64,000 nt of DNA from Phycisphaeraceae bacterium (GTDB lineage: Bacteria; Planctomycetota; Phycisphaerae; Phycisphaerales; UBA1924): positions 116,841-180,840 of the forward strand of contig JACKHC010000002.1 in NCBI GenBank assembly GCA_020639235.1. The letters run 5' to 3'. The notes beneath the pieces are model-generated. The model was not told where the DNA came from and searched no databases. It was given only the letters and a program-made list of their open reading frames with translations. How positions within the stretch are numbered: the first letter of the stretch is position 1; each line of letters starts with the position of its first letter. This document shows positions 1 to 64,000 of this stretch, one piece after another. Position numbers and translations under genes: made by a program.

Positions 1-1
1 G

Positions 2-418
2 GTGACGCACCTGTACAACACGATTTTCCGGCCGGAGCGGGACGAGGCGTGGATCCGCAACCGCATGCGCGGCCGGCACAACATCCTCGTGATGGTGGCG
101 CGGATCGAGAAGGACGCGGTGGGGTTCTACGTGGGCTTCGAGTTGAAGCCGGGCACGCACTTCACCTGGCTGGTGGGTGTTGTGAGCGATCTGCGCCGGT
201 CGGGGATCGCGTCGCAGTTGATGCACGGGGCCGAGGAGTGGTGCCGCACCGAGGGGTACGGGCGCCTGCGGTTCGAGTGCGACAACCGGATCCGGCCGTT
301 CCTGATCTTCGGGATCGCCAACGCGTATGACATCGTTGGGATTCGCTGGGATCAGGACCGGATGTCGAACCTGATTATTTTCGAGAAGGGACTCGGCGGG
401 CCGGCGGACACGAGGTGA
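2..418 (+). CDS. GNAT-family N-acetyltransferase (possibly truncated at window edge)
   Basis: ORF 2..418; segment 'VGVVSDLRRSGIASQLM' resembles the acetyl-CoA binding R/Q-x-x-G-x-A motif of GNAT enzymes; stop overlaps next start (GTGA at 415-418). Confidence 0.6.
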   Translation: MTHLYNTIFRPERDEAWIRNRMRGRHNILVMVARIEKDAVGFYVGFELKPGTHFTWLVGVVSDLRRSGIASQLMHGAEEWCRTEGYGRLRFECDNRIRPFLIFGIANAYDIVGIRWDQDRMSNLIIFEKGLGGPADTR

Positions 419-1281
419 CCGGTTCGCCCGAGCGAGTCGCGCTGACGGGCCTGGCGGTGAACGCGCTGCTCTCGTTGGGCAAGGCGGTCGCGGGCGTGCT
501 GGGCAACTCGTTCGCGATGATCGCGGATGCCGCGGAGTCGATGGTGGACATCGTGGGCTCGCTGGTGATCTGGGGCGCGCTGCGGTACGGGAGCAGGCCG
601 CCGGACGAGACGCACCCCTTCGGGCACGGCAAGGCGGAGGCGCTGGGCGCGCTGGCGGTCGCGGTGATCGTGGGCGCGGTGGGTGTGTTTGTGGGGTGGC
701 ACGCGGTTGAGGGGATCCGCACGGTGCAGCCGGTGCCGGCGCCGTGGACGCTGATCGTGATCGTGGTTGTGGTGGCGGTGAAGGAGACGATGTTCCGTGT
801 GACGCGCCGGGCGGCGCGCCACGCGGGCAGCAACGCGGGCGTCGCCGACGCGTGGCACCACCGGTCGGACGCGATCACCTCGCTTGCGGCGTTCGTGGGG
901 ATTGCGATCGCGGTGATCGGCGGGGAGACGTTCGCGAGCGCTGATGATTGGGCGGCGCTGGTGGCGGCGGGTGTGATTCTGATCAACGCGGTGCTGATCG
1001 GGCGGGAGCCGTTCCACGAGCTGCTGGACAAGTCGCTGGATGATGTGGCGGCTCGGTGCACGGAGATCGCGCTGAGCGTCGAAGGGATTCGGGGTGTGGA
1101 GCGGTGCGATGCGCGGCAGAGCGGGCGGGCGTACCGCGTGACGATGCACGCGGAGGTCGATCCGGCGATGAGTGTGGCGGATGCGCACGCGCTGACGGGG
1201 AAGGTGAAGGCGGCGGTGCGGGAGGCGATGCCGCGTGTGGAGTCGTTACTGATTCACGTGGAGCCGTGGGAGGGGGATTAG
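415..1281 (+). CDS. cation diffusion facilitator (CDF) family metal efflux transporter
   Basis: Hydrophobic N-terminal TM region with 'DAAESMVD' and 'HPFGHGKAEAL' motifs, plus a cytoplasmic C-terminal domain, typical of the CzcD/FieF family. Confidence 0.85.
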   Translation: MTGSPERVALTGLAVNALLSLGKAVAGVLGNSFAMIADAAESMVDIVGSLVIWGALRYGSRPPDETHPFGHGKAEALGALAVAVIVGAVGVFVGWHAVEGIRTVQPVPAPWTLIVIVVVVAVKETMFRVTRRAARHAGSNAGVADAWHHRSDAITSLAAFVGIAIAVIGGETFASADDWAALVAAGVILINAVLIGREPFHELLDKSLDDVAARCTEIALSVEGIRGVERCDARQSGRAYRVTMHAEVDPAMSVADAHALTGKVKAAVREAMPRVESLLIHVEPWEGD

Positions 1282-2202
1282 TTACACCCGCACCATTTCC
1301 TGGAAGTCGGTGTAGCGCTTGGCGACTTCGTCTTTGGTCAGGCGGGCGAGGCGGTCGAGCGAGAAGGACTCGATGGTGAATGATGCGATGACGGTGCCGT
1401 GGGCGAGGGCCTGCTGGATGCTGGCCATCGAAATGTTGACATCCTTGGAGTGTGCGGCGGCGAGGTGGCCCATCATGCCGCCGGCGAAGGAGTCGCCTGC
1501 GCCGGTGGGGTCGATGACGGACTCGACGGGGTAGGCGGGGAGCATGGCGACGCCCTCGTCGTGGACGAGGATGCACCCGTGCTCGCCCTTCTTGATGACG
1601 ACGAACATGGGGCCCATCTCGGCGATGATCTTTTTGCCGGCGGTGATGGGGTTGCGGATGTCGGTGAGCATGCGGGCTTCTTCATCATTGATGATGAGGC
1701 CGTCGATCTCGCGCATGACGGCGCGCAATTCTTCGCGTGCGGTGTCGATCCAGAGGTTCATGGTGTCGAGGACGGAGACGACGCGCTTCGGGAAGGCGCG
1801 GAGGAGTTCGAGTTGGACGGTGGGGTGGGAGTTGGCGAGGAAGATGTACTTGGAGTCCTGGTAGGCGGCGGGGATTTTCGGGGGGTGCTCGGCGAGGACA
1901 CCCAGTTCGGTGAAGAGGGTCTCGCGCTGGTTCCAGTTGTCGAAGTACTTGCCGCCCCACGCGAAGGTCTTGGAGGCGGGGCGGATCTCGAGCCCCTCGA
2001 CGCAGACATTGGGGAACTTGGCGAAGACGGCGCGGTAGTCGTCGTGGAAATCTCCCCCCGCGGCGGCGACGAGTCGGACCTGCGTGAAAAAGGAGGCGGC
2101 GGCGGCGAAGTAGGTGCACGAGCCGCCGAGGACTTTTTCTGCGACGGCGTCGGGCGTGTAGATGGTGTCGATGCCGATGGTGCCGGTGACGATGAGGGGC
2201 AT
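1282..2202 (-). CDS. PfkB/ribokinase-family carbohydrate kinase
   Basis: 306 aa; C-terminal PfkB signature 'DPTGAGDSFAGGMMGHL'. Confidence 0.8.
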   Translation of the reverse strand: MPLIVTGTIGIDTIYTPDAVAEKVLGGSCTYFAAAASFFTQVRLVAAAGGDFHDDYRAVFAKFPNVCVEGLEIRPASKTFAWGGKYFDNWNQRETLFTELGVLAEHPPKIPAAYQDSKYIFLANSHPTVQLELLRAFPKRVVSVLDTMNLWIDTAREELRAVMREIDGLIINDEEARMLTDIRNPITAGKKIIAEMGPMFVVIKKGEHGCILVHDEGVAMLPAYPVESVIDPTGAGDSFAGGMMGHLAAAHSKDVNISMASIQQALAHGTVIASFTIESFSLDRLARLTKDEVAKRYTDFQEMVRV

Positions 2203-2245
2203 GGATTGCTCCGAGAGTGGTTGGTTTGAAGGGGGTCCTAGGTTA

Positions 2246-2692
2246 TCAGCTGGCGCCGGTGTCGGATTGTTCGTGCATCTGGTCTTCGACGACGGCTTTC
2301 ATGGGCCAGAGGATGATGATGGTGAGGACGGTGATGAGCGCGGCGAGCGCGTAGGCGCCGACCGCGACGGAGGAGCCGATGGCCGCGGCGACCCAGACGG
2401 TGGCGGCGGTGGTGACGCCGTGGACTTTGGCGCCGCTCTGGATGATGACACCGGCGCCGATGAAACCGACGCCGGTGGCGATGCCCTGGAGGATTCGGGA
2501 GATGTCGAGGTTGTCGACATGGGCCATGGTGTGGATGCCCATGAGGACGAAGGCGGCGGCACCCATGGAGACGAGGGTCATGGTGCGGAGGCCCGCGGGG
2601 CGGTTCTTGCGTTCGCGATCGAGTCCGATGGCGGCGCCGAGCGCTCCGGCGATGAGGAGTCTGAGGAGTTCTTCCCACCAGAGCAGGTCCAT
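2246..2692 (-). CDS. MgtC/SapB family membrane protein
   Basis: 148 aa; 'GLDRERKNRPAGLRT' motif followed by several TM segments. Confidence 0.8.
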   Translation of the reverse strand: MDLLWWEELLRLLIAGALGAAIGLDRERKNRPAGLRTMTLVSMGAAAFVLMGIHTMAHVDNLDISRILQGIATGVGFIGAGVIIQSGAKVHGVTTAATVWVAAAIGSSVAVGAYALAALITVLTIIILWPMKAVVEDQMHEQSDTGAS

Positions 2693-2747
2693 CGGTTCAC
2701 TCTAACACGGCGGGACAAGGCGATGCGGGTGGTGGTACCTTCATCGT

Positions 2748-4427
2748 ATGACCAAGCATGTTGACGTTGTGACGCGATTCGCGCCGTCGCCGACGGGGAA
2801 TCTGCACATCGGGGGGGCGCGGACGGCGCTGTTCTGCTGGGCGTTTGCGCGGCGGATGGGCGGGCATTTCCTGCTGCGGCTGGAGGACACGGATCGAGCG
2901 CGGTCGTCTGAGGCGTCGGCGGAGGCGATTCTGCGCGACCTGGCGTGGATGGGAATCGACTGGGACGAGGGGCCGACGCTTGCGTATGAGGGGCGGACGA
3001 TCGGCGGCGATCCGCGTGGCGTGGCGCCGTTCGAGCAGAGCGCGCGGCTGGATCTCTACAACGCGGAGATCGAGCGGTTGCTGGAGGCGGGGAAGGCGTA
3101 CTACGACTTCACGAGCAGCGAACAACTTGATGTGATGCGGAAAGAGGCGCAGGCGAAGAAGGAGAACTTCCGTTTTCATCCGGCGGACGGCGAGATCCCG
3201 TCTCTCGGCGCACAGCGCCAGCGTGCAGCGCGGGAGCCGGGCGTGGTGCGGCTGCGTGCGCCGGAGGAGAGCGTGACGGTTGTGGACGAGGTGTTGGGCG
3301 AGGTGTCATTCGGCGCGGGGGAGGTGGATGACCTTGTCATTCGCAAGGCGGACGGGTACCCGACGTATCACTTCGCGGTGGTGGTGGATGATGAGCGGAT
3401 GGGTGTGACGCATGTGCTGCGGGGGCAGGAGCACCTGATGAACACGCCCAAGCATGTGATGATCCAGCGGGTGCTCGGGTATCGCACGCCCGCGTACGCG
3501 CATATGCCGCTGATCTTCAATGACAAGGGCGGGAAGATGAGTAAGCGTGAGCGGGATCAGACGGCGCGGCTCGCGGTGAAGGAGGCGGGGATGAGCGGGT
3601 CGCCGATTCCCGGCGTGATTCCGGACGATGTGTTTGCGGGGTGGCTGGGCGATAAGGCGCGGCAGTTGGAGCACTCGCAGCTGGAGGCGCTGGCGGCGCA
3701 CATGAGGTTGTCGCTTCCCGAGGTGAGCGTGGATGACTTCCGGCGGGCAGGGTACCTGCCGGGCGTGGTGGCGAACTTCATTGCGCTGCTGGGGTGGACG
3801 CCGAGCAAGAATGCGGATGGGAGCGACCGCGAGAAGTTCGACATGGACTTCCTGGCGAAGGACTTTGACATTGCGCGGATCGGCAAGAGCAACGCGCGGT
3901 TCGATCGGGCGAAGCTGGCGAGTTTCAACAGCGATGCGCTGGGCGCGATGAGCGATGAGGCGTTTGCGGCGGCGTGGCGGGCGTGGTGCGAGGATTATGA
4001 GCCGGAGACGGCGGCGCGGCTGAGCGCCGGGGACATGGCGATGCTGGCTGGGGCCGTGAAGCCGCGGGTCAAGACCTTTGCCGAGGCGCGGGGCGTGATC
4101 GGTTTCGTGTTCCTCGATGACGAGGCGATCGAGTTCGACGAGAAGGCGGTGGAGAAGGTGCTGCGGAAGGGTGAGCCGAGCGGGTTGGAGTTGCTCGGGG
4201 ATTTCCGCGCGACGCTGGAGGGGTTGGAGCGGTTCGAGCCGGAGGCGATCGAGGGGGCCGTGAAGGGGTATTGCGAGGCGAAGGGGATCGGGATGGGCAA
4301 GATCGCGCAGCCGATCCGCGTGGCGATCACGGGCACGACGGTGAGCCCGCCGCTGGGCGTGACGCTGGCGGCGGTGGGCAAGCGGGGAACGCTCGCGCGG
4401 ATCAAGAGGTGCGTGGAGTCGGTGTAG
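2748..4427 (+). CDS. gltX: glutamate--tRNA ligase
   Basis: Class I aaRS motifs 'PSPTGNLHIGGART' (HIGH) and 'KMSKR' (KMSKS); 'RLEDTD'. Confidence 0.9.
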   Translation: MTKHVDVVTRFAPSPTGNLHIGGARTALFCWAFARRMGGHFLLRLEDTDRARSSEASAEAILRDLAWMGIDWDEGPTLAYEGRTIGGDPRGVAPFEQSARLDLYNAEIERLLEAGKAYYDFTSSEQLDVMRKEAQAKKENFRFHPADGEIPSLGAQRQRAAREPGVVRLRAPEESVTVVDEVLGEVSFGAGEVDDLVIRKADGYPTYHFAVVVDDERMGVTHVLRGQEHLMNTPKHVMIQRVLGYRTPAYAHMPLIFNDKGGKMSKRERDQTARLAVKEAGMSGSPIPGVIPDDVFAGWLGDKARQLEHSQLEALAAHMRLSLPEVSVDDFRRAGYLPGVVANFIALLGWTPSKNADGSDREKFDMDFLAKDFDIARIGKSNARFDRAKLASFNSDALGAMSDEAFAAAWRAWCEDYEPETAARLSAGDMAMLAGAVKPRVKTFAEARGVIGFVFLDDEAIEFDEKAVEKVLRKGEPSGLELLGDFRATLEGLERFEPEAIEGAVKGYCEAKGIGMGKIAQPIRVAITGTTVSPPLGVTLAAVGKRGTLARIKRCVESV

Positions 4428-4471
4428 GATTGGCGCGGTGATCCGGTCGAACGAACGAATGAGAGCGTGAG

Positions 4472-6223
4472 ATGAGCGAAGTCGAGTCGGTAGTTCCCCG
4501 TCCGCGGCACTTTCTGGATGAGATTGTCGAGCGCGACAACGAGAGCGGTCGTTGGGGCGGCCGCGTGCACACGCGGTTCCCGCCGGAGCCCAACGGGTAT
4601 CTGCACGTGGGGCACGCCAAGTCGATCAACCTCAACTGGTCTCTGGCGAAGAAGTACGGCGGGACCTTCAACCTGCGGTTCGACGACACCAATCCGGCGA
4701 AAGAAGAGATGGAGTTTGTCGAGTCGATCAAGCGGGATGTGAAGTGGCTCGGCGCGGACTTTGACTGCCCACCCACCGGCGGCGGCGTGTTCTGGGCATC
4801 GGACTACTTTGGCACGATGTACGAGTACGCGGTGGAGCTGGTGAAGAAGGGCAAGGCGTATGTGTGCGAGCTCTCGGGCGAAGAGGTGAGCAAGCGTCGG
4901 GGGACGCCCAAGGTGCCGGCGACCTCGCCGTTCCGGGATCGCCCGGTCGAGGAGTCGTTGCGGCTGCTCGAGGAGATGAAGGACGGGAAGCACGCGGACG
5001 GATCGATGACGCTTCGCGCGAAGATCGATCTGGCGTCGCCCAACTTCAATCTGCGTGACCCGGTGATGTACCGGATCATGCGGGTGGCGCACCACAACAC
5101 GGGGACCGAGTGGTGCATCTACCCGATGTACGACTGGGCGCACGGGATCGAGGACTCAATCGAGGGGATCACGCATTCGATCTGCACGCTCGAGTTCGAG
5201 AATCATCGGCCGCTGTACGACTGGTTCATCGACTCGATCAACGAGGGCCGGAGCGCGGGCGAACGGATTCATCACCCGCAGCAGATCGAGTTTGCGCGGG
5301 GGAACCTGAACTACACGGTGATGAGCAAGCGGAAGTTCATTGAACTCGTCAAGGGAGGGCATGTGCGGGGGTGGGACGACCCGCGGATGCCGACGGTGGC
5401 GGGGCTGAGAAGGCGCGGGTTTACGGCGTCGAGCATCCGGGCGTTCTGGGAGGACGCGGGTGTGACGCGGACGGACTCGGTGATCGACATGGGTCGATTG
5501 GAGAACGCGATTCGGGATGAGTTGAATAAGAGTGCGCCGCGAAGGATGGCGGTGCTGCGACCGCTCAAGGTGGTGATCGAGAACTACGCGGAGGGTCAGA
5601 CTGAGCACCTGGACGCGGTGAACAACCCGGAGGATGCGAGCGCGGGAACGAGGAAGGTTGCGTTCTCGCGGGAGTTGTTCATCGAGCGCGATGACTTCAT
5701 GGAGGATCCGCCCAAGAAGTTCTTCCGGCTGGCGCCGGGGGTCGAGGTGCGGCTTCGGTACGCGTATTTCGTGACGTGCACGGATGTGGTGAAGGATGCG
5801 GGCGGCGAGATCGTGGAGCTTCGGTGCACTTATGACCCGGCGACGCGCGGCGGCGATGCTCCTGATGGGCGGAAGGTGAAGGGGACGCTGCACTGGGTGA
5901 GCGCGAGCGAGTGCGTGAGCGCGGAGGTGCGGCTGTACGACCGGTTGTATTCGGTGGAGGACCCGAACCGTGCTCCCCCCCCCCGCAAGGATGCGCCGGA
6001 GGGGTGGACGCACCTGGATGCGCTGAATCCGGGGTCGCTCGAGGTGATCGCCGGCGCGAAGCTGGAGAAAGCGCTCGGGGAGGCGCGCATCGGGGAACGG
6101 TACCAGTTCGAGCGGCTGGGGTATTTCTGCGTGGATGAGGACAGCGCGCCCGGGAAGCCGGTTTTCAATAGGACGGTGTCGCTCAAGGACTCGTGGGCGA
6201 AGGTCGGGGGGGCGGGGAAGTAG
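4472..6223 (+). CDS. glnS: glutamine--tRNA ligase
   Basis: '[17 protein letters not shown]' (HIGH), 'RFDDTNP', 'VMSKRK' (KMSKS); C-terminal anticodon-binding beta-barrel region. Confidence 0.92.
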
Positions 6224-6586
6224 CTACGGCTTCCATGTCGCGGTGCAGCCCGGCGCTTCGGTGACGCGCGCCCAGAGGAGTTGCACATCGCCAGCAAGGA
6301 TGGGCTGGATCGTCTTGCCGATGTGCTGGGCGACGCGCTCGGCGGTGGGGTTGGCTTTGTCGAAGGGGGGGACTTCGTTGAGGTTCCGGTTGTGGAAGCG
6401 CGCGACGCAATCCTTGAGGGCATCCTCGATGGTGTGGAAGTCCATGAGGAGGTCGTTCTCGTCGAGGGTGCGGCCGGCGATGCAGACGGTTGCGAGCCAG
6501 TCGTGGCCGTGGGTGGGCTCGGGGGCGCCGTTGATGCGGATGGCGTGTGCGGCGGAGAAGCGGGCGTCGATGGTGAGTTCGTACAT
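6224..6586 (-). CDS. queD: 6-carboxy-5,6,7,8-tetrahydropterin synthase (PTPS/QueD family)
   Basis: 120 aa; 'FSAAHAI' and 'THGHDW' His motifs typical of QueD/PTPS. Confidence 0.85.
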   Translation of the reverse strand: MYELTIDARFSAAHAIRINGAPEPTHGHDWLATVCIAGRTLDENDLLMDFHTIEDALKDCVARFHNRNLNEVPPFDKANPTAERVAQHIGKTIQPILAGDVQLLWARVTEAPGCTATWKP

Positions 6587-6610
6587 GGGGTGAGGTTAGC
6601 GGCTCAAAAG

Positions 6611-6631
6611 CACAGAGCACAAAGCACAGAT
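6611..6631. repeat. three tandem 7-nt units (AGCACAG AGCACAA AGCACAG)
   Basis: Read directly from sequence, in the divergent queD / HD-GYP intergenic region. Confidence 0.8.
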
Positions 6632-6640
6632 GCGGGACAC

Positions 6641-6703
6641 CCTCCCCCGCCACCGTCATGCTTCGCGTGACACTTCCCCCGCTGGCAGCGGGGGAGGGAG
6701 CCG
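6641..6703. repeat. GC-rich palindromic intergenic element (REP-like), copy A
   Basis: CCCTCCCCCGC (6642-6652) is the reverse complement of GCGGGGGAGGG (6690-6700). It contains a nested near-palindrome GTCATGC..GCGTGAC and an inner hairpin TCCCCCGC/GCGGGGGA. It aligns with the copy at 43743-43797. Confidence 0.75.
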
Positions 6704-6720
6704 GTCGTTGCGTTCGATGG

Positions 6721-6757
6721 GGGCGATCCCCTGCCGCTGGTGGGGGAGGGGACAAAG
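6721..6757. repeat. GC-rich element, second unit (ATCCCCTGCCGCTGGTGGGGGAGGGGA)
   Basis: Shares the ATCCC..CCTGCCGCTG segment with the element at 37676-37723. Confidence 0.55.
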
Positions 6758-6826
6758 TCTGGAAAACCTGATTATGGGGTGAAGTCGGTTCTGGGTCGGC
6801 CCGATAGGCGATTCGGAGAACCGCCT

Positions 6827-8155
6827 ATGCGACCCATTGATCCGAAGACGCTTCAAGCCGGACAGGTATTCCCGCTGCCGTTGTATTCGAAGCGCGGGAC
6901 GAAGCTGCTGGGAGCGGGGATTGAGTTGACCAGGGACGGCGCGCGTCGGCTGCGGCGCCTGGCGGCCGGATCGATTTACATGGCGCGGACGGTCGGGGAG
7001 TTGTCGGCGGCGGGTGTGCTTGAGAAGCGGACGAAGGGGCTGGTTGAGCCGAAACAGGCGGGGGGCGTTGTGTACGAGGATGCGCGCGGGCTGACGGGAC
7101 ACTCGGGCTACGAGATGCCTTTGCAGTTTGAGCATGCGCGTCGTCGCGCGGCGATTCTGAAAGTGGCGGAGGATGTTGTCTGGAGGCGCGAGCGGCTCTG
7201 GTCGCTCATTCCGGGTCGCGTGACGCGGCAGACAGGCGGGCACGGGATCGAGTCTTCGGACGGGCGGGGTTGGCCGGCGGCGAGTGAGTTGATGCGCCTC
7301 CGGGGCGAGCGAATCGAGAAGATCGCGGTGCTGCTGGACCGGATCGTCGCGATGGAGCCGGTGGGGGTGGGTTCGTGCGAGTCGATCGTCGGGGGACTGA
7401 TCGACTTGTTTGACCGGTATCCGGAACGGTTTGCGCAGTTGGCGCTGCACGGTCGTCCGATGGATGACTACCTGCCGGAGCACGCGTTTACGGCGGCGGC
7501 GTTGAATGTGGCGATCGCGTCGCATCTTGAATGGCCGCAGCGCGCGGTGATGAACGCGGGGCTTGCGGGGTTGCTCTCGGATGTGGGGATGATGCTGGTG
7601 CCGGACCGGATTCGCAAGACATCGCGGGCGCTAGACGACGCGGAGTTGCACGCGGCGCGCCGGCATGTGTGGACGGGCACGGCGCTGCTCACACGGATCG
7701 AGGGGTTGCCGGAGGCGGTGATTCGTTCGGCGCATCGGCATCACGAGCGGCTTGACGGTTCGGGGTATCCGCGCGGGCTGCGCGGGGATCGGCTCGATGA
7801 TGTGTCTCGTGTGGTGGCGGTGGCTGACGCCTATGCTGCGGCGACGCACCCGCGGGTGCACAAGCCCGCGAAGCGGCCGTACGACGCCATGGCCGAGATC
7901 ATCGCGTTGGGCTCGGTGGGGACGCTGGACCGGCGCGCGGTTCATGCGTTGGTGTGCGCGGCGGGGCTGTTCCCGGTGGGGACGGGCGTCGTGCTCTCGA
8001 CGGGCGAGACGGGCGTTGTGGTGTGCGTGAATCGATCGAGCGTGGACCGGCCGATGGTGCGCGTTCGGGGCGGGACGGGGGAGCGTCTGATCGACCTTCG
8101 CGAGGACGGCCGGGTGCGTGTCGTGCGCGCGTCTGACTACGCGATGGCCGCGTGA
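6827..8155 (+). CDS. HD-GYP domain protein (probable cyclic-di-GMP phosphodiesterase)
   Basis: 'HHERLDGSGYPRGL' HD-GYP signature; ATG 6827 preceded by GGAGAA; the upstream part of ORF 6740.. runs through repeat elements. Confidence 0.8.
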   Translation: MRPIDPKTLQAGQVFPLPLYSKRGTKLLGAGIELTRDGARRLRRLAAGSIYMARTVGELSAAGVLEKRTKGLVEPKQAGGVVYEDARGLTGHSGYEMPLQFEHARRRAAILKVAEDVVWRRERLWSLIPGRVTRQTGGHGIESSDGRGWPAASELMRLRGERIEKIAVLLDRIVAMEPVGVGSCESIVGGLIDLFDRYPERFAQLALHGRPMDDYLPEHAFTAAALNVAIASHLEWPQRAVMNAGLAGLLSDVGMMLVPDRIRKTSRALDDAELHAARRHVWTGTALLTRIEGLPEAVIRSAHRHHERLDGSGYPRGLRGDRLDDVSRVVAVADAYAAATHPRVHKPAKRPYDAMAEIIALGSVGTLDRRAVHALVCAAGLFPVGTGVVLSTGETGVVVCVNRSSVDRPMVRVRGGTGERLIDLREDGRVRVVRASDYAMAA

Positions 8156-8183
8156 GCGTGCGGGGCGGGTATCATCGGGGGCG

Positions 8184-9608
8184 ATGGGAACGAGTGAACA
8201 ACAGAAGCCGGCGCTGATGGCGTCGGTGAGCGGGTTGCGCGGGACGGTGGGCGGTTCGCTCACACCGGACGTGGTTGTGCGCTATGTCGGTGCGTTCGCG
8301 GGATGGGTGAGCGAGACGACGGGTGCTGCTCGGCCGACGATTGTGCTGGGGCGTGACGGGCGCGCCGGGGGCCAGTTGATTCGGGACCTGGTTGTCTCGT
8401 CGCTTCGGGCGGGCGGGTGCGATGTGATGGACCTGGGTGTGGTGACGACTCCGACCGTGGGGTTGATGGTCGGGGAGTTGCAGGCGGACGGCGGATTGGT
8501 GGTGACGGCGAGTCATAACCCGGCGGAGTGGAACGGGCTCAAGCCGATCACGGCGGAGGGGCGTGCGCCGAGCCCTGAGGATGCGGGGGTGCTGCTCGAG
8601 CGGTTTCGGAACGGCCTTGCGCGGGTGGTGGGGCACGATCGGTACGGGGATGAGCGGCGGGACGGGACGGCGGTGGATCGGCATGTGGACCGCGTTCTGA
8701 CTGCGCTTGAGACGATTGGTGTTGCCGAGAAGGCGCGGGGCGCTCGGTTCAAAGTGGTGGTGGACTCGGTGAACTGCTCTGGGGCGCGGGTGATGGCGCG
8801 GCTTCTCGAAGCGCTGAACTGCAAGGTGACGCACCTGAACAAGAGCGGGGATGGTGTGTTCCCGCACATGCCCGAGCCGACGGCGGAGCACCTGACGGAT
8901 TTGAGCGAGAAGGTGGGCGCGGCGAAGGCGGACATCGGCCTGGCGCAGGATCCGGATGCGGATCGGCTGGCGATCGTTGACGGGAGCGGGCGGTATATCG
9001 GGGAGGAGTACACGCTCGCGCTGAGCGCGATGTCGCTGCTGGGATCGATGGGGGGCCGCGCCAAGGGGGCACGATTGGCCGCGAACTTATCGACGAGCCG
9101 GATGATTGATGATGTGGCGAGCGAGTTCGGCGCGCGGGTGGTGCGGACGGCGGTCGGCGAGGCGAATGTGGTGATGGGCATGCGGGAGCACGGGTGCGTG
9201 CTCGGCGGCGAGGGGAACGGTGGCGTGGTGTGGCCCGATGTGGTTTCGATTCGAGACAGCGTTGGGGCCGCGGGTCTTGTGCTGGGGCTCATGGCGCGGA
9301 CGGGCCGGAGCGTGCGGGAGTTGGTGGACGCGATACCGTCGTACGCGATGGTGAAGCGGAAGGTGGTGCTCAAGCCGGGGCTCGCGGAGCGCGCGATCGA
9401 GCGGGTGAACGACGCGTTCCCGGATGCGGAGCGTGACACGCAGGACGGGCTTAGGGTTGACTTTGAGTCGCCCTCGGGCGGCGGTTCGGCGTGGCTTCAT
9501 GTTCGGGCGAGCAACACGGAGCCGATTCTGCGGCTGATCGTGGAGGCGCCGACGCGCGCGGACGCGGATGCGATCATCGAGGATGCGCAGCACTCGATCG
9601 GCGGGTGA
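8184..9608 (+). CDS. alpha-D-phosphohexomutase (GlmM/ManB-type phosphoglucosamine/phosphomannomutase)
   Basis: Phosphoserine loop 'TASHNPAEWNGLK', metal loop 'AQDPDADRL', sugar loop 'GGEGNGG'; start ATG 8184 (MGTSEQQ). Confidence 0.8.
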   Translation: MGTSEQQKPALMASVSGLRGTVGGSLTPDVVVRYVGAFAGWVSETTGAARPTIVLGRDGRAGGQLIRDLVVSSLRAGGCDVMDLGVVTTPTVGLMVGELQADGGLVVTASHNPAEWNGLKPITAEGRAPSPEDAGVLLERFRNGLARVVGHDRYGDERRDGTAVDRHVDRVLTALETIGVAEKARGARFKVVVDSVNCSGARVMARLLEALNCKVTHLNKSGDGVFPHMPEPTAEHLTDLSEKVGAAKADIGLAQDPDADRLAIVDGSGRYIGEEYTLALSAMSLLGSMGGRAKGARLAANLSTSRMIDDVASEFGARVVRTAVGEANVVMGMREHGCVLGGEGNGGVVWPDVVSIRDSVGAAGLVLGLMARTGRSVRELVDAIPSYAMVKRKVVLKPGLAERAIERVNDAFPDAERDTQDGLRVDFESPSGGGSAWLHVRASNTEPILRLIVEAPTRADADAIIEDAQHSIGG

Positions 9609-9634
9609 GCGAGCGAGAGCGTCGGGCCCTCATC

Positions 9635-11110
9635 TCAAGGGCAGGAGACCTGCCACGCGGCGAGGATGACATTGAGGTCATCGACATTGATCACTCCGTC
9701 GTTGTTGGCGACGTCGAGTCGGTCCCCCACTCCCACATTCACCTGCCAGTTGGAGAGGATGGCGTTGAGGTCGTCGACATCGACGGTTCCGTTCTCGACG
9801 ACATCGGCGAGGAAGGTATCGACGACGGTGACGGTCGCGAGGGGGTCGCCGATGGGGACGTTGGTGATGGAGAGCGCGGGGGTCGCGATCCATGCGGCTT
9901 CGGCGAAGGTGCGCCCGTTGAGGTACAGCGCGCGTGCGAGGTACTCGGCGTCGGCGACGAAGACCGTGAAGGGTTCGGCGACGTGGCCGACGGTGAAGGA
10001 GCCGCCCCGCGCGATGAAATCGGTGACCTGTTCGTGATCCGAGCCGGATTGCCCGGCGATGTCGTGCGCGTTGAACGACTCGTAGGAGACGAAGATCGCG
10101 GCGGGGTCGAAGGTGTAGGTGTCGAGGTATTCGCCGTCGCCGGGAGCGTTCTCGGCGCCGGGCGCGATGTCGTGGTTCTCGCCGTATGACCCGAGGACGA
10201 GGATGGGTCGGTTGTCCGGGAGTTCGGGGCCGGTGATGAAGTTTGTGGTCTCATCGTGTGTGACGGCGTAGCCCTGGTTGGTGAGGAACTGCGTGGCCTT
10301 CTCGAAGTCGTCGCGGAGGGGGAATCTTGGCGGGAGATCGTCGTCGTCGAGTTGATTGGCGCTTGGCTGGTACTCGTCAAAGAGACACTGGACCATGCAC
10401 TTGGAGACGACGAGGTGTTGGGATCGGTTGAGGAGCGCCTGGATGTTCTGCAGCGCTGTTGTTGTGCCGTAGGGCTGGGCATCGAGGCGGCAGGTGAGAT
10501 AGAAGTCGCCGGTGGTGAGGTTGGTGATGTACCAGTGTTCGCCGCCGGTGGGGCCGACGATGGTGAAGTTCTTGGGCTGCTTGATGTTGGCGCGGGTGAA
10601 GTTGGTCACCGGGACGGTGTTGTTGAGGTGGTAGGGATTGTCGATGACGCCGTTGTATCGGAATGGGAGCGCGGTGTTGCCGGCGACTTCGAGGTCTTGC
10701 TGGATGAGTGTGAGTTCGGACTCGACGCTTGAGAATGATGTTGCGAGGGAGAACTCGGCGCCGCCGTTGATGCGGGTAGGGAGGCCTCGCGTGGTGAGGA
10801 AGACGACGACATCGGAGGAGATGTCCTGGAAGGGCGCCGAGACGCCGTTGATGAAGTTGAGGAGCGGGAGCCGGATCTTGGAGTTGTATTCGAAGCGTGT
10901 GCAGAACTGCGTGGGGATGGTGGCGTCGTTGAAATCGAACTGGCGGACGCCGGGGTAGAGCGCGACATACATGTTGCGGACCGCGAGGGAGTCGGCGTTC
11001 TGGGAGTTGTAGAGGAGGAGGACCTGGTCCTCGGTGATGGCACGGGCTGCCGGCGTGAATGCGCCGATGAGCATCGCGCAGGCGAGCGCGGCGAGGTATC
11101 GGGTGTTCAT
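9635..11110 (-). CDS. secreted protein with C-terminal dockerin-like tandem module
   Basis: Signal peptide 'MNTRYLAALACAMLIGAFTPAARA' (ATG 11110 preceded by GGAGAG). From memory, the N-terminal region resembles the TIGR03790-type conserved hypothetical family (unverified). The C-terminus reads 'NGTVDVDDLNAILSNW...NNDGVINVDDLNVILAAWQVSCP'. Confidence 0.65.
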   Translation of the reverse strand: MNTRYLAALACAMLIGAFTPAARAITEDQVLLLYNSQNADSLAVRNMYVALYPGVRQFDFNDATIPTQFCTRFEYNSKIRLPLLNFINGVSAPFQDISSDVVVFLTTRGLPTRINGGAEFSLATSFSSVESELTLIQQDLEVAGNTALPFRYNGVIDNPYHLNNTVPVTNFTRANIKQPKNFTIVGPTGGEHWYITNLTTGDFYLTCRLDAQPYGTTTALQNIQALLNRSQHLVVSKCMVQCLFDEYQPSANQLDDDDLPPRFPLRDDFEKATQFLTNQGYAVTHDETTNFITGPELPDNRPILVLGSYGENHDIAPGAENAPGDGEYLDTYTFDPAAIFVSYESFNAHDIAGQSGSDHEQVTDFIARGGSFTVGHVAEPFTVFVADAEYLARALYLNGRTFAEAAWIATPALSITNVPIGDPLATVTVVDTFLADVVENGTVDVDDLNAILSNWQVNVGVGDRLDVANNDGVINVDDLNVILAAWQVSCP

Positions 11111-11281
11111 GTGCATCTCTCCAACCAACTCTCCACCCCCTCACTATCTCCCCACATCGGACGACCTGACAATATCGGAATCGGCTCAGCGTTCGGGGAT
11201 GATTCGCGTCGCGTAGATGGAAGCGGGTGAAAAAGTGCGAGTCAACCCGAACAGCCCCCCCACCTCCCCCCACACTTTCAT

Positions 11282-11590
11282 ATGATTGACGCCTTGACGA
11301 CGATCCGCGTGAACGATGATGAAACAGGGTGTGCGCTGATCGCCGTGAAGGCGGTGCCAGGCGCGTCGCGCGACGAGATATCGGGCGCGCTGGGTGACCG
11401 GCTGAAGGTGCGGGTGTCTGCTGCGGCCGAGGGCGGGAAGGCGAACAAGGCGATCTGCGCGTTGATCGCCGGTGCTCTGGGCGCGAGCAAGAAGGACGTG
11501 AGCGTGGTGGCAGGCCTCACGAGCGCCGAGAAGACGGTGCGCGTTGCGGGGATGGGCGCGGCGGAGGTGCGGGGGCGGTTAGGAGTGTGA
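11282..11590 (+). CDS. DUF167 (YggU) family protein
   Basis: 102 aa; 'VKAVPGASRDEI...LKVRVSAAAEGGKANKAICALIA' is typical of YggU/DUF167. Confidence 0.75.
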   Translation: MIDALTTIRVNDDETGCALIAVKAVPGASRDEISGALGDRLKVRVSAAAEGGKANKAICALIAGALGASKKDVSVVAGLTSAEKTVRVAGMGAAEVRGRLGV

Positions 11591-11661
11591 TCGCGTCTCG
11601 TTGAATGTCGCGCAGGGACAAGCCGCTCGTGTGCGCCTTTCATCCGATCAAGACGGCTCAA

Positions 11662-13725
11662 TCACGCGGGTGATGGGAGCATGCCGGGATCGATGCCCTT
11701 GTCGTAATCGGTGCGCGGCTTGGATTGGCGCGGCGGATTCTGCTTGCGTGCTTCGGCCTCGATGAGGTCGGAGACGGTGGGTCGATCGAGTGACTCACCC
11801 CGCATGAGGAGGCGGACCTCTTCGACGCTGAGCGTCTCGTGTTTGAGGAGCGCTTCGGCGACGGCGACGACCTTGTCCCAGTTGTCTTCGATGAGTCGCT
11901 CGGCGTCGGCGTATGCGTCGGTGGCGAGTTTGCGGATTTCCTCGTCGATGATCCTGGCGGTCTCGTCGGAGTAGTCCTTCTCGGGGAGGAACGAGTCGCG
12001 GGTGTCGTTGCCGGCGTAGCGGACGAAGCCGAGCTTCTCGCTCATGCCCCATTCGAGGACCATCGCCCGGGCGAGTTGCGTGGCTTGCGAGATGTCCTGC
12101 GCGGCGCCGCTGGAGACGTCGCCCATGGCGATTTCTTCGGCGATTCGGCCGCCGCAGACGACGCGCATGGTGGCCTTGATCCACTTGAGGCTGTAGCCCA
12201 TGCGGTCTTTTTCGGGCATGCTGAACGTGGCGCCGCCGAACTGACCGCGGGGAATGATCGTGACCTTGTGGAGTGGGTCTGCATCGCTGAGCATGGCCTG
12301 GAGGATGGCGTGGCCGGCCTCGTGGTAGGCGGTGAGCTTGTTCTCTTCGACCTCGCGGACGCGGCTCTTCTTGGCGCGGCCGAAACGGATCTTGTCGCGG
12401 GCTTCTTCGAGGTCTTCCTGTTCGACGAAGTCCTTGCCGGCGAGGGTGGCGCTGATGGCGGCCTCGTTGATGATGGCGGCGAGGTCGGCACCACTGAACA
12501 TGGGCGTGACGCGTGCGAGGCGCTCGAGGTCGACGTTGGGGCCGAGTTTGACCTTGTTGGCGTGGACCTTGAGGATCTCGAGGCGGCCGACGACGTCGGG
12601 GAGGGGGACGACGATCTGGCGATCGAATCGGCCCGGACGAATGAGCGCGGGGTCGAGGACGTCGGCGCGGTTGGTGGCGGCGATGACGATGACGCCGTCG
12701 CCTGAGGCGAAGCCGTCCATCTCGACGAGGATGGCGTTGAGTGTCTGCTCGCGTTCGTCGTGGCCGCCGGTGGTGAAGCCGCCGCCGCGACGGCGACCTA
12801 CGGCGTCGATCTCGTCGAGGAAGATGATGCAGGGAGCGGCGTCCTTGGCCTGCTTGAAGAGGTCGCGGACGCGGCTTGCACCGACGCCGACGAACATCTC
12901 GACGAAGTCGGAGCCGGAGATGCTGAAGAAGGGGACGTCGGCTTCGCCGGCGATGGCCTTTGCGAGGAGTGTTTTGCCGCAGCCGGGCTCACCGACGAGG
13001 AGGACGCCTCTTGGGATGCGGCCTCCGATCTTGGTGAAACGCTTGGGGTTCTTGAGGAACTGGACGATTTCCTGGACTTCTTCCTTGGCCTCATCGACGC
13101 CGGCGACATCGGCGAAGGTGACGCCGGTCTGTTCCTTGGCGAGGACGCGGTGGCGCGACTTTCCGAAGTTGCCGAGCATGCCCCCGGCGCCGCCCGCGCC
13201 GCGGAGGCCGCGGGCGATCATGATCCAGATGAAAACAAAGAACCCGAGGAGGAGGAGAAATCCGGGCGAGAGGAGTTCGTTCCAGACGCTTGGGCCTCGT
13301 TCCTTGTAGTTGCCCTTGGTGAGTTCGTTGAGTTGCTGCTTGGTGGTATCGAGGGCCTGCGGATTGATGACCACTCGGATGTGTACGGGCTGGGTGTCGT
13401 TGACTGCCTGTCGCGTTGCGTTGATGGCGGTGGGTGTGAGGACGATGTCCGTGAGGACGGGGTTGTTGGTCGTGCCCTCGTTGTAGGCGGCGGCGAACTC
13501 TGACCATTTCATCTCGGTGCGGGGCGGGCCGAGTGTCTGGAAGGCGATGAAGAGGAGCATGGCCACGGCGGCGATGAGGAGCCAACCGAACTGGCCGCGC
13601 GAGGCGCGGGGCGGTCCCGGCTGGCCGGGGGGCGGGGTCGGGCCGTTGGGCCCGCCGGGGCCCTTGCTGCCCTGATTGGGCTTGCGGTCGGGGCTGTTGG
13701 GTTTGTTGGGTTGTTGATCCGTCAT
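11662..13725 (-). CDS. ftsH: ATP-dependent zinc metalloprotease FtsH
   Basis: Walker A 'GEPGCGKT', AAA second region of homology, zinc motif 'HEAGHA', N-terminal TM segments. Confidence 0.95.
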
Positions 13726-13819
13726 GAGGGGAGGTTTTCCTCTGGCTCCTGAGATGATTAGGTGATCGGACGATCACCCCTGTGGCTTGCGAACAATAGC
13801 CGCGTTAGGGGCGTCGGTC

Positions 13820-14353
13820 TTACCAGGAGGTGCGCAGCTCGGCGACGATTGCCCTGGCCATGTCGTCGATGGCCCCCCGGCGTCCGATTTCACGGCCCTC
13901 GGCGACCCCCCCGCCGGGGACGAAGGGGTCGGCGGTCCGGAAGTTGCGGCGGGCGACGAGGATCGTGGCATCGGCGCGGCGCTTGAACTCGAAGGCGACG
14001 GTGAGTTCGAGGGCGAGTTCCTGCGTGAGCCCGGAGGTGTCCTGTGTCGAGAGCTTGCGCATGGAAACATTGGTGATCGCGCCTGAGAGGACGGCCTGCG
14101 AGTTGTCGCTCGAGGTGACGCGCCAGGGCGTGGTGCGGTGGATCTCGGTGACGATGGCCTTGGTGAGTGCCTCTTCGATGTACGGCTCGAAGGTGTCATT
14201 GCGGAAGATCGGGACCGAGACCGTCTGGATGTCGGTGCGGTAAGGCGAGGTGAGCGCGTAGCCGGACTCGGCATCCGAAGCGCAACCCCATAGTCCGCAC
14301 ATTGAGGCGAGCGCGAACGCTGCGACGAGGACGATGTGAGCCGGGGAGCGCAT
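13820..14353 (-). CDS. LptE-like outer-membrane lipoprotein
   Basis: Lipobox-like 'LASMCGLWGC' followed by 'IQTVSVPIFRNDTFEPYIEEALTKAIVTEI', resembling the LptE family. ATG 14353 shares one base with the upstream stop (TGATG). The longer ORF start at 14536 was rejected. Confidence 0.5.
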   Translation of the reverse strand: MRSPAHIVLVAAFALASMCGLWGCASDAESGYALTSPYRTDIQTVSVPIFRNDTFEPYIEEALTKAIVTEIHRTTPWRVTSSDNSQAVLSGAITNVSMRKLSTQDTSGLTQELALELTVAFEFKRRADATILVARRNFRTADPFVPGGGVAEGREIGRRGAIDDMARAIVAELRTSW

Positions 14354-15393
14354 CACTCTGTCGGCTCCACGATAACTGTCGGCTGGTCGTCGGATTGTGG
14401 CGGCTCGGCTTGCGGGGCGGTTGCGGCCGACTCGATCCAGCCCTTCTCGTGCATGATGTCGCGGGCGCGGGAGGCGGCGACGGTGCTTGGGAACTCGCGG
14501 TTGAGCCGGCGCAGGACGAGGCGGGCGGAGGGCCACTCGTTGCGCGCGAGGTACCAGCGCGCGTTCTCGAGTTGTTTGGCGGCGAGCGACTCTTCGATGC
14601 GGAGCTCGACGCCGCCGGAGAGCCCGGCCTGCTCGGCCTGGATCGGCGCATCGCGGTTGAGTTCCTTGATCTGGATCTGGGCGTCGATGAGCCCGGAGGC
14701 GTCGTACTTGGGCCCCTTGAAGCGGGCGATGTCGGCGAAGATTCGGCGCTGGCGCGCCTTGAGGTAGTTGGGGCCCTTGGGGAAGTTCTCCATGTAGAGG
14801 TCGTAGGCCTCGGATGCGAGGGCGATATCGCCGGTGCGGTAGTAGAAATCGGCGAGTTCGATGGCCGCTCGCTCGGCGAGCGCGGAGCCGGGTGTGCGTT
14901 CCTGGACGCGGATGAGAAGTTCGACGGCGACATCGGTGGCGTCGAAGATGCGGACGCCCCAGGCGCGGCGCTTGAGGCCGTTGGCGTATCGGATGGCGAT
15001 ATCGAGTTCGCGTTCGACTGCTGTTAAGAACTCGTCACTTTCCGGGAAGGCGCGGATGACTTCTTCGTAGTCGTAGAGCGCGAGGTACTCGCGGTGGAGG
15101 GCGACGCGGGCGTCGCCTCGGAGGCGGAGGGCGGCGGGGCGCCAGATATTGCGGGACTTCGCGGGGTCGTCGAGCCACGCGGTCAGGAGCGTGCGCGCCT
15201 TGGAAGGGTTGTCTTCCGCGAGGGCGCGGCGTGCCTGGTCGATCACTTGTTGATCGGCGTCGCGCTCCTGCTGCTCGGCCTGCCATTGGCCTGACTCCGT
15301 GAGCGAAAAGGTTTCCGCTTGCGCCCGAGCGATCTGCATCGGGGCGATCAGGGCGAGGAGCGCGAGGAGTCGTCGTGCGAGCGTTCGCTTCAT
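14353..15393 (-). CDS. BamD/YfiO-like TPR outer-membrane assembly lipoprotein
   Basis: Signal peptide, then TPR-like helical repeats (e.g. 'AIELADFYYRTGDIALASEAYDLYMENFP') typical of BamD-like proteins. Confidence 0.5.
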   Translation of the reverse strand: MKRTLARRLLALLALIAPMQIARAQAETFSLTESGQWQAEQQERDADQQVIDQARRALAEDNPSKARTLLTAWLDDPAKSRNIWRPAALRLRGDARVALHREYLALYDYEEVIRAFPESDEFLTAVERELDIAIRYANGLKRRAWGVRIFDATDVAVELLIRVQERTPGSALAERAAIELADFYYRTGDIALASEAYDLYMENFPKGPNYLKARQRRIFADIARFKGPKYDASGLIDAQIQIKELNRDAPIQAEQAGLSGGVELRIEESLAAKQLENARWYLARNEWPSARLVLRRLNREFPSTVAASRARDIMHEKGWIESAATAPQAEPPQSDDQPTVIVEPTE

Positions 15394-15452
15394 GGGGCTA
15401 GCATACTCGCCCGCGGCGCGGTTTGGGTGCGTTTGGGGCTAACGGAGCGGTG

Positions 15453-16364
15453 ATGAGCGTGGTGGTCGTGTACAACCCGAAGTCGGGGCGCGGGCGCGGG
15501 CTGAGCGTTGCGGCTCTGCTGGTGGATCATCTCCGAGGGCGCGGGATGGGCGTCGTGTCGGCCTCGATCCGGGAGCAGTGGCGTGACCTCCTGAACGGGG
15601 CGCGTGCCGTGATCGCTGCGGGGGGTGACGGCACGGTGCACGCGGTTGCGAGCGCGGTGCTGGACACCGGAGTCCCCGTGTACCAATGCCCCATGGGGAC
15701 CGAGAATCTCTTCGCGCGGGAGTTCGGGATGTCGCGCGAGCCGGTGGAAATCGGCGATGCGATCGAGCGCGGGCGGACACGGCGGGTGGATGTGGGGATG
15801 TGCAACGGGCGGGCGTTCGTGATCATGTGCTCGGTGGGGTGCGACGCGAATGTGATTCACCGGCTGGATCGGGTGCGGAACGGCGCGATCTCGCACTCGA
15901 GTTACGCGATGCCGACTCTTCGGGAGGTGATGCGGCCGGCAATTCCGAAGTTGTGTGTGACGGTTGACGGGCGGGTCGTGGTGGACGGCGGGCGTGGGCA
16001 GTTGGTGGTGGCGAACTCGCGGCAGTACGCGATGCGGATCGACCCGGCGCGGGATGCGCGGGTGGATGACGGCGCGCTTGATGTGGTGTTTCTTCCGCAC
16101 GAGACCGTGGCGGGCGCGGTGGCGCACGGCGCGCGGGCGCGGATGCGATGGGCGGATGGGCGCGGCGTGGTGCGCGCACGGGGGGCTGCGATTCGAGTTG
16201 AGTCGGTGGGTGGGGAGACGGTGTATCAGTTCGATGGGGAAGCGAGCGGGCGTCCCGCGGGGTCGGTCGATGGGTCTTTGGCGGCGGGGCTTGCCGCGCA
16301 TGAGCGGCTCCCGATGGAAATATCGGTGCGCGCGGGGGCGCTGACGGTCTTGGAAGGGTTGTAG
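15453..16364 (+). CDS. diacylglycerol kinase-family lipid kinase (YegS/BmrU-like)
   Basis: 'VVYNPKSGRG' and 'IAAGGDGTVHAV' DAGK catalytic-domain motifs; ATG 15453 preceded by GGAG. Confidence 0.8.
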   Translation: MSVVVVYNPKSGRGRGLSVAALLVDHLRGRGMGVVSASIREQWRDLLNGARAVIAAGGDGTVHAVASAVLDTGVPVYQCPMGTENLFAREFGMSREPVEIGDAIERGRTRRVDVGMCNGRAFVIMCSVGCDANVIHRLDRVRNGAISHSSYAMPTLREVMRPAIPKLCVTVDGRVVVDGGRGQLVVANSRQYAMRIDPARDARVDDGALDVVFLPHETVAGAVAHGARARMRWADGRGVVRARGAAIRVESVGGETVYQFDGEASGRPAGSVDGSLAAGLAAHERLPMEISVRAGALTVLEGL

Positions 16365-16377
16365 GCGACTTCTCTTT

Positions 16378-16428
16378 ACCCCTCACCTGGTCACTATGTG
16401 ACCACCCTTTCCCGCAATGGCGATGGGT
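16378..16428. repeat. degenerate copy of the GC-rich palindromic element
   Basis: CCCTCACC + palindrome TGGTCAC-TAT-GTGACCA (16388-16404) + CCCTTTCCCGC..GGCGATGGG; same architecture as 6641-6703 and 43743-43797. Confidence 0.5.
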
Positions 16429-16449
16429 GCAGAGAAACGGGAAGATTCT

Positions 16450-17709
16450 TTACCGGCGAGGGTTTCGGCCTCGCGGCGAGGGCTTGCGGAGCGCTCGTGG
16501 TGCGTGGGCGGGAGCGTCCTGCGTCGGGTCGTCGGCGGTCGACTCGTGATCGGTGTGTTCGCGCGGCCCTTCGCCTTCGGCGGTCGCGGGGGCGTGCGCA
16601 CGTTCGTCCGGGGCTTCCGCGTCCGACGGCATCCGGGCGAAGATGAGACGGCCGTTTGATGTCTGGACGGCGCTGGTGACGGTGAGTTGCTGTGTTGTGT
16701 CGATGTGCGGCGCGCCGTTCTCGGCGACGACCATCGTGCCGTCGTCGAGGAAGCCGACGGCCTGATTGGGTTGTTCGCCGGGTCGGACGAGTTCGATGGT
16801 GATGGAGTCGCCGGGCACGAGCGTCGGGCGCATGGCGCGGGAGAGATCATTGATGTTGAGGACGCCCACGCCCTGGATGGCGGCGACTCGCGCCAGCCCG
16901 GTGTCGCCCGTGACGATGAGCGCGGGGAGAAGCCGGGCGAGTTCGACGAGCTTCTGATCCACTCCGGTGCCGGGGATCTGGGCGTCGTCGATGGAGACAT
17001 CGAGTCGGGGGGAGCGCTGGAAGCGGGCGACGATGTCGAGGCCTCGGCGGCCCCGTGCTCGTTTGGATTTGTCGCCCGCGTCGGCCATGGTCTGGAGTTC
17101 GTCGAGGACGCAGCGGTGGACGATGAGGGGGGCCTGGAGGAAGCCGGTCTCGGCGGCCTCGAGGACGCGGGCATCGATCAGGGCGGAGGAGTCGAGAACG
17201 AGGGGCTTGGTGCCTCGGAACTGCTTTGCGAACTCGACATAGGGGATGACGAGGCGAAAGTCTTCGGAGGTCTGGAGGACGGTGGTGACTCCGAGGTAGC
17301 AGAGCCCGATTCCCAGAAGGATCTTGATGGTCAGAAAGATCCGGTTGTATTCGTCGGTGAAGACGAAGGTCTCTTTGAAGAGATCGACGACGAATGAGAG
17401 GAGCGCGGTGGCGAGGATCCCCGCGAATACACCTAGAAGGATGGAGGAGATGGTCGCGAGTTTGCGCTTGGGCGTGAGTATGTCGATGGCGACGACGAGG
17501 GCGAAGAAGGCGAGCGTGCCGACGACGGCGGCCCACCAGTTGGCGACGACATCGAGGCCGAGGGACGACTCCGCGGAGAGTTTGACGATGCCCAGCGAGG
17601 TGATGACGACCATCAGGAGGAGCACGGTGGCGCGGAGCGCGATGAGGGCCCTGCGTCGGATTCGTTGGTCGTCGGGGATCGGGTTGCGCCTGTCGTCGTG
17701 GGGCGTCAT
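16450..17709 (-). CDS. membrane-anchored PIN/TRAM domain protein (YacL-like)
   Basis: N-terminal TM helices, a PIN-like 'LVLDSSALIDARV...VTGDTGLARVA' region, then a TRAM-like beta domain 'GDSITIELVRPGEQPNQAVGFLDDGTMVV'. Confidence 0.75.
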   Translation of the reverse strand: MTPHDDRRNPIPDDQRIRRRALIALRATVLLLMVVITSLGIVKLSAESSLGLDVVANWWAAVVGTLAFFALVVAIDILTPKRKLATISSILLGVFAGILATALLSFVVDLFKETFVFTDEYNRIFLTIKILLGIGLCYLGVTTVLQTSEDFRLVIPYVEFAKQFRGTKPLVLDSSALIDARVLEAAETGFLQAPLIVHRCVLDELQTMADAGDKSKRARGRRGLDIVARFQRSPRLDVSIDDAQIPGTGVDQKLVELARLLPALIVTGDTGLARVAAIQGVGVLNINDLSRAMRPTLVPGDSITIELVRPGEQPNQAVGFLDDGTMVVAENGAPHIDTTQQLTVTSAVQTSNGRLIFARMPSDAEAPDERAHAPATAEGEGPREHTDHESTADDPTQDAPAHAPRALRKPSPRGRNPRR

Positions 17710-17810
17710 GTGGATTGAGTGTAGCCCGGATGGTGGGCTGTGACGGTGGGCGAGTGTGCGGGTAGACTTGGTGTTTCCCGTTCCCCCCGTATCCGCTTGT
17801 CCGTCGCGTC

Positions 17811-17920
17811 GGTTGGCGACCGGGCCCGGTGCACGGGCGGCCCGTGAACCTGGTCAGGGCTTGACGGCAGCAGCCATAAGCGGCAGTCGTCCGGTGCCGC
17901 CGGTGTCCTGGTCGCCAACC
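17811..17920 (+). ncRNA. ffs: signal recognition particle RNA (small bacterial 4.5S type)
   Basis: An 11-bp terminal stem: GGTTGGCGACC (17811-17821) pairs with GGTCGCCAACC (17910-17920). The domain IV core CCUGGUCAGGGCUUGACGGCAGCAGCCAUAAG (17849-17880) aligns position-by-position with E. coli CCAGGUCAGGUCCGGAAGGAAGCAGCC. It lies immediately upstream of dnaX, as in many bacteria. Confidence 0.75.
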
Positions 17921-17948
17921 GGCGTGACTGGCGAGTATTGGGAGAGAG

Positions 17949-19109
17949 ATGTCGTACACGGTTCTGGCAAGGCGCTATCGATCGCAGGGGTTCGGCGAGG
18001 TTGTCGGGCAGGGGGCGATCGCGCGGACGCTCGAGCGGGCGATCGAGCAGGACCGGGTGGCGCACGCGTACCTGTTTGTGGGGACCCGGGGTGTTGGCAA
18101 GACATCGACGGCGCGGATTTTCGCCAAGGCGCTGAACGGTGGGTCGCCGGAGGTGGACAAGGCGATCATGTCCGGGCAGGACACGGATGTGATCGAGATC
18201 GACGCCGCGTCGAACTCGAAAGTGGATGAGACGCGGGAGCTGATCGCCAACGCGATCTACAAGCCGCTTCGGGGCAAGTACAAGATCTACATCATCGACG
18301 AGGTCCACATGCTGTCGACGGCGGCGTTCAACGCGCTGCTGAAGACGCTCGAGGAACCGCCCGAGCATGTGAAGTTCATTCTGTGCACGACGGAGACGCA
18401 CAAGGTTCCGGCGACGATTCAGTCGCGGTGCCAGCGTTTCGATTTCCGGAATCTCTCGGTCGCGGAGATTTCGGAGCATTTGGCGCAGGTGTGCAAGGGG
18501 GAGAAGGTCAAGGCGGATGAGGATGCGCTGCACGCCGTGGCGCGGCTGGCCAACGGGTCGATGCGGGATGCGCTGTCGCTGCTCGATCGGCTGATGGCGG
18601 CGCGGAGCGGGAAGGAAACGATCACGGTCTCGCTTCTGGAGGGGTTGCTTGGGTTGCCGGCGCGGGAGTCGATCGAGGGGATTGTGTCGGCGCTGGCGGA
18701 TTCGGATGCGAAGGGCGCGCTGGAGTTGTGCGACAGGTTGCTGGCGCAGGGCATCACGATGGAGCAGTTCCTAGAGTCGGCGATTCTGCGGCTGCGCGAT
18801 CTGATGCTGGTCTGTGTGTGCGGTGAGGCGACGGGGCTGGTGGACCTTTCGGGCGAGGCGCGGGAGCGGGTTGTCGAGCAGTCGCGCGGGTTCGATGAGA
18901 GCGGATTGGTGCACATGATCGCGTTGTGCGAGAGCGCGCAGCGGATGACCAAGACGAGCGCGACACCCCGCGCGATTCTTGACGCGGTGATGGTGCGGCT
19001 TGCGATGACGGAGAAGATCGCGGATGTGGCGCGATTGCTCGAGGGCGGCGCGGTGGCGGAAGCAAAGCCGCCCGGCTCGGCGAAACGAGCGACCTCAAAA
19101 AAAGCGTGA
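17949..19109 (+). CDS. dnaX: DNA polymerase III subunit gamma/tau, zero-frame (gamma-length) product
   Basis: 'LFVGTRGVGKTS' Walker A, 'IIDEVHMLS' Walker B, 'CTTETHKVPATIQSRC' sensor region. The frame ends ...TCA AAA AAA GCG TGA. Confidence 0.9.
   Translation: MSYTVLARRYRSQGFGEVVGQGAIARTLERAIEQDRVAHAYLFVGTRGVGKTSTARIFAKALNGGSPEVDKAIMSGQDTDVIEIDAASNSKVDETRELIANAIYKPLRGKYKIYIIDEVHMLSTAAFNALLKTLEEPPEHVKFILCTTETHKVPATIQSRCQRFDFRNLSVAEISEHLAQVCKGEKVKADEDALHAVARLANGSMRDALSLLDRLMAARSGKETITVSLLEGLLGLPARESIEGIVSALADSDAKGALELCDRLLAQGITMEQFLESAILRLRDLMLVCVCGEATGLVDLSGEARERVVEQSRGFDESGLVHMIALCESAQRMTKTSATPRAILDAVMVRLAMTEKIADVARLLEGGAVAEAKPPGSAKRATSKKA
19097..19103 (+). promoter_or_regulatory. candidate -1 ribosomal frameshift / transcriptional slippage site (A_AAA_AAA)
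   Basis: A7 run positioned as X_XXY_YYZ in the dnaX zero frame, two codons before the stop; the -1 frame stays open downstream. Confidence 0.5.
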
Positions 19110-19597
19110 CGGCGGAGCCGCCCCCCCCCACTCCCCGTGAGGCGCCGGCGGCCCCGCCGGGGACGACATCCACGATCGAGTCGAAATCGAATGCGAATGT
19201 AATCGCGCCCTCGGACGCTTCGTCGTTGGCGGAGATGTGGGCGCGCGTGATGGAGGCGATCGACGCGGTGCCGTCCGTATCGGTTGTTGCTGAGTCGATG
19301 CGACCGGTTGAGCGGAAGGGGTCGACGCTGCGACTGGCGAAGCCGACAACCGGCGTGCGGTTCTCGGAGGTGCAGCGCGAGAAGCTGGAGGAGGTTGTTG
19401 AGAGTGTTTTCGGCGCGCGGATGCGCGTCGAAGTGGTCGAGGAGTCGGGTCGGGCCGCGAGCGAGGAAGCACCGGTCGAGGCGAACGAGCGAGAGGTCGA
19501 CTCCGCTGCCCGCGAGGAGGCGATGCGTCACCCGGCGGTGAAGAAGGCGGCGGAGCTGCTGGGCGGGCGATTGATTCGGGTTGAGCGGGCGGAGTGA
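19106..19597 (+). CDS. dnaX: DnaX C-terminal (tau-type) segment, in the -1 frame relative to dnaX
   Basis: Pro-rich linker, then 'LAEMWARVMEAIDAVPSVSVVAESMRPVERKGSTLRLAKP...QREKLEEVVESVFGARMRVEV', resembling the C-terminal module of full-length DnaX. Frame phase 19106 mod 3 = 2 versus 17949 mod 3 = 0. Confidence 0.6.
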   Translation: MTAEPPPPTPREAPAAPPGTTSTIESKSNANVIAPSDASSLAEMWARVMEAIDAVPSVSVVAESMRPVERKGSTLRLAKPTTGVRFSEVQREKLEEVVESVFGARMRVEVVEESGRAASEEAPVEANEREVDSAAREEAMRHPAVKKAAELLGGRLIRVERAE

Positions 19598-19622
19598 AGC
19601 GACGGGTCCACGGAGGGTTGTG

Positions 19623-19985
19623 ATGTTCGATCAGTTGAAGGCGATGGGGGCGGTAGCGGGGCTGCTCAAGGACAAGGAGCGGCTCCGCGCGATGACGGAG
19701 CAGTTCAAGGACAAGATGGAGCGGACACGGGTGACGGGCGCTGCGGGCGGCGGCGCGGTGCGCGTGACGATCTCGGGGAAGCTGCGCGTCACGGATGTTG
19801 AGGTGATGCCGGCGCTGCTGGGGGGTGCGGAAGATTCGGGGCGCGTGCAGTTGCAAAACCTGATTCTTGAGGCGACGAATGATGCGCTGGAGCGTGTGCA
19901 GGCGTTGATTCAGGAGGAAGCGGCTCGGCGGATGCAGGAACTGGGGCTGCCCGACATGCCCGGGCTCGGGAATCTGCTGGGCTGA
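19623..19985 (+). CDS. ybaB: YbaB/EbfC family nucleoid-associated protein
   Basis: 'MFDQLKAMG...GAVRVTISGKLRVTDVEV...LILEATNDALERVQ'; ATG 19623 preceded by GGAGGG; classic dnaX-ybaB-recR synteny. Confidence 0.9.
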   Translation: MFDQLKAMGAVAGLLKDKERLRAMTEQFKDKMERTRVTGAAGGGAVRVTISGKLRVTDVEVMPALLGGAEDSGRVQLQNLILEATNDALERVQALIQEEAARRMQELGLPDMPGLGNLLG

Positions 19986-20003
19986 GGGGGCTAGAGTTCT
20001 GCG

Positions 20004-20660
20004 ATGGCGAAGCAGCGGAGTCACAATCCGGATCACTCGAGCGCGTATCCCGCGCCGGTGCGCGAACTGCTCGAGGAACTGGCGCGCCTGCCGGGGATTG
20101 GCAGGCGCTCGGCGGAGCGCCTTGCGCTGCATCTGCTCAAGAGCGATGCTGCGGACGCGATGTCGCTGGCGGACGCGATCGCTCGCGTGAAGACGGAGGT
20201 GGGCCAGTGCCCGGTGTGCTTCAACTTCACGGACGGTGATGCGTGCGCGGTATGCCGGGACGAGCGGCGCGACCCCTCGATGGTGCTGGTGGTTGAGCAG
20301 CCGCGGGACTTGATTTCGCTGGAGCAGACGGGGATGTACCGTGGCGTTTATCATGTGCTGCTCGGGCGGATCAGCCCGCTCGAGGGCGTGAGCGAGGATG
20401 ATCTGACTATCGGCGCGCTGCTGGCGCGGATCGATACGCCGGAGCGGAATGCCGGGGGGGCGCGGGTTGAGGAAGTGATTCTCGGGCTGAACCCGACGCT
20501 GGAGGGGGATGGGACGGCGCTGTATCTGCAGCAGGCGGTGGCGAAGCGGGGCGTGAAGGTCTCGCGGCTTGCGCGGGGATTGCCGACTGGATCGCAGTTG
20601 GAATACGCCAACAAGGCGGTTCTTGCGGATGCGATTCTGGGCCGGCAATCGGTGCGTTAG
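20004..20660 (+). CDS. recR: recombination protein RecR
   Basis: HhH 'LPGIGRRSAERLA', zinc finger 'CPVCFNFTDGDACAVC', Toprim 'VVEQPRDL'. Confidence 0.93.
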   Translation: MAKQRSHNPDHSSAYPAPVRELLEELARLPGIGRRSAERLALHLLKSDAADAMSLADAIARVKTEVGQCPVCFNFTDGDACAVCRDERRDPSMVLVVEQPRDLISLEQTGMYRGVYHVLLGRISPLEGVSEDDLTIGALLARIDTPERNAGGARVEEVILGLNPTLEGDGTALYLQQAVAKRGVKVSRLARGLPTGSQLEYANKAVLADAILGRQSVR

Positions 20661-20721
20661 CGCGAGGTGACGGGGGCGGACGGTATAGTTGCCGGCGGCA
20701 CGGACGCCCGAGGGATAGCGC

Positions 20722-22263
20722 ATGCGTTTTGACACATCCCAGCACATGAAGATGGGCCAGCAGATGAAGCTGGCGCCGCGGATGATCCAATCGATGGAGA
20801 TTCTGCAGATGGCGCTGCCCGCTCTGGAGGAGCGGATCGAGCAGGAGCTGGAGTCGAATATCGCGCTGGAGACCTGGGAGCCGGGCGCCGACACGCAGAC
20901 GATTGAGTTGGAACGCGCCGAGCGTGATCGGGCGGATCGGGAGAATGAGCGCGAGCTGACGGTAGAAGACGGCGGGGCGGGTGACTTCGAGCGGCTCGGC
21001 TCGATGGAAGCGGACAATCCGGAGGCGTTTGACAACGAGTACTCGGCGGCGTCGTTGCATGCGCGGCAGTCGCTCGAGCCGGGGTCGTACTCGCCGTCGC
21101 GGATGGCGGGCGAGCGCGACGCGAAGATGGATGCGCTTGCGAATACGGCCGCGCCCGCGAAGTCGCTCACGGACCAGTTGCTGGAGCAGTGGTCATTCGC
21201 GGAGGTGGACGGCGCGACGCGGGAGGCGGGGCGGCTGCTGATTCAGAATATCGATGACGACGGGTACATCCGGGCGGACCTGGAGCAGATTCGGGAGTCG
21301 ATCGCCGATGAGCGTGCGCGGCCCAGGCTGGAAGCGCTCGAGCGGGCGTTGACCGCGCTGCAGATCTTTCTGGACCCGCCCGGGCTTGCGGCACGCGACC
21401 TGCGGGAGAGTCTGCTCTTGCAGTTGGACGCGATCGAGGAGGCGGACCCGCGGGCGGATGTGAGTGCGATTCGCAAGATCATCGAGGGGCATCTCGATGA
21501 TCTGACGCACAACCGGATTCCGCGGATCGCGGAGAAGACCGGGATGAGCATCGAGGAGATTTCCGAGGCGCTGGCGCATGTGCCGCGGTTGGTGCTGCAT
21601 CCGGGGCGGACGCTCGTGAACTCGATGCTTCCATCGATCATTCCCGATGCGATTGTCGAGTACGACGAGGACGGTGATGACTACATCGCGTACCTGACAG
21701 ATGGTCGGATGCCGAACCTGCGGATCAACAAGGATTACGCGACGCTCGTGAAGGATCGGGGGTTGGCCAAGCAGGACCGCGAGTTCATCCGGACGAATCT
21801 GTCCAACGCGAACTGGTTGATCGATGCGCTCAACCAGAGGCGGCACACGCTGCAGCGCGTGCTCAATGCGGTGGTCGCGGCCCAGCGGGATTTCTTCGAT
21901 CTTGGTGAGCAGGCGCTGAAGCCGTTGCCCATGACGCAGGTCGCGGACCAGCTGGGGATTCATGTCGCGACGGTGTCGCGGGCGGTGGCGGGGAAGCACA
22001 TCCAGTGCCCGCGGGGGATTTTCCCCCTTCGGCGTTTCTTCACGGGGGGTATGCAGACACAGGGCGGGGACGAGGTCTCGTACGACGCGATCAAGGCGGC
22101 GCTGAAGGATGTGATCGACGAGGAGGACAAGTCCAATCCGCATTCGGATGATGCGCTGGTGAAAGAGCTCGAGAAGAAGGGGATCGACATCGCGCGACGT
22201 ACGGTCGCGAAGTACCGGTCGCAGCTGGATATCCCCAGCGCGCGGCTACGGAAGAAGTTCTAA
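20722..22263 (+). CDS. rpoN: RNA polymerase sigma-54 factor
   Basis: N-terminal region I 'LKLAPRMIQSMEILQM', HTH 'QVADQLGIHVATVSRAV', RpoN box 'ARRTVAKYR'. Confidence 0.9.
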   Translation: MRFDTSQHMKMGQQMKLAPRMIQSMEILQMALPALEERIEQELESNIALETWEPGADTQTIELERAERDRADRENERELTVEDGGAGDFERLGSMEADNPEAFDNEYSAASLHARQSLEPGSYSPSRMAGERDAKMDALANTAAPAKSLTDQLLEQWSFAEVDGATREAGRLLIQNIDDDGYIRADLEQIRESIADERARPRLEALERALTALQIFLDPPGLAARDLRESLLLQLDAIEEADPRADVSAIRKIIEGHLDDLTHNRIPRIAEKTGMSIEEISEALAHVPRLVLHPGRTLVNSMLPSIIPDAIVEYDEDGDDYIAYLTDGRMPNLRINKDYATLVKDRGLAKQDREFIRTNLSNANWLIDALNQRRHTLQRVLNAVVAAQRDFFDLGEQALKPLPMTQVADQLGIHVATVSRAVAGKHIQCPRGIFPLRRFFTGGMQTQGGDEVSYDAIKAALKDVIDEEDKSNPHSDDALVKELEKKGIDIARRTVAKYRSQLDIPSARLRKKF

Positions 22264-22269
22264 GAGATT

Positions 22270-22344
22270 TCGTGTGTCGCGTTGCTCCACACGAGTTGAG
22301 ATTGTGTAGACCGGCTCGCGCCGTGCCGCTCACCGGATGAGCGG
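22270..22344. repeat. 3'-flanking element: hairpin + conserved core AGACCGGCTCGCG-N4-GCCGCTC (copy 1)
   Basis: Hairpin TCGTGTG (22270-22276)/CACACGA (22288-22294); core at 22308-22320 and 22325-22331, identical to 28138-28150 and 28155-28161; second hairpin CCGCTCA/TGAGCGG at 22326-22344. Confidence 0.6.
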
Positions 22345-22403
22345 GTTGTCGGATTTGGGTCAGAGGGGCCGGGCTTTTGGGGCGGCGGGTATGATCGACG
22401 TTT

Positions 22404-23048
22404 ATGAGTGATCGACCCGCTGCGACCGGTTTCCGCAGGCATGTGCCCAACGCGCTGACGCTGGCGCGGCTGGTGCTGGCGGCGGCATTCATCTGGGTGC
22501 TGAGCGTGTACCGGTATCCGGCGACCAATGCTTGGGCGCTGCATGTGGGCATCGATCTGTTCATCATCGCGGCGGTGACGGATGCGCTGGACGGGTATCT
22601 GGCGCGCCGGTGGAACGCTGTGAGCGTGTTCGGTCGGGTGATGGACCCGTTCGCGGACAAGTTACTGGTGCTGGGCGCGTTCGTGGTGATGGCGGGGCCG
22701 CAGTTCTGGTCTGCGGAACTGGGGCGACAATCAACGGGCGTTTCGCCATGGATGGCCGTGGTGATCCTGGGGCGGGAGTTGCTGGTGACCTCGATCCGCG
22801 GCGTAATGGAGGGGATGGGCGTTGACTTCTCGGCGTCGTGGACGGGGAAGGCGAAGATGATCGTGCAGTCGGTGGCGGTGCCGGCAATTCTGCTGCTTGT
22901 GATTCTTGCGACGAGCGGCGCGCTTGAGACGGGACGGGCGGTGGCGATCAACGCGGTGATCGCGTATTTGGTGACGGCGGTGACTGTGGTTTCGGCTGTT
23001 CCCTATTTGACGCGGGCGATGGGCGCGGTGCGGGGGCGGGAGTCGTGA
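22404..23048 (+). CDS. pgsA: CDP-diacylglycerol--glycerol-3-phosphate 3-phosphatidyltransferase
   Basis: CDP-alcohol phosphatidyltransferase motif 'DALDGYLARRWNAVSVFGRVMDPFADK'; multiple TM segments. Confidence 0.85.
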   Translation: MSDRPAATGFRRHVPNALTLARLVLAAAFIWVLSVYRYPATNAWALHVGIDLFIIAAVTDALDGYLARRWNAVSVFGRVMDPFADKLLVLGAFVVMAGPQFWSAELGRQSTGVSPWMAVVILGRELLVTSIRGVMEGMGVDFSASWTGKAKMIVQSVAVPAILLLVILATSGALETGRAVAINAVIAYLVTAVTVVSAVPYLTRAMGAVRGRES

Positions 23049-23626
23049 GCGAGCACAAGAACAAGTCGCGGGCGTCGATCAGGCCTTTGAACAGCGCGAC
23101 GATCGCCCTGACAACGGGGGGACTGGGTTTTCTGCGGCCCGCGCCTGGGACTTGGGGCTCGGTGCCGCCGTGCGCGGCGATGGGGCTGCTGCTGATCGGG
23201 GGCGCCTCGTACTGGACGATTCAGATCGTGATGGTGGCGGTGCTGGTGTTGTCGTGCGCTGTGTGCGTGGTATTGGGGCGGTACGCGGAGGCGCGCTTCG
23301 GGCGGAAGGACGCTGCGGAGGTCGTGATCGACGAGACGGCGGGGGTGACGCTCGGGTTGATGCTGTGGCCGGCGGGGTTTGTGGCGTCGTGCGCGCTGCC
23401 GGGGGAGTGGACGATGGAGGCGGCGGGCGGGCCGTTCCTGCGGGCGTTGGTCGCGGTGGGTGCGGCGTTCGTGCTGTTCCGGGTGAGCGACATCTTCAAG
23501 CCGTGGCCCGCGCGGCGGTTGGAGGATTTGCCGCACGGATGGGGCGTGCTGATGGACGATGTGATGGCGGGTGTGTACGCGGCGGCGGCGATGCAGGTGG
23601 GGCTGCGGTTCTTGCCGCTTGGATGA
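23045..23626 (+). CDS. pgpA: phosphatidylglycerophosphatase A
   Basis: 'PAPGTWGS', 'IDETAG', 'FRVSDIFKPWP', 'GWGVLMDDVMAGVYA' PgpA motifs; GTGA overlap with pgsA. Confidence 0.85.
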   Translation: MSEHKNKSRASIRPLNSATIALTTGGLGFLRPAPGTWGSVPPCAAMGLLLIGGASYWTIQIVMVAVLVLSCAVCVVLGRYAEARFGRKDAAEVVIDETAGVTLGLMLWPAGFVASCALPGEWTMEAAGGPFLRALVAVGAAFVLFRVSDIFKPWPARRLEDLPHGWGVLMDDVMAGVYAAAAMQVGLRFLPLG

Positions 23627-23670
23627 AACGCGAGTCGCTTCAGTCCCATTGAGCATCTGGGAGAACTGTG

Positions 23671-23958
23671 ATGCCGTGTCTTGTCGCCTTGCTGGCGTTA
23701 GCCTTTCCGCGGTTGGCGATCGTGCTGGTCGTGATTTTCTCGGATTACATCGGGAACGCGTATCAGACGACGATCGTGCCGTTCCTGGGATTCCTGTTCA
23801 TGCCGCTGACGACGCTGGCGTATGCGCTGGCGATCAACGCGCATGGGTCAGTGAGCGGGTTGTATCTGGTCGTGCTGGTGCTGGCGGTGCTCGCGGACCT
23901 AGGTATGGGCGGGTTCGGCGCGCGGGCGAACCGGAACCGGCAAGGTCGGAAGAGTTAG
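23671..23958 (+). CDS. small integral membrane protein, unknown function
   Basis: 95 aa with three hydrophobic segments; ATG 23671 preceded by GGGAGA; high GC3. Confidence 0.45.
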   Translation: MPCLVALLALAFPRLAIVLVVIFSDYIGNAYQTTIVPFLGFLFMPLTTLAYALAINAHGSVSGLYLVVLVLAVLADLGMGGFGARANRNRQGRKS

Positions 23959-25502
23959 ACGCCTTCGCGATCGAGGAGGCGGTACTGGATGGCTTCGGCG
24001 ATGTGTGCGATGTCGATGGTCTCGGCGGCGTCGATGTCGGCGATGGTGCGGGCGACGCGGCGGATTTTGTCGTAGGCGCGGGCGCTGAGCCCGAGTTCGG
24101 TGAGGGCGCCGCCGAGCATGGCTCGGGCATCGTCGGTCATCGGCGCGAGGGTATCGAGGTCTTTGCCGCGGAGGCGGGCGTTGAGCGTTTCGCCCTGGCG
24201 GGCGAGTTGTCGCTCGCGGGCTGAGGCGACGCGGTCGCGCATCTGGGCGGTTGATGTGCCGGGCTTGCGGTCGGTGGCAGAAAGGTCCTTCCACGGCACG
24301 GCGGGGGCTTCGACATGGATATCGATGCGGTCGATGAGGGGGCGTGAGATGCGGCCCAGGTAACGCTTCATTTCGCGACGGCCGGTTTCGTTGGCGGGCA
24401 TCTCTCCCGAGGCGGTGGGGTTCATCGCGGCGACGAGCATGAAGTTGGCCGGGAATGACGCGGACGAGTGCGCGCGGGAGATGGTGACATCGCCCGACTC
24501 GAGGGGTTGGCGGAGGGTGTCGAGGACGGCGCGGGGGAACTCGGGGAGTTCGTCGAGGAATAACACGCCTTGGTGCGCCATGGAGATCTCGCCCGGCGCG
24601 GGGACCTTGCCGCCCCCGATGACGGCGATGGCGGAGGCGGTGTGGTGCGGTGTGCGGACAGGGCGCTTGGTGATGAGGCCGGCGGCGGTGGAGCCGTTGA
24701 GGCGGCCGGCTGCGGAATAGATGCGCGTGATCTCGACGGCTTCCTGCGGGGACAACGACGGGAGGATTCCCGGGAGGGCGCGGGCCATCATGGTTTTGCC
24801 GGTGCCGGCGGGCCCGAGCATGAGGATGTTGTGCATGCCCGCAGCTGCGACGGTCATCGCGCGCTTGACACCCTCCTGGCCTTTGACTTCGGCGAAGTCG
24901 ATGTCGGCGTTGGTGAGTTGGATGAGGCCGCGGACATCGGCGGGTGGCACGGGTTCGCGCGGAATCTCGGCGTGGATGAGCGCGACGGCCTCGGCGAGCG
25001 TCTGGACACCGTAGACATCGACGCCCTCGACAACGGACGCCTCGGGTGCGTTCTCTGCCGGGACGACGACGCCCTTGAGGCCTCGCTTGCGCGCGAGTGC
25101 GGCGACCGAGAGAGCGCCGCGGATGGGACGGATGCGGCCGTCGAGCGCGAGTTCGCCCGCGAAGAGGTGGGCGCGGGGGTCGAGGCCGCCTTCGCGTTCG
25201 CATCGTGTGCGTGAGATGGAACCGTCGGCGGTGAGCATGCCGATGGCGATGGGCAGGTCGTAGACGGGCTCCTCCTTGCGGACATCGGCGGGCGCAAGAT
25301 TCACGAGGATTCGGTTCTGGGGGAACCGGTAGCCGGTGTTGAGAATGGCGGCGCGGACGCGGTCCATGGACTCTTTGACGGCGGCGTTGGCGAGCCCGAC
25401 GATCTGTTCGTTGGACATGCCCGCCTCGCCGACATCGACCTCGATCTCGCACGGTTGGGCGTCGATGCCGGATAGGATGAACGATTGGATTCGTGCCAGC
25501 AT
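23955..25502 (-). CDS. comM: YifB/ComM family Mg-chelatase-like ATPase
   Basis: Start 'MLARIQSFILSGIDAQPCEIEVDV', Walker A 'GPAGTGKT', 'LFLDELPEF' Walker B. The 808-aa ORF in the track was trimmed to ATG 25502. Confidence 0.9.
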   Translation of the reverse strand: MLARIQSFILSGIDAQPCEIEVDVGEAGMSNEQIVGLANAAVKESMDRVRAAILNTGYRFPQNRILVNLAPADVRKEEPVYDLPIAIGMLTADGSISRTRCEREGGLDPRAHLFAGELALDGRIRPIRGALSVAALARKRGLKGVVVPAENAPEASVVEGVDVYGVQTLAEAVALIHAEIPREPVPPADVRGLIQLTNADIDFAEVKGQEGVKRAMTVAAAGMHNILMLGPAGTGKTMMARALPGILPSLSPQEAVEITRIYSAAGRLNGSTAAGLITKRPVRTPHHTASAIAVIGGGKVPAPGEISMAHQGVLFLDELPEFPRAVLDTLRQPLESGDVTISRAHSSASFPANFMLVAAMNPTASGEMPANETGRREMKRYLGRISRPLIDRIDIHVEAPAVPWKDLSATDRKPGTSTAQMRDRVASARERQLARQGETLNARLRGKDLDTLAPMTDDARAMLGGALTELGLSARAYDKIRRVARTIADIDAAETIDIAHIAEAIQYRLLDREGV

Positions 25503-25604
25503 GGAGCGCGTGATACCCGAACGAAATCCGTTCGTCAATGGTCTGTTAGGAAAAAGATCTTGCAAAATAACCCGAACAACCGGTTTGCGGTGCCTGAGGA
25601 CCGA

Positions 25605-26342
25605 TTGACGCGGTTTTCGAGCCGGGCGGAGGACTATGCGAAGTTCCGGCCTTCGTATCCGGCGGCGGCGATCGACGCGATTCTGGCGGGCATGGGGGAG
25701 CCCACGGGGCTGATCTGCCTGGATGTGGGTTCGGGGACGGGGATCTCGGCGCGGCTTCTGGCGGAGCGTGGGTGTCGAGTGATCGCGGTGGAGCCGAACG
25801 AAGCGATGCGCGAGAGGGCGGAGTTGCACGCGCGGGTGACGATGCGCGGGGGAAATGCGGAAGAGACCGGGGCTGAAGACGGGAGCATGGATGTTGTGCT
25901 GGCGGCGCAGGCGTATCACTGGTTCGATGAACCCAAGGCGTTGGCGGAGTTCGCGCGGGTGCTCCGCGCGGGTGGTCGGCTGGCAGTGATGTGGAATGTT
26001 CCCGATGAGCGCACCGAGAGCGGCCGGGGTTACCGGGAGATCATGCTGCGGTACGCGACGGAGCCCCCCACTTCGCCATGGAACAACTTCTGCGCGCCGC
26101 GGCTCGAGGGCGATGCGCGATTCATGGGCCACAGGACCGTGGAGATTCCGTCGGGGCAGGTGCTGGACTGCGCGGGGTTGATCGGGCGGGCGGGATCGGC
26201 TTCGTATGTGCCCAAGCACGGTCGGGCGCGGGAGCAGATGGAGGCGGACCTGGCGCACTTGTATTCGCGGTGTGAGCGCGATGGCGTGTTCACGCTCGCG
26301 TATGTGACGCGGGTGCATCTTGCGGAGAGGACGGAGCGTTGA
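25605..26342 (+). CDS. class I SAM-dependent methyltransferase
   Basis: Motif I 'CLDVGSGTGIS', 'AAQAYHWF', 'GGRLAVMW'. Start uncertain: TTG 25605 (preceded by GAGGA) or GTG 25590; the track start is TTG 25485. Confidence 0.75.
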   Translation: MTRFSSRAEDYAKFRPSYPAAAIDAILAGMGEPTGLICLDVGSGTGISARLLAERGCRVIAVEPNEAMRERAELHARVTMRGGNAEETGAEDGSMDVVLAAQAYHWFDEPKALAEFARVLRAGGRLAVMWNVPDERTESGRGYREIMLRYATEPPTSPWNNFCAPRLEGDARFMGHRTVEIPSGQVLDCAGLIGRAGSASYVPKHGRAREQMEADLAHLYSRCERDGVFTLAYVTRVHLAERTER

Positions 26343-26758
26343 TCGAGCCGACGCGAACACCGGAGGGATGCGCGCACCCATGGGGTGAAGCGCCGACGCC
26401 TTACGAGGAACTCGGCGGGGACGCGGCGGTACGGGCGCTGGTGGATGATTTCTATGACTACATGGACGCGGAGTCGCCTGTTGTGCGCGCGATGCACCCG
26501 GAGGATCTGGGCGAGTCGCGCGACAAATTGTATGAGTTCCTGAGCGGGTGGCTGGGCGGGCCGCCGATTTACCACGAGAAGCGGGGCCATCCGCGTCTTC
26601 GCGCGCGGCACATGCCCTTTGCGATTGATCAGCGTGCGGTGGACGAGTGGCTTCGTTGCATGGGGCTTGCGATGGACAAGCGGGGCGTGGCGGGGGCGCT
26701 GCGGGCCTTTATGGACGCGAAGCTGGATCATCTGGCCAACTTCATGCGGAACCGGTGA
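26339..26758 (+). CDS. group II truncated hemoglobin (GlbO/YjbI-like)
   Basis: 'YEELGGDAAVRALVDDFY', 'LYEFLSGWLGGPPIY...GHPRLRARHMPFAI' typical of trHbO; TTGA overlap with the upstream gene. Confidence 0.8.
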   Translation: MIEPTRTPEGCAHPWGEAPTPYEELGGDAAVRALVDDFYDYMDAESPVVRAMHPEDLGESRDKLYEFLSGWLGGPPIYHEKRGHPRLRARHMPFAIDQRAVDEWLRCMGLAMDKRGVAGALRAFMDAKLDHLANFMRNR

Positions 26759-26821
26759 CGCCGCCGGGTGTCACACATAGGATGCGGGTATCACTGCGCC
26801 CGTAGGCGAAGGAGCGGCACG

Positions 26822-28093
26822 ATGAGCGGGACGATCGCTTGGCGGACGATGGCGGTAGCGACGATGCTCGCGATGCTGGGTGTCTCGGCGCTGGCGCGGC
26901 CTCCCAAACCCGCTCCGAGCCCGGACCCCCGTCCGCGTGCGCTGACGCGCCACGAGTTCAACTACAAGGACTGGACCGTGAGCCCGATCGTGCGGCTGCA
27001 CTCGTACCAGTTCCGCACGGACCCGAACGAGGTACCGGCGTCGACATCGCCGACGGTGCTGGACGCGGTCGCGATGATCTATCCGCTGATCGCGGGGAGC
27101 GCGATGCACGATGTGTATCTGGATCGTGTGACGTCGGAGTTCTCGCTCGGGAACAAGAAGCTGGACCTGCGGCCTCGGACGCTTCCCAACTATCAGGGCG
27201 GGACGATGCTGGCTGTGTGGGAAGCGAAGGACATTCACTCGACGGAGGCGTTGCAGCTGCGCGTTGATATCCCGATGACGTGCTATGAGACGCGAATCGA
27301 TGAAGACATCGCGCTGACCTATGACTGGCCGACAGGCGAGTACAAGCCGATGATCGCGTCGTGCCTTGAGCCGCAGTTGTATGTGGAGCCGGGGCATCCC
27401 GCGATTCAGAAGTTGGTGCAGGAGTGGACGAAGGGGAATGTGAAGAACGCGAAGCCGTACCTGGCGGCGAAGTATCTGGCGGGGAAGGTTGTCGAGCACT
27501 TCCAGCCCACGGAGGGGGACTATGAGTCGGCGGGGCGCGGGCCGGAACGGGGGAAGGTGACGGCGGTGCTCCTTGAGGGTTTTAATGTGCACGGCGCGGC
27601 GTACGCTGCGGAGCGCCGGCGCGGATCGCGGTTCGACATGGCGTGCCTGTTGACGGCGGTGTACCGGGGTGCGGGGATTCCGGCGCGGATGGTGATCGGG
27701 CTTGATCTGGAGAAAACGCGCGAGAGCAATATCCCGGTGCTGCGCGCGTGGACCGAGTTCTATCTGTACGACGAGGCGGCGGAAGCGGGTGAGTGGATTC
27801 CGGTGGACATCGTGAAGCAGCGCGAGTTTTCAAGCCGTATGCCGCCGCTCAAGCAGCGGTGGCAGTTCTTCGGGCACAACGAGGAGTTCGACCAGATGGC
27901 GCCGCTGGCGTATCACTGGCTGCCGCCGACCGCGAACACCAACACGGGCCCGCCCGGCGTGTGGGGTTGGATTCCGAGCCCGGGGGTTCCGGCGGTGGAT
28001 GCGGAGTTGCAGTTTGTCTACAACGAGACTTCACGGCGCGGCGATGACCCGAAGGAGTGGTGGGAGCGCCCGAAGCAGCAGCCGATGCAATGA
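26822..28093 (+). CDS. secreted transglutaminase-like domain protein
   Basis: Signal peptide 'MAVATMLAMLGVSALA'; core 'GSRFDMACLLTAVYRGAGIPARMVIG...AWTEFYL...WIPVD' matches the Cys-His-Asp transglutaminase-like layout; ATG 26822 preceded by AGGAG. Confidence 0.7.
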   Translation: MSGTIAWRTMAVATMLAMLGVSALARPPKPAPSPDPRPRALTRHEFNYKDWTVSPIVRLHSYQFRTDPNEVPASTSPTVLDAVAMIYPLIAGSAMHDVYLDRVTSEFSLGNKKLDLRPRTLPNYQGGTMLAVWEAKDIHSTEALQLRVDIPMTCYETRIDEDIALTYDWPTGEYKPMIASCLEPQLYVEPGHPAIQKLVQEWTKGNVKNAKPYLAAKYLAGKVVEHFQPTEGDYESAGRGPERGKVTAVLLEGFNVHGAAYAAERRRGSRFDMACLLTAVYRGAGIPARMVIGLDLEKTRESNIPVLRAWTEFYLYDEAAEAGEWIPVDIVKQREFSSRMPPLKQRWQFFGHNEEFDQMAPLAYHWLPPTANTNTGPPGVWGWIPSPGVPAVDAELQFVYNETSRRGDDPKEWWERPKQQPMQ

Positions 28094-28095
28094 AG

Positions 28096-28164
28096 AAGTC
28101 GCGTGGCCGCGAGTAGGCACGCGACTTGAGGACTTGCAGACCGGCTCGCGTCAAGCCGCTCGCC
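28096..28164. repeat. 3'-flanking element: hairpin + conserved core AGACCGGCTCGCG-N4-GCCGCTC (copy 2)
   Basis: 10-bp hairpin AAGTCGCGTG (28096-28105)/CACGCGACTT (28118-28127), followed by the core at 28138-28150 and 28155-28161. It sits between convergent genes and may act as a bidirectional terminator. Confidence 0.6.
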
Positions 28165-28194
28165 TGCTAAAGGGGTCGCTTCGTCGATCGGTGC

Positions 28195-29526
28195 TCATGG
28201 CGCACTGGGTGCGACCGACACGATGACCTCGGCGCTGTTGGACTCGGAGAAGATCGATTCGGCGGCGGACTCCATGTCTTCGCGTGTGAGATTGTTGAGG
28301 CGGCCGCGGAGTGTTGGCCAGTTGATGCCCATGAGTTCGGCGCGGCCGAGGGCGAACGCGACGCCGTATGGGTTGTTGACGAGCGCGGCCTCGGGGACAT
28401 CCGTTGAGCCGAACATCCACCCGAACTGCATCGCGGTCATGGGCGTGTCGACGGGCTTGTCGGCTGACTCGATCGTGGCGGCTTTGATGAGTTCGTCGAT
28501 TTTGTCGCGAGCGTTATCGAGCTCGTCCTCGGAAGTAGCGGTAGCGGCGATATAGAGCGTGTGGGGGTCGTCGATCAGGGCGTACTGGACGGGCGGCGCA
28601 TCGCCCGGCTTGTAAGAGGCCATGGCCTTCTGGAACAGGCGCGTGATGTGGACGAGGAAGGGCGCGTAGTGCGGGGAGTCCGGAGCGGGCGCGGCGATGG
28701 CGCGGGTGATGACGATGGGGGCTCCCTGATTCCAGTCCGCGGCATCGATGGCGATTGATTGCGGCGGGACATCGGCAAGGTTGGCGCGGTTACGCATCGG
28801 CGGCGGCGCATCGCCGGATTCGATGTCGGCGACGTGCTGTTCTATGAGTGCGCGGGTTTGGTCGGCGTCGAAGCCGCCCGCGATGACGACAAGAGCGTTG
28901 CGGGGCTTGTAATACGCGTCGGCGAACCTCTGGGCCTGATCGACGGTGACGGCGCGAAGTTGGTCGATAAGGCCGCCCTTGCGGAAGCCCTCGCCCGACG
29001 GGCGGATGGCTTCGCGGGCGAGGTTCATGGATGCGAGATGTGGGATGCCGCCGAACATGTTGGAGAGTTCGAGCTCGAGTCGGGGGAGTTCGCGGTCGAG
29101 GTCTGATTGCGTGATGGTGAGCCCTTCCAGGCGCGCTGCGAGGTCGTCGAGTTCGGATTCAAGGTGTTCATTCGGGAAGACGGTCGCGAGTACGGTGTAG
29201 TCCTCGCCGGTCTGCGCGTTGGCGCCGCCGAGCGGAGGCGCGTAAGTGGTGAACCACACTTCGGCGGTGCGGGCGGGGATGTTGCCCGCGGCGGCGGTGA
29301 CGAGGAGATGCTCCATCATGTGGGCCATGCCGCTAGCGCCCGCGGGGTCGTGGCGCTCGCCGATGGTGAAGAGCGTGACGAGTGCTGTGGATTGTGCGCC
29401 ATCGATGGGCCGGAGGATGACGCGCATGCCGTTGTCGAGCGTGAAGCGTTCGGCATTACCGGCGTGCGTCGTTGTGGTGGTTGCTGCGAATGTGAGCGCA
29501 CAGAGGGCGCGGGTGATGATGTTCAT
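28195..29526 (-). CDS. M16 (pitrilysin) family zinc peptidase, secreted
   Basis: Signal peptide 'MNIITRALCALTFAATTTTTHA'; inverted zinc motif 'HMMEH'; ATG 29526. Confidence 0.75.
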   Translation of the reverse strand: MNIITRALCALTFAATTTTTHAGNAERFTLDNGMRVILRPIDGAQSTALVTLFTIGERHDPAGASGMAHMMEHLLVTAAAGNIPARTAEVWFTTYAPPLGGANAQTGEDYTVLATVFPNEHLESELDDLAARLEGLTITQSDLDRELPRLELELSNMFGGIPHLASMNLAREAIRPSGEGFRKGGLIDQLRAVTVDQAQRFADAYYKPRNALVVIAGGFDADQTRALIEQHVADIESGDAPPPMRNRANLADVPPQSIAIDAADWNQGAPIVITRAIAAPAPDSPHYAPFLVHITRLFQKAMASYKPGDAPPVQYALIDDPHTLYIAATATSEDELDNARDKIDELIKAATIESADKPVDTPMTAMQFGWMFGSTDVPEAALVNNPYGVAFALGRAELMGINWPTLRGRLNNLTREDMESAAESIFSESNSAEVIVSVAPSAP

Positions 29527-29557
29527 CGGTGATCTCCTGTTGTCGGAGCGACGGTGG

Positions 29558-30424
29558 TTACGCGGTTGCGGGTTGGTGTTCGCGTTCGAGTCTGCGGAGG
29601 ATGGTGTTGACGCGGACGCGTCGGCGGTCGATGTAGATTCCCCCTGCTGCCCCTGTGACACCCAGGAGCGAGCCGCCGATGGCGCCGGCCCAACCGAGCG
29701 CTTGATGGGCCGCGACTCCGTCGATCCACGCGAGGGCGACCATGGCGCCGGTCATGGCGATGGCCATGGTGAGGAAGAGCCCGGCGAAGAACCATGCTTT
29801 GGCGTTGCGGAGCGATGTGTAGGCGCTGGCGAGTTCTGGGGAACGGGAAGCGTCCATGGGTTCGGGCTCGCGCATCGCGGCGCGAATGCCCAGCGGGAGC
29901 GTGAGGAGCATGGTCGGGGCCATCGTTGCGGAGACGATGAGCGCGACGAGCCACTGCCTCCATTGCGGAGTCGATAGACCGGCGTCGGACATGTCGGAGA
30001 GCAACGGGCGGAGGGCGATAGCGATGATGCCGGCGGCGCAGAGCGCCCACGCGATGATCCAGAGTGACTTGGGGATGGGAGAGGTGTGGGCGCGGTCGCC
30101 GGTGAGAGAGGCGGTGCGGACGGCGGGCTGGGCGTTGTGCGGCTGGCCCCACGCGGGGTTCTTGGCGCGCATCGCGGGCATCGCGAGGAAGAAGAAGAGC
30201 GGGAAGAAGAGCGGCCAAGTGTAGACGGCAGGCCGGACTCCGAATGTTCGCCAGACCAGAAGTGTGACGCCGATGGCGGCGACGGTCGCCAGCACGAGGA
30301 TGAATAGCTTGCGCTCGGCGGTCGCGGGGTCGGCGTCGGGATCGTCTGTCGGTCGGACGCTGAGCGCGAAGACGATGGGCGAGATGAGCATGGCGATGGT
30401 GAAGAGGAGCCACCAGGCGTTCAT
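29558..30424 (-). CDS. polytopic membrane protein, unknown function (co-transcribed with GntR)
   Basis: Start MNAWW at 30424 overlaps the GntR stop (ATGA); about 8 hydrophobic segments. Confidence 0.5.
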   Translation of the reverse strand: MNAWWLLFTIAMLISPIVFALSVRPTDDPDADPATAERKLFILVLATVAAIGVTLLVWRTFGVRPAVYTWPLFFPLFFFLAMPAMRAKNPAWGQPHNAQPAVRTASLTGDRAHTSPIPKSLWIIAWALCAAGIIAIALRPLLSDMSDAGLSTPQWRQWLVALIVSATMAPTMLLTLPLGIRAAMREPEPMDASRSPELASAYTSLRNAKAWFFAGLFLTMAIAMTGAMVALAWIDGVAAHQALGWAGAIGGSLLGVTGAAGGIYIDRRRVRVNTILRRLEREHQPATA

Positions 30425-30831
30425 GACGGTTCTCCTTTCTGGTTGGCGTCGGGCCAATAGCGATTGAGCAGGTCGGCGATGAGTTGCGTGGCGTCGTCAC
30501 GGGAGAGGGCCGCGAGCTTCATGTCCGCCACGGCGGCGGTGAGTGTGGACTCGAGTCGGGCGCGGACTTCGGCGGGCGAGCCGGTGGGGCGTTCGGTGGC
30601 GGCGGTGACGCGGGTGCCCCGGCCTCGCGCTGTGCGGACGAGGCCGTCGGCCTCGAGGGCGCGGTAGGCGCGGGCCACGGTGTTGAGATTGACCCCGAGA
30701 TCGCCCGCGAGCTGGCGAACGGGGGGCAGTTCATCGCCCGGGTTCAGGGACCCCAGCGCGATAAGGGCTCGGATTCCTGCGAGAATCTGCTCGCCGATGG
30801 GGACCGGGCTGTCGAGGCGGACCGAGAGCAT
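30421..30831 (-). CDS. GntR family transcriptional regulator, short YtrA-like subfamily
   Basis: 136 aa; winged HTH 'LPPVRQLAGDLGVNLNTVARAYRALEADGLV'; short C-terminal helical region. Confidence 0.85.
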   Translation of the reverse strand: MLSVRLDSPVPIGEQILAGIRALIALGSLNPGDELPPVRQLAGDLGVNLNTVARAYRALEADGLVRTARGRGTRVTAATERPTGSPAEVRARLESTLTAAVADMKLAALSRDDATQLIADLLNRYWPDANQKGEPS

Positions 30832-30837
30832 GACCCA

Positions 30838-30860
30838 ATAGTATCATACTGTGATACTAT
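30838..30860. promoter_or_regulatory. candidate GntR/YtrA operator: 9-bp perfect inverted repeat ATAGTATCA-N5-TGATACTAT
   Basis: Read directly from sequence. An AT-rich palindrome 7 nt upstream of the GntR start, within the 65-nt divergent intergenic region. Confidence 0.55.
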
Positions 30861-30896
30861 GGCAAGTGTGGTGGAAGAAAAACCTGTCAGAATGCG

Positions 30897-31253
30897 TTGA
30901 TGGCGGGCATGGACTGGTTTCTGGCCATTCTGGGCGGGTATCTGGCGATTGGTGCCGTGTTCGCGGTGGCATTTGTGACTCGCGGAGCGGAGCGGATCGA
31001 CGCGAACGCCCGTGGGGCGGGCTGGGGCTTCCGGTTGATGGCTGTTCCGGGGTCGGCGGCTTTGTGGCCGTGGCTCGCGATGAAATGGGCTCGTCCTCGA
31101 AGAGTCGTGACGCTCACGCCCCGGGACACGCTGGCGCACCGGCGGGTGCACCTGCTGGCTTGGTGTGTGATCCCGTTGTTGGTTGTGGCAATTGTCGCGT
31201 GGGGTTGGCTCGGGGGCGTTGATCCGACGGGGGTCGGGGCGGTGTCACCATGA
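30897..31253 (+). CDS. small membrane protein, unknown function
   Basis: 118 aa, three hydrophobic segments; ATGA overlap with the next gene. Confidence 0.45.
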   Translation: MMAGMDWFLAILGGYLAIGAVFAVAFVTRGAERIDANARGAGWGFRLMAVPGSAALWPWLAMKWARPRRVVTLTPRDTLAHRRVHLLAWCVIPLLVVAIVAWGWLGGVDPTGVGAVSP

Positions 31254-32263
31254 GCGCGACCTACAGGGCGGTGAACTGGAACGCGCACAAGAAGAAGTAC
31301 GACCTGATTGCGCTAGCGTGCGTGGCGTTGTTCGTGGCGGTGTATGTGGGCGTTGGGTCATTGGTGTTCAGGGGTAACGGTGCGATATCGGCGCCGGTGC
31401 TGGCGATCCGTGCGCTGGGCGTGTGCGCTGTTGTGATGCTGCATGTTGTGCTGATGATCGGGCCGATGGCGCGGCTGACTCACCTTGCGGCTCCGTTGCT
31501 CTACAACCGCAGGCACTTGGGTGTGATGACCTTCGTGGTGGCGCTGGCGCACGCGGCGCTGGCGACGCTGTACTACGGTTCGTTCGGCGGCGCCAACCCA
31601 TTGACCGTTGTGCTGACGATGTCGGGGAGCGGCGCGAGCCCCGGTGCGTTCCCGTTTGTGGTTCCCGGCGCGGTGGCGCTTATGGTGCTGTTTCTCATGG
31701 CTGCGACGAGCCACGACTTCTGGCTGGCGAACCTTGGGGCGTGGTGGTGGAAGTGGATTCACATGGGCGTGTACGGCGCGTATGTGTGCATCGTGGGGCA
31801 TTTGGCGCTGGGCGTGATGCAGAGCGAGAAGAGCGTTGTGTACCTGGTGATGATTCTTGTTGGAGCTGGGCTGCTCAGCGGATTGCACATCGCGGCGGGG
31901 GTGCGTGCGTGGAAGCGTGATGCGCGCACGGATGATGCTGTTCAAGGATGGATCGATGCGGGTGCGCTGGATGCGATCCCGATGGGGTGCGCAATATCGG
32001 TGCGAGCGCGCGGCCATGCTCCCGTCGCGGTGTATCGGCATGAAGGCGGGGTGAGCGCGATTCACGGCGTGTGTGCGCATCAGGGCGGGCCGCTGGCGGA
32101 GGGACGGGTGGTGGGCGGATGCGTGACCTGCCCGTGGCACGGGTATCAGTACAAGCCCGAGGATGGGTGCGCGCCGGCACCGTATGACGACAAACTCGCG
32201 ACGCACGAGGTGAAGGTGGTCGATGGGCGGGTGATGGTGCGCATCGAGGGGGACTCGCGATGA
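31250..32263 (+). CDS. ferric-reductase-like transmembrane domain fused to a Rieske [2Fe-2S] domain
   Basis: Six TM segments with His pairs 13 and 12 residues apart ('MLHVVLMIGPMARLTH', 'HLGVMTFVVALAH'). C-terminal Rieske motifs 'CAHQGGPL' and 'CPWHGYQY'. Confidence 0.7.
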   Translation: MSATYRAVNWNAHKKKYDLIALACVALFVAVYVGVGSLVFRGNGAISAPVLAIRALGVCAVVMLHVVLMIGPMARLTHLAAPLLYNRRHLGVMTFVVALAHAALATLYYGSFGGANPLTVVLTMSGSGASPGAFPFVVPGAVALMVLFLMAATSHDFWLANLGAWWWKWIHMGVYGAYVCIVGHLALGVMQSEKSVVYLVMILVGAGLLSGLHIAAGVRAWKRDARTDDAVQGWIDAGALDAIPMGCAISVRARGHAPVAVYRHEGGVSAIHGVCAHQGGPLAEGRVVGGCVTCPWHGYQYKPEDGCAPAPYDDKLATHEVKVVDGRVMVRIEGDSR

Positions 32264-32985
32264 GCGATGAGCGCGGGTTTTATGTGGGGTATCTGGAAGC
32301 GCCACCGGCACACGCGCGGTTCGTGAAGCGTGCGATCCTGGTGTTGATGTGGTTGTGTGTTGTGGGTGCGGGCGTGAGCGCGTGGGCGATGCGGCATCCG
32401 GGCGAGGCGGTGTGGGACACCAGCACACCCAGGATGTTTGAGGGTGTGCTGCGGGAGTCGCCGTACCCGATGCTGGAGACAGAGGAGGGTGTGTACCTGA
32501 TCGTGCGGATCGGGAAGTTCGGCGCGCAGGATCGCGTGGCCGGGTTGGCTGATCGGTGGGTGCGCCTCGAGGGATACCTGCTGGAGCGGGACGGTCGGCG
32601 GATGATCGAGTTGCTCGATGATGCCGGGGCGATCGACGAGGTGAGCGGGACCCCGGCGGGCTCGGAGGATCGGCAGGACTTCGGCGAGGTGTCGCTGCGC
32701 GGCGAGATTGTGGACTCGAAGTGCTACCTCGGCGCGATGAAGCCAGGGGACGGGAAGGGTCACAAGCCGTGCGCGACGCTTTGTGTGGGGAACGGGATCC
32801 CGCCGATGCTGGTCGTGCATCACGACGGCGGCGGGAAGGACTACTACATCCTCGCGACGGATGCGTTCGGCGCGGCGAACGAGATGGTGCGGGAGTATCT
32901 GGGTGAGGCCGTGGAAGTGCGTGGGCGGGTTGTGGAGCGGGGCGGGGTGAGGTTTGTGCGCGCCTTGGGGATCGAGAGGCGTTAG
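32260..32985 (+). CDS. membrane-anchored protein with Cys/His motif, unknown function
   Basis: One N-terminal TM ('AILVLMWLCVVGAGVSAWA'); 'DSKCYLGAMKPGDGKGHKPCATLCVGNGIPP'; ATGA overlap with the upstream gene. Confidence 0.5.
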   Translation: MSDERGFYVGYLEAPPAHARFVKRAILVLMWLCVVGAGVSAWAMRHPGEAVWDTSTPRMFEGVLRESPYPMLETEEGVYLIVRIGKFGAQDRVAGLADRWVRLEGYLLERDGRRMIELLDDAGAIDEVSGTPAGSEDRQDFGEVSLRGEIVDSKCYLGAMKPGDGKGHKPCATLCVGNGIPPMLVVHHDGGGKDYYILATDAFGAANEMVREYLGEAVEVRGRVVERGGVRFVRALGIERR

Positions 32986-34106
32986 TTCGCTCGGCGGCGA
33001 CGCGCGCAAACGGCTCCAAGTGAACACATAGCGACGAACACCGGCGTAGGTGATGGGATGATCACAACGAAGCCCAGATCGGGTTCGCTACCGAAGTGCC
33101 CTACGCCGGCGAATACTCGCCCGTCATCCGAAACACTTGTGAGTCTCGAATAAGTGAAGTCTTCCATTGCAAACCCATAGTCCTCGGCGAGCATGTCGGC
33201 GAAGAGGCGGGAACCACGATCCTCTGACCACAGTACGGCCACATTCGGCGAAGAGCCGTTCTGTCTCCCGTTACCAACGATTACTCCGTTGTCGCTGACA
33301 TCACTTACAAATACCACCGATGACGGGCTATCCCATGGGTGGGAAAGTTCCTGAATTCCTTGATCCGAAGTCCAGAGAAACGCATCGCCACCGCCCATTG
33401 ACCCGACGATTGCAGATCCATCTGAGTTCACACCAGTTGCTCGTTCGGCGTCGACCCCGAGACTCACCATGCCGTCGGCCGCCGTCCATTTGAAAGCACG
33501 CCTCGAGAATGACCCCGACGACACTCCGACGACCGTGGAACCATCTGCGCTGATGGCATCTGCGGAACTATAACTATGGCTTGAGGATAAGTGGCCCAGC
33601 CCGAATGTGCCGGTTGCCTTCGTCCAAACAAATGCTTCGTGCGATGTGAGAGAATTCTGGTCGATGCCGACGACGATGTTGCCGTCACCGCTGATCCCTT
33701 TGGGTTCTAACCGCACATCACCCCCTGGCAGATCATCGATGGCGTGGACAATATCGACATCGATCCACCGGGTCCCGATCCTAGAAGTACCAATGCGGGA
33801 ATAACCTGCTATGACTGATCCGTCTGTGTTGATGGCTGAGACCGAATTGGTTGTATCGGTAGCGGGAAGCCGGGGCAAGACTGTGATACCGTGGCCTAAC
33901 TTCCATTGGAAGCCACGGTTGGGTACGCCGTTAACTCCAATCGCGGTTGTGCCATCACCGCTAATGATCAGTGGAGTCGGATTCGCGGGGATGATGGGCG
34001 GAAAATAAATTGCGGCACCTGGATTACTGGCGAGTGCCGGCGTGACCACCGCAATGGCAGCAACAAAGCCGTTCAGGATTGAACCCATTGAAGACCTATC
34101 CATCAT
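32982..34106 (-). CDS. HAF-family extracellular repeat protein with PEP-CTERM-like C-terminal anchor
   Basis: Repeats such as 'ISGDGNIVVG...HEAFVW', 'ISADGSTVVG...RAFKW', 'VNSDGSAIVG...DAFLW', 'VSDNGVIVG...VAVLW'. Tail is 'IPSPTPVFVAMCSLGAVCARRRRAN'. Lower GC than the surroundings. Start ATG 34106 (the track's TTG 34133 is also possible). Confidence 0.7.
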   Translation of the reverse strand: MMDRSSMGSILNGFVAAIAVVTPALASNPGAAIYFPPIIPANPTPLIISGDGTTAIGVNGVPNRGFQWKLGHGITVLPRLPATDTTNSVSAINTDGSVIAGYSRIGTSRIGTRWIDVDIVHAIDDLPGGDVRLEPKGISGDGNIVVGIDQNSLTSHEAFVWTKATGTFGLGHLSSSHSYSSADAISADGSTVVGVSSGSFSRRAFKWTAADGMVSLGVDAERATGVNSDGSAIVGSMGGGDAFLWTSDQGIQELSHPWDSPSSVVFVSDVSDNGVIVGNGRQNGSSPNVAVLWSEDRGSRLFADMLAEDYGFAMEDFTYSRLTSVSDDGRVFAGVGHFGSEPDLGFVVIIPSPTPVFVAMCSLGAVCARRRRAN

Positions 34107-34160
34107 TCTGTCCCTTTCGTTGCGGGCCTCCAACCCGCATCCAAGGTAGGGAAAGACGGT

Positions 34161-35327
34161 TCAAAGTCCAGTCCATTTCTGGTTCGAGTTTGTGTTCTCG
34201 ACCGTTTTCTCGATGAAACGGACGCCGATGAGTCCGTCGTGTGCGGTTGGGAAGTGGGCGTCGTTGGTGAAGGGTGTGCCGTTCGCGCGGGCCGCGAGGG
34301 CCTCGAAGAAGCCGGCGTAGATATTGGCGAAGGCCTCGTAGAACGCCTCGGGGTGGCCGGGCGGGAGGCGGGTGGCGCGGATGGCGTCGGGGGCCAGCCC
34401 CGCGTTGCCGCGGCGGATGACTTGCTCGGCACCCGACTCGTTCCAGGCGCGGAGTTCGTTGGGAGTCTCCTGTGACCAGTCCAGCGCGCCCTTCTCACCC
34501 CACACGCGGAGGCGCAGGTTGTTTTCCTGGCCGACGCAGATTTGTGAGGCGGTCAGCATGCCGCGCGCTCCGTTGGTGAATCGCAGGAGGACGGAGGCGT
34601 CGTCGTCGAGCGCTCGGCCATCGACAAAGGATGTGAGGTCGGCGCAGAGTGCCTCGACTTCGAGGCCGGTGACGAAGCGGGTGAGGTGCTCGGCGTGGGA
34701 GCCGATGTCTCCGATCGCGCCGCCCGCGCCGGCCTGCGCGGGGTCGGTGCGCCAGGAGGCCTGCTTGAAGCCGCCTGCGGACTCCGAGCGTTCGAGTGCG
34801 CTGGCGAGCCATCCCTGGGTGTATTCGACGATGACCTTGCGGACTCCCCCGATGGCTCCGGACCTGCACAGGTGGCGGGCGTGACGGACGAGGGGGTAGC
34901 CGGTGTAGTTGTAGGTGACGCAGAAGACGGCGCCCTTGGCGTTGGCGGCTTCGACGAGATCGTGCGCTTGCGCGGAGGTCGTGGTGATCGGTTTGTCGCA
35001 GACGACGTGGAAGCCGGCGTCGATGAACGCGCGCGCGATGGCGTGGTGGGAGTCGTTGGGTGTGACGACGGAGACGAAATCGATGCGCTGATCGGCGGGG
35101 AGCGCGGATTCGCGGTCGATCATTTCCTGCCACGAGCGGTAGGTGCGGCTGTCGGGGAGGCCGAGTGCGCGGCCCGATCGCGTGGAGCGGGCGGGGTCGG
35201 AGGAGAAGGCGCCGGCGGTCAGGGCGCAGCGATGATCGAGGGCCGCGGCGGTGCGGTGGACCGCGCCGATGAAGGATCCCTCGCCGCCCCCGACCATGCC
35301 CATGCGCCAGACTCTTGGTGTCGTCAT
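34161..35327 (-). CDS. Gfo/Idh/MocA family NAD(P)-dependent oxidoreductase
   Basis: '[16 protein letters not shown]' Rossmann start, 'HVVCDKPIT'. The 790-aa ORF in the track was trimmed to ATG 35327 (MTTPRVW). Confidence 0.85.
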
Positions 35328-35402
35328 GTTGGTGGTTGTCGCGTATTGGAGCGGCGATGGCAAGGCGTCGGTCGCGGGGTGGCGTTGGCGTACAATCCGC
35401 TG

Positions 35403-37016
35403 ATGAGTGAGCCATCGACGACCCGCGACCGGTTTTATGTCACCACGCCGATCTACTACGTGAACGATCGCCCGCATGTCGGGCATTGCTATTCCACGCT
35501 GCTGGCGGACACGGTAGCGCGCTTCATGCGGGCGAGCGGTCGGGATGTGTTTTTCCTGACGGGGACGGACGAGCACTCGGAACGGGTAGCGTCGCGGGCG
35601 GCAGAAGAGGGGATGACGCCGATCCAGTGGGCGGACCGGAACGCGGGGCTGTTCAAGGAGGCGTTCGCGAAGCTGGGGTTCACGAATGATGACTTCATCC
35701 GGACCACGGAGAGCCGCCACAAGGACCTGGTGACGCGGTATGTGCGGACGCTGCTCGAGCAGGGCGATGTGTACCTGGGTGAGTATTCGGGGTGGTGGGA
35801 CCACTCGCAGGAGGAGTACCTGACGGAGACGGTGGCGAGGGAGCATGGCTTCAAGAGCCCGGTGACGGGGAAGGACCTGGTCAAGCGAACGGAGAAAAAC
35901 TACTTCTTCCGGCTGGCGCGGTATCAGGACCGATTGCTGCGGCACATCAACGAGAACCCGGGATTCATCCGGCCCGAGGCCCGGAAGAACGAGGTGCTGG
36001 GGCGGCTGCGCGACGGGCTGCAGGATGTGCCGGTGTCGCGCGGCGGCGCGGGCGACGGCGGAGCGGCGGCGTGGGGGATTCGGATGCCGGGTGATGAGGG
36101 GCATTCGATCTATGTGTGGATCGATGCGCTGTTCAACTACCTCTCGGTGGTGGATACGCGCGAACGCCGGGGGTACTGGCCAGCGGATGTACACCTGATC
36201 GCCAAGGACATCCTGTGGTTTCACGCGGTGATCTGGCCGTGCCTGCTGATGGCGCTGGGCGAGGCGTTGCCCAAGTGCGTGTACGCGCACTCGTTCTGGA
36301 TCCGCGAGGGCCGGAAAATGAGCAAGTCGCTCGGCAACTTCATCGACATGGAGACGATCGACGCGTATTGCGCGCGGTACGGGACGGATGCGCTGCGGTG
36401 GTACCTGCTGACGCAGGGGCCGATGGGCGCGACGGATGCGGACTTCTCGTACGCGAAGTTCGTGGAGGTATACAACGCGGACCTTGCCAACGGAATCGGG
36501 AACGCCGCGAGCCGGGTCGTGAACATGATCCACAAGTATTTCGAGGGCAAGTGCCCTCCCCCCCCATCAGACTCTGATGACAACGCGCGCCCCCTTCCGG
36601 GTCGTGCTCGGGACGCGGCGTTCCGCGTGAGCGCATGCATGGGCGAGAACGACATCGGCGGCGCGCTGAGCGCGGCGCTTGGGCTATCGAACGCAGTGGA
36701 TGTGTTCATCAACGACACGACGCCGTTCAAACTGGCGAAGGATCCCGCGAATATGGAGCGGGTCGGGCACATCCTCTACGACTGTGTGGAGTCGATTCGG
36801 ATCGCGTCGGTGCTACTGAGTTGTGCGCTGCCGGAGAAGATGGGCATGCTGCTGGGCATGATGGGGCAGCCGGTGCCTATGGATGATGGTTCGTTTGAAG
36901 AGCCGATGGACTCGTTGTGCGCATGGGGGCGGTTGAACCCGGGCGACGCAATCACGATGGGGGAGGGGTTGTTCCCGCGCGCCGACGGGGCGGACCCGGA
37001 GCCGGGGGCGCGGTGA
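35403..37016 (+). CDS. metG: methionine--tRNA ligase
   Basis: '[15 protein letters not shown]' (HIGH-type) and exact 'KMSKSLGN'; start ATG 35403 (MSEPSTT). Confidence 0.92.
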
Positions 37017-37031
37017 TCGGCGAGGGATCAC

Positions 37032-37052
37032 GGGCAAGCCCTTGGCTTGCCC
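37032..37052 (+). terminator. hairpin after metG (GGGCAAGCC-CTT-GGCTTGCCC)
   Basis: 9-bp perfect stem 16 nt after the metG stop; no U-tract, so function uncertain. Confidence 0.35.
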
Positions 37053-37071
37053 ATGGCACCCGAGAGAGGTG

Positions 37072-37671
37072 ATGAAACAGATTCGCGTGTACGACTCGTT
37101 CCTGATCGCGCAGTTTGCTGCGGAGTATCTGCGTGCGCACGGTTTGGCGGCGATGGCGCTGCAGCCGCGGGTCGCGAACGAGGTGCTGGCCTTCACGAAG
37201 CGGGCGTTCAGTTCTCCGATCTACATCGCGCCGGGGATTGATGAGGTGGAGGCGTCGCGGCTGCTGGACGAGTTCGATGCGAACCCGCCCGAGATGGATG
37301 AGGGATGGGAGGAGGGCCAGACAGCACCCGATCTGGGGCGATTGGACTTGTCGAAGTTGCCCGGGCATGTGAAGCCGGAATGCCCGAGGTGCGGGTACGG
37401 GCTCGGCGGGCTGGGTGATGAGGGCGTTTGTCCGGAGTGCGGGGCGGCGTTTGATCTGGTCTCGCTGATCGTGCACGCGTACGGGCCGGAGGTGTTGGAG
37501 GACTGCTATGAGCAGGACGAGCGCGCCGATCTGGCGCACGCGGAGTTGATCCCGGTTTCGTGCGCGCGGTGCGGCGTGTCGCTCGTCGGTCGTCCTCAGG
37601 CGGGTTCGTGCGGTCATTGCGGGCAGGCGTATGACAAACGCGAGTTGCTGGATCGCCTCAGGGGGCGGTGA
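37072..37671 (+). CDS. DUF2007-like N-terminal domain protein with two zinc-ribbon motifs
   Basis: 'CPRCGYGLGGLGDEGVCPECG' and 'CARCGVSLVGRPQAGSCGHCG'; ATG 37072 preceded by GAGAGAGG. Confidence 0.5.
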   Translation: MKQIRVYDSFLIAQFAAEYLRAHGLAAMALQPRVANEVLAFTKRAFSSPIYIAPGIDEVEASRLLDEFDANPPEMDEGWEEGQTAPDLGRLDLSKLPGHVKPECPRCGYGLGGLGDEGVCPECGAAFDLVSLIVHAYGPEVLEDCYEQDERADLAHAELIPVSCARCGVSLVGRPQAGSCGHCGQAYDKRELLDRLRGR

Positions 37672-37675
37672 GTTC

Positions 37676-37723
37676 CTATCCCTCACCCTGCCGCTGCGCT
37701 GTCACCCTCTCCCCCAAGGAGAG
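37676..37723. repeat. GC-rich element (CCCTCACCCTGCCGCTG...CTCTCC-CCCAA-GGAGAG)
   Basis: Hairpin at 37707-37723. Shares CCCTCACC and CCTGCCGCTG segments with the copies at 16381 and 6731. Overlaps the last ~14 codons of the sulfotransferase gene. Confidence 0.6.
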
Positions 37724-38561
37724 TTGGCGCGACGATTCGCTGTGCTTGTTCGTCGGTGAGGTAGTTCTGCCAATCGCCCGCGATGCCCTTGCGGTTGAAG
37801 TCCTTCGTGTTCTCGTCGCCCGCGGCGCGGCCGGTGGTGCGCGCAAATGTATGGGCGTCGATGATTCGGGTGAGTTCCGCATCGGTGCGCGGCACGCCGT
37901 AGTGCGCGAAGACGCGTGACATCACGCTGCGCGTGTCGGCGACGAGGTCTTCGTAGGCGATGAGCATGCCGATGTTGGGGTGGATGTGCTGGCGCCAGCC
38001 GCGTTCCCACGCCGCGAAGATGGGGAGGATGTTCTCGATGAAGTGGTCGATTCGGCCCGAGAGGTCGAGGTCTTTGGTTTCGTTGTAGAACGCGTTCTCG
38101 GGTCGGATGGCGACGAAGTGCGCCCAACTGACGGCGATATCTCGGAGATCGCGGACGAGGACGACATAGGGTCGGCCCGCGCGATGGAGGATGTCGCGGT
38201 TGTGCGCGCTGGGGCCGGCGTGGACCTTCGTGACGGTGTATCCCGGCGGCGGCCGGAGGAGGTCCTGCTCGGCGAACTCGTGGAAGTCGGGATCTTTGAG
38301 CGTTTGCGTGTTGAAGCGCTCCGGGAACCATCGGAATGTGCCCGGTAGTTCGAGGAGCATGCGCGCGATCCATGTGGAGCCGGACTTGGGGAGCGCGGTA
38401 ACGAGGAAGTTTCGGTGCGGATACTGGTAGTAGCGCTGGTAGAACTCGCGCTGGAGGCGGCGGAAGGGCTTGCCGCGGAGGGACGAGGGCATGATGCGGG
38501 CTTTGGGCGCACCGTCGCCGCTTCTGCCGCCGGGCCGTTCGTATTCGTGCTTACGCGTCAT
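37683..38561 (-). CDS. sulfotransferase domain protein (paralog 1)
   Basis: PAPS 5'-phosphosulfate loop 'LPKSGSTW', 3'-phosphate motif 'VLVRDLRDIAVSW', 'FNRKGIAGDWQN'. Start ATG 38561 (or the downstream MPSSLRG). Confidence 0.75.
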   Translation of the reverse strand: MTRKHEYERPGGRSGDGAPKARIMPSSLRGKPFRRLQREFYQRYYQYPHRNFLVTALPKSGSTWIARMLLELPGTFRWFPERFNTQTLKDPDFHEFAEQDLLRPPPGYTVTKVHAGPSAHNRDILHRAGRPYVVLVRDLRDIAVSWAHFVAIRPENAFYNETKDLDLSGRIDHFIENILPIFAAWERGWRQHIHPNIGMLIAYEDLVADTRSVMSRVFAHYGVPRTDAELTRIIDAHTFARTTGRAAGDENTKDFNRKGIAGDWQNYLTDEQAQRIVAPTLLGGEGDSAAAG

Positions 38562-39411
38562 TTCCCCCCCACTCGTTGTCCTGTTCATAGCCGAGTAGGA
38601 CGAGCGCATCACCGGCGATGCGTTTGAAGGACGCGATGTGGTCCGGTGTGAAGTGGTTCTGCCAGTCCCCCGAGATACCCTTGCGGTTGAAGTTCCTCGC
38701 GTCGGCCTCGCCCTGTTCGCGGCCGGTGACCTTCTTGAACGAGTTGCGTTCGATGGCGGCGCGGACCCAGTTGTCGGACACCTCGGGTTCGCCCCCCAAT
38801 ATGTGCGCATAGGCGCGCCGCATGATGGGGAAGGGGTTGGCGAGGAGGTCCTCGTAGCGGATGAACATGCCGAGCGTGGGGTGGAGGCGCTCGCGCCAGC
38901 GGATGGCCCACTCGATCTTGCCTTCGAGGATGTTGTCGATGTAGTAAGCGATGCGGCCCTCGACGGGGAGCGACTGCGCTTCCGGGTGGGCGACTCTGGT
39001 GCGGCCCGGGAGCGTGTTGTAGTAGGCCCAGCTCACGGCGAGGTCGCGCGGGTCGCGGGTGATAACGAGATAGGGGCGGTTGGCCGCGTGGATGAGTTTG
39101 ATGTTGGCGTCGGTGGGCGGGGTGTGGACCTTGGTGATGGTGTAGCCCATAGCGGGCGGGTCGAGGTCGTCTGGGTGGAAGTCGTGCTTGTCGAGTTTGA
39201 TGGATCCGGGCGTCCACCGGACGTAGCCGGGCAGCTCGCACACGAGGCGTGTGAGCCATGTGGTGCCGGCTTTGGGCTGGCCGATGACGAGAATGTTGCG
39301 GTGGGGATAGTGGAAGGCGCGCTGGTAGACGAAGCGTTGGAACTTGCGCGAAGGCACGTGCCGCATGGCGCGGACGATGAGAGGTGGGTTTGGATCGGAG
39401 AGGGTCGGCAT
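38551..39411 (-). CDS. sulfotransferase domain protein (paralog 2)
   Basis: 'QPKAGTTW', 'LVITRDPRDLAVSW', 'FNRKGISGDWQN'; colinear with paralog 1. Confidence 0.8.
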   Translation of the reverse strand: MPTLSDPNPPLIVRAMRHVPSRKFQRFVYQRAFHYPHRNILVIGQPKAGTTWLTRLVCELPGYVRWTPGSIKLDKHDFHPDDLDPPAMGYTITKVHTPPTDANIKLIHAANRPYLVITRDPRDLAVSWAYYNTLPGRTRVAHPEAQSLPVEGRIAYYIDNILEGKIEWAIRWRERLHPTLGMFIRYEDLLANPFPIMRRAYAHILGGEPEVSDNWVRAAIERNSFKKVTGREQGEADARNFNRKGISGDWQNHFTPDHIASFKRIAGDALVLLGYEQDNEWGGNDA

Positions 39412-39496
39412 TGAGCGTCGGATTCTAGTCGAGAGCGGCGACGCTACCCCCGCTGCCCCCCATCGGAATCGGGTACGGGAGCGTTACACTGCGAGC

Positions 39497-40471
39497 GTGG
39501 CGGGACAACCGGACGACAACACGATTGCTCAGGGGTTGTTCTTCATCGTCGGAACGGGGCGTAGCGGCACCACGCTCTTGCAGGCGATGCTGAGTTCGCA
39601 TCCGCGGATTGTGATTCCAGAGGAGACGCACTTCTTCAGCAAGTTTGACCCTCAAGGGCGGTTTGACGATCCGTTGCGGGCGGATCAGGTTGAGGGATAT
39701 GTGCGATTGTGCGTGTCGGTGCCGCACTTGCTGGAGTCGGGTATCAGTGAGGCGATGCTTCGGGAGCGGCTGGTGCGTGGTCCGAATGATGCGCGCGCTC
39801 TGTTCCTGTGGGTGATGCGCACGCTGACAGGGGAGGCGGGGGTTGGGAAGCGTCTCGGGGAGAAGACCCCCATTCACGAGCGCCATGTGGAGCGGATTCG
39901 GGCGTTGTTCCCGGGCGCGAAGTTCTTGCATATCTATCGTGATCCGCGGGACACGGTGGCGTCGCTCAAGCGGATGCCTTGGGCGGCGGGGCAATCGGCA
40001 AGGCGCATCTCGCGCCGGTGTGCGCAGACCTATGAGACCATGACGCGGTGGCGTGGCACGCTCGGAGACGCGGCGGTTTGCGAGGTGCGGTACGAGAGTC
40101 TGGTGGAGGACACGGAAGGGGTCCTGCGGGGCGTGTGCGCGTTCCTGGGCGAGCCGTTCGACGCGGCGATGCTGGAGTTTCATTCGCGCGGGGACACGGG
40201 GTATCAGCAGCGCGAGGAGGCGTGGAAAGGCGGGACGCGCCGGCCGATCGACGGTTCGAGCATCGGGCGATGGAAGAAGGATCTGAGCGAGCGGGATGTG
40301 GCCGCCGTGGAGCGCGCGGTTGGGAAGGGGCGGCTGATCGCGATGGGGTACGAGCCCAGCGGCGTGCGGGACCGGCTGGTTTGGAGGATCGGCGACGCGG
40401 TGCGCGATCAGATCGCGAAGATCAGGCGGCGCGGGGCGGGCGACGGAGCAGCCGGCGCAGGCGGGGCTTGA
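39497..40471 (+). CDS. sulfotransferase family protein (different subfamily)
   Basis: 'FFIVGTGRSGTTLLQAMLSSHP', 'LHIYRDPRDTVASL'. Start set at GTG 39497, because the track start 39344 overlaps the divergent gene. Confidence 0.7.
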   Translation: MAGQPDDNTIAQGLFFIVGTGRSGTTLLQAMLSSHPRIVIPEETHFFSKFDPQGRFDDPLRADQVEGYVRLCVSVPHLLESGISEAMLRERLVRGPNDARALFLWVMRTLTGEAGVGKRLGEKTPIHERHVERIRALFPGAKFLHIYRDPRDTVASLKRMPWAAGQSARRISRRCAQTYETMTRWRGTLGDAAVCEVRYESLVEDTEGVLRGVCAFLGEPFDAAMLEFHSRGDTGYQQREEAWKGGTRRPIDGSSIGRWKKDLSERDVAAVERAVGKGRLIAMGYEPSGVRDRLVWRIGDAVRDQIAKIRRRGAGDGAAGAGGA

Positions 40472-41294
40472 GTGGGATCTTCCACTTGCGGTCATGGAAC
40501 ACGTCGGTCAACGCGCGCCAGGTCGCGTCGGACACTCGGGCCTTGGACGATGCGTTGAGCAGCCAGAGCGCCGACTCGCGGAAATACGGGCCGCTCTCGG
40601 CGTCGTAGTGACGCTCGAGGATGGTGAGGAAGTTGCGGACTCGGCGCTCCATGTGGCGCGGCGCGTTGAGGTTGTCGGCATCGGAAAGGTGCTTGGTGTA
40701 TTCGACGGCGAGGGCCGGCGAGACGGCGACCGGGCCGACTTCGGCGACACGGCGGATGAAGTCCCGGTCTTCGCCGTGGTGGAGTGTGGGATCGAAGCGG
40801 ACGCCCCCCCCACTCTTGTTGATGGCGTGGCGAGAGATGATGAGCCCGGGCGTGCCGAAGAGCGCGATGGGTTTGAAGATGAGCCCCGGCGACGCGAGCG
40901 GCTTGCCGGTCCAATCTTCGGGAGCGGGTCGGTCGTGCCGCGAGTGATCGGGGAAGACCTCGACGCGTCCCGAGACGCACGCCGCGGACCTGTGCTTCTC
41001 GGCCAGGGCGAGGGAGTCCGCGATCGCGGGCAACAGCGCATCGTCGGCGTCGCAGAAGATAATCCAGTCGGCGGTGGAGGCGTCGATGCCGGTGTTTCGT
41101 GCGGCTGCGGGACCCGCGTTCGGCTGGCGCATCACGGTGAGTCGGGGATCGGGATCGAGTTCGGGGGGCGAGTCGGAGCCGTCGTCGACGACGATGACAC
41201 GTTCCACCAATGGGAGCGCCAGAGCGGACCCGACGGCGCGCCGCAGCAGCGGGCCGGCGTTGTAGGTCGGGATGATGACATCGGCTCGCGGCAC
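40422..41294 (-). CDS. family 2 glycosyltransferase
   Basis: 'VIIPTYNAGPLLRRAVGSAL...VIVVDDGSDSPP' and 'FCDADD' (DxD); GTG start. Confidence 0.85.
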   Translation of the reverse strand: MPRADVIIPTYNAGPLLRRAVGSALALPLVERVIVVDDGSDSPPELDPDPRLTVMRQPNAGPAAARNTGIDASTADWIIFCDADDALLPAIADSLALAEKHRSAACVSGRVEVFPDHSRHDRPAPEDWTGKPLASPGLIFKPIALFGTPGLIISRHAINKSGGGVRFDPTLHHGEDRDFIRRVAEVGPVAVSPALAVEYTKHLSDADNLNAPRHMERRVRNFLTILERHYDAESGPYFRESALWLLNASSKARVSDATWRALTDVFHDRKWKIPLKPRLRRLLRRPPRAA

Positions 41295-41345
41295 GGGGGC
41301 ATTGTGGGTTGGCGGGGCGAGATCGGCAATCGGTAGAGTGGGGCG

Positions 41346-42386
41346 ATGAAGACTGTCGTGCCGCCGGAACCGATGGATCGTGGGGAAGCGCTGGCGCGGG
41401 TGTCGATCGATGGGGTGCGCGCGGCGTCGGGACGGCTGGCAGGGGTGATCGAGAAGACGCCCGTGATCCGGTGCGGCGCGATCGACGCGATGGCGGGGGC
41501 TGAGGTGTGTCTTAAGTGCGAGTCGATGCAGCCGATCGGGGCGTTCAAGATCCGCGGCGCGTACAACGCGATGTCGCTTCTGAGTGATGAGGCCAGGGCG
41601 AAGGGCGTGCTGGCGTACTCATCGGGGAACCACGCGCAGGCGGTCGCGATGGCGGGAGGGTTGTTGGGGGTGCGGACGGTGATCCTGATGCCGAGCGATG
41701 CGCCGCGCGTGAAACTGGCGGCGACGCGGGCGCGGATCGATGCGGCGAGCGGGAGCCGGGTGGAGGTGTACGACCCGAAGTTGCATCGGCGTGAGGCGCT
41801 CGCGGAGGAGATCGCGGAGCGGGAAGGGCTCACTGTGGTGCCGCCCTATGACCACCCGGACATCATCTGCGGGCAAGGGACTGCGGCACTAGCGTTATGC
41901 GAACGCACGGTGTTGGACTACCTGTTTGTGCCGACAGGGGGCGGCGGGTTGCTGGCTGGGTGTGCGACGGTGGCAAAAGCGACATCGGTATTGCGTGAGT
42001 GCAAGGTGATCGGCGTCGAGCCGGCGCTGGCGGACGACGCGGCGCGGAGCTTTCGCAGCGGAAGCATCGAGGTCGCGGGCCCCGACGCGGGCAAGACGAT
42101 CTGCGACGGGGCGCGGACACCATATCTGGGCGCGTGGACTTTCCCGGTGATTCGCGAGCGGGTGGACGGCATCATCACGGCGACGGACGCGGAGGTGTCG
42201 CGGGCGATGCGCGTGATGATGGAGAAGGCGCGGCTCGTGGTTGAGCCGACGGGCGCGCTGGGGCTGGCAGGCGCGATGAAGATGCGGGACGAGATCGCGG
42301 GAAAGACCGTCGGCGTGATCGTGAGCGGCGGGAATGTGGATCTGGACGAGATTCCGCGCCTGTTGGCGATCGGAGACCAGACGTGA
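41346..42386 (+). CDS. PLP-dependent threonine/serine dehydratase family protein
   Basis: PLP-lysine motif 'ESMQPIGAFKIRGA', 'SSGNHAQA', 'GGGGLLAG'. Confidence 0.85.
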   Translation: MKTVVPPEPMDRGEALARVSIDGVRAASGRLAGVIEKTPVIRCGAIDAMAGAEVCLKCESMQPIGAFKIRGAYNAMSLLSDEARAKGVLAYSSGNHAQAVAMAGGLLGVRTVILMPSDAPRVKLAATRARIDAASGSRVEVYDPKLHRREALAEEIAEREGLTVVPPYDHPDIICGQGTAALALCERTVLDYLFVPTGGGGLLAGCATVAKATSVLRECKVIGVEPALADDAARSFRSGSIEVAGPDAGKTICDGARTPYLGAWTFPVIRERVDGIITATDAEVSRAMRVMMEKARLVVEPTGALGLAGAMKMRDEIAGKTVGVIVSGGNVDLDEIPRLLAIGDQT

Positions 42387-42952
42387 GCGGCGTAGAACGG
42401 TGCGGGTGGTGCGGCGATGACCCGCTCTATGTGAAGTACCACGATGAAGAATGGGGCGTGCCTGTGCGCGATGACGACCGTCTCTTCGAGATGCTGACGC
42501 TCGAGGGCGCACAGGCGGGGCTGAGCTGGATCACGGTTCTCAGGAAGCGGGAGCGGTACCGCGAGGTGTTCCACGGCTTCGAGATCGCGCGGGTGGCGCG
42601 GATGACGGCGCGGGATGTCGAGCGGATTCTCAATGACGACGGGCCGATGACGGTGGTGCGCCACCGCGGCAAGATCGAGTCGACGATCTCGAACGCCAAG
42701 TGCGCCATCGCGGCGCAGCAGGAGTTCGGTTCTCTAGCGGAGTATCTGTGGTCGTTCGTCGGGGGAGAGCCGATGGTGAACCGCCCGGCGACTCTTAAGG
42801 ATGTGCCTGCGAACACATCCGAGTCGGACGCGATGAGCAGGGCGCTCAAGAAACGCGGGTTTAAGTTCGTGGGGTCGACGATCTGCTACGCGTTCATGCA
42901 GGCGACGGGGATGGTGGATGACCATCTGCGCGGGTGTTTCAGGTGTTCCTGA
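42383..42952 (+). CDS. tag: DNA-3-methyladenine glycosylase I
   Basis: 'RCGWCGDDPLYVKYHDEEWGVP...FEMLTLEGAQAGLSW'; GTGA overlap with the upstream gene. Confidence 0.9.
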   Translation: MSGVERCGWCGDDPLYVKYHDEEWGVPVRDDDRLFEMLTLEGAQAGLSWITVLRKRERYREVFHGFEIARVARMTARDVERILNDDGPMTVVRHRGKIESTISNAKCAIAAQQEFGSLAEYLWSFVGGEPMVNRPATLKDVPANTSESDAMSRALKKRGFKFVGSTICYAFMQATGMVDDHLRGCFRCS

Positions 42953-43721
42953 AGACATACGTCGGCGTTGAACCGGGCCACCAGAGAGATCGGACTCGGG
43001 ACTCGATCAGGGGTGACTGCCCGGCAACTGGAACCAGGGTCTTGCGCGCCAGTAATTGTGCCAGTTCATCGCGGAAGTTGTCGATTCCGAGAATCCAGGG
43101 CCATTCCCCTTGATCCTGCCATTCGACGATCTCGTTCTCTGGTACATCCTGGTTGCACCAACCCCAATGCGCTGCGTCGGCGTGGACCCAGCGGTCAACG
43201 AAGCGGATATTTGACTCGATGTGTGCGATGTTCGGGTCGGCATGGGCCATGATGCACAATGCGCCGAATGCGAGGAACGAGTCCGGGCATGAGAAGGTCT
43301 TACACTCGTGGAGCCAGGCAAGGAATGCGGCAGAGGCGTGTTGGAATTCGCGCGACTCATTGAGCGAGCCCATCGCAATTGTGATGGCGCGGCTCGGGAA
43401 GCCGCAGGACTCGATCTCGTAGTGCGCGCAGGCGCGGCCGAGTATCCAGATGGCGAGCATCGTTTCCGCGTTCTCGATTTTGCTGACGCCTCCTGAGACG
43501 AGTTCGCAGCATTCCTTGAGCCATGTGTCCTTCACGAACTCTTCGATCGTCGCGACGCGACCCTCATTGAGGATCGCCTGAATCGCGCGGAAGTGTTGCG
43601 GCTCGTTGTTCCCCCAGTCGGCCGATGAGATGCACGCGATGATGTCCGTCGTCACGCGCTTGCGGAGCAGCGGCCACAGCGCCATCTCGTCGGGTGCGGG
43701 CATGTGGGGGAGAAGGGGCAT
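42939..43721 (-). CDS. hypothetical protein (Cys/Trp-rich, no recognised domain)
   Basis: 260-aa ORF in a lower-GC stretch; no signal peptide or TM; no family recognised. Confidence 0.45.
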   Translation of the reverse strand: MPLLPHMPAPDEMALWPLLRKRVTTDIIACISSADWGNNEPQHFRAIQAILNEGRVATIEEFVKDTWLKECCELVSGGVSKIENAETMLAIWILGRACAHYEIESCGFPSRAITIAMGSLNESREFQHASAAFLAWLHECKTFSCPDSFLAFGALCIMAHADPNIAHIESNIRFVDRWVHADAAHWGWCNQDVPENEIVEWQDQGEWPWILGIDNFRDELAQLLARKTLVPVAGQSPLIESRVRSLWWPGSTPTYVFRNT

Positions 43722-43742
43722 GGGTGAATGGTACGGAAGGAT

Positions 43743-43797
43743 CCCCCTCCGTCACGCTACGCGTGACACCTCACCCACCGTCGGCGGGGGAGGGAGC
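43743..43797. repeat. GC-rich palindromic intergenic element (REP-like), copy C
   Basis: CCCCCTCC-GTCACGCTACGCGTGAC-ACCTCACCCACCGTCGGCGGGGGAGGGAGC aligns with 6641-6703, including the GTCAxGC..GCGTGAC palindrome and the GCGGGGGAGGGAGC end. Confidence 0.7.
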
Positions 43798-43799
43798 AT

Positions 43800-43833
43800 C
43801 AAATGAAAACACCCCGCCGGGTGTGGCGGGGTG
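43800..43833 (-). terminator. intrinsic terminator of hppA
   Basis: On the minus strand: 9-bp stem CACCCCGCC/GGCGGGGTG (43810-43818 / 43825-43833), 6-nt loop, followed by GTTTTCATTT; begins 30 nt after the hppA stop. Confidence 0.6.
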
Positions 43834-43862
43834 TGGGGAGGTACTCGGATGGCTGGCGTCGT

Positions 43863-46643
43863 CTAGTCGATGCCGAGGATGGAACCGATCATCGGGCCGT
43901 AGGCGACGGTGAGGCCGGCGAATACGACCGACACGATCGAGATGAGCTTGATGAGGATGTTGAGTGAGGGGCCGGAGGTGTCCTTGAAGGGGTCGCCGAC
44001 GGTGTCGCCCACGACGGTGGCCTTGTGATCGTCGGAGCCCTTGCCGTAGACGATCACATCGCCGCGACCGGCTTCGACGAGATCCTTGGCCTTGTTGTGA
44101 ATGGCCTGATGGATCTCGCCTGGGACCTTGTCGGCCTTGGCCTTGTCATTGAGCATGTCGTTGGCGGTGATCTTGCCGTAGGACTCGAGGAGCTTCTTGG
44201 CGTTGTCCCACGCGCCGCCGGCGTTGGCCATGAAGATGGCGACGGCGAAGCCGGAGGTGAGGCCGCCGGCGAGCATGCCCACGACGCCCGAAACGGAGAG
44301 CGTGAGCCCGACGACGATCGGAACGACAATGGCAAGGATCGCGGGGACAACCATTTCCCTTTGCGCGCCGGCCGTCGAGATGGAGACACAGGAGGCGTAG
44401 TCGGGGTACTTCACGCCGTCGACGTCGACGCGCTTGGGCCATTTGGTGGGGTCGGCGATGTCGTCGGCGGACATTCCCTGCTTCCTGAAGGCGTTACGCA
44501 TGATGCCGAACTGGCGTCGGCACTCGTTCATCATCTCGTAGGCGGCGCGTCCGACGGCGTTCATGGTCATGGCGCAGAAGAGGAACGCGAGGAGGACGCC
44601 GATGAAGAGGCCGCCGAGGAGGCGCGGGTTGAGGAGCGTGACATCGTAGAACGCGAGCACATCGGCGAGCGTGCCTTCGCGGGCGGAGGTGACTTCGAGG
44701 AAGTGCTGGCCGTTGAAGACCTTGTAGCGGTGCGTGTGCTGGATGCGCTCGTTCTTGGCGGTGAGGGCCGTGTCGCTCAGATCATTGCGCCACTCGCCGG
44801 TGTAATCGATGGCGTCGACTTCCCAGACATCGCCTTTGTGCAGGTTGTCGATGTCGACATTGCCGTTCGAGAGGTTGTCGTTCTGCGACTTGATGAGCAT
44901 GGCGCCGTCGACATAATCCGCGCCCGGAACGACAACGGCGAACTTGTTGTGCCCCTGGTACACGGCGTAGGGCTTGGTGTCGGCGCGGGCGACGAGCGCG
45001 GAGTCGTTCTTAACATAGGTCACCGCCTGCTCACCTATCTGCGCCTGCACGATCTGGACGAAGGCGGCGAAGAGCGCCAGGGCCGTGAGGGCTGCTGAAC
45101 CGATGGCGAAGCCCTTGCCGGTAGCGGCGGTGGTGTTGCCCAGGGAGTCGAGCATGTCGGTGCGCTCGCGGACATGCGGGGGCTGGCCTGTCATTTCGGC
45201 GTTGCCGCCGGCGTTGTCGGCGATGGGGCCGTAGGCATCGGTGGCGAGCGTGATGCCGAGCGTTGCGAGCATGCCGACGGCGGCGATGCCGACGCCGTAG
45301 AGGCCCATGAGGAAGTTCTCGCCGCCGCCGGCGAATGAGAATGCGGCGATAATGGCGACGACGACGGTGATGAGTGGCGCCCAGGTAGACTTCATGCCCT
45401 CGGCGATGCCGGCGATGATGACGGTCGCGGGGCCGGTAAGGGCCTGTTGCGCGATTCGCTGAGTGGGCGGGTGCTCGTAGGACGTGTAGTACTCGGTGGC
45501 GTGGGCGATCACGAGGCCCGCGACGAGGCCCGAGACGATCGAGAGGCCGAGACCCCAGAACGTCGTGACGCCTTGGAGCGCTTCGGAACCCTGGAAGAGG
45601 AAGTAGAGCAGGCCGAACGCCGCGGCGATGATCAGACCCGAGGCGACATAGACGCCAAGGTGCAGCCCCTTGAGGAGCTGGGCGAAGGAGGCGCCTTCCT
45701 TCGCACGGACGGTGAAGATTCCCAGGATCGAGCAGAGGATGCCGAGGCCGGCGAGCGCGAGTGGCGCGGTGGCGAGCATCAGCGCGGTCTTGGCGGCCAT
45801 ATCGGTGGCGAGCCCGAGCGAGAACGCTGCGGACGCGCCGAGCGCCATGGTTGCGAGCATCGAGCCGTAGTAGGACTCGTAGAGGTCGGCACCCATGCCG
45901 GCGACGTCACCGACATTGTCGCCGACGTTGTCGGCGATGGTCGCGGGGTTGCGGGCGTCGTCTTCGGGGATGCCGGCCTCGACCTTACCGACGAGGTCGG
46001 CGCCGACATCCGCGGCCTTGGTGTAGATACCGCCGCCGACGCGGGCGAAGAGCGCCTGGGTCGAGGCGCCCATGCCGAATGAGAGCATGACGGTGGTGAT
46101 GTCGCGGAGGTCTGTGAAGCCCCATGCGTCGCCGAAGTTGTTGAGGACGAAGAACCAGACGGAGGCGTCCATCAGCGCGAAGCCGACGACGACGAGCCCC
46201 ATGACCGCGCCGGAGCGGAACGCGACGGTGAGCCCGTCATTGAGCGAGGACTTGGCCGCCCACGCGGTGCGGGCGGACGCGTTGGTCGCCATTTTCATGC
46301 CGAACCAGCCGCAGAGACCCGAGAGGAATCCCGCGACGGGCACGCCTATGAGGGAGAGTTTGGGCTGCAGCCCGAGGAAGAATGCGAGGACGAAGAGGAC
46401 GACGACGATGGCGATGAAGACGCCCGCGACGACCATGTACTGGCGCTTGAGGTAGGCCATCGCGCCGTCGCGTACGGCCTGAGCGATGGTGATCATCTCC
46501 TCATCACCCTCGGAGCGCGACATGACGGAGCGCGAGAAGAGGAATGCCATGACGAGGGCCGCGACCGCGCCGATCGGGGCGAGGAAATACGCGGGTGGGA
46601 GTTCGGTGGCGAGGATAAGCGCCTGATCGAGGTCCGCCATCAC
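43863..46643 (-). CDS. hppA: membrane-bound proton/sodium-translocating pyrophosphatase (unusually long, 926 aa)
   Basis: 'GGGIYTKAADVGADLVGKVE', 'DNVGDNVGD', 'AGGAWDNAKK', 'GDTVGDPFKDTSGPSLNILIK'; AAGGAG upstream of the ATG. Confidence 0.93.
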   Translation of the reverse strand: MMADLDQALILATELPPAYFLAPIGAVAALVMAFLFSRSVMSRSEGDEEMITIAQAVRDGAMAYLKRQYMVVAGVFIAIVVVLFVLAFFLGLQPKLSLIGVPVAGFLSGLCGWFGMKMATNASARTAWAAKSSLNDGLTVAFRSGAVMGLVVVGFALMDASVWFFVLNNFGDAWGFTDLRDITTVMLSFGMGASTQALFARVGGGIYTKAADVGADLVGKVEAGIPEDDARNPATIADNVGDNVGDVAGMGADLYESYYGSMLATMALGASAAFSLGLATDMAAKTALMLATAPLALAGLGILCSILGIFTVRAKEGASFAQLLKGLHLGVYVASGLIIAAAFGLLYFLFQGSEALQGVTTFWGLGLSIVSGLVAGLVIAHATEYYTSYEHPPTQRIAQQALTGPATVIIAGIAEGMKSTWAPLITVVVAIIAAFSFAGGGENFLMGLYGVGIAAVGMLATLGITLATDAYGPIADNAGGNAEMTGQPPHVRERTDMLDSLGNTTAATGKGFAIGSAALTALALFAAFVQIVQAQIGEQAVTYVKNDSALVARADTKPYAVYQGHNKFAVVVPGADYVDGAMLIKSQNDNLSNGNVDIDNLHKGDVWEVDAIDYTGEWRNDLSDTALTAKNERIQHTHRYKVFNGQHFLEVTSAREGTLADVLAFYDVTLLNPRLLGGLFIGVLLAFLFCAMTMNAVGRAAYEMMNECRRQFGIMRNAFRKQGMSADDIADPTKWPKRVDVDGVKYPDYASCVSISTAGAQREMVVPAILAIVVPIVVGLTLSVSGVVGMLAGGLTSGFAVAIFMANAGGAWDNAKKLLESYGKITANDMLNDKAKADKVPGEIHQAIHNKAKDLVEAGRGDVIVYGKGSDDHKATVVGDTVGDPFKDTSGPSLNILIKLISIVSVVFAGLTVAYGPMIGSILGID

Positions 46644-46699
46644 GGTTTGCTACTCCTTGAGGTGTCTGCCCGTCGGGGGGAACAGCGACGCCCTTGTGG

Positions 46700-46719
46700 T
46701 GTCGCGTCTTGTCGCGTCA
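46700..46719. promoter_or_regulatory. tandem 10-nt direct repeat TGTCGCGTCT/TGTCGCGTCA upstream of hppA
   Basis: Read directly from sequence, 57-76 nt upstream of the hppA start. One-helical-turn periodicity suggests a direct-repeat-binding regulator site. Confidence 0.25.
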
Positions 46720-46832
46720 CGGTTGTGCGCGATCCGTCGCGGGCGTGAAACAGTGGATGCCTATCAATCGTGAAAGGGTCGGTGATCCGGAGAGACCATC
46801 GACCCATCAGTTTCTTTCGGGGGCGTATCGGA

Positions 46833-47015
46833 TCAGCGCTCCGGGCCGCGCTTGACGGTCTTGCGCATGGCGCGGCGGCGACGCTCGGACGGCTTCTCGA
46901 AGTACTGCTTGCGCTTCACGTCTTTGGTGAGGCCTTCTTTTTCGCAGAGCTTTTTGAAGCGGCGCATGAGTTGTTCGGTAGACTCGCCGCCTCTTGCCTT
47001 GACTCGAATCGCCAT
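46833..47015 (-). CDS. rpsU: 30S ribosomal protein S21
   Basis: 60 aa 'MAIRVKARGGESTEQLMRRFKKLCEKEGLTKDVKRKQYFEKPSERRRR'. Confidence 0.9.
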   Translation of the reverse strand: MAIRVKARGGESTEQLMRRFKKLCEKEGLTKDVKRKQYFEKPSERRRRAMRKTVKRGPER

Positions 47016-47192
47016 CTTGGATCAATCCTCTCGTCGAATGTACGGTGGGCGTTCGCCCGGGACAGGGCGGGTACTATCCCGAATCCGGGGCCGGGGTGCA
47101 AGTCGGGGTTGGCGGTCTCCGGGCTGTTTGAGAGCCGGAGTCTCGATTGGTTGCGGGGGTGTCCCGACCCCGCGTAGTTTGGCAGGAGAACG

Positions 47193-47738
47193 ATGTCCAC
47201 GACCCCCAATACTCCCGGTTCAGGTCCCAGGAAGAAATCGGCCACCAGAGACGAGTCTCTTGGCGTCGAGAGGGCGGCGCGGGAGTTGGCCGCGGCCCGG
47301 GACTCGGCGGAGACTGTTGCCTTCGGGCTGGAAGTCGCCCGGGAACTCAAGGACGACAAGTGCGACCACATCCTCGTATTGGACCTGCGCGGTCTGAGCC
47401 AGGTGACCGATGTATTCGTGATCGCGTCGGGCACGAGCGATCGGCAGATGCGGTCGGCGGGGGAGCATGTGATCGAGATGGCCAAGGCGCGGGGGATGAC
47501 GCCGTTCCGGGAGAATGTCCGCGAGAGCGGTGCGAAGTGGGTCATCATCGATTTCGTAGACATGGTGGTGCATCTCTTCGAGCCGGACACGCGGGTGTTC
47601 TACGACCTCGAGATGCTGTGGGGCGACGCGAAGCGTCTGGATTGGCGCCGCCCGGATGACAAGGACGAGCCGACGCCCGACGATCAGCGGAACCGCGCCG
47701 GGCTGCGCGAAGACGACGTCCTGCCTGATCGCCCATGA
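47193..47738 (+). CDS. rsfS: ribosome silencing factor RsfS (Iojap family) with long N- and C-terminal extensions
   Basis: 'ILVLDLRGLSQVTDVFVIASGTSDRQMRS...WVIIDFVDMVVHLFEPDTRVFYDLEMLW'. Confidence 0.85.
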   Translation: MSTTPNTPGSGPRKKSATRDESLGVERAARELAAARDSAETVAFGLEVARELKDDKCDHILVLDLRGLSQVTDVFVIASGTSDRQMRSAGEHVIEMAKARGMTPFRENVRESGAKWVIIDFVDMVVHLFEPDTRVFYDLEMLWGDAKRLDWRRPDDKDEPTPDDQRNRAGLREDDVLPDRP

Positions 47739-49480
47739 GCCCCTCAACGTCCGGTGGCGGCGAGCGGCTGAGTCCGGCGGCACGGGCTTCGGCGATGGTG
47801 TCGGGGATTCCGCTGGCCAACAAGTGCATGATTCTGTTCGGCGCCGCGGTGGTCCTGATCATTGGCGCGGCGCTGATCGTTCCGTGGGTGCGGCTGGCGA
47901 CGATCGTGGACCAGAGCCAACTGGAGACCTCGCGCCAGATCGCGCGGTTGTGGCAGGAGAGTCCGATGATGATGCCCGACTGGACGGGCATGGCATCGGG
48001 CGAGGAGCGCGAGGCCAGGACGCGCCACCTGATGATCCGGTTCTATCCGGAGCAGGAGTGGGCGCGATCGGACTTCGGCGGCGGATTCCTGGCGGCGGCG
48101 CGAGAACGGCTGGCGTTGACGGGCGACCCGAAGCACGATGAGGATCGTGTCGAGCATTCGGAGGTGCTATCGGAGGACAACTCGCGGGTGTACCGGTACG
48201 CGCGCGGGATCATGAATCAATCCGGGGCGCGGATCGGTGTGCTGACGGTGCAGCGGCGGTCCGAGGTTGCGGCGAGCCAGTTGTTCGTGAACCGGATCTA
48301 TCTGCTCGCCGCCGGGTTCGGCGCGGGAACGCTGGCGGTGCTTGTTTTCTATCTGATCACCACGCGGATCATTCTCGAGCCGGTGCGTTCACTTCGCGCG
48401 ACGGCGGACCTGGTGCGGCAGGGGAACCTGGACATCCGCGCGGACTTGAAGACCGGCGATGAGTTCGAGGACCTGGGGGACACCTTCAACTCGATGCTTG
48501 TGGAACTGTCCGAGCAACAATCGAAGCTGCGGGGGATCAACCGCTCGCTCGATCTGCGGCTGACCGATCTCGCGGAGCGGAACGTGATGCTGCACGAGAC
48601 CGCGAAGATGAAGGGCGAGTTCCTGGCGAACATCAGTCATGAACTGCGCACGCCGCTCAACTCGATCATCGGGTTCGCGGAGATTCTCCAAGGGATCGCC
48701 GACAGCGATGCCCAGTCGACGGGCGGCCCCCCCACGGCCGAGCAGTTGGCCAAACGCCGGCGGTATTTGGACAACATCGTTGGAGCGGGCCGGTCGCTCC
48801 TTGAGATGATCAACGAGTTGCTCACGATGGCGCGGATCGATGCGGGCAAGGTTGAACTGCACATCCAGCGGCTCAATGTCGCCGAGACCTGCGAGGGGCT
48901 GCTCGCGCTGATTCGCCCCCTCGCGGAGAAGAAGCGTCTGGAACTGGCGCTGCAGCTGCCAACCTCGGACGGACGGCTGACCTCCAATCCTTCGATGGCC
49001 GATCTCCCACCGATCGAGACCGACCCGCAGAAGCTGCAGCAGATCGTGTTCAACTTCCTGTCGAACGCCGTGAAGTTCACACCCGAGGGTGGGAAGGTGA
49101 CGCTCCGCGCGGATCGGTTGTTCCCTGCGGACGGGACAGCGCGGGTGCGATTCAGCGTGATCGACACGGGGGACGGCATCCCAGCCGACAAGCACGAGTT
49201 CATCTTTCAGAAGTTCACGCAGCTCGACTCGGGGCACACGCGCGAGCAACAGGGCACGGGCCTCGGTCTGGCGATCGCGCGGGAGTTCTCGGAGTTGCTG
49301 CAGGGCGAGATCCTGCTGGACTCCGAGGTCGGGCGCGGATCGATGTTCTCCATTGTCGTGCCGCTGCGGATGGATCCTGATCTGGCGGCGCAGCGGGCGA
49401 TCGAGAACGCGGGGCGTTCGATGTTTGCGCGCGCGACCGAGCACTCGCACGAGGGCGCGGCTAGCGGTCCTTCAGGGTGA
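47735..49480 (+). CDS. HAMP-domain sensor histidine kinase
   Basis: Two TM segments, HAMP, H-box 'FLANISHELRTPLNSI', N/G boxes 'NAVKFTPEGG', 'DTGDGI', 'GTGLGLAI'; ATGA overlap with rsfS. Confidence 0.85.
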   Translation: MSPSTSGGGERLSPAARASAMVSGIPLANKCMILFGAAVVLIIGAALIVPWVRLATIVDQSQLETSRQIARLWQESPMMMPDWTGMASGEEREARTRHLMIRFYPEQEWARSDFGGGFLAAARERLALTGDPKHDEDRVEHSEVLSEDNSRVYRYARGIMNQSGARIGVLTVQRRSEVAASQLFVNRIYLLAAGFGAGTLAVLVFYLITTRIILEPVRSLRATADLVRQGNLDIRADLKTGDEFEDLGDTFNSMLVELSEQQSKLRGINRSLDLRLTDLAERNVMLHETAKMKGEFLANISHELRTPLNSIIGFAEILQGIADSDAQSTGGPPTAEQLAKRRRYLDNIVGAGRSLLEMINELLTMARIDAGKVELHIQRLNVAETCEGLLALIRPLAEKKRLELALQLPTSDGRLTSNPSMADLPPIETDPQKLQQIVFNFLSNAVKFTPEGGKVTLRADRLFPADGTARVRFSVIDTGDGIPADKHEFIFQKFTQLDSGHTREQQGTGLGLAIAREFSELLQGEILLDSEVGRGSMFSIVVPLRMDPDLAAQRAIENAGRSMFARATEHSHEGAASGPSG

Positions 49481-49883
49481 CCGCACGCTCATGATGGCGG
49501 ATAACGGGCCTGGCACCGGGACGTTCGTCGATGGCGATCACGTCGATTCGCAGGGGACGGTCGAGCCAGTTCTTCCGGCGCGCGATCAGACTCGTGACGC
49601 GCAGGAGGCGCCGCTTCTTGTCGCGTGTGATGGCGCGCTCGCCGGGCGATGAAAGGCCGTCGGAAACGGCGCGGGTCTTGACCTCAACGACGACAATCGT
49701 CTTGCGATCGGGCGCCAGCGCAACGATATCGGCCTCGCCCGCCGGAGTATGCAGGTTGCGCGCCAGGATGCGGTAGCGCTTCCTTCGGAGGTGCCTGCGT
49801 GCGAGTCGCTCGCCACGGATGCCGCGGAGCGCGGAGTCGGGCAGCGATGCGGGGCGGAAGAGCCGCGTGAGGAGGCGGCGCAT
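49461..49883 (-). CDS. yraN: YraN family (UPF0102) endonuclease-like protein
   Basis: 'GERLARRHLRRKRYRILARNLHTPAGEADIVA...VVVEVKTR'. Confidence 0.8.
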   Translation of the reverse strand: MRRLLTRLFRPASLPDSALRGIRGERLARRHLRRKRYRILARNLHTPAGEADIVALAPDRKTIVVVEVKTRAVSDGLSSPGERAITRDKKRRLLRVTSLIARRKNWLDRPLRIDVIAIDERPGARPVIRHHERAVTLKDR

Positions 49884-49886
49884 GGT

Positions 49887-51245
49887 TCAGCCCTCGGACC
49901 GGTAGCGGCGCGAGGCAAACTCGATGAGTTTGATGGCGATGGCCTCCTGGTCGGCGAGCCCGGCGCGCCCCACGATCTTCTGGAAGTAGCGACGCTCGGC
50001 CTCGGCGAATCGCTGCTCTCTGAGTTTCTGTTCGATCTCGAACTGCGCCTCATAGAGCGACTTCTCGGGCTGGGCATCGAGTTGCTCGAGCTTGATCCAC
50101 CAGGCCGAGTCGTTGGCGTTGACCCGTGGCGAAATCTGCCCCACGGACAGGGCGCGGGCGGCATCGTTGAGCGGTTCGAGGGCGATGATGTTGGCTTCAG
50201 CGATGCGGGGTGTGTCGAGTTGCTTGACCAGCTCCCCGGCGTTGACTTTATTGAACGCCGACTCGGCCTGCGCGATGTCCTTGAAGGGCGTTCCGGCGGC
50301 GAGCGCCGACTCGATGCGCTGCAACTTCTCCTGGTCGTTCGCGGGCGCCTGGATGATGCGCAGACGAGCCGTGGGCGGCGGGGCGAACTCCTCGGGGTGC
50401 AGGTCGTAGTACACCTCGATATCGCGGTAGGACACGGCGACGGACTCCGCGATCTCGCGCCGAATCTGTTCGCGGATGAAGGCGCGCTTGACCTCGTCAT
50501 CGACTTTCTGGTTGAGCGTCAGCCCTTCGGCCTCGAGGAGCCGGGTACGGGCGACCTCGCGCGAGCCGCCCGACTCGGAGATGAGCCCCTGCCGGATTCG
50601 ATCGACAAACGCGCCGATGCCGACGCGTTCTTCCTCGGAGAGCGACGCGCGGAACTCGGCGAGGAGGAGTTCGTCCTGAAGGATGTCGCGGAGGGCCCGG
50701 GCGATCTCGGCGGCGGCGAATCGCTGCCACTCGGTCTCTTTCATGCGTCCGGCTTCGGCGGCGAGGCGGGCGTCCATGGGTTCGAGGAACTCGGCCGCAT
50801 AGATGGGCTTGCCGTTGACCTGGCCGAGAAACGCATCGACCAGATAGCCCGATCGGGGCGTCGCCCGCGTGGGGCTTGGCGATGAGGTTCCGGGCGCCGA
50901 TCCGGCGGGCACATCGGTCGCGCTGAGCGTGATGGTGCGCGGAGCGGACTCGGAACCGGGCGCTCCGGTCAGGACGATGACATCGACGCCCTCTGCTCCG
51001 GGAGACGACTCTGCCGCGGGCGGCGCCAGGGGGATGGACGGCGCGGGGGCGTTGACGACGGCTGGATTCTGCACGCGGAACTGCGCGGGTGTGACGGTCC
51101 GGGTGGTCGTGGTCTGGCCCTGCTGGGCGCATGCCGCGACCGAGGTTGCGGCGGCGATCAGCGCGCCGGCTCTGATGACTCGGACTGCCTTCCGTGGTTG
51201 TGTCACTCGGTCGTCTCCGTGTTGGACCGTTCGGGCGTCGGGCAT
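49887..51245 (-). CDS. SurA/PpiC-like periplasmic chaperone / parvulin-type peptidyl-prolyl isomerase
   Basis: Signal/lipoprotein-like N-terminus 'ALIAAATSVAACAQQG', SurA-N-like helical region, and a degenerate parvulin-like segment 'ARLRIIQAP...GTPFKDIAQAES'. Start ATG 51245. Confidence 0.55.
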   Translation of the reverse strand: MPDARTVQHGDDRVTQPRKAVRVIRAGALIAAATSVAACAQQGQTTTTRTVTPAQFRVQNPAVVNAPAPSIPLAPPAAESSPGAEGVDVIVLTGAPGSESAPRTITLSATDVPAGSAPGTSSPSPTRATPRSGYLVDAFLGQVNGKPIYAAEFLEPMDARLAAEAGRMKETEWQRFAAAEIARALRDILQDELLLAEFRASLSEEERVGIGAFVDRIRQGLISESGGSREVARTRLLEAEGLTLNQKVDDEVKRAFIREQIRREIAESVAVSYRDIEVYYDLHPEEFAPPPTARLRIIQAPANDQEKLQRIESALAAGTPFKDIAQAESAFNKVNAGELVKQLDTPRIAEANIIALEPLNDAARALSVGQISPRVNANDSAWWIKLEQLDAQPEKSLYEAQFEIEQKLREQRFAEAERRYFQKIVGRAGLADQEAIAIKLIEFASRRYRSEG

Positions 51246-51407
51246 GGTACCGCGAGTCGCCCGGGGGTGAGCGCGTGGGTACACTTCTGGTCCGGCGCGA
51301 ATCGTGGCGGAATCCGCGGCGTTTCGGGCGTCGAACTCGATGCATACCGCGACGAGTCGCCGGCATTCGATCTTCACCCACAACGACTTATGGTCACGGA
51401 GGCCAAG

Positions 51408-51863
51408 ATGGCGAACTCAGGCAAGGACGGGGATGGCGCTCCGAAAATCATTGTTGACTCGGACTGGAAGGCACAGGCGCAGGCAGAGAAGGAGAAGTTG
51501 TCCGAGGTGGAAGAGCAGGCCGCGGCGGCCGGCGAGGCTCGTGGGCTGCCACCGGCGGACTTCCAATCGATTGTCGGCACGCTCTTCTCGCAGGCCTTGA
51601 TGTACCTGGGAGGGATGGCGGACCCCAAGACCGGGGCGGCGATGGTCGATCTCGAGGCGGGCAAGCACTTCATCGATCTGCTGGGCGTGCTCGACGAGAA
51701 GACCAAGGGGAACCTCGACGAGCAGGAGGCGGAGTTGATGAAGCAGGCCCTGGCTGAGGCGCGGGGGATGTTTGTTGAGATCAGCCGGGCGATCGAGCAG
51801 CAGATGGCCAAGCGGGCGGGCGGGGGTGCTGCAACGGGCGGCAAGGGGCCGATCATTCAGTAA
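51408..51863 (+). CDS. DUF1844 domain protein
   Basis: 'LPPADFQSIVGTLFSQALMYLGGMADPKTG...DLEAGKHFIDLLGVLDEKTKGNLDEQE'; ATG 51408 preceded by GGAGG. Confidence 0.65.
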   Translation: MANSGKDGDGAPKIIVDSDWKAQAQAEKEKLSEVEEQAAAAGEARGLPPADFQSIVGTLFSQALMYLGGMADPKTGAAMVDLEAGKHFIDLLGVLDEKTKGNLDEQEAELMKQALAEARGMFVEISRAIEQQMAKRAGGGAATGGKGPIIQ

Positions 51864-51904
51864 GCGCCGGAAGCCCACCAGTTCCAGAAGCGGAGACCGA
51901 CCCT

Positions 51905-52723
51905 GTGGCACAGAACAAGTCCTTTCTTGAGAAGCATCACTTCCTGTTGCGTCGGCTGCATTCGCTGGCGGGCGTGGTGCCGATCGGGGTGTTCCTGCTG
52001 TTCCACCTGACGACGAACGCGTCGATCGTGTGGGGCGCGATCAACAAGGGGAAGTTCGAGGGCGTGCACCCCGGTGCCGCGACCTTCCAGCACGAGGTCG
52101 GATTCATCCACTCGCTCCCGGCGTTGATCCTGATCGAGATTTTCGGGCTATGGCTCCCGATCGCGTTCCACTCGGTTCTGGGTGTGTACTACGCGACAAC
52201 GGGCAAGAACAACGTGGCGCATTACAAATACCAGGGTAACTGGCGCTACACGCTGCAACGGATCAGCGGATACATCGGCGTGTTGTTCATCTTCTACCAC
52301 GTGGCCACGCTGCGCTGGCACTGGACATTCCTCGTGCCGGGCGGGACGAAATGGAGCGGTGAATGGGCGGCTTCGACGCTCGCCGCTGCGATTCAGGGGA
52401 GCGAGTCCGGCTTCACGGCGATGGGTGTGGTGGTGGCGCTGTTCTACATGCTGGGTGTATCGCTGCTGGTGTTCCACCTGGCGAACGGGCTTTGGACCGC
52501 GGCGATCACCTGGGGGCTGACGATCTCGGAACAGGCCCAGAAGCGCTGGGGGTATGTGTGCGCTGCGGCGGGCGTCGGGCTGATGGCGCTGGCGTGGAGC
52601 GCCGTGATCGGGTTCGCGACGCTCGATTACGAAGAGGCGCGGCTCGCCGAGGAGCGCGTGCGCCACGGCGAGGTGACGATTGTGACCGAGAGCCAGCGGG
52701 CCGACGCGGGCGAGCGAGAGTAA
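51905..52723 (+). CDS. sdhC: succinate dehydrogenase/fumarate reductase cytochrome b subunit (b558 family)
   Basis: 'FLEKHHFLLRRLHSLAGVVPIGVFLLFHL' and five TM segments with conserved His; immediately precedes sdhA. Confidence 0.8.
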   Translation: MAQNKSFLEKHHFLLRRLHSLAGVVPIGVFLLFHLTTNASIVWGAINKGKFEGVHPGAATFQHEVGFIHSLPALILIEIFGLWLPIAFHSVLGVYYATTGKNNVAHYKYQGNWRYTLQRISGYIGVLFIFYHVATLRWHWTFLVPGGTKWSGEWAASTLAAAIQGSESGFTAMGVVVALFYMLGVSLLVFHLANGLWTAAITWGLTISEQAQKRWGYVCAAAGVGLMALAWSAVIGFATLDYEEARLAEERVRHGEVTIVTESQRADAGERE

Positions 52724-52733
52724 GGAGCCGATC

Positions 52734-54650
52734 GTGGGATCGAATGAACTTCGTGTGATCGTGGTCGGCGGCGGGCTCGCGGGTCTGGCGGCGACGGTGC
52801 GCATCGCGGAGGCGGGGCTGCCGGTTGATCTGTTCTCGCTCGTTCCCGTGAAGCGTTCGCATTCGGTGTGCGCGCAGGGCGGGATCAACGCGTGCAACGA
52901 GGTGGCGCGCCAGCAGGGGTACTCGGAGTACGAGCACTTCGACGAGACGATCTACGGCGGGGACTTCCTCCAGCATCAGCCGCCGGTGTACGAGATGGCG
53001 CACATGGCGCCGAAGATCATCGATCTGCTGGACCGCATGGGCGTGCCGTTCAACCGGACGGCCGAGGGGATGCGGGACCTGCGCTTGTTCGGCGGCTCGC
53101 TCTACAAGCGGACGCACTTCGCGGGTGCGACCACGGGCCAGCAGCTGATGTACGCGCTGGATGAGCAGACGCGCCGCTACCGGAGTGAGGGGAAGGTGAC
53201 GGCGTACGAGTTCTGGGAGTTCCTGTGGCCGGTGATTGATGTGGACGGCAAGTGCCGGGGCATCGTGGCGCAGGACCTCCGCACGATGCAGATCCGTTCG
53301 TTCCGAGCCGATGCCGTCGTGATCGCGACGGGCGGGTGCGGGCTGGTGTTCGGGCAGAGCACGAACTCGGTGATGTGCACGGGCGGTGCGGCGAGCCGGT
53401 GCTACCAGGCGGGCGTGAAGTACGCCAACGCGGAGTTCATCCAGGTGCACCCGACGGCGATTCCCGGCGCGGACAAGCTGCGACTGATGAGCGAGTCGGC
53501 GCGCGGCGAGGGCGGGCGTGTGTGGGTGCCGGCGGTGAAGAAAGACGGCAAGTGGGCGCCGCACCCGGACTCGGGGCGTGATCCTCGCAAGCTCGATGAG
53601 GCGACCGAGCGCTGGTACTTCCTCGAAGAGAAGTATCCCGCGTACGGGAACATCGTGCCGCGTGATATCGCGACGCGTGAGATTTTTAGCGTGTGCATGG
53701 CGGGGTTCGGCGTGGGCGGCGGGAACATGGTGTATCTCGACCTGACGCATCGCTCGAGGGAGTTCCTGGAAACGCGGCTCGGCGGGATTATCGAGATCTA
53801 TCGCAAGTTCGTGGGCGAGGACCCGGCGGAACTGCCCATGAAGATCTTCCCCGGCGTGCATTACTCGATGGGCGGGCTGTGGACGCAGTACGCGCCCAAG
53901 GGCGACCTGAAGGGTATGGTCAAGGGCGACCCGCGCAACATGATGACGAATGTCGAGGGGCTCTACGCCTTCGGCGAGGTCAACTACCAGTATCACGGCG
54001 CCAATCGCCTCGGCGCGAACGCGCTGCTGTCTTGCATCTTTGATGGTCTGTTCTGCGGCGAAGGCGTGGCCGGATATGTGCGCGAAATGGGCGCGGATCC
54101 GGCTTCCCAGGCGAGCGCCTCGATGTACGACGAGGTCGTGCGTCGCGAAGAGTCGCGGATCAAGTCGCTGCTTTCTTCGAAGGGCGGCGAGAATCCGTAT
54201 CAGATCGCCAAGGAACTCGGCGCGGAGATGACGGCGGCCTCGACGGTTGTCAAGTCGGGAGCGCGCCTCGAGAAGGCGCTCGCCAAACTGGAAGAACTGC
54301 GCGGACGGCACGAGAGGATGTCGCTCGCGGACACCGGATCGTGGGCGAACCAGAACCTCAACTGGGCGCGAGTCGTGGGCGACATGCTGGCGCTGGCGGA
54401 CCCGATCCTGCGCGGGGGGCTGATGCGCGAGGAGTCGCGCGGCTCGCATTACCGCGAAGACTTCACGGAGCGCAACGACGAGCGATTCCTCAAGACCTCG
54501 GTCGCGGAGTTCGATGCAACGACGGGACGCTCGCGGATCACGCACGAGGATGTGGAGATCGGGCTGGTCAAGCCGCGCGTGCGCAACTACGGCAAGGTCG
54601 GATCGAAGAGCAAGACCAAGAAGAATGAGCCCGCGACGGCGTCGGCCTGA
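52734..54650 (+). CDS. sdhA: succinate dehydrogenase/fumarate reductase flavoprotein subunit
   Basis: 'VVGGGLAGLAA' FAD fold, 'RSHSVCAQGGINA' covalent-FAD His region, 'ESRGSHYRED'; AAGGAG upstream of GTG 52734. Confidence 0.93.
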   Translation: MGSNELRVIVVGGGLAGLAATVRIAEAGLPVDLFSLVPVKRSHSVCAQGGINACNEVARQQGYSEYEHFDETIYGGDFLQHQPPVYEMAHMAPKIIDLLDRMGVPFNRTAEGMRDLRLFGGSLYKRTHFAGATTGQQLMYALDEQTRRYRSEGKVTAYEFWEFLWPVIDVDGKCRGIVAQDLRTMQIRSFRADAVVIATGGCGLVFGQSTNSVMCTGGAASRCYQAGVKYANAEFIQVHPTAIPGADKLRLMSESARGEGGRVWVPAVKKDGKWAPHPDSGRDPRKLDEATERWYFLEEKYPAYGNIVPRDIATREIFSVCMAGFGVGGGNMVYLDLTHRSREFLETRLGGIIEIYRKFVGEDPAELPMKIFPGVHYSMGGLWTQYAPKGDLKGMVKGDPRNMMTNVEGLYAFGEVNYQYHGANRLGANALLSCIFDGLFCGEGVAGYVREMGADPASQASASMYDEVVRREESRIKSLLSSKGGENPYQIAKELGAEMTAASTVVKSGARLEKALAKLEELRGRHERMSLADTGSWANQNLNWARVVGDMLALADPILRGGLMREESRGSHYREDFTERNDERFLKTSVAEFDATTGRSRITHEDVEIGLVKPRVRNYGKVGSKSKTKKNEPATASA

Positions 54651-54682
54651 GAACGGATACGGAACGACACGGGAGACGATTG

Positions 54683-55519
54683 ATGTCCTCGAAGAATGAT
54701 GCAAAGGGCAAGGCGGCCAACACGCGGACGGTGCGGTTCAACATCAAGCGGTGCGACGGGCCCGGCCAGCCCTCTCGGTGGGAACGGTTCGATGTCCCGG
54801 TGCAGTCGTCCAGCGCCGGCTCCGGCAGCGCGAATGTCATCTCGTGCCTGCAATGGATCGCCGCCAATCCCGTGACGATCGAGGGCAGGAAGACGACGCC
54901 CGTTTCGTTCGACTGCGGGTGCCTCGAAGAGGTGTGCGGCGCGTGCACGATGGTGATCAATGGGCAGGTGCGGCAGTCGTGCTCGTGCCTGATGGACTCG
55001 TGCGCGCCGAACGACGGTGACGAGGTGACACTCGAACCGATGAGCAAGTTCCCGGTGAACCGCGACTTGTTTGTTGATCGCTCGCGACTGTTCAATGATC
55101 TTGAGCGGATCAGGGGCTGGGTGCCGATCGACGGGACGTACGACCTGGGCGCGGGGCCGCGGGAAACGCCCGAGCAGCAGCAGCAGCGGTACAAGTTGTC
55201 GGAGTGCATGTCGTGCGGGTGCTGCCTGGAGGCGTGCCCGCAGTACACGCTCGAGCCGGACGAGAAGGAATGGGATCACGCCTTTGTCGGGGCCGCGGTG
55301 ATCAGCCAGACCCGGTACTTCAACATGCACGCGACCGGAAAGGAACTGGCCAAACAGCGTCTGGATGTGATGTCGGGCCCGGGCGGGGTATCGGACTGCG
55401 GCAACGCCCAGAACTGCGTGAAGGTATGCCCCAAGGAAATCCCGCTGACGGAGTCGATCGGGTCCGTCGGACGCCAGACGACGATTCACAAGATCCGCGA
55501 GTTCTTCATGGGCCGGTGA
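54683..55519 (+). CDS. sdhB: succinate dehydrogenase/fumarate reductase iron-sulfur subunit
   Basis: Cys clusters 'CGCLEEVCGAC', 'CMSCGCCLEACP', 'CGNAQNCVKVCP'. Confidence 0.9.
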   Translation: MSSKNDAKGKAANTRTVRFNIKRCDGPGQPSRWERFDVPVQSSSAGSGSANVISCLQWIAANPVTIEGRKTTPVSFDCGCLEEVCGACTMVINGQVRQSCSCLMDSCAPNDGDEVTLEPMSKFPVNRDLFVDRSRLFNDLERIRGWVPIDGTYDLGAGPRETPEQQQQRYKLSECMSCGCCLEACPQYTLEPDEKEWDHAFVGAAVISQTRYFNMHATGKELAKQRLDVMSGPGGVSDCGNAQNCVKVCPKEIPLTESIGSVGRQTTIHKIREFFMGR

Positions 55520-55698
55520 TCGGGAGGGGGGATCGCGCCGATATCCGGGCTATCCGCTTGGGAAAGGGTGCGACGCAACCCCCGGCGGTCGGTATGGATA
55601 TAGGTAGATTGGTGACCCCGCCCGCCCCGCCGCACCGTTGGTTTCGGTCGGGCGCCGCGGGGACTCGGGCGGGGAGCTCGCACGCGGAGGAGACCGGG

Positions 55699-56760
55699 AT
55701 GTCCAGGAAGTCGCTTGTTGGGTTCGGATTGATCGCGATGCTCTCGACCGGCGCGCTGGTGGGCGTTGCAGCGCCAGCGCACGCGGAGCGACCGCCCGCG
55801 CAGATCGGCGGCAAAATGAGCGCCCCGCCGCTAGCGATCGATGACGCCGAACTCGACTTCGGCGATGTGGCGACGCGCTCGAAGGTGACCGGCAGCATCC
55901 GGGTTCGGAATGTAGGTGACGAGCCGGTGGTTGTGACCGATACGAGCAGCGACTGCTCGTGTACGGCGCTGTTGACGGATGGGTACGCGGTGATCGAACC
56001 GGGCAAGGACCTCGTGTTTGATGTGTCGATCGAGACACGGGACATGGGCGTGATGACGCAAAAGGTCCGGCTGATCTGCGAGGGGTTCGGGCGGCCCTTC
56101 GAGACGATTGTGCGCGCGAACGTGACCGAGAAAGTCGAGGTCAATCCCGACGGCGTCAAGGCGTTGGTGCAGCCGATGGGCCTGCTCACGTTGAAGTCGA
56201 TCGATGATCGTCCGTTCCATGTACTGAGCGTGCACGGGGGCAAGCCGCAGTTCGTGGGCTTTGATCCCGAGAACGATGAGGCGAAGTCGCTCTACCGCGT
56301 CGTCTACGACTTCACGATGCTCCCGAAGGAGGAGATTCCCAGCGTCGTGGTGGTCGAGACGGATCATCCGGACGCCCCCTTTGTGGCGATCCGTTACTTC
56401 TCGAAGGGTAAGATCGAGCCGCAGGACCGCGAGTCCAGCGCCAAGGTCTGGAAGAAAGAATACGACTTTGATTATGTGCATCGGTTGGTGCCCGGAGAGT
56501 CGGCGGAGATTCAAGTGCGCGTGGCCAAGGCGGGGCGGGCATCGCGTGAGAACGAGCTGAAGGTCTCCTCGGACAACGAACTGCTGGGCGTCGAGATGGT
56601 GGGGGTGGACCTGGACAGCGATCCGAAGTGGGCGATCGCGACGGTGCGCGTTACGGCGTCTGTCGAGGCCGAGGGATTCCAGGCGGCGACACTGACATTC
56701 ACGCTCGGCGAGGACCGTCGATGCGAGTCGCAGTTATTTACCCGGGTGGTCGGAGGGTGA
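55699..56760 (+). CDS. secreted DUF1573 domain protein
   Basis: Signal peptide 'LIAMLSTGALVGVAAPAHA'; 'LDFGDVATRSKVTGSIRVRNVGDEPVVVTDTSSDCSCT'; ATG 55699 preceded by GGAGGAG. The track ORF start 55204 overlaps sdhB and was rejected. Confidence 0.65.
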   Translation: MSRKSLVGFGLIAMLSTGALVGVAAPAHAERPPAQIGGKMSAPPLAIDDAELDFGDVATRSKVTGSIRVRNVGDEPVVVTDTSSDCSCTALLTDGYAVIEPGKDLVFDVSIETRDMGVMTQKVRLICEGFGRPFETIVRANVTEKVEVNPDGVKALVQPMGLLTLKSIDDRPFHVLSVHGGKPQFVGFDPENDEAKSLYRVVYDFTMLPKEEIPSVVVVETDHPDAPFVAIRYFSKGKIEPQDRESSAKVWKKEYDFDYVHRLVPGESAEIQVRVAKAGRASRENELKVSSDNELLGVEMVGVDLDSDPKWAIATVRVTASVEAEGFQAATLTFTLGEDRRCESQLFTRVVGG

Positions 56761-56966
56761 GGGCACGACTTGCGGGAATCTGACGGGGGGCGCGAAAGTC
56801 CGTCGGCGGGGGTGACGATCACAGTGGTGGAGTGAGTTGCAAGCCGGACGGCCGAGATGCCGCCCGGTCCTCGGTTACTTGCCAATTTCAGGCCCGGTCA
56901 ATCCGCGGTGTTCGCGGGGCGCGATCGGTGCGCTCGAACATGATCAGAACTCAGGAGTCAAAGACG

Positions 56967-57470
56967 ATGTTCACGAACTTCAACAACCAGTTTGGTTATA
57001 CGCCCTCGTTCAACGGTTTCTGCACCCCCTTCAATCAGTTCGGCGGCTTCAACTACGGCTTCACGCCGTTCTCGACGCCCTCGTTCGCGCCCGCCTCGAA
57101 CTGGCAGGGCGGCTACTGGAACACGACCCCGACGTTCCAGACCCCCTCCTACGGCTTCAATCCGTGGAACTGCTGGACGCCCGGCTTCGCGCCGAGCAAT
57201 CAGTTCTCCGGCTTCGGGTACTCGCCCGAGTTCGCCTACAGCAACGCGTGGTCGACCCCGTCCTACAACTTCGCGCCCGTGACGGGCTTCGCCACCCCGT
57301 GGCAGAGCTACGCTCCGCAGTCGCAGTACGGCTTCAATGGCTCGTACACCCCCTCCACCAATCCGTGGAACTACTCGACGACGGGTAACGCGTGGAACGG
57401 CGTGACCAATGGTCAGTGCTCGCCCAGCGGCTATCCGACCCAGTCGGGCCCCTGCCGCTCGGCGGCGTGA
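56967..57470 (+). CDS. uncharged aromatic/Asn/Gly/Pro/Ser/Thr low-complexity protein (FG/GF-type), no known family
   Basis: ATG 56967 preceded by AGGAG (56953-56957); third codon positions are almost all C/G in this frame; a strong terminator follows. Confidence 0.6.
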   Translation: MFTNFNNQFGYTPSFNGFCTPFNQFGGFNYGFTPFSTPSFAPASNWQGGYWNTTPTFQTPSYGFNPWNCWTPGFAPSNQFSGFGYSPEFAYSNAWSTPSYNFAPVTGFATPWQSYAPQSQYGFNGSYTPSTNPWNYSTTGNAWNGVTNGQCSPSGYPTQSGPCRSAA

Positions 57471-57522
57471 TGCGGCTCCGATCGCGTCCACGACCCGCGA
57501 TCGGTCAACTCAGTGAGACTCA

Positions 57523-57560
57523 CCGGGTGTGCCGCCCCGCGGCGCGCCCGGTTGTTTTTT
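57523..57560 (+). terminator. intrinsic terminator
   Basis: 13-bp stem CCGGGUGUGCCGC/GCGGCGCGCCCGG (two G-U pairs), CCC loop, immediately followed by TTGTTTTTT. Confidence 0.7.
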
Positions 57561-57645
57561 GGCTTCGGGTGGGCCGCCCTCACGCGGGGTGCTACATTTT
57601 CCCGATCACAAGGCGTGGGGATCGAGTCTGAGGCGAAGGAGTTGC

Positions 57646-60600
57646 ATGGTGAAGGGCAGTTCATTCTCAGGGACAGGTCGGCGTCCGCGCCCGGAGCCGG
57701 TGGTTTTCGAAGCGCTGGAGCCGCGGATTCTGCTGAGTGCGAACCCGGTGAATGTGATCGATGTCTTTGCGGACAACCGCGGGTTCATCACGCTTCAGAT
57801 GGACCAGAACATCAGCAACAGCACGGTGACCAACTCATCGGTGCAGATGTTCACGGCGGGCAACGACGGGCTGCTGGGGACCGCCGACGACCAGCTGGTC
57901 GTCCGGACGGTTCGGTACAGCGCCTCGGATCGGACCATCCGGATCGAGTCCAACCTTGACGCGGACACCCCCTACCGCGTCCGCCTGATCAGTTCGATCA
58001 TCCGCGGCGAGAACGGATGCCTGCTCGACGGCGAGTTCAACGGCGTCGGCGTGCCCTCGGGCGATGGCATTGAGGGCGGAGATTTCGAGATCTTCACGCG
58101 CCGCGCCGTGGTCCCGATCGCGCGATTCACGACGCTGACCGGTATCGTGGACGTGGAGTTGTTCGACAACCAGACGCCGCTGACCGTCGCCAACTTCCTG
58201 GCGTACGCGAACGCGGGCGACTGGGACAACACGTTCTTCCACCGCCTCGTCGAGGACTTCGTGCTCCAGGGCGGCGGTTTCCAGGCGACCTCCTCGTTCC
58301 CGAGCATCCCGCAGATGGCGGCGGTGCAGAACGAGCCGGGCATTTCCAACCTGTTCGGCACGATCGCCATGGCGAAGCTGGGCGGGAACCCGAACTCGGC
58401 GACGAACCAGTGGTTCTTCAACCTACGGGACAACTCGGAGAACCTTGACAATCAGAACGGCGGATTCACGGTGTTCGGCGAGGTGACGGGCTCGGAGAGT
58501 TTCGCCACACTGGCGCGGCTCGCGAACTTCATGACCGTCGATGCGTCGGGGCAGAACGGCGCCTTCACGGATCTACCGGTGCAGGACACCGACCGTGTGG
58601 ATGAGAACGGCGGGACAGTGGTGCCGAGCGATGTGCTCTCGGTATCCCGCATCGCGATTCTGATGGATATCACGGGCGAGCCGTTCCAGCAGCTGGACGA
58701 GGATAACTCGATCACATTCGTGAACAACGCGGGCGATGTGACGGTCCGCGTGTTCGCGCTCGATGGCTTCCCCGCCGATGCGCTGGAGCCCTTTATTCGT
58801 GTGAACTTCGGCTCGGGCCGTTCGATCGACGCGGTGACAATCCTCAATGGGATGCCCGACCGTCGCTTCGGCGTGCAGATCGATGGCGCCACAGTGCTGC
58901 AGAAGTTCGCGGATCAGCGTCGAACCGATGACGGCGATCTGGCGTTCATCGTGAGCGACTCCCGAATCGAGTCGATCAACCTCCGGTACGGCATCTCCGG
59001 CGAGAATCTCAACGGATTCGTGCTCCCCGGCGGGCTGCGCTTCGACGCCGACATCGACGGCGACAACATCGTTTCGGACCTGACGGCGGTCTTCGTGCCC
59101 GCCGGCAACTCGAACCTGTTCTCCGTGGGCGGTGACCTGTCCGGTGATGCGCTGTTCCTGGGCGGGCTGAACCGCGTGAATGTGCGCGGCGAGGTGAACA
59201 ACTCGGACATCCGAATCGGTGCCGGCAACCTCAACCGCCTGCTCGCGACATTCCGCAATGTGATCGATGCGCGCCTGGTGAGCGATGCGCCCATCAGCAT
59301 GGTCCGCGCGTCGGAGTGGAGTGTGCTGGAGACGCTGCGCGGCTCGATCTCGGCGCCGTCACTCCAGCGCCTCATCATCACGGGCGACAACGGGCAAGGG
59401 CTCGCGGGCAACTTCAACGCTGATATCGACCTGAGCGGCGACGACAATGTGCGCACGCTGGCGAACGCGAACATCCGGGGCAGCGTCCTGAGTTCCGATT
59501 GGGATATCACGGGAGACCTCGGGAATGTGAGCGTCCGGGGCGGTTCGTCCGGGTGGGAACTCATCGTCACGGGTGACGCTTCGACGTTCCGGCTGGATCG
59601 CCTGAAGGACACGACGATCAACGTGTCGGGTGTCGCCAGGACGCTCCGCGCGATCGATTGGACCGGGGGCGAGTTCAGAGCGCGGGAGATGAGATCGATC
59701 CTGATCACCGGTCGCAACTCGGACAACCTCGCGGGTAATCTCTCGGCGGACATCGTCGTCGGAGCGCCGGGTGTTGATAACGCGCTTCGCCTGCTGCGTG
59801 TCAACGGCGATGCGACGGACCTCTCGATCGACTTCGACGGCAATGTGCGCTCGGTGCTGGTGCGCGGCGACCTGAGGGACGCGACGCTCACCTCGATCAA
59901 CGACATCCAGACCCTGAGTTTCGGCGAAATCCGCAACTCCGATGTGAACATGCAGGGTGTCTCGAGGTCGCTGCGGTTCATCGACTGGATCGGCGGCACA
60001 CTGCTCGGCTTCCGGTATGACTCGATCGTCGCCACCGGGAACCAGGCGACCGCATCGCCGGGCAACTTCTTCGCGGATGTGGACGCTTCCAGCGCGGGCT
60101 CGATGACGCTGGACCGGGGCGGGAGTTTCGTGGGGTCGTTCGAGATGAACTTCATCGACGACTTCCGAGTGACCGGTGAAGTGCGAGACTCGTTCTTCGT
60201 GTTCACCGCGACGCCCGCGGGCCGGCCCGTGACGATCGGGCGGTTCGAGGTCACGGAGCAGATTCTCAACACCGACATCCGTTCGGCGGGGAACGTGCAG
60301 TCGTTGATCACGCCGGTGATGATCAACTCCGGCCTGTACGCGGGCATGCCCGAAGGCACGCTCGGCCTGCCGGACTCGAACCCGAACGTGAACCCGAACA
60401 TCACGATCGAGTCGGTCGTGATCGGCGTGTTGGGATCGAACCAGTTCAACTTCGTGAACAGCTACATCGTCGCGCCGCGCATTGACAGCGCGCTGGTCTT
60501 CTATCCCGATACCGCAAACCTCGGTCAGCCGCACGGGATCGCGGCGAACACGATCGGGTTCGTCGATACGCGGATTCTGGGCGGCGGGCGTCAGCGGGCA

Positions 60601-60672
60601 ACGAACCCGGGCGCCTCGCTCGATCCGATCGGTGATTACCAGGTGCGCGTCGGGTTCCTGCCCCCCGCATAA
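57646..60672 (+). CDS. giant secreted protein: 'ALEPRILLSA' N-terminal motif + cyclophilin-type PPIase domain + repeat (beta-helix-like) region
   Basis: ATG 57646 preceded by AAGGAG. Cyclophilin motifs 'VELFDNQTPLTVANFLAY', 'FHRLVEDFVLQGGGF', 'GTIAMAKLGGNPNSATNQWFFNL', 'FTVFGEV'. About three ~110-aa modules beginning '[IL]ITG..', 'SILITG..', 'SIVATG..'. Confidence 0.8.
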   Translation: MVKGSSFSGTGRRPRPEPVVFEALEPRILLSANPVNVIDVFADNRGFITLQMDQNISNSTVTNSSVQMFTAGNDGLLGTADDQLVVRTVRYSASDRTIRIESNLDADTPYRVRLISSIIRGENGCLLDGEFNGVGVPSGDGIEGGDFEIFTRRAVVPIARFTTLTGIVDVELFDNQTPLTVANFLAYANAGDWDNTFFHRLVEDFVLQGGGFQATSSFPSIPQMAAVQNEPGISNLFGTIAMAKLGGNPNSATNQWFFNLRDNSENLDNQNGGFTVFGEVTGSESFATLARLANFMTVDASGQNGAFTDLPVQDTDRVDENGGTVVPSDVLSVSRIAILMDITGEPFQQLDEDNSITFVNNAGDVTVRVFALDGFPADALEPFIRVNFGSGRSIDAVTILNGMPDRRFGVQIDGATVLQKFADQRRTDDGDLAFIVSDSRIESINLRYGISGENLNGFVLPGGLRFDADIDGDNIVSDLTAVFVPAGNSNLFSVGGDLSGDALFLGGLNRVNVRGEVNNSDIRIGAGNLNRLLATFRNVIDARLVSDAPISMVRASEWSVLETLRGSISAPSLQRLIITGDNGQGLAGNFNADIDLSGDDNVRTLANANIRGSVLSSDWDITGDLGNVSVRGGSSGWELIVTGDASTFRLDRLKDTTINVSGVARTLRAIDWTGGEFRAREMRSILITGRNSDNLAGNLSADIVVGAPGVDNALRLLRVNGDATDLSIDFDGNVRSVLVRGDLRDATLTSINDIQTLSFGEIRNSDVNMQGVSRSLRFIDWIGGTLLGFRYDSIVATGNQATASPGNFFADVDASSAGSMTLDRGGSFVGSFEMNFIDDFRVTGEVRDSFFVFTATPAGRPVTIGRFEVTEQILNTDIRSAGNVQSLITPVMINSGLYAGMPEGTLGLPDSNPNVNPNITIESVVIGVLGSNQFNFVNSYIVAPRIDSALVFYPDTANLGQPHGIAANTIGFVDTRILGGGRQRATNPGASLDPIGDYQVRVGFLPPA

Positions 60673-60678
60673 GCGGAC

Positions 60679-62139
60679 TCATTCGGCCGCGAGTCCGGAC
60701 TTCTCTCGAATCCAATCGCGGATCATCTCGATCACGCGCGGGTGGATGGTCTGCTCGATCTGCGCGTACTCGTCGATCGTGCCCTTGGTGCACTCCTGGA
60801 ACATGTGATTGAGGCCGGGCAACTCGCGGATCGTGACGTCCGCGTTGCCCGCGGCTTCGAGCGCAGCGCGAATCTCCGGAAGGTTCTGCGAGGGCACGAC
60901 CTGAACATCCTTGGAGCCGTTGATGGCCAGCACCGGACAGGTCACCCGGCGGAGGGCGACGCGGGGATCGTGATCGACGAATGAGACGAACCACGGGCTC
61001 GTCACCATCGCGGTCTGCGCCTGCGTCATCTCGTCCAGCGCTTCTTCTTCGAGATTGGGCATCTGGCGCTTGAGCGCACCGCGGACATGCTCGGTGAGCT
61101 CGTCGCGGCGTTCGGCGTCGTGGATGAGTTCGAGCGTCTTCTTCTGGTCGGCGAGCTGGCGGGCGATCTCGGCGGGCTGTACGCCCGACGCTTCGAGGAT
61201 CGCGCGAACTTGCACCTTTAGAACATCGCCGCCCGGCACGCCGGTGCCGGCCATGAGCACGATGAAGGCGACATCGGGGGATCGCGATGCGACGAGGGGC
61301 GCGATGATGCCGCCCTCGGAGTGACCGATCAGGCCGATGTGATCGATGTCGATCGAGGGCATCTCCTTGAGCAGCGCGATCGCGCCCAGCACATCACCCG
61401 CGAACGTGTCCGCCGTCGCGCGGGAGATGTCTCCCTCGGAACCGCCCACGCCGCGGTCGTCATAGCGCAGCGAGGCGATGCCGTGGCGCGCAAGGTCGTC
61501 GGCCAGCACGAGGAAGGGCTTGTGATCGAAGATGGTCTCGTCGCGGTCCTGTGCGCCCGAGCCGGTGATGAAGACGACCGCGGGGTGCGGGCCGTCTCCC
61601 TCCGGGATGCAGATCGTGCCCACGAGTCCGGCGTCGTCGGCCCGGCTCCGGAACTCCACCTCGGAAGTTTCGTAGGGGAATGGCGGCTTGGGCGTCTGGG
61701 GTCGGTTGACGGTTGTATCCACTTCCTCGCCCGCGAGGAGTTTCGAGAGTTTGGCTGGGAACTCCATGCCGTTCTGTTTCAGCAGTCCCTCGGCGGCGGT
61801 GGCGTCCGCATTGATTGAAAGATCCCAGACAGCGCCGACGAGTTTCCATTCAAGGACGAACTTGCCCGCGTCGAGCGACACGGAGTCGAGCGCGGTATCC
61901 GAGACCATCTGCGCGGGTATGGAGATCGTGGCCGCGAGGTCGCCCGTGTCCCGGCGCGTGACCTTGAAGATCATGCGCAGTTGCTGGCCGAAGACATCGA
62001 CGTGCCCGTCCCACGTGCCGACCACATCGGCGGCCGTTGCGACAGCGGCATCTTCGGGCGCTTCAGCGCGGAGCAACGCAGCGGGCGCGATAAGGATCGC
62101 TGAGAGGGACAAGAGTGCGGCGGTGAGGGTCGGGCGCAT
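60679..62139 (-). CDS. secreted alpha/beta hydrolase (serine hydrolase)
   Basis: Signal peptide 'MRPTLTAALLSLSAILIAPAALLRA'; nucleophile elbow 'GLIGHSEGG'. The track ORF was trimmed to ATG 62139. Confidence 0.8.
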   Translation of the reverse strand: MRPTLTAALLSLSAILIAPAALLRAEAPEDAAVATAADVVGTWDGHVDVFGQQLRMIFKVTRRDTGDLAATISIPAQMVSDTALDSVSLDAGKFVLEWKLVGAVWDLSINADATAAEGLLKQNGMEFPAKLSKLLAGEEVDTTVNRPQTPKPPFPYETSEVEFRSRADDAGLVGTICIPEGDGPHPAVVFITGSGAQDRDETIFDHKPFLVLADDLARHGIASLRYDDRGVGGSEGDISRATADTFAGDVLGAIALLKEMPSIDIDHIGLIGHSEGGIIAPLVASRSPDVAFIVLMAGTGVPGGDVLKVQVRAILEASGVQPAEIARQLADQKKTLELIHDAERRDELTEHVRGALKRQMPNLEEEALDEMTQAQTAMVTSPWFVSFVDHDPRVALRRVTCPVLAINGSKDVQVVPSQNLPEIRAALEAAGNADVTIRELPGLNHMFQECTKGTIDEYAQIEQTIHPRVIEMIRDWIREKSGLAAE

Positions 62140-62273
62140 GGGGAGCTCCGGGGAAGATAGGTGGTTCCGGTAAGGGTATTCCGATTCCGGCCGGGCGCGT
62201 TGCATGGGCTGCCGGCGGGCCATCGGGGCGGATTCCGCTGGCGGCGTGGGCAGGGGCGGGGAATACTGCGACG

Positions 62274-63761
62274 GTGTCGGTGACGCGAGCGACCCTGTTT
62301 CTGAGTTTGGTGCTGACCCTGGCGTGCGCCGGGGCGTGGGGCGACACGTGCGCGCTGCGGGCGTTGGAGGCGGCGTCCCCCGAGGCGGCAACAGGAACAC
62401 TCGGTTCGTCTGTCGCGGGCGCGGGCGGCCTGGTGGTGACAGGTGCGCCCTATTCGAACGCGAGCGGATTTGAGTCGGGAGCCGCGTTCGTGTTCCGCGT
62501 GGTCGATCACGAACTCGTCCTGGGTGAAGCGCTGACGGCGCCCGGCGTCGGGAGCGGGGATCGCTTCGGATTCGCGGTGGCGACGGATGGCTTTTTGATC
62601 GCCGTGGGCTCTCCGGACGACTCGGGCTTGGCGTCCGGTTCCGGAAGCGTGCGCGTCTTCCGCGAGGCGGGCGGTAACTGGTCGAGTGTCGGCGTGGTGC
62701 TCGCCCCGGACGGTGGAACGGAGGATCGATTCGGCGCTTCGGTCGCAATAGATGGAAACACGCTCGTCATCGGCGCTCCGTCGCGCGGCGAGGATGATGC
62801 GGGCGCCGTTTATGTCTTTGCGTGGGATGGTGCATCATGGACGCACACGCAAACGATCGTCGCGGGCGACTCGGACTCGGGGGATCGCTTCGGAACATCG
62901 GTCTCGATCGACGGGAACCGATTGCTGATCGGCGCGTTCGCGGACGATGAGGGCGGCGAGGACGCGGGGGCCGGGTACATCTACGATCGCGTCGCGGGCG
63001 TGTGGGTGTTGGGCGCGAAGCTGATCTCGGCAAGCGGCGCGGCGGCGGACCTCATAGGTTGGTCATCGGCGCTCTCGGGAGACATCGCGGTGCTCGGGGC
63101 GCCCGGGCGCGACGCCGGCGGCTCACAGGCGGGCGGCGCGGTCGTGTTCGACTATCAGGGCGGCGTGTGGGTTGAACAGGGCACGCTGGTGGGCTCCGGC
63201 ACTAGCGCGTTCGACAGGCGCGGATCGAGCGTTGCGGTCGAAGACGGCCTCGTGATTCTCGGTGCACCACGGGATGACGCCGACGGCGCGAACTCGGGGA
63301 GCGCCTCGGTCTTTGCCCGCTCGAGCGGTGTGTGGCACGAAGTCGCGTTTGTGCGGCCCTCACCGGGCAACGCCGGCGCGGAGCTCGGTGCCGGTGTGGC
63401 GCTCGCCGATGGGCTAGGCGTGTTCGGTGCGCCCAAGGCGGCGGGCGGCGATGGGCGTCTGTTCGTGCTTCCTGCGATCGACGATTGCGATGCCTCGGGC
63501 GCGCTCGATGCCTGCGAAGTGGCCTCCGGTGCGCTCGCGGACGAGAACGGCGACCTCGTGCCCGATGCATGTGCACCGCCGCCGTGCCCCGGCGACGCGA
63601 CCGGCAACGGCGTCGTGGATGTGCGGGACTTGAATCTGGTGCTGGCGTTCTGGGGTCAACAGCCCTACGAGCCATTCCAGAGCGCGGACATCACCGGCGA
63701 TGGGTTCGTCGATGTGGATGACCTCAATGTCGTGCTCACGAGTTGGGGATGTCGGCGCTAA
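62274..63761 (+). CDS. FG-GAP-like beta-propeller repeat protein with C-terminal dockerin-like module
   Basis: Signal peptide; repeated 'DRFG.SV(A/S)(I/T)DG..L(V/L)IGAP..D...GA.Y(V/I)F' units; C-terminus 'GNGVVDVRDLNLVLAFWG...GDGFVDVDDLNVVLTSWGCRR'. Confidence 0.7.
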   Translation: MSVTRATLFLSLVLTLACAGAWGDTCALRALEAASPEAATGTLGSSVAGAGGLVVTGAPYSNASGFESGAAFVFRVVDHELVLGEALTAPGVGSGDRFGFAVATDGFLIAVGSPDDSGLASGSGSVRVFREAGGNWSSVGVVLAPDGGTEDRFGASVAIDGNTLVIGAPSRGEDDAGAVYVFAWDGASWTHTQTIVAGDSDSGDRFGTSVSIDGNRLLIGAFADDEGGEDAGAGYIYDRVAGVWVLGAKLISASGAAADLIGWSSALSGDIAVLGAPGRDAGGSQAGGAVVFDYQGGVWVEQGTLVGSGTSAFDRRGSSVAVEDGLVILGAPRDDADGANSGSASVFARSSGVWHEVAFVRPSPGNAGAELGAGVALADGLGVFGAPKAAGGDGRLFVLPAIDDCDASGALDACEVASGALADENGDLVPDACAPPPCPGDATGNGVVDVRDLNLVLAFWGQQPYEPFQSADITGDGFVDVDDLNVVLTSWGCRR

Positions 63762-63764
63762 CGC

Positions 63765-64000
63765 TCAACTCCCGAATCGATTCGGCAGGAAGCTGGCGAA
63801 CGTGCGCACAGAGTCCCGAGAGATCGTCGCCAGCGCGCTGAGTTCCCGGCGGAGGGGGTCGAGCATGCTATCGGTGGCGTCATCGATGGCGACCACGACC
63901 GCCGGGTCGATCTCGGACCGGTGGTGCGTGTTGTCGGCCAGCGGCGGAGCCGGCACCGCCGCATCTCGAGTATTGAACGAGACCGCCGTCAGCACAGTAA
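63765..64000 (-). CDS. hypothetical protein, 3' end only (gene probably starts beyond the window)
   Basis: Open frame to the window edge with high GC3; no domain recognised. Confidence 0.3.
   Translation of the reverse strand, partial: TVLTAVSFNTRDAAVPAPPLADNTHHRSEIDPAVVVAIDDATDSMLDPLRRELSALATISRDSVRTFASFLPNRFGS

Follow-up and report, generated by a model that had tools for sequence, protein, structure and literature searches.

In Escherichia coli, the dnaX gene is decoded through a -1 programmed ribosomal frameshift at the heptamer A_AAA_AAG, with a Shine-Dalgarno-like (SD-like) stimulator upstream and a stem-loop on the 3' side. In Thermus thermophilus, the same gene relies on transcriptional slippage at a run of nine A, tau being templated and gamma arising from slippage. 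A reversed organization, in which tau is the product that needs the recoding event, was reported for 17 genes, the majority with an A10 run, from 12 genera and was ascribed to transcriptional realignment (Antonov et al. 2013, PMC3711429). The later review presents the reversed form as a case of probable ribosomal frameshifting in 'many fewer bacteria' and mentions an unpublished candidate from Chlorobium phaeobacteroides with an A7 run and E. coli-like signals (Atkins et al. 2016, PMC5009743). The reversed cases named in these accounts belong to Chlorobi, Bacteroidetes and Verrucomicrobia (PMC3711429, PMC5009743), and the 2013 dataset, as described there, held only two Planctomycetes genomes (PMC3711429). 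Literature searches on recoded dnaX genes of Planctomycetes and on more recent studies of the reversed type returned only these two papers, and an earlier description may exist elsewhere. The reversed topology is therefore already known from other phyla since 2013 and 2016, and its occurrence in Planctomycetota is the addition made here.

The locus under study lies in a 64-kb stretch of DNA from a member of the Phycisphaerales (Planctomycetota), hereafter the window, in which positions are counted from the first letter. It shares with the published reversed genes two adjacent open reading frames in a -1 relation, a poly-A site where domain III ends, a gamma stop directly after that site and a tau product that needs a recoding event (Antonov et al. 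2013; Atkins et al. 2016). It differs from them in its phylum and in its run of seven A where theirs is mostly of ten. Whereas those cases were argued to be transcriptional, the clade to which the window belongs has non-homopolymer heptamers, an SD-like tract and a stem-loop, and each of these features favours the ribosome.

The comparison with E. coli is close in several respects: same gene, same boundary between domains III and IV, an X_XXY_YYZ heptamer made of Lys codons and a stop within a few nucleotides of the slip site. In the clade, an SD-like tract ends about 7-11 nt upstream and a predicted stem-loop begins about 6 nt downstream. Unlike in E. coli, where the shift yields the short gamma, the shift would here yield the long tau, and the A-site codon is AAA instead of AAG. 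The window itself has no SD-like element, and a search of positions 18900-19400 matched no Rfam family at E values up to 10, the curated DnaX frameshift element (RF00382) included. The locus resembles that of Thermus in the gene, in the place of its A-run and in the expected pair of products from one gene, but tau is here the product that would need the event, the run has seven A and not nine, its phase is conserved and a 3' stem is present. We consider it probable, at roughly 0.8, that the dnaX gene of the window is recoded in a topology reverse to that of E. coli, with tau made by -1 ribosomal frameshifting.

Two reading frames at the dnaX junction

The elements of the locus are the following, all on the + strand.

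17949..19109, +: dnaX frame-0 open reading frame (ORF1), 386 aa, clamp-loader domains I-III (profile matches)
19097..19103, +: slippery heptamer A_AAA_AAA (X_XXY_YYZ in frame 0), proposed site of the -1 shift (phase, conservation)
19103..19597, +: -1 continuation (ORF2), 164 codons and a stop, with a Pro-rich linker, a folded core and a conserved C-terminal motif (tau models, substitution bias)
19104..19109, +: 6-nt spacer GCG TGA, one sense codon and the frame-0 stop TGA at 19107-19109 (read from the sequence)
19110..19159, +: predicted stem-loop, a putative 3' stimulator, of 12 GC pairs interrupted by the single A/C mismatch 19116/19153 (MFE fold)
19623..19985, +: ybaB/ebfC, the conserved downstream neighbour that bounds the -1 extension (YbaB_DNA_bd, E 2.4e-16)

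ORF1 scores 390 bits against the profile TIGR02397 (dnaX_nterm) and contains the Pfam families DNA_pol3_delta2, DNAX_ATPase_lid and DNA_pol3_gamma3, which bears out the first-pass annotation of 17949..19109 as domains I-III of dnaX. Read directly, frame 0 terminates in ACC TCA AAA AAA GCG TGA. The A7 run begins at the third position of TCA and so forms A_AAA_AAA in frame 0, in the phase already given for 19097-19103 in that annotation. The run had also been called conspicuous at high GC. It is indeed the only run of six or more A in the 64 kb of the window (65% GC), but it is compatible with chance, about 0.64 A7 runs being expected per window and at least one being found in 42 of 100 shuffles. 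The presence of the run alone is not beyond chance, and the case thus rests on its position, its phase and its conservation.

The -1 frame is free of stops from 18983 to 19597, and ORF2, at offset 2, occupies this frame. After the A-run it reads AGC GTG ACG GCG GAG CCG ..., with the translation ...KK SVTAEPPPPTPRE...LIRVERAE up to its stop; a PPPP run lies five codons 3' of the junction. Gene callers give ORF2 as a separate protein of 163 aa. ORF2 matches only the C-terminal end of full-length tau models (positions 421-575 of 578 in NF011526, E 4.7e-10), and against Pfam DnaX_C it reaches 18 bits, under the family cut-off. The fused trans-frame product of 549 aa, with the predicted junction peptide ...TSKKSVTAEPPPP, covers positions 1-564 of 567 in NF004046 with 443 bits (cut-off 400) and is also aligned end to end with NF011526 and NF011512. 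These matches agree with the earlier reading of an open -1 frame up to 19597 that encodes a Pro-rich linker and a tau-type C-terminal module; the C-terminal motif of the window's tau is HPAVKKAAELLGGRLIRV.

Compared with the relatives L081, L082 and L083, ORF2 has its differences concentrated at third codon positions of the -1 frame, the counts against L081 being 34, 24 and 70 at positions 1, 2 and 3. This bias indicates that ORF2 is a coding sequence under purifying selection in the -1 frame. The gene order dnaX-ORF2-ybaB is found again in L082-L084. At the level of structure, a search of the PDB with the ORF2 sequence gave chance-level matches only, and an AlphaFold model computed from a five-sequence alignment was mediocre (mean pLDDT 64). 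Foldseek returned no match to this model at E <=0.001; its top seven matches (E 0.007-0.04) include the E. coli tau C-terminal chains 5fkv_E, 5fku_E and 2aya together with the similarly folded DnaA domain I and DciA. These weak matches of a predicted fold are consistent with tau domain V and are not decisive.

The anatomy of the junction supports the view that standard decoding of the window's dnaX would give a gamma-like clamp-loader subunit and that tau would require a -1 event at the A-run. This is the inverted topology proposed in the first-pass annotation, and the other assemblies, the relatives and the lack of a conserved start for ORF2, described below, support it.

Conservation of the junction among relatives

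Scans of genomes and of metagenomes with DnaX gave 160 loci, which after deduplication left 74 distinct short frame-0 dnaX junctions in about 50 clusters at 90% identity. These junctions are phylogenetically related and the counts that follow are not counts of independent events. An in-phase X_XXY_YYZ heptamer is present in all 74: A_AAA_AAA in 62, G_GGA_AAA in six, C_CCA_AAA in two and a run of A9-A10 in four. Exactly one sense codon followed by a stop, be it TGA, TAA or TAG, comes after the heptamer in 68/74 junctions, and the codons that flank the heptamer vary freely. Among the A-type junctions, the run always starts at codon position 3 (62/62) and is exactly seven A long in 50. In a rough tree, G_GGA_AAA and C_CCA_AAA each have at least two origins, and the junctions that carry them keep the phase, the stop distance and the flanking elements of the A7 type. 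The earlier suggestion to look in relatives for the A-run and the frame split thus found an in-phase heptamer and the split kept in 74 junctions, and the gene not uninterrupted. Judged from these sequences, the reversed dnaX arrangement is kept throughout an entire Phycisphaerales clade that had so far gone unannotated.

The -1 extension is complete in 64 junctions, where it spans 71-309 codons. It terminates in P-[LVAI]-[VI]-[KRQ]-x3-[DE]-x-[FL], for example DPLVKSVLDVFEGEIKRV, just 5' of ybaB in 51 of these 64. A tblastn search with the window's ORF2 found no match in L001-L003. Taking this result as non-conservation was rejected, as the frames of these loci show a shorter Pro-rich -1 extension that shares only the terminal motif.

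The four short forms with A9-A10 group in the rough tree with long forms that also carry A9-A10. In the A10 lineages with a TGA stop, L125 and L130, the anchored hairpins are weak (-4.9 and -9.6 kcal/mol). From these features the A9-A10 short forms look like a separate, Thermus-like class that would use polymerase slippage.

Flanking elements and the nature of the proposed shift

The predicted stem of the window consists of the helices 19110-19115/19154-19159 and 19117-19122/19147-19152 with the A/C mismatch between them, and starts 6 nt 3' of the heptamer. In its 65% GC context the fold (MFE -36 kcal/mol) is not significant against shuffles (z -1.55); it was therefore assessed by controls at the level of the clade and by alignments. 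The first-pass annotation had drawn two local hairpins here, GGCGG-AG-CCGCC and CCGGCGG-CC-CCGCCGG, which have loops of 2 nt each and cannot form as drawn. Its observation of a GC-rich structure after the A7 run stands in another shape, in which the same elements pair with each other as one long stem (19110-19122/19147-19159).

Across the clade, hairpins whose 5' base lies 4-8 nt past the heptamer have a median of -28.5 kcal/mol versus -21.8 kcal/mol at control positions of the same loci (p 1.7e-12), and the modal spacer between heptamer and stem is 6 nt. The outer stem is reproduced in alignments based on sequence, the inner pairs show compensatory GC<->AU and GC<->CG changes and the loops differ widely in length. 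On inspection of the sequences, L083 has an apparent A-U pair at the position of the window's mismatch and L081 an apparent U-G wobble in the inner helix. The covariation is modest and the invariant base of the stem could partly reflect coding constraint.

On the 5' side, complementarity to the anti-SD sequence in the relatives' junctions peaks sharply for 7-mers that start 13-16 nt before the heptamer, where 50% of the junctions reach <= -6 kcal/mol versus 3% at control positions. In 48/74 junctions, a GGAG or GAGG tract is found with its 3' end 7-11 nt before the heptamer. The window lacks this tract, having GAAA where its closest relatives L081 and L082 have GAGG; its genes show SD-like sequences ahead of their starts. 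Enrichment is also seen for hairpins ending 0-4 nt 5' of the heptamer (clade median -10.3 versus -5.3 kcal/mol), to the same degree in the G_GGA_AAA and C_CCA_AAA lineages, and the window's own 5' hairpin is at control level (-5.7 kcal/mol). In A7 lineages such a hairpin could stimulate slippage of the polymerase. This role was considered and not adopted, since lineages in which slippage is implausible show as much enrichment and the window shows none. The enrichment is treated as unexplained and not as support for slippage.

These elements suggest the following course of translation. Ribosomes in the normal reading frame would cross A_AAA_AAA, add one alanine and halt at the TGA of 19107-19109, releasing a gamma-like subunit of 386 aa. 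The GC-rich stem at 19110-19159, 6 nt past the heptamer, would hold up some of them, and on these the two tRNA-Lys would slip back by one base on A_AAA_AAA. The slipped ribosomes would read the -1 frame (AGC GTG ACG ...) up to 19597 and produce a tau of 549 aa with the linker and the polymerase-binding C-terminal module. Both products are probably functional.

The alternative that survives best, although we hold it to be unlikely, is programmed transcriptional slippage, in which the polymerase would add one A on the A7 run, possibly aided by the 5' hairpin of the nascent RNA, and the resulting A8 mRNA would encode tau. Some slippage is possible on A7, an A8 mRNA would give the identical protein, and relatives with A9-A10 are present in the sister group. 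This mechanism is also the one argued for reversed poly-A dnaX genes, shorter runs included, in the 2013 study (Antonov et al. 2013, PMC3711429), and the hairpins 0-4 nt 5' of the run resemble the stimulator described for Roseiflexus IS630 (Atkins et al. 2016, PMC5009743). However, that enrichment is the same in lineages without a homopolymer, and efficient unaided slippage is reported in the same review for runs of nine (PMC5009743), whereas the window has seven. The G_GGA_AAA and C_CCA_AAA lineages retain the whole cassette; their heptamers allow tandem re-pairing of tRNAs but are not homopolymers, which favours the ribosome over the polymerase. The invariant phase of the run argues in the same direction, as slippage by the polymerase would not constrain it, and the conserved stem sits 3' of the site at ribosomal spacing. 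The swaps between heptamers, the SD-like tract and the 3' stem together argue for -1 ribosomal frameshifting rather than slippage of RNA polymerase. The first-pass annotation had proposed either a -1 frameshift or insertion of an A by the polymerase. The -1 event is retained and the comparative data refine the choice towards the ribosome. Natural exchanges among A_AAA_AAA, G_GGA_AAA and C_CCA_AAA thus provide comparative evidence for the ribosome in a reversed dnaX, contrary to the case made in the 2013 paper for poly-A sites.

A split gene, with ORF1 and ORF2 made as separate polypeptides and ORF2 started by translational coupling at the GTG of 19106, is highly improbable. The overlap GTGA of this codon with the TGA stop in the window and the listing of ORF2 as a separate protein by gene callers speak for it. 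Yet the position of the window's GTG is CTG, CTA or ATA in most junctions, and 46/74 junctions have no ATG, GTG or TTG in the -1 frame within 20 codons of the junction. ORF2 has therefore no conserved start, which speaks against the separately initiated 19106 product named as a refuting outcome in the first-pass annotation, and the conservation of an in-phase slippery heptamer would be left unexplained. The established role of tau is to tether the polymerase to the clamp loader, which its C-terminal module could not do as a separate polypeptide.

The weakest reading, a homopolymer indel of sequencing or assembly or a recent pseudogenizing frameshift, has next to no probability: homopolymer runs are classic sites of indel errors and A8 or A5 would make one continuous frame, but three independent assemblies of the same species with an identical ORF2 (L084, L085 and L086, the contigs coming from samples SRR14234062, SRR15882951 and ERZ27309175) have the same junction with A7 and not the A8 or A5 that the first-pass annotation had named as the sign of an assembly indel, the same frame break recurs across 74 distinct junctions that stem from numerous studies and environments, and purifying selection on ORF2 in the -1 frame disagrees with a pseudogene, so that an artefact is already effectively refuted.

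A far-reaching version of the frameshift reading, which we regard as doubtful, is that synthesis of the essential tau subunit across a whole order of Planctomycetota needs an efficient -1 ribosomal frameshift and that the state of translation sets or regulates the tau:gamma ratio and with it replisome assembly. Possible inputs to this ratio are the supply or modification of tRNA-Lys and stalling at the PPPP run, which would push a trailing ribosome onto the heptamer. On this view the enriched 5' hairpin, in which the SD-like tract lies, could be a further tuning element. The 64-kb window contains no tRNA genes. Such dependence of an essential protein on a frameshift would offer a natural system for studying the shift efficiency required.

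Other Planctomycetota and public protein records

Continuous dnaX genes occur in Gemmata, Sedimentisphaerales, Tepidisphaeraceae and other Planctomycetota. Almost all of them carry an in-frame run of A7-A10 at the same boundary, with a stop in the -1 frame 1-11 codons past the run, which is the arrangement of E. coli or Thermus. Because nearly all continuous genes carry the run, the slip site looks ancestral in Planctomycetota. The rough tree points to at least three changes of topology, located in the main clade, in L003 and inside the A9-A10 group, and the long-form relatives with A9-A10 may work in the manner of Thermus. The existence of both topologies in one phylum supports the view that there is selection for making both products, whatever the route that a single-base change opens.

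In the public protein collection, over 100 clusters have lengths of 373-420 aa, many of them coming from Phycisphaerales under the name 'DNA polymerase III subunit gamma/tau'. The tau part is missing from these records or stands as an unnamed open reading frame, so that the genomes appear to be without tau. No cluster of gamma length (373-420 aa) spans the junction among the 120 matches listed, and the one full-coverage match among them, P0023, is a continuous long-form relative.

Hairpins and polyproline codons around the slip site

In the 30-40 nt preceding the slippery heptamer in the dnaX loci of relatives L087-L166, predicted hairpins whose 3' end falls 0-4 nt before the heptamer are enriched (median -10.3 kcal/mol versus -5.3 kcal/mol at control positions). 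The Shine-Dalgarno-like tract is often enclosed in these upstream hairpins, and the enrichment is equal in the lineages with a non-homopolymer heptamer (G_GGA_AAA or C_CCA_AAA). No such upstream hairpin is found in the window itself (19057-19096).

Downstream of the heptamer, the window carries a run of nine C residues (19121-19129) that encodes PPPP in the -1 frame. This polyproline stretch is located five codons past the slip site and is read in the shifted frame only. A ribosome stalled at PPPP would place the trailing ribosome approximately on the heptamer. PPP is encoded at most 25 codons away in 23 of 70 junctions, i.e. the ends of the short frame-0 dnaX.

Two relatives depart from the common arrangement. 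The A7 locus L126 has no detectable 3' stem, its best 3' hairpin reaching -4.6 kcal/mol, and in L003 (1397-1421) the frame-0 stop is farther off, with five sense codons before it.

Tau extensions and their annotation

Two kinds of tau extension were identified. In the subclade of the window (19103-19597) the extension is ~164 aa long, with a predicted folded alpha/beta core, whereas elsewhere (L001 4140-4463, L002 4131-4502 and relatives) it comprises only ~100-125 aa, made of a Pro-rich linker and a terminal DPLVKxVLDxFEG motif.

Gamma-length proteins make up more than 100 public Phycisphaerales protein clusters (P0005-P0123), many of which are named 'DNA polymerase III subunit gamma/tau'. 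Among the matches listed, none is a junction-spanning protein and tau is thus systematically missing from the annotations of this clade.

Continuous dnaX genes in other Planctomycetota

In the continuous dnaX genes of other Planctomycetota (L004-L017, L153, L154, L162, L164; cluster P0023), a run of A7-A10 lies in frame where domains III and IV meet, and a stop in the -1 frame follows 1-11 codons later. Gamma may be produced phylum-wide in Planctomycetota through frameshifting or slippage. The tree suggests that the topology, i.e. which of the two products needs the recoding event, flipped at least three times.

The gene order dnaX-ybaB-recR-rpoN (window 17949-22263) is also found in the close relatives L082, L083 and L084. 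Long C and G homopolymers are numerous elsewhere in the window, including C10 at 5975, C8 at 36558 and 40804, and several G7 runs.

Follow-up and report, generated by a model that had tools for sequence, protein, structure and literature searches.

The open reading frame at 56967–57470 of the forward strand is a genuine, separately terminated protein-coding gene of an uncultured Phycisphaerales (Planctomycetota) bacterium. In its 167-aa product, selection has preserved the composition, the even spacing of aromatic residues and prolines and five short motifs, rather than the sequence itself. NCBI annotates the gene as a hypothetical protein. Its surroundings in the window, i.e., the whole stretch of 64,000 nucleotides that was analyzed, are as follows.

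55699–56760 (+), upstream gene: protein with a signal peptide and three tandem Ig-like (DUF1573 / HYDIN-type) domains; Pfam DUF1573 9e-13
56761–56966 (+), intergenic region of 206 nt, 5′ UTR and/or promoter; 206–211 nt in five loci, with invariant blocks
56903–56917 (+), hairpin CCGCGGTGTTCGCGG in the 5′ intergenic region; alignment columns 159–175, kept in 5/5 loci
56953–56957 (+), Shine-Dalgarno AGGAG, read from the sequence; 9-nt spacer to the ATG
56967–57470 (+), CDS, 167 aa plus stop: charge-free, aromatic-rich protein, predicted disordered, member of a seven-cluster orphan family
57480–57502 (+), hairpin GATCGCG-TCCACGACC-CGCGATC, starting 10 nt past the stop codon
57522–57561 (+), intrinsic terminator: 14-pair G+C-rich stem at 57522–57552 with a 3-nt loop, then TGTTTTTTGG (T-run)
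57646–60672 (+), downstream gene: 1008-aa protein with LEPR-XLL N-terminus, Ig-like domain, cyclophilin PPIase (residues about 160–300) and long repeat region

Coding status and flanking signals

Translation of 56967–57470 gave the same residue counts as the earlier sequence-only reading, i.e., 20 each of F, P and S, 19 each of T, N and G, 12 Y, 11 A, 10 Q, 8 W, 4 C, 2 V and one each of M, E and R, with no K, D, H, I or L. Together, F, W and Y account for 24.0% of all residues, and there are three FG and eight GF dipeptides, again as counted before. The recurring motifs pointed out in that reading are present, but they are few, with TPS[FY] found four times and GF[NA]P and NPWN twice each. Its remark that codons end almost uniformly in C or G also held, the GC fractions at codon positions 1, 2 and 3 being 0.38, 0.61 and 0.91. 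Across orthologues GC at third positions (GC3) was 0.89–0.94, like in the neighboring genes (0.81–0.87), and codon usage is native. F, N and Y make up 31% of the protein vs about 12% in four neighboring genes; its composition hence opposes the GC bias of the window (65% G+C). We scanned the window and 94 further loci (663 kb) in six frames for stop-free stretches of 70 aa or more. Among the 3,947 segments obtained, a filter for at most three charged, at least 12 aromatic and at most eight aliphatic residues per 80 aa was passed only by 12 ORFs, all from the family of the 167-aa protein.

Frame, ATG and stop are retained in six diverged orthologues (37–62% identity, 167–212 aa), and the ORF is still intact at dS values of up to 0.5–1.2. 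The sequence-only reading had held that frame-breaking indels in orthologous regions, or conservation of another overlapping frame, would speak against the gene. All indels among the orthologues were in frame, and it is the sense frame that is constrained, with a dN/dS of 0.30–0.70 (NG86, 15 pairs) vs 1.12 for the antisense frame. In every homologue this codon-aligned antisense frame lacks stops, yet with such a dN/dS and a GC3 of 0.38 we rejected it as coding; it is free of stops because TTA, CTA and TCA codons are absent from the sense ORF, which has no Leu. The two other forward frames were likewise rejected, as they contain stops in most homologues (one of them is stop-free in L090). Also an upstream extension to a GTG at 56832 was discarded, given frame-shifting indels in homologues 5′ of the invariant ATG and, in L001, a stop eight codons upstream.

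The gene thus stands alone, as had been proposed, with its own Shine-Dalgarno site and its own terminator. AGGAG lies 9 nt upstream of the ATG; CAGGAG is kept in four of five loci, whereas L006 has AGGAG shifted by 2–3 nt, and the ATG is invariant. The hairpin that follows the stop codon is paired in five loci (alignment A7, columns 18–45) and present in the minimum-free-energy fold, with changes on both sides at pairs 18/45, 19/44, 20/43, 21/42 and 27/36. The terminator behind it folds with −36.2 kcal/mol (z = −2.6) and is kept in all five loci, each with a T-run after the stem. Compensatory changes were found at its pairs 69/97, 72/94, 73/93, 78/89 and 81/86. A pattern scan of 56761–56966 detected no sigma-70-like promoter or terminator, Rfam gave no match over 56600–57750 at E ≤ 1, and the window contains no tRNA, tmRNA or Clp gene. 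As the protein lacks Lys and has its single Arg close to the C-terminus, standard trypsin proteomics would miss it, and absent peptides would therefore not refute its expression.

Selection on composition, spacing and motifs

The gene evolves much faster than its neighbors. Identity is 41% for the 167-aa protein vs 58–82% for the neighboring proteins, and dN/dS is 3–7 times higher than the 0.08–0.10 of the neighboring genes. The substitutions are strongly biased: 28 of 341 (8%) led to D, E, K, R, H, I, L, V or M, compared with 47.5% expected from one-step nonsynonymous neighbors (binomial P ~2e-56). Every family member contains 20–24% aromatic residues, at most four charged residues and at most four I plus L, with Y ranging from 9 to 13 and W from 6 to 9. 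Moreover, the aromatic residues are evenly placed. Their gap variance was 4.5–7.7 vs 12–19 in shuffled sequences for six of six members, and a value as low as the observed one, or lower, occurred in a fraction of 0.0000–0.037 of the shuffles. Proline omega was below that of shuffles in six of six members, and proline gap variance was lower in four of six. The copy in L006 carries a 27-nt unit tandemly expanded 3.6 times. The sequence-only reading had taken the charge-free, aromatic-rich composition for a cohesive low-complexity grammar, and this was borne out in that the composition itself is under selection.

In the alignment of seven members (A4), the following motifs are conserved.

56967–56993 (+), aa 1–9, N-terminal motif M-F-T-N-F-x-N-x-F: M1, N7 and F9 invariant, F/Y kept at positions 2 and 5
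57225–57245 (+), aa 87–93, P-E-F-A-Y-S-N: P87, F89 and N93 invariant
57300–57311 (+), aa 112–115, W-Q-[SG]-Y: Q113 and Y115 invariant
57360–57374 (+), aa 132–136, N-P-W-N-Y: all five residues invariant in 7/7 members
57447–57467 (+), aa 161–167, C-terminal G-x-C-R-x-A-A-COOH: G161, C163, R164, A166 and A167 invariant in 7/7 members

Position 88 is the only acidic residue of the protein and is E in six members and D in one. The C-terminal motif holds the sole Arg (R164), an invariant Cys and an ssrA-like Ala-Ala end; it reads C-R-[STND]-A-A in all seven members, with a small, non-polar free end as in ssrA-like degrons.

Only seven clusters were matched when about 15 billion predicted proteins were searched with profiles, in databases with 5.8 billion and 1.84 billion representatives; a protein that is essentially charge-free and has an aromatic residue at every fourth position is hence very rare. 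All taxon-labeled clusters belong to Phycisphaerales, and members have 167–217 aa without any other domain. For the 167-aa protein and all seven members, scans of Pfam, NCBIfam, PHROGs and PADLOC yielded sub-threshold compositional matches only (PMG, Cytadhesin_P30), and a PDB profile search at E ≤ 10 gave no match. This agrees with the earlier statement that the composition is not that of any recognized bacterial family.

Proposed self-association and alternative explanations

AlphaFold2 run with the family alignment predicted a fully disordered protein, in line with the sequence-only reading (mean pLDDT 32, no secondary structure), although an alignment of only seven sequences makes a low pLDDT less telling than it would usually be. 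The highest 19-aa Kyte-Doolittle window scored 0.20 (at most 0.63 across the family), from which we conclude, as that reading did, that there is neither a transmembrane segment nor a signal-peptide core. Sec, Tat and lipoprotein signals are absent from the protein, where the first K/R occurs only at residue 164, as is the LEPR-XLL motif (NCBIfam NF012209); no NCBIfam family was assigned. Proline makes up 12% of residues, mostly in T-P and A-P, giving 20 X-Pro bonds of which 10 are T-P.

From these sequence properties we tentatively favor the reading that the 167-aa protein is a self-associating sticker-and-spacer polymer, probably cytoplasmic, this being the location by default. Its aromatic residues, about one per four positions, would act as multivalent stickers. 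Combined with zero net charge they would make water a poor solvent, so that chains may come together in a dense condensate or gel. Evenly spaced stickers and a proline content of 12% would keep the chain disordered rather than amyloid. The conserved termini may be specific handles. Ala-Ala tails are recognized in ssrA, in the RseA fragment (which ends in VAA) and in Tsp substrates. By analogy, the C-terminal C-R-x-A-A-COOH is most plausibly a tail of the ssrA type, recognized by ClpXP or by a PDZ-type protease acting on C-termini, or else a docking ligand, and as degron or ligand it could control the level or location of a very aggregation-prone protein. A bolder proposal, about which we are rather doubtful, is that a minimal, charge-free 'aromatic phase' protein that stands alone arose independently in a bacterium and forms a cohesive condensate or gel in vivo, with physics like those of eukaryotic FG, YG or prion-like phases. 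Selection would then act on the density and even spacing of the stickers and on the two terminal handles.

The gene neighbors are SdhB, the DUF1573 Ig protein, the cyclophilin protein, an alpha/beta hydrolase and an FG-GAP protein. For the DUF1573 protein, AlphaFold2 gave an all-beta model of about three segments (pLDDT 76), which Foldseek matched to HYDIN-type and other multi-Ig proteins; a role as dedicated chaperone was rejected, as model and matches give a generic three-Ig array only. The downstream protein (Pfam Pro_isomerase 4e-28; NCBIfam LEPR-XLL 29.6 bits, cut-off 17) had been called giant, which its 1008 aa do not bear out. The flanking proteins are exported and no terminator follows the DUF1573 gene, which would fit an extracytoplasmic role and goes against the cytoplasmic default.

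An exported matrix, adhesive or envelope protein working with these neighbors is indeed a further explanation, which we consider unlikely. Here, non-classical export, with MFTNF as signal, would place a cohesive aromatic-rich layer or glue outside the cell; handling or anchoring it would fall to the three-Ig DUF1573 protein, and isomerizing its 20 X-Pro bonds to the LEPR-XLL cyclophilin, a role with which the proline content would agree. Co-transcription with the DUF1573 gene is possible, given the missing terminator, and both neighbors bear export signals, i.e., the DUF1573 signal peptide and, on the cyclophilin of the more distant orthologous locus L011, a signal-peptide-like N-terminus in place of LEPR-XLL. 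In Planctomycetota there is precedent in Brosi_A1236, whose extracellular disordered region phase-separates and glues cells (PMC7482068). The 167-aa protein itself, however, has none of the export signals named above and no transmembrane segment, and a conserved strong terminator separates its gene from the cyclophilin gene. The order DUF1573, 167-aa protein gene, cyclophilin gene is found in every family member with context, the cyclophilin gene adjoining in L001, L002, L006 and L007, but the unrelated SdhB is equally syntenic in the same loci, so that this synteny is uninformative. In L011, moreover, DUF1573 and cyclophilin genes lie about 170 bp apart without the 167-aa protein gene, and distant DUF1573 homologues are followed by IspD instead. 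The sequence-only reading had suggested looking for similar genes beside LEPR-motif genes in relatives. We found no ORF of similar composition in 80 further metagenome loci identified with the cyclophilin protein or in three loci with distant DUF1573 homologues, although these include full-length orthologues at 34–38% identity. Since distant orthologues of both neighbors thus occur without it, synteny is no proof of a functional link, and the partnership with the cyclophilin protein that the sequence-only reading had suggested is weakened.

The absence from the orthologous position in L011 would also suit a gene that is young and restricted to its lineage, perhaps arisen de novo between the DUF1573 and cyclophilin genes, with marginal or no function and a merely tolerated composition. 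Indeed, a dN/dS 3–7 times that of the neighbors and the confinement to one narrow clade suggest that the gene may be young and loosely constrained; the seven clusters, the low identity and the 27-nt tandem expansion in L006 point the same way. The intergenic regions here showed no similarity to the DUF1573–cyclophilin spacers of L011 or L010, nor the upstream spacer to the downstream one. Such a gene of marginal or no function is nevertheless improbable, as the depletion of forbidden-class substitutions (8% vs 47.5%), the even stickers and the invariant terminal motifs would be hard to explain without a function, the ORF remained intact at the dS values given above, and Shine-Dalgarno site, 5′ region and terminator are all conserved. 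We regard as very improbable that no functional protein is made at all and that the ORF is a precursor of a modified aromatic peptide or bacteriocin, or an aromatic-codon leader controlling read-through of the downstream hairpins into the cyclophilin gene. Recurring W-N-x and aromatic-x-N motifs, a Gly-Gly at residues 26–27 and a stop codon 10 nt 5′ of a conserved hairpin with the terminator next to it could be read this way. But the Gly-Gly is not conserved in the family, genes for a radical-SAM enzyme, a protease, an ABC exporter or immunity are missing from the neighborhood, 167–212 codons are far above any known leader peptide, and a highly conserved block of its own precedes the cyclophilin gene; that the product is a protein is also indicated by charge avoidance and by the unchanging C-terminal motif. 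We judged it unsupported that the ORF encodes a RiPP, a microcin, an attenuation leader or a pilin-like protein (N-terminal 'FT'). Equally improbable is a true bacterial counterpart of FG nucleoporins, i.e., a phase with selective permeability that lines a pore in the envelope or in internal membranes of the planctomycete. The protein is charge-depleted, rich in F, G, N, Q, S, T and P and predicted disordered, but it differs from Nup98 in length, FG density, absence of GLFG and lack of Y/W/C depletion, it has neither anchoring domain nor transmembrane segment nor homology to nucleoporins or PDB chains, and its host belongs to Phycisphaerales, not Gemmata.

If the sticker-and-spacer polymer forms a condensate or gel, it would extend the sticker grammar to Planctomycetota, provide a 167-residue natural minimal model for sticker-and-spacer behavior and point to an undescribed cell-biological structure in an uncultured lineage. 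To our knowledge, stand-alone fully disordered proteins are uncommon in bacteria, and we know of no charge-free 'aromatic phase' protein described there before, so that this would be the first. If it forms neither, the gene still illustrates clearly that selection can act on the composition of a taxonomically restricted gene.

Comparison with known low-complexity systems

Keeping composition and sticker patterning over sequence is the signature described for eukaryotic phase-separating low-complexity domains. Among these, Nup98-type FG domains show extreme selection against charged residues and H, V and I; they span about 500–700 residues with one FG motif per about 12, Y, W and C are selected against, and charge-depleted FG domains phase-separate with a cohesion that rises with shorter spacers (PMC9918544). 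The 167-aa protein shares with Nup98-type (GLFG) domains the disordered, low-complexity nature with N/Q/S/T/G/P/A spacers, the depletion of charge, H, V and I (two charged residues, no H or I, two V) and hydrophobic aromatic stickers that should turn water into a poor solvent and drive phase separation. In contrast, it has only three FG and, lacking Leu, no GLFG, while its eight GF do not count; it contains 12 Y, 8 W and 4 C; and family members of 167–217 aa carry no anchoring domain for a pore. Its aromatic residues, one per four positions, are about three times as dense as in Nup98 FG domains, and there is no sequence homology between the two and the host is bacterial. With three of four Nup98-type defining features deviating, the earlier designation as FG-type does not hold in the strict sense.

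The sole weak Pfam match, PMG (PF05287, Gly/Tyr-rich, E = 0.011, 16.3 bits, below the 29-bit gathering cut-off), was found in two of seven family members and reflects composition only. PMG proteins are structural proteins associated with keratin. Brosi_A1236 from anammox Planctomycetota has a disordered, T/S/G-rich C-terminal region that binds to itself, phase-separates and gels (PMC7482068). It shares with the 167-aa protein the phylum and a disordered low-complexity region. Unlike the 167-aa protein, however, that region belongs to a much longer chain (over 1,500 aa) described as an S-layer surface protein; it is stated to be enriched in T, S and G, with aromatic residues unmentioned (PMC7482068), and there is no homology.

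Sticker-and-spacer behavior is modeled on the prion-like domains found in RNA-binding proteins of eukaryotes (hnRNPA1 and FUS type). They are of a size comparable to the 167-aa protein, and their aromatic fraction is usually below the 20–24% of its family. They likewise place aromatic stickers amid polar G, S, N and Q and conserve composition more than sequence. Evenly spaced aromatic stickers favor liquid-like condensates rather than aggregation (PMC8638251), and in the 167-aa protein the aromatic residues are more evenly spaced than random. Unlike prion-like domains, it contains Trp and is virtually devoid of Arg and Asp, with proline at 12% and threonine at 11%, and it is a whole stand-alone protein of a bacterial host with no RNA-binding modules attached.

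A conserved reading frame of no known family

The window gene, 56967-57470 (+), encodes 167 residues. Two relatives of its product, with identities of 98% and 62%, came from 5.8 billion cluster representatives searched by word index. Against 1.84 billion representatives, a full HMMER profile brought in another two as well as one spurious repeat protein, and a second profile search gave a total of six clusters. The family alignment holds seven members including the window protein, with lengths of 167–212 aa; a few cluster members have 176 or 217 aa, perhaps due to different start calls. At NCBI the product is annotated as 'hypothetical protein [Phycisphaerales bacterium]', and the contig of one family member is labelled 'uncultured Phycisphaerales bacterium'. 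As the sequence-only reading had stated, no recognised bacterial family was reached: in Pfam, PMG (16.3 bits, cut-off 29) and Cytadhesin_P30 (10.7 bits, cut-off 40) stayed below threshold, NCBIfam, PHROGs and PADLOC gave no family, and the PDB gave no match at E ≤ 10.

The ORF with its ATG and stop was retained across six loci at 37–62% protein identity to the window, and every length difference was in frame, i.e., no indel broke the frame. Nei-Gojobori dN/dS was 0.30–0.70 in all 15 pairs of the window gene and its homologues. G+C at codon positions 1/2/3 was 0.38/0.61/0.91, compared with about 0.6/0.45/0.86 in neighbouring genes; codon choice was that of the window's other genes, with rare codons avoided. 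The earlier claim of a real gene is thus well founded.

We also considered the overlapping frames. An antisense ORF, 56958-57491 (-), 177 aa, is codon-aligned with the gene and stop-free in every one of the six homologous loci. However, it stays open simply through the absence of TTA, CTA and TCA codons from the sense frame, and with a dN/dS of 1.12 and a GC3 of 0.38 it was rejected as the gene. It could mislead gene callers. The two other forward frames contain stops in most homologues, one being stop-free in the family locus L090, and a longer GTG-started ORF (56832) is not real, since homologues carry frame-shifting indels upstream of the invariant ATG. The conserved frame is hence none of these rivals.

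Between the window and family locus L001, dS of the gene was 0.68, and that of flanking genes was 1.05 and 2.66. The lower dS hints at synonymous-site constraint, from codon bias or mRNA structure, and the dN/dS values may therefore overstate relaxation of the protein.

Composition and patterning under selection

Translation gave F20 P20 S20 T19 N19 G19 Y12 A11 Q10 W8 C4 V2 M1 E1 R1, with three FG and eight GF dipeptides and 24.0% aromatic residues, exactly the counts first reported. The recurring motifs described at that stage are present, but with merely 2–4 occurrences each. The charged fraction is 0.012 and proline makes up 12%. We found neither a signal peptide nor a TM segment in the window protein, again as first read, because its top 19-residue hydropathy window is 0.20 and the first basic residue stands at position 164. 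As Lys is absent and this residue is the sole Arg, trypsin would yield one 164-residue peptide plus 'SAA', and the protein would therefore escape standard shotgun proteomics. AlphaFold2, run with the seven-member alignment, returned a model devoid of secondary structure in which pLDDT averaged 32 and never exceeded 50; from this shallow alignment the protein is predicted to be disordered.

The composition is far from chance. A filter of at most 3 charged, at least 12 aromatic and at most 8 aliphatic residues per 80 aa was applied to 3,947 stop-free segments (≥70 aa) from six frames of 663 kb (the window and 94 fetched loci). Only the family's 12 ORFs passed.

The window protein evolves much faster than its neighbours: identity to family locus L007 was 41%, compared with 58% for the DUF1573 protein, 74% for the cyclophilin protein and 82% for SdhB, and dN/dS of neighbouring genes was about 0.1. 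All members nevertheless keep an aromatic content of 20–24%, with no more than 4 charged residues and no more than 4 Ile plus Leu. With the window protein as reference, only 28 of 341 substituted positions (8%) changed to D, E, K, R, H, I, L, V or M, whereas these make up 47.5% of the codons' one-step nonsynonymous neighbours (binomial P about 2e-56, a large effect despite the non-independence of the lineages). Composition also opposes the genome's 65% G+C bias, since F, N and Y, whose codons are all A/T-rich, account for 31% of the protein versus about 12% in four neighbouring genes.

An aromatic residue occurs about every 4 positions (mean gap 3.95–4.8). In six diverged members, aromatic gap variance was 4.5–7.7 versus 12–19 in shuffles; all six were more even, the fraction of shuffles at or below the observed variance being 0.0000–0.037. 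Proline omega was below that of shuffles in six of six members and proline gap variance was lower in four of six, whereas Gly and Asn spacing was not clearly more even. The following motifs are invariant or nearly so in the seven-member alignment:

M-F-T-N-F-x-N-x-F, at the N-terminus
P-[ED]-F-x-Y-x-N, carrying the sole acidic residue
W-Q-G-Y
N-P-W-N-Y
G-x-C-R-x-A-A, at the extreme C-terminus, carrying the only Arg

In the 212-aa member of L006, a 27-nt unit encoding TPGFAPQFA is repeated 3.6 times (1336-1432, 85% match), with the conserved PEFAYSN motif at its end. A 9-residue sticker-spacer unit has apparently been expanded in tandem only recently, and the family can thus grow by duplicating units; the window gene itself shows no tandem repeat at the DNA level. 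We conclude that the family is real: orphan and lineage-restricted, it encodes a charge-free, aromatic-dense protein predicted to be disordered, with selection acting on composition and patterning.

Transcript borders and neighbouring genes

The gene is framed by conserved non-coding elements:

56761-56966 (+), upstream spacer, 206 nt in the window and 206–211 nt in five loci
56903-56917 (+), hairpin CCGCGGTGTTCGCGG in this spacer, kept in the locus alignment
56953-56957 (+), Shine-Dalgarno AGGAG, read from sequence
57480-57502 (+), downstream hairpin with compensatory base changes in five loci
57522-57561 (+), terminator with compensatory base changes in five loci, followed by a T-run in each
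about 57565-57640, block before the cyclophilin gene, GGGTGGGCC...GGTGCTACATTTTCCCGATCA...GGCGTGGGGA, largely invariant in five loci

The Shine-Dalgarno 9 nt ahead of the ATG and the gene's own terminator had both been recognised in the sequence-only reading. The terminator stem (57522-57552) has 14 G+C-rich pairs followed by TGTTTTTTGG, and folds at -36.2 kcal/mol (z = -2.6); the transcript of the window gene therefore stops at its own terminator. The gene may also have its own transcription start, or share a transcript with the upstream DUF1573 gene; a pattern scan of the upstream spacer found neither a terminator nor a sigma-70-like promoter. Invariant blocks of this spacer are CGAAAGTC, CGATCA, GAGTG, the CCGCGGTGTTCGCGG hairpin and GTGCGC. 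RNAalifold proposed a multi-stem fold with an unfavourable covariation term (+4.08), and no Rfam family matched; the spacer may be a regulatory 5' UTR. The block at 57565-57640, likewise unmatched in Rfam, is better conserved than the adjoining coding sequences, which have diverged to 64–84% protein identity, and may be the cyclophilin gene's own promoter or leader element.

In every locus with context the gene order is SdhB, DUF1573, window-gene homologue, cyclophilin gene and an opposite-strand alpha/beta hydrolase. The neighbours in the window are:

55699-56760 (+), DUF1573 gene
57646-60672 (+), cyclophilin gene
60679-62748 (-), alpha/beta hydrolase with S33, S15 (X-Pro dipeptidyl-peptidase) and S9 (prolyl oligopeptidase) model matches, in the same place in L006 and L007
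62274-63761 (+), protein with five FG-GAP_2 repeats and a dockerin-like C-terminus

A signal peptide is present in the DUF1573 protein, whose AlphaFold2 model (pLDDT 76) is all-beta with about three segments. Foldseek matched this to HYDIN-type and other multi-Ig proteins, best to the HYDIN-type Ig of ciliary central-apparatus proteins, and we read the model as three Ig-like domains; its own family is small (10 clusters at E ≤ 1e-5). The cyclophilin protein, described initially as a giant, is not one, with 1008 aa in the window and about 1000 aa across loci. It comprises a LEPR-XLL N-terminus (NCBIfam 29.6 bits, cut-off 17), an Ig-like domain and a cyclophilin domain (4e-28) in which key catalytic residues are present by eye. 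Its N-terminus (57646-57760), MVKGSSFSGTGRRPRPEPVVFEALEPRILLSA, carries the LEPR-XLL motif without a hydrophobic signal peptide. The orthologue in the more distant locus L011 (37% identity) aligns only from residue 38, the motif being replaced by a classical-looking signal peptide, MTMFGIRLAHNCVLMTAVSATLASVSLA (L011 1845-1950), which points to LEPR-XLL as an alternative export signal at the N-terminus.

The window protein had been proposed as a partner of the cyclophilin protein. Gene order says little on this point because the loci are all close relatives and the unrelated SdhB is syntenic too. Outside the clade, three checks did not support the association: L011 has SdhB, DUF1573 and cyclophilin genes, the last two about 170 bp apart with no such gene between; the cyclophilin alignment retrieved 80 metagenome loci, and no ORF of similar composition occurred in any of them; and distant DUF1573 homologues are followed by IspD or others, not by a gene of this type. 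Cyclophilin and DUF1573 genes therefore exist without the window gene, which is an addition in one sub-clade or was lost elsewhere. Moreover, both neighbours look exported, whereas the window protein lacks an export signal. The proline-related annotations of the alpha/beta hydrolase may be coincidental.

Proposed cohesion and comparison with known systems

With a charged fraction of 0.012, regular aromatics and polar or flexible spacers, the window protein fits a sticker-and-spacer picture. Shorter spacers give FG domains greater cohesion and density (PMC9918544), and an even distribution of aromatic stickers is considered to promote liquid-like assembly rather than aggregation (PMC8638251). 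From composition and this literature, strong self-association into a dense condensate or gel would be expected, presumably in the cytoplasm, the default in view of the missing export signal. The proline content and even spacing would oppose amyloid formation, and the invariant termini suggest specific recognition. Free ...A-A-COOH tails are read by ClpXP (ssrA tags, an RseA fragment ending VAA) and by tail-specific PDZ proteases. With such a tail, the amount of so sticky a protein could be kept in check, or the protein could be docked to a partner. Our best inference is a cohesive role in forming a phase.

Prion-like low-complexity domains are similar in size and less rich in aromatics. In grammar they are nearer to the window protein than FG domains, sharing polar context and even aromatic spacing; the window protein differs by its proline content, Trp and near absence of Arg and Asp, and is a whole stand-alone bacterial protein. 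The FG-nucleoporin label given at first is not supported. Of four conserved features listed for Nup98 FG domains (PMC9918544), the window protein shares only depletion of charge; it has 167 rather than 500–700 aa, only three FG and no Leu in place of FG density and GLFG prevalence, and does not avoid Y, W and C. It also has neither an anchoring domain nor homology to nucleoporins. In principle it would work like an FG domain, but it is not a member. Among Planctomycetota, the disordered T/S/G-rich C-terminal region of the surface protein Brosi_A1236 phase-separates and gels (PMC7482068); it is unrelated to this family. The finding itself is real and unusual: an orphan family whose composition and patterning are under selection.
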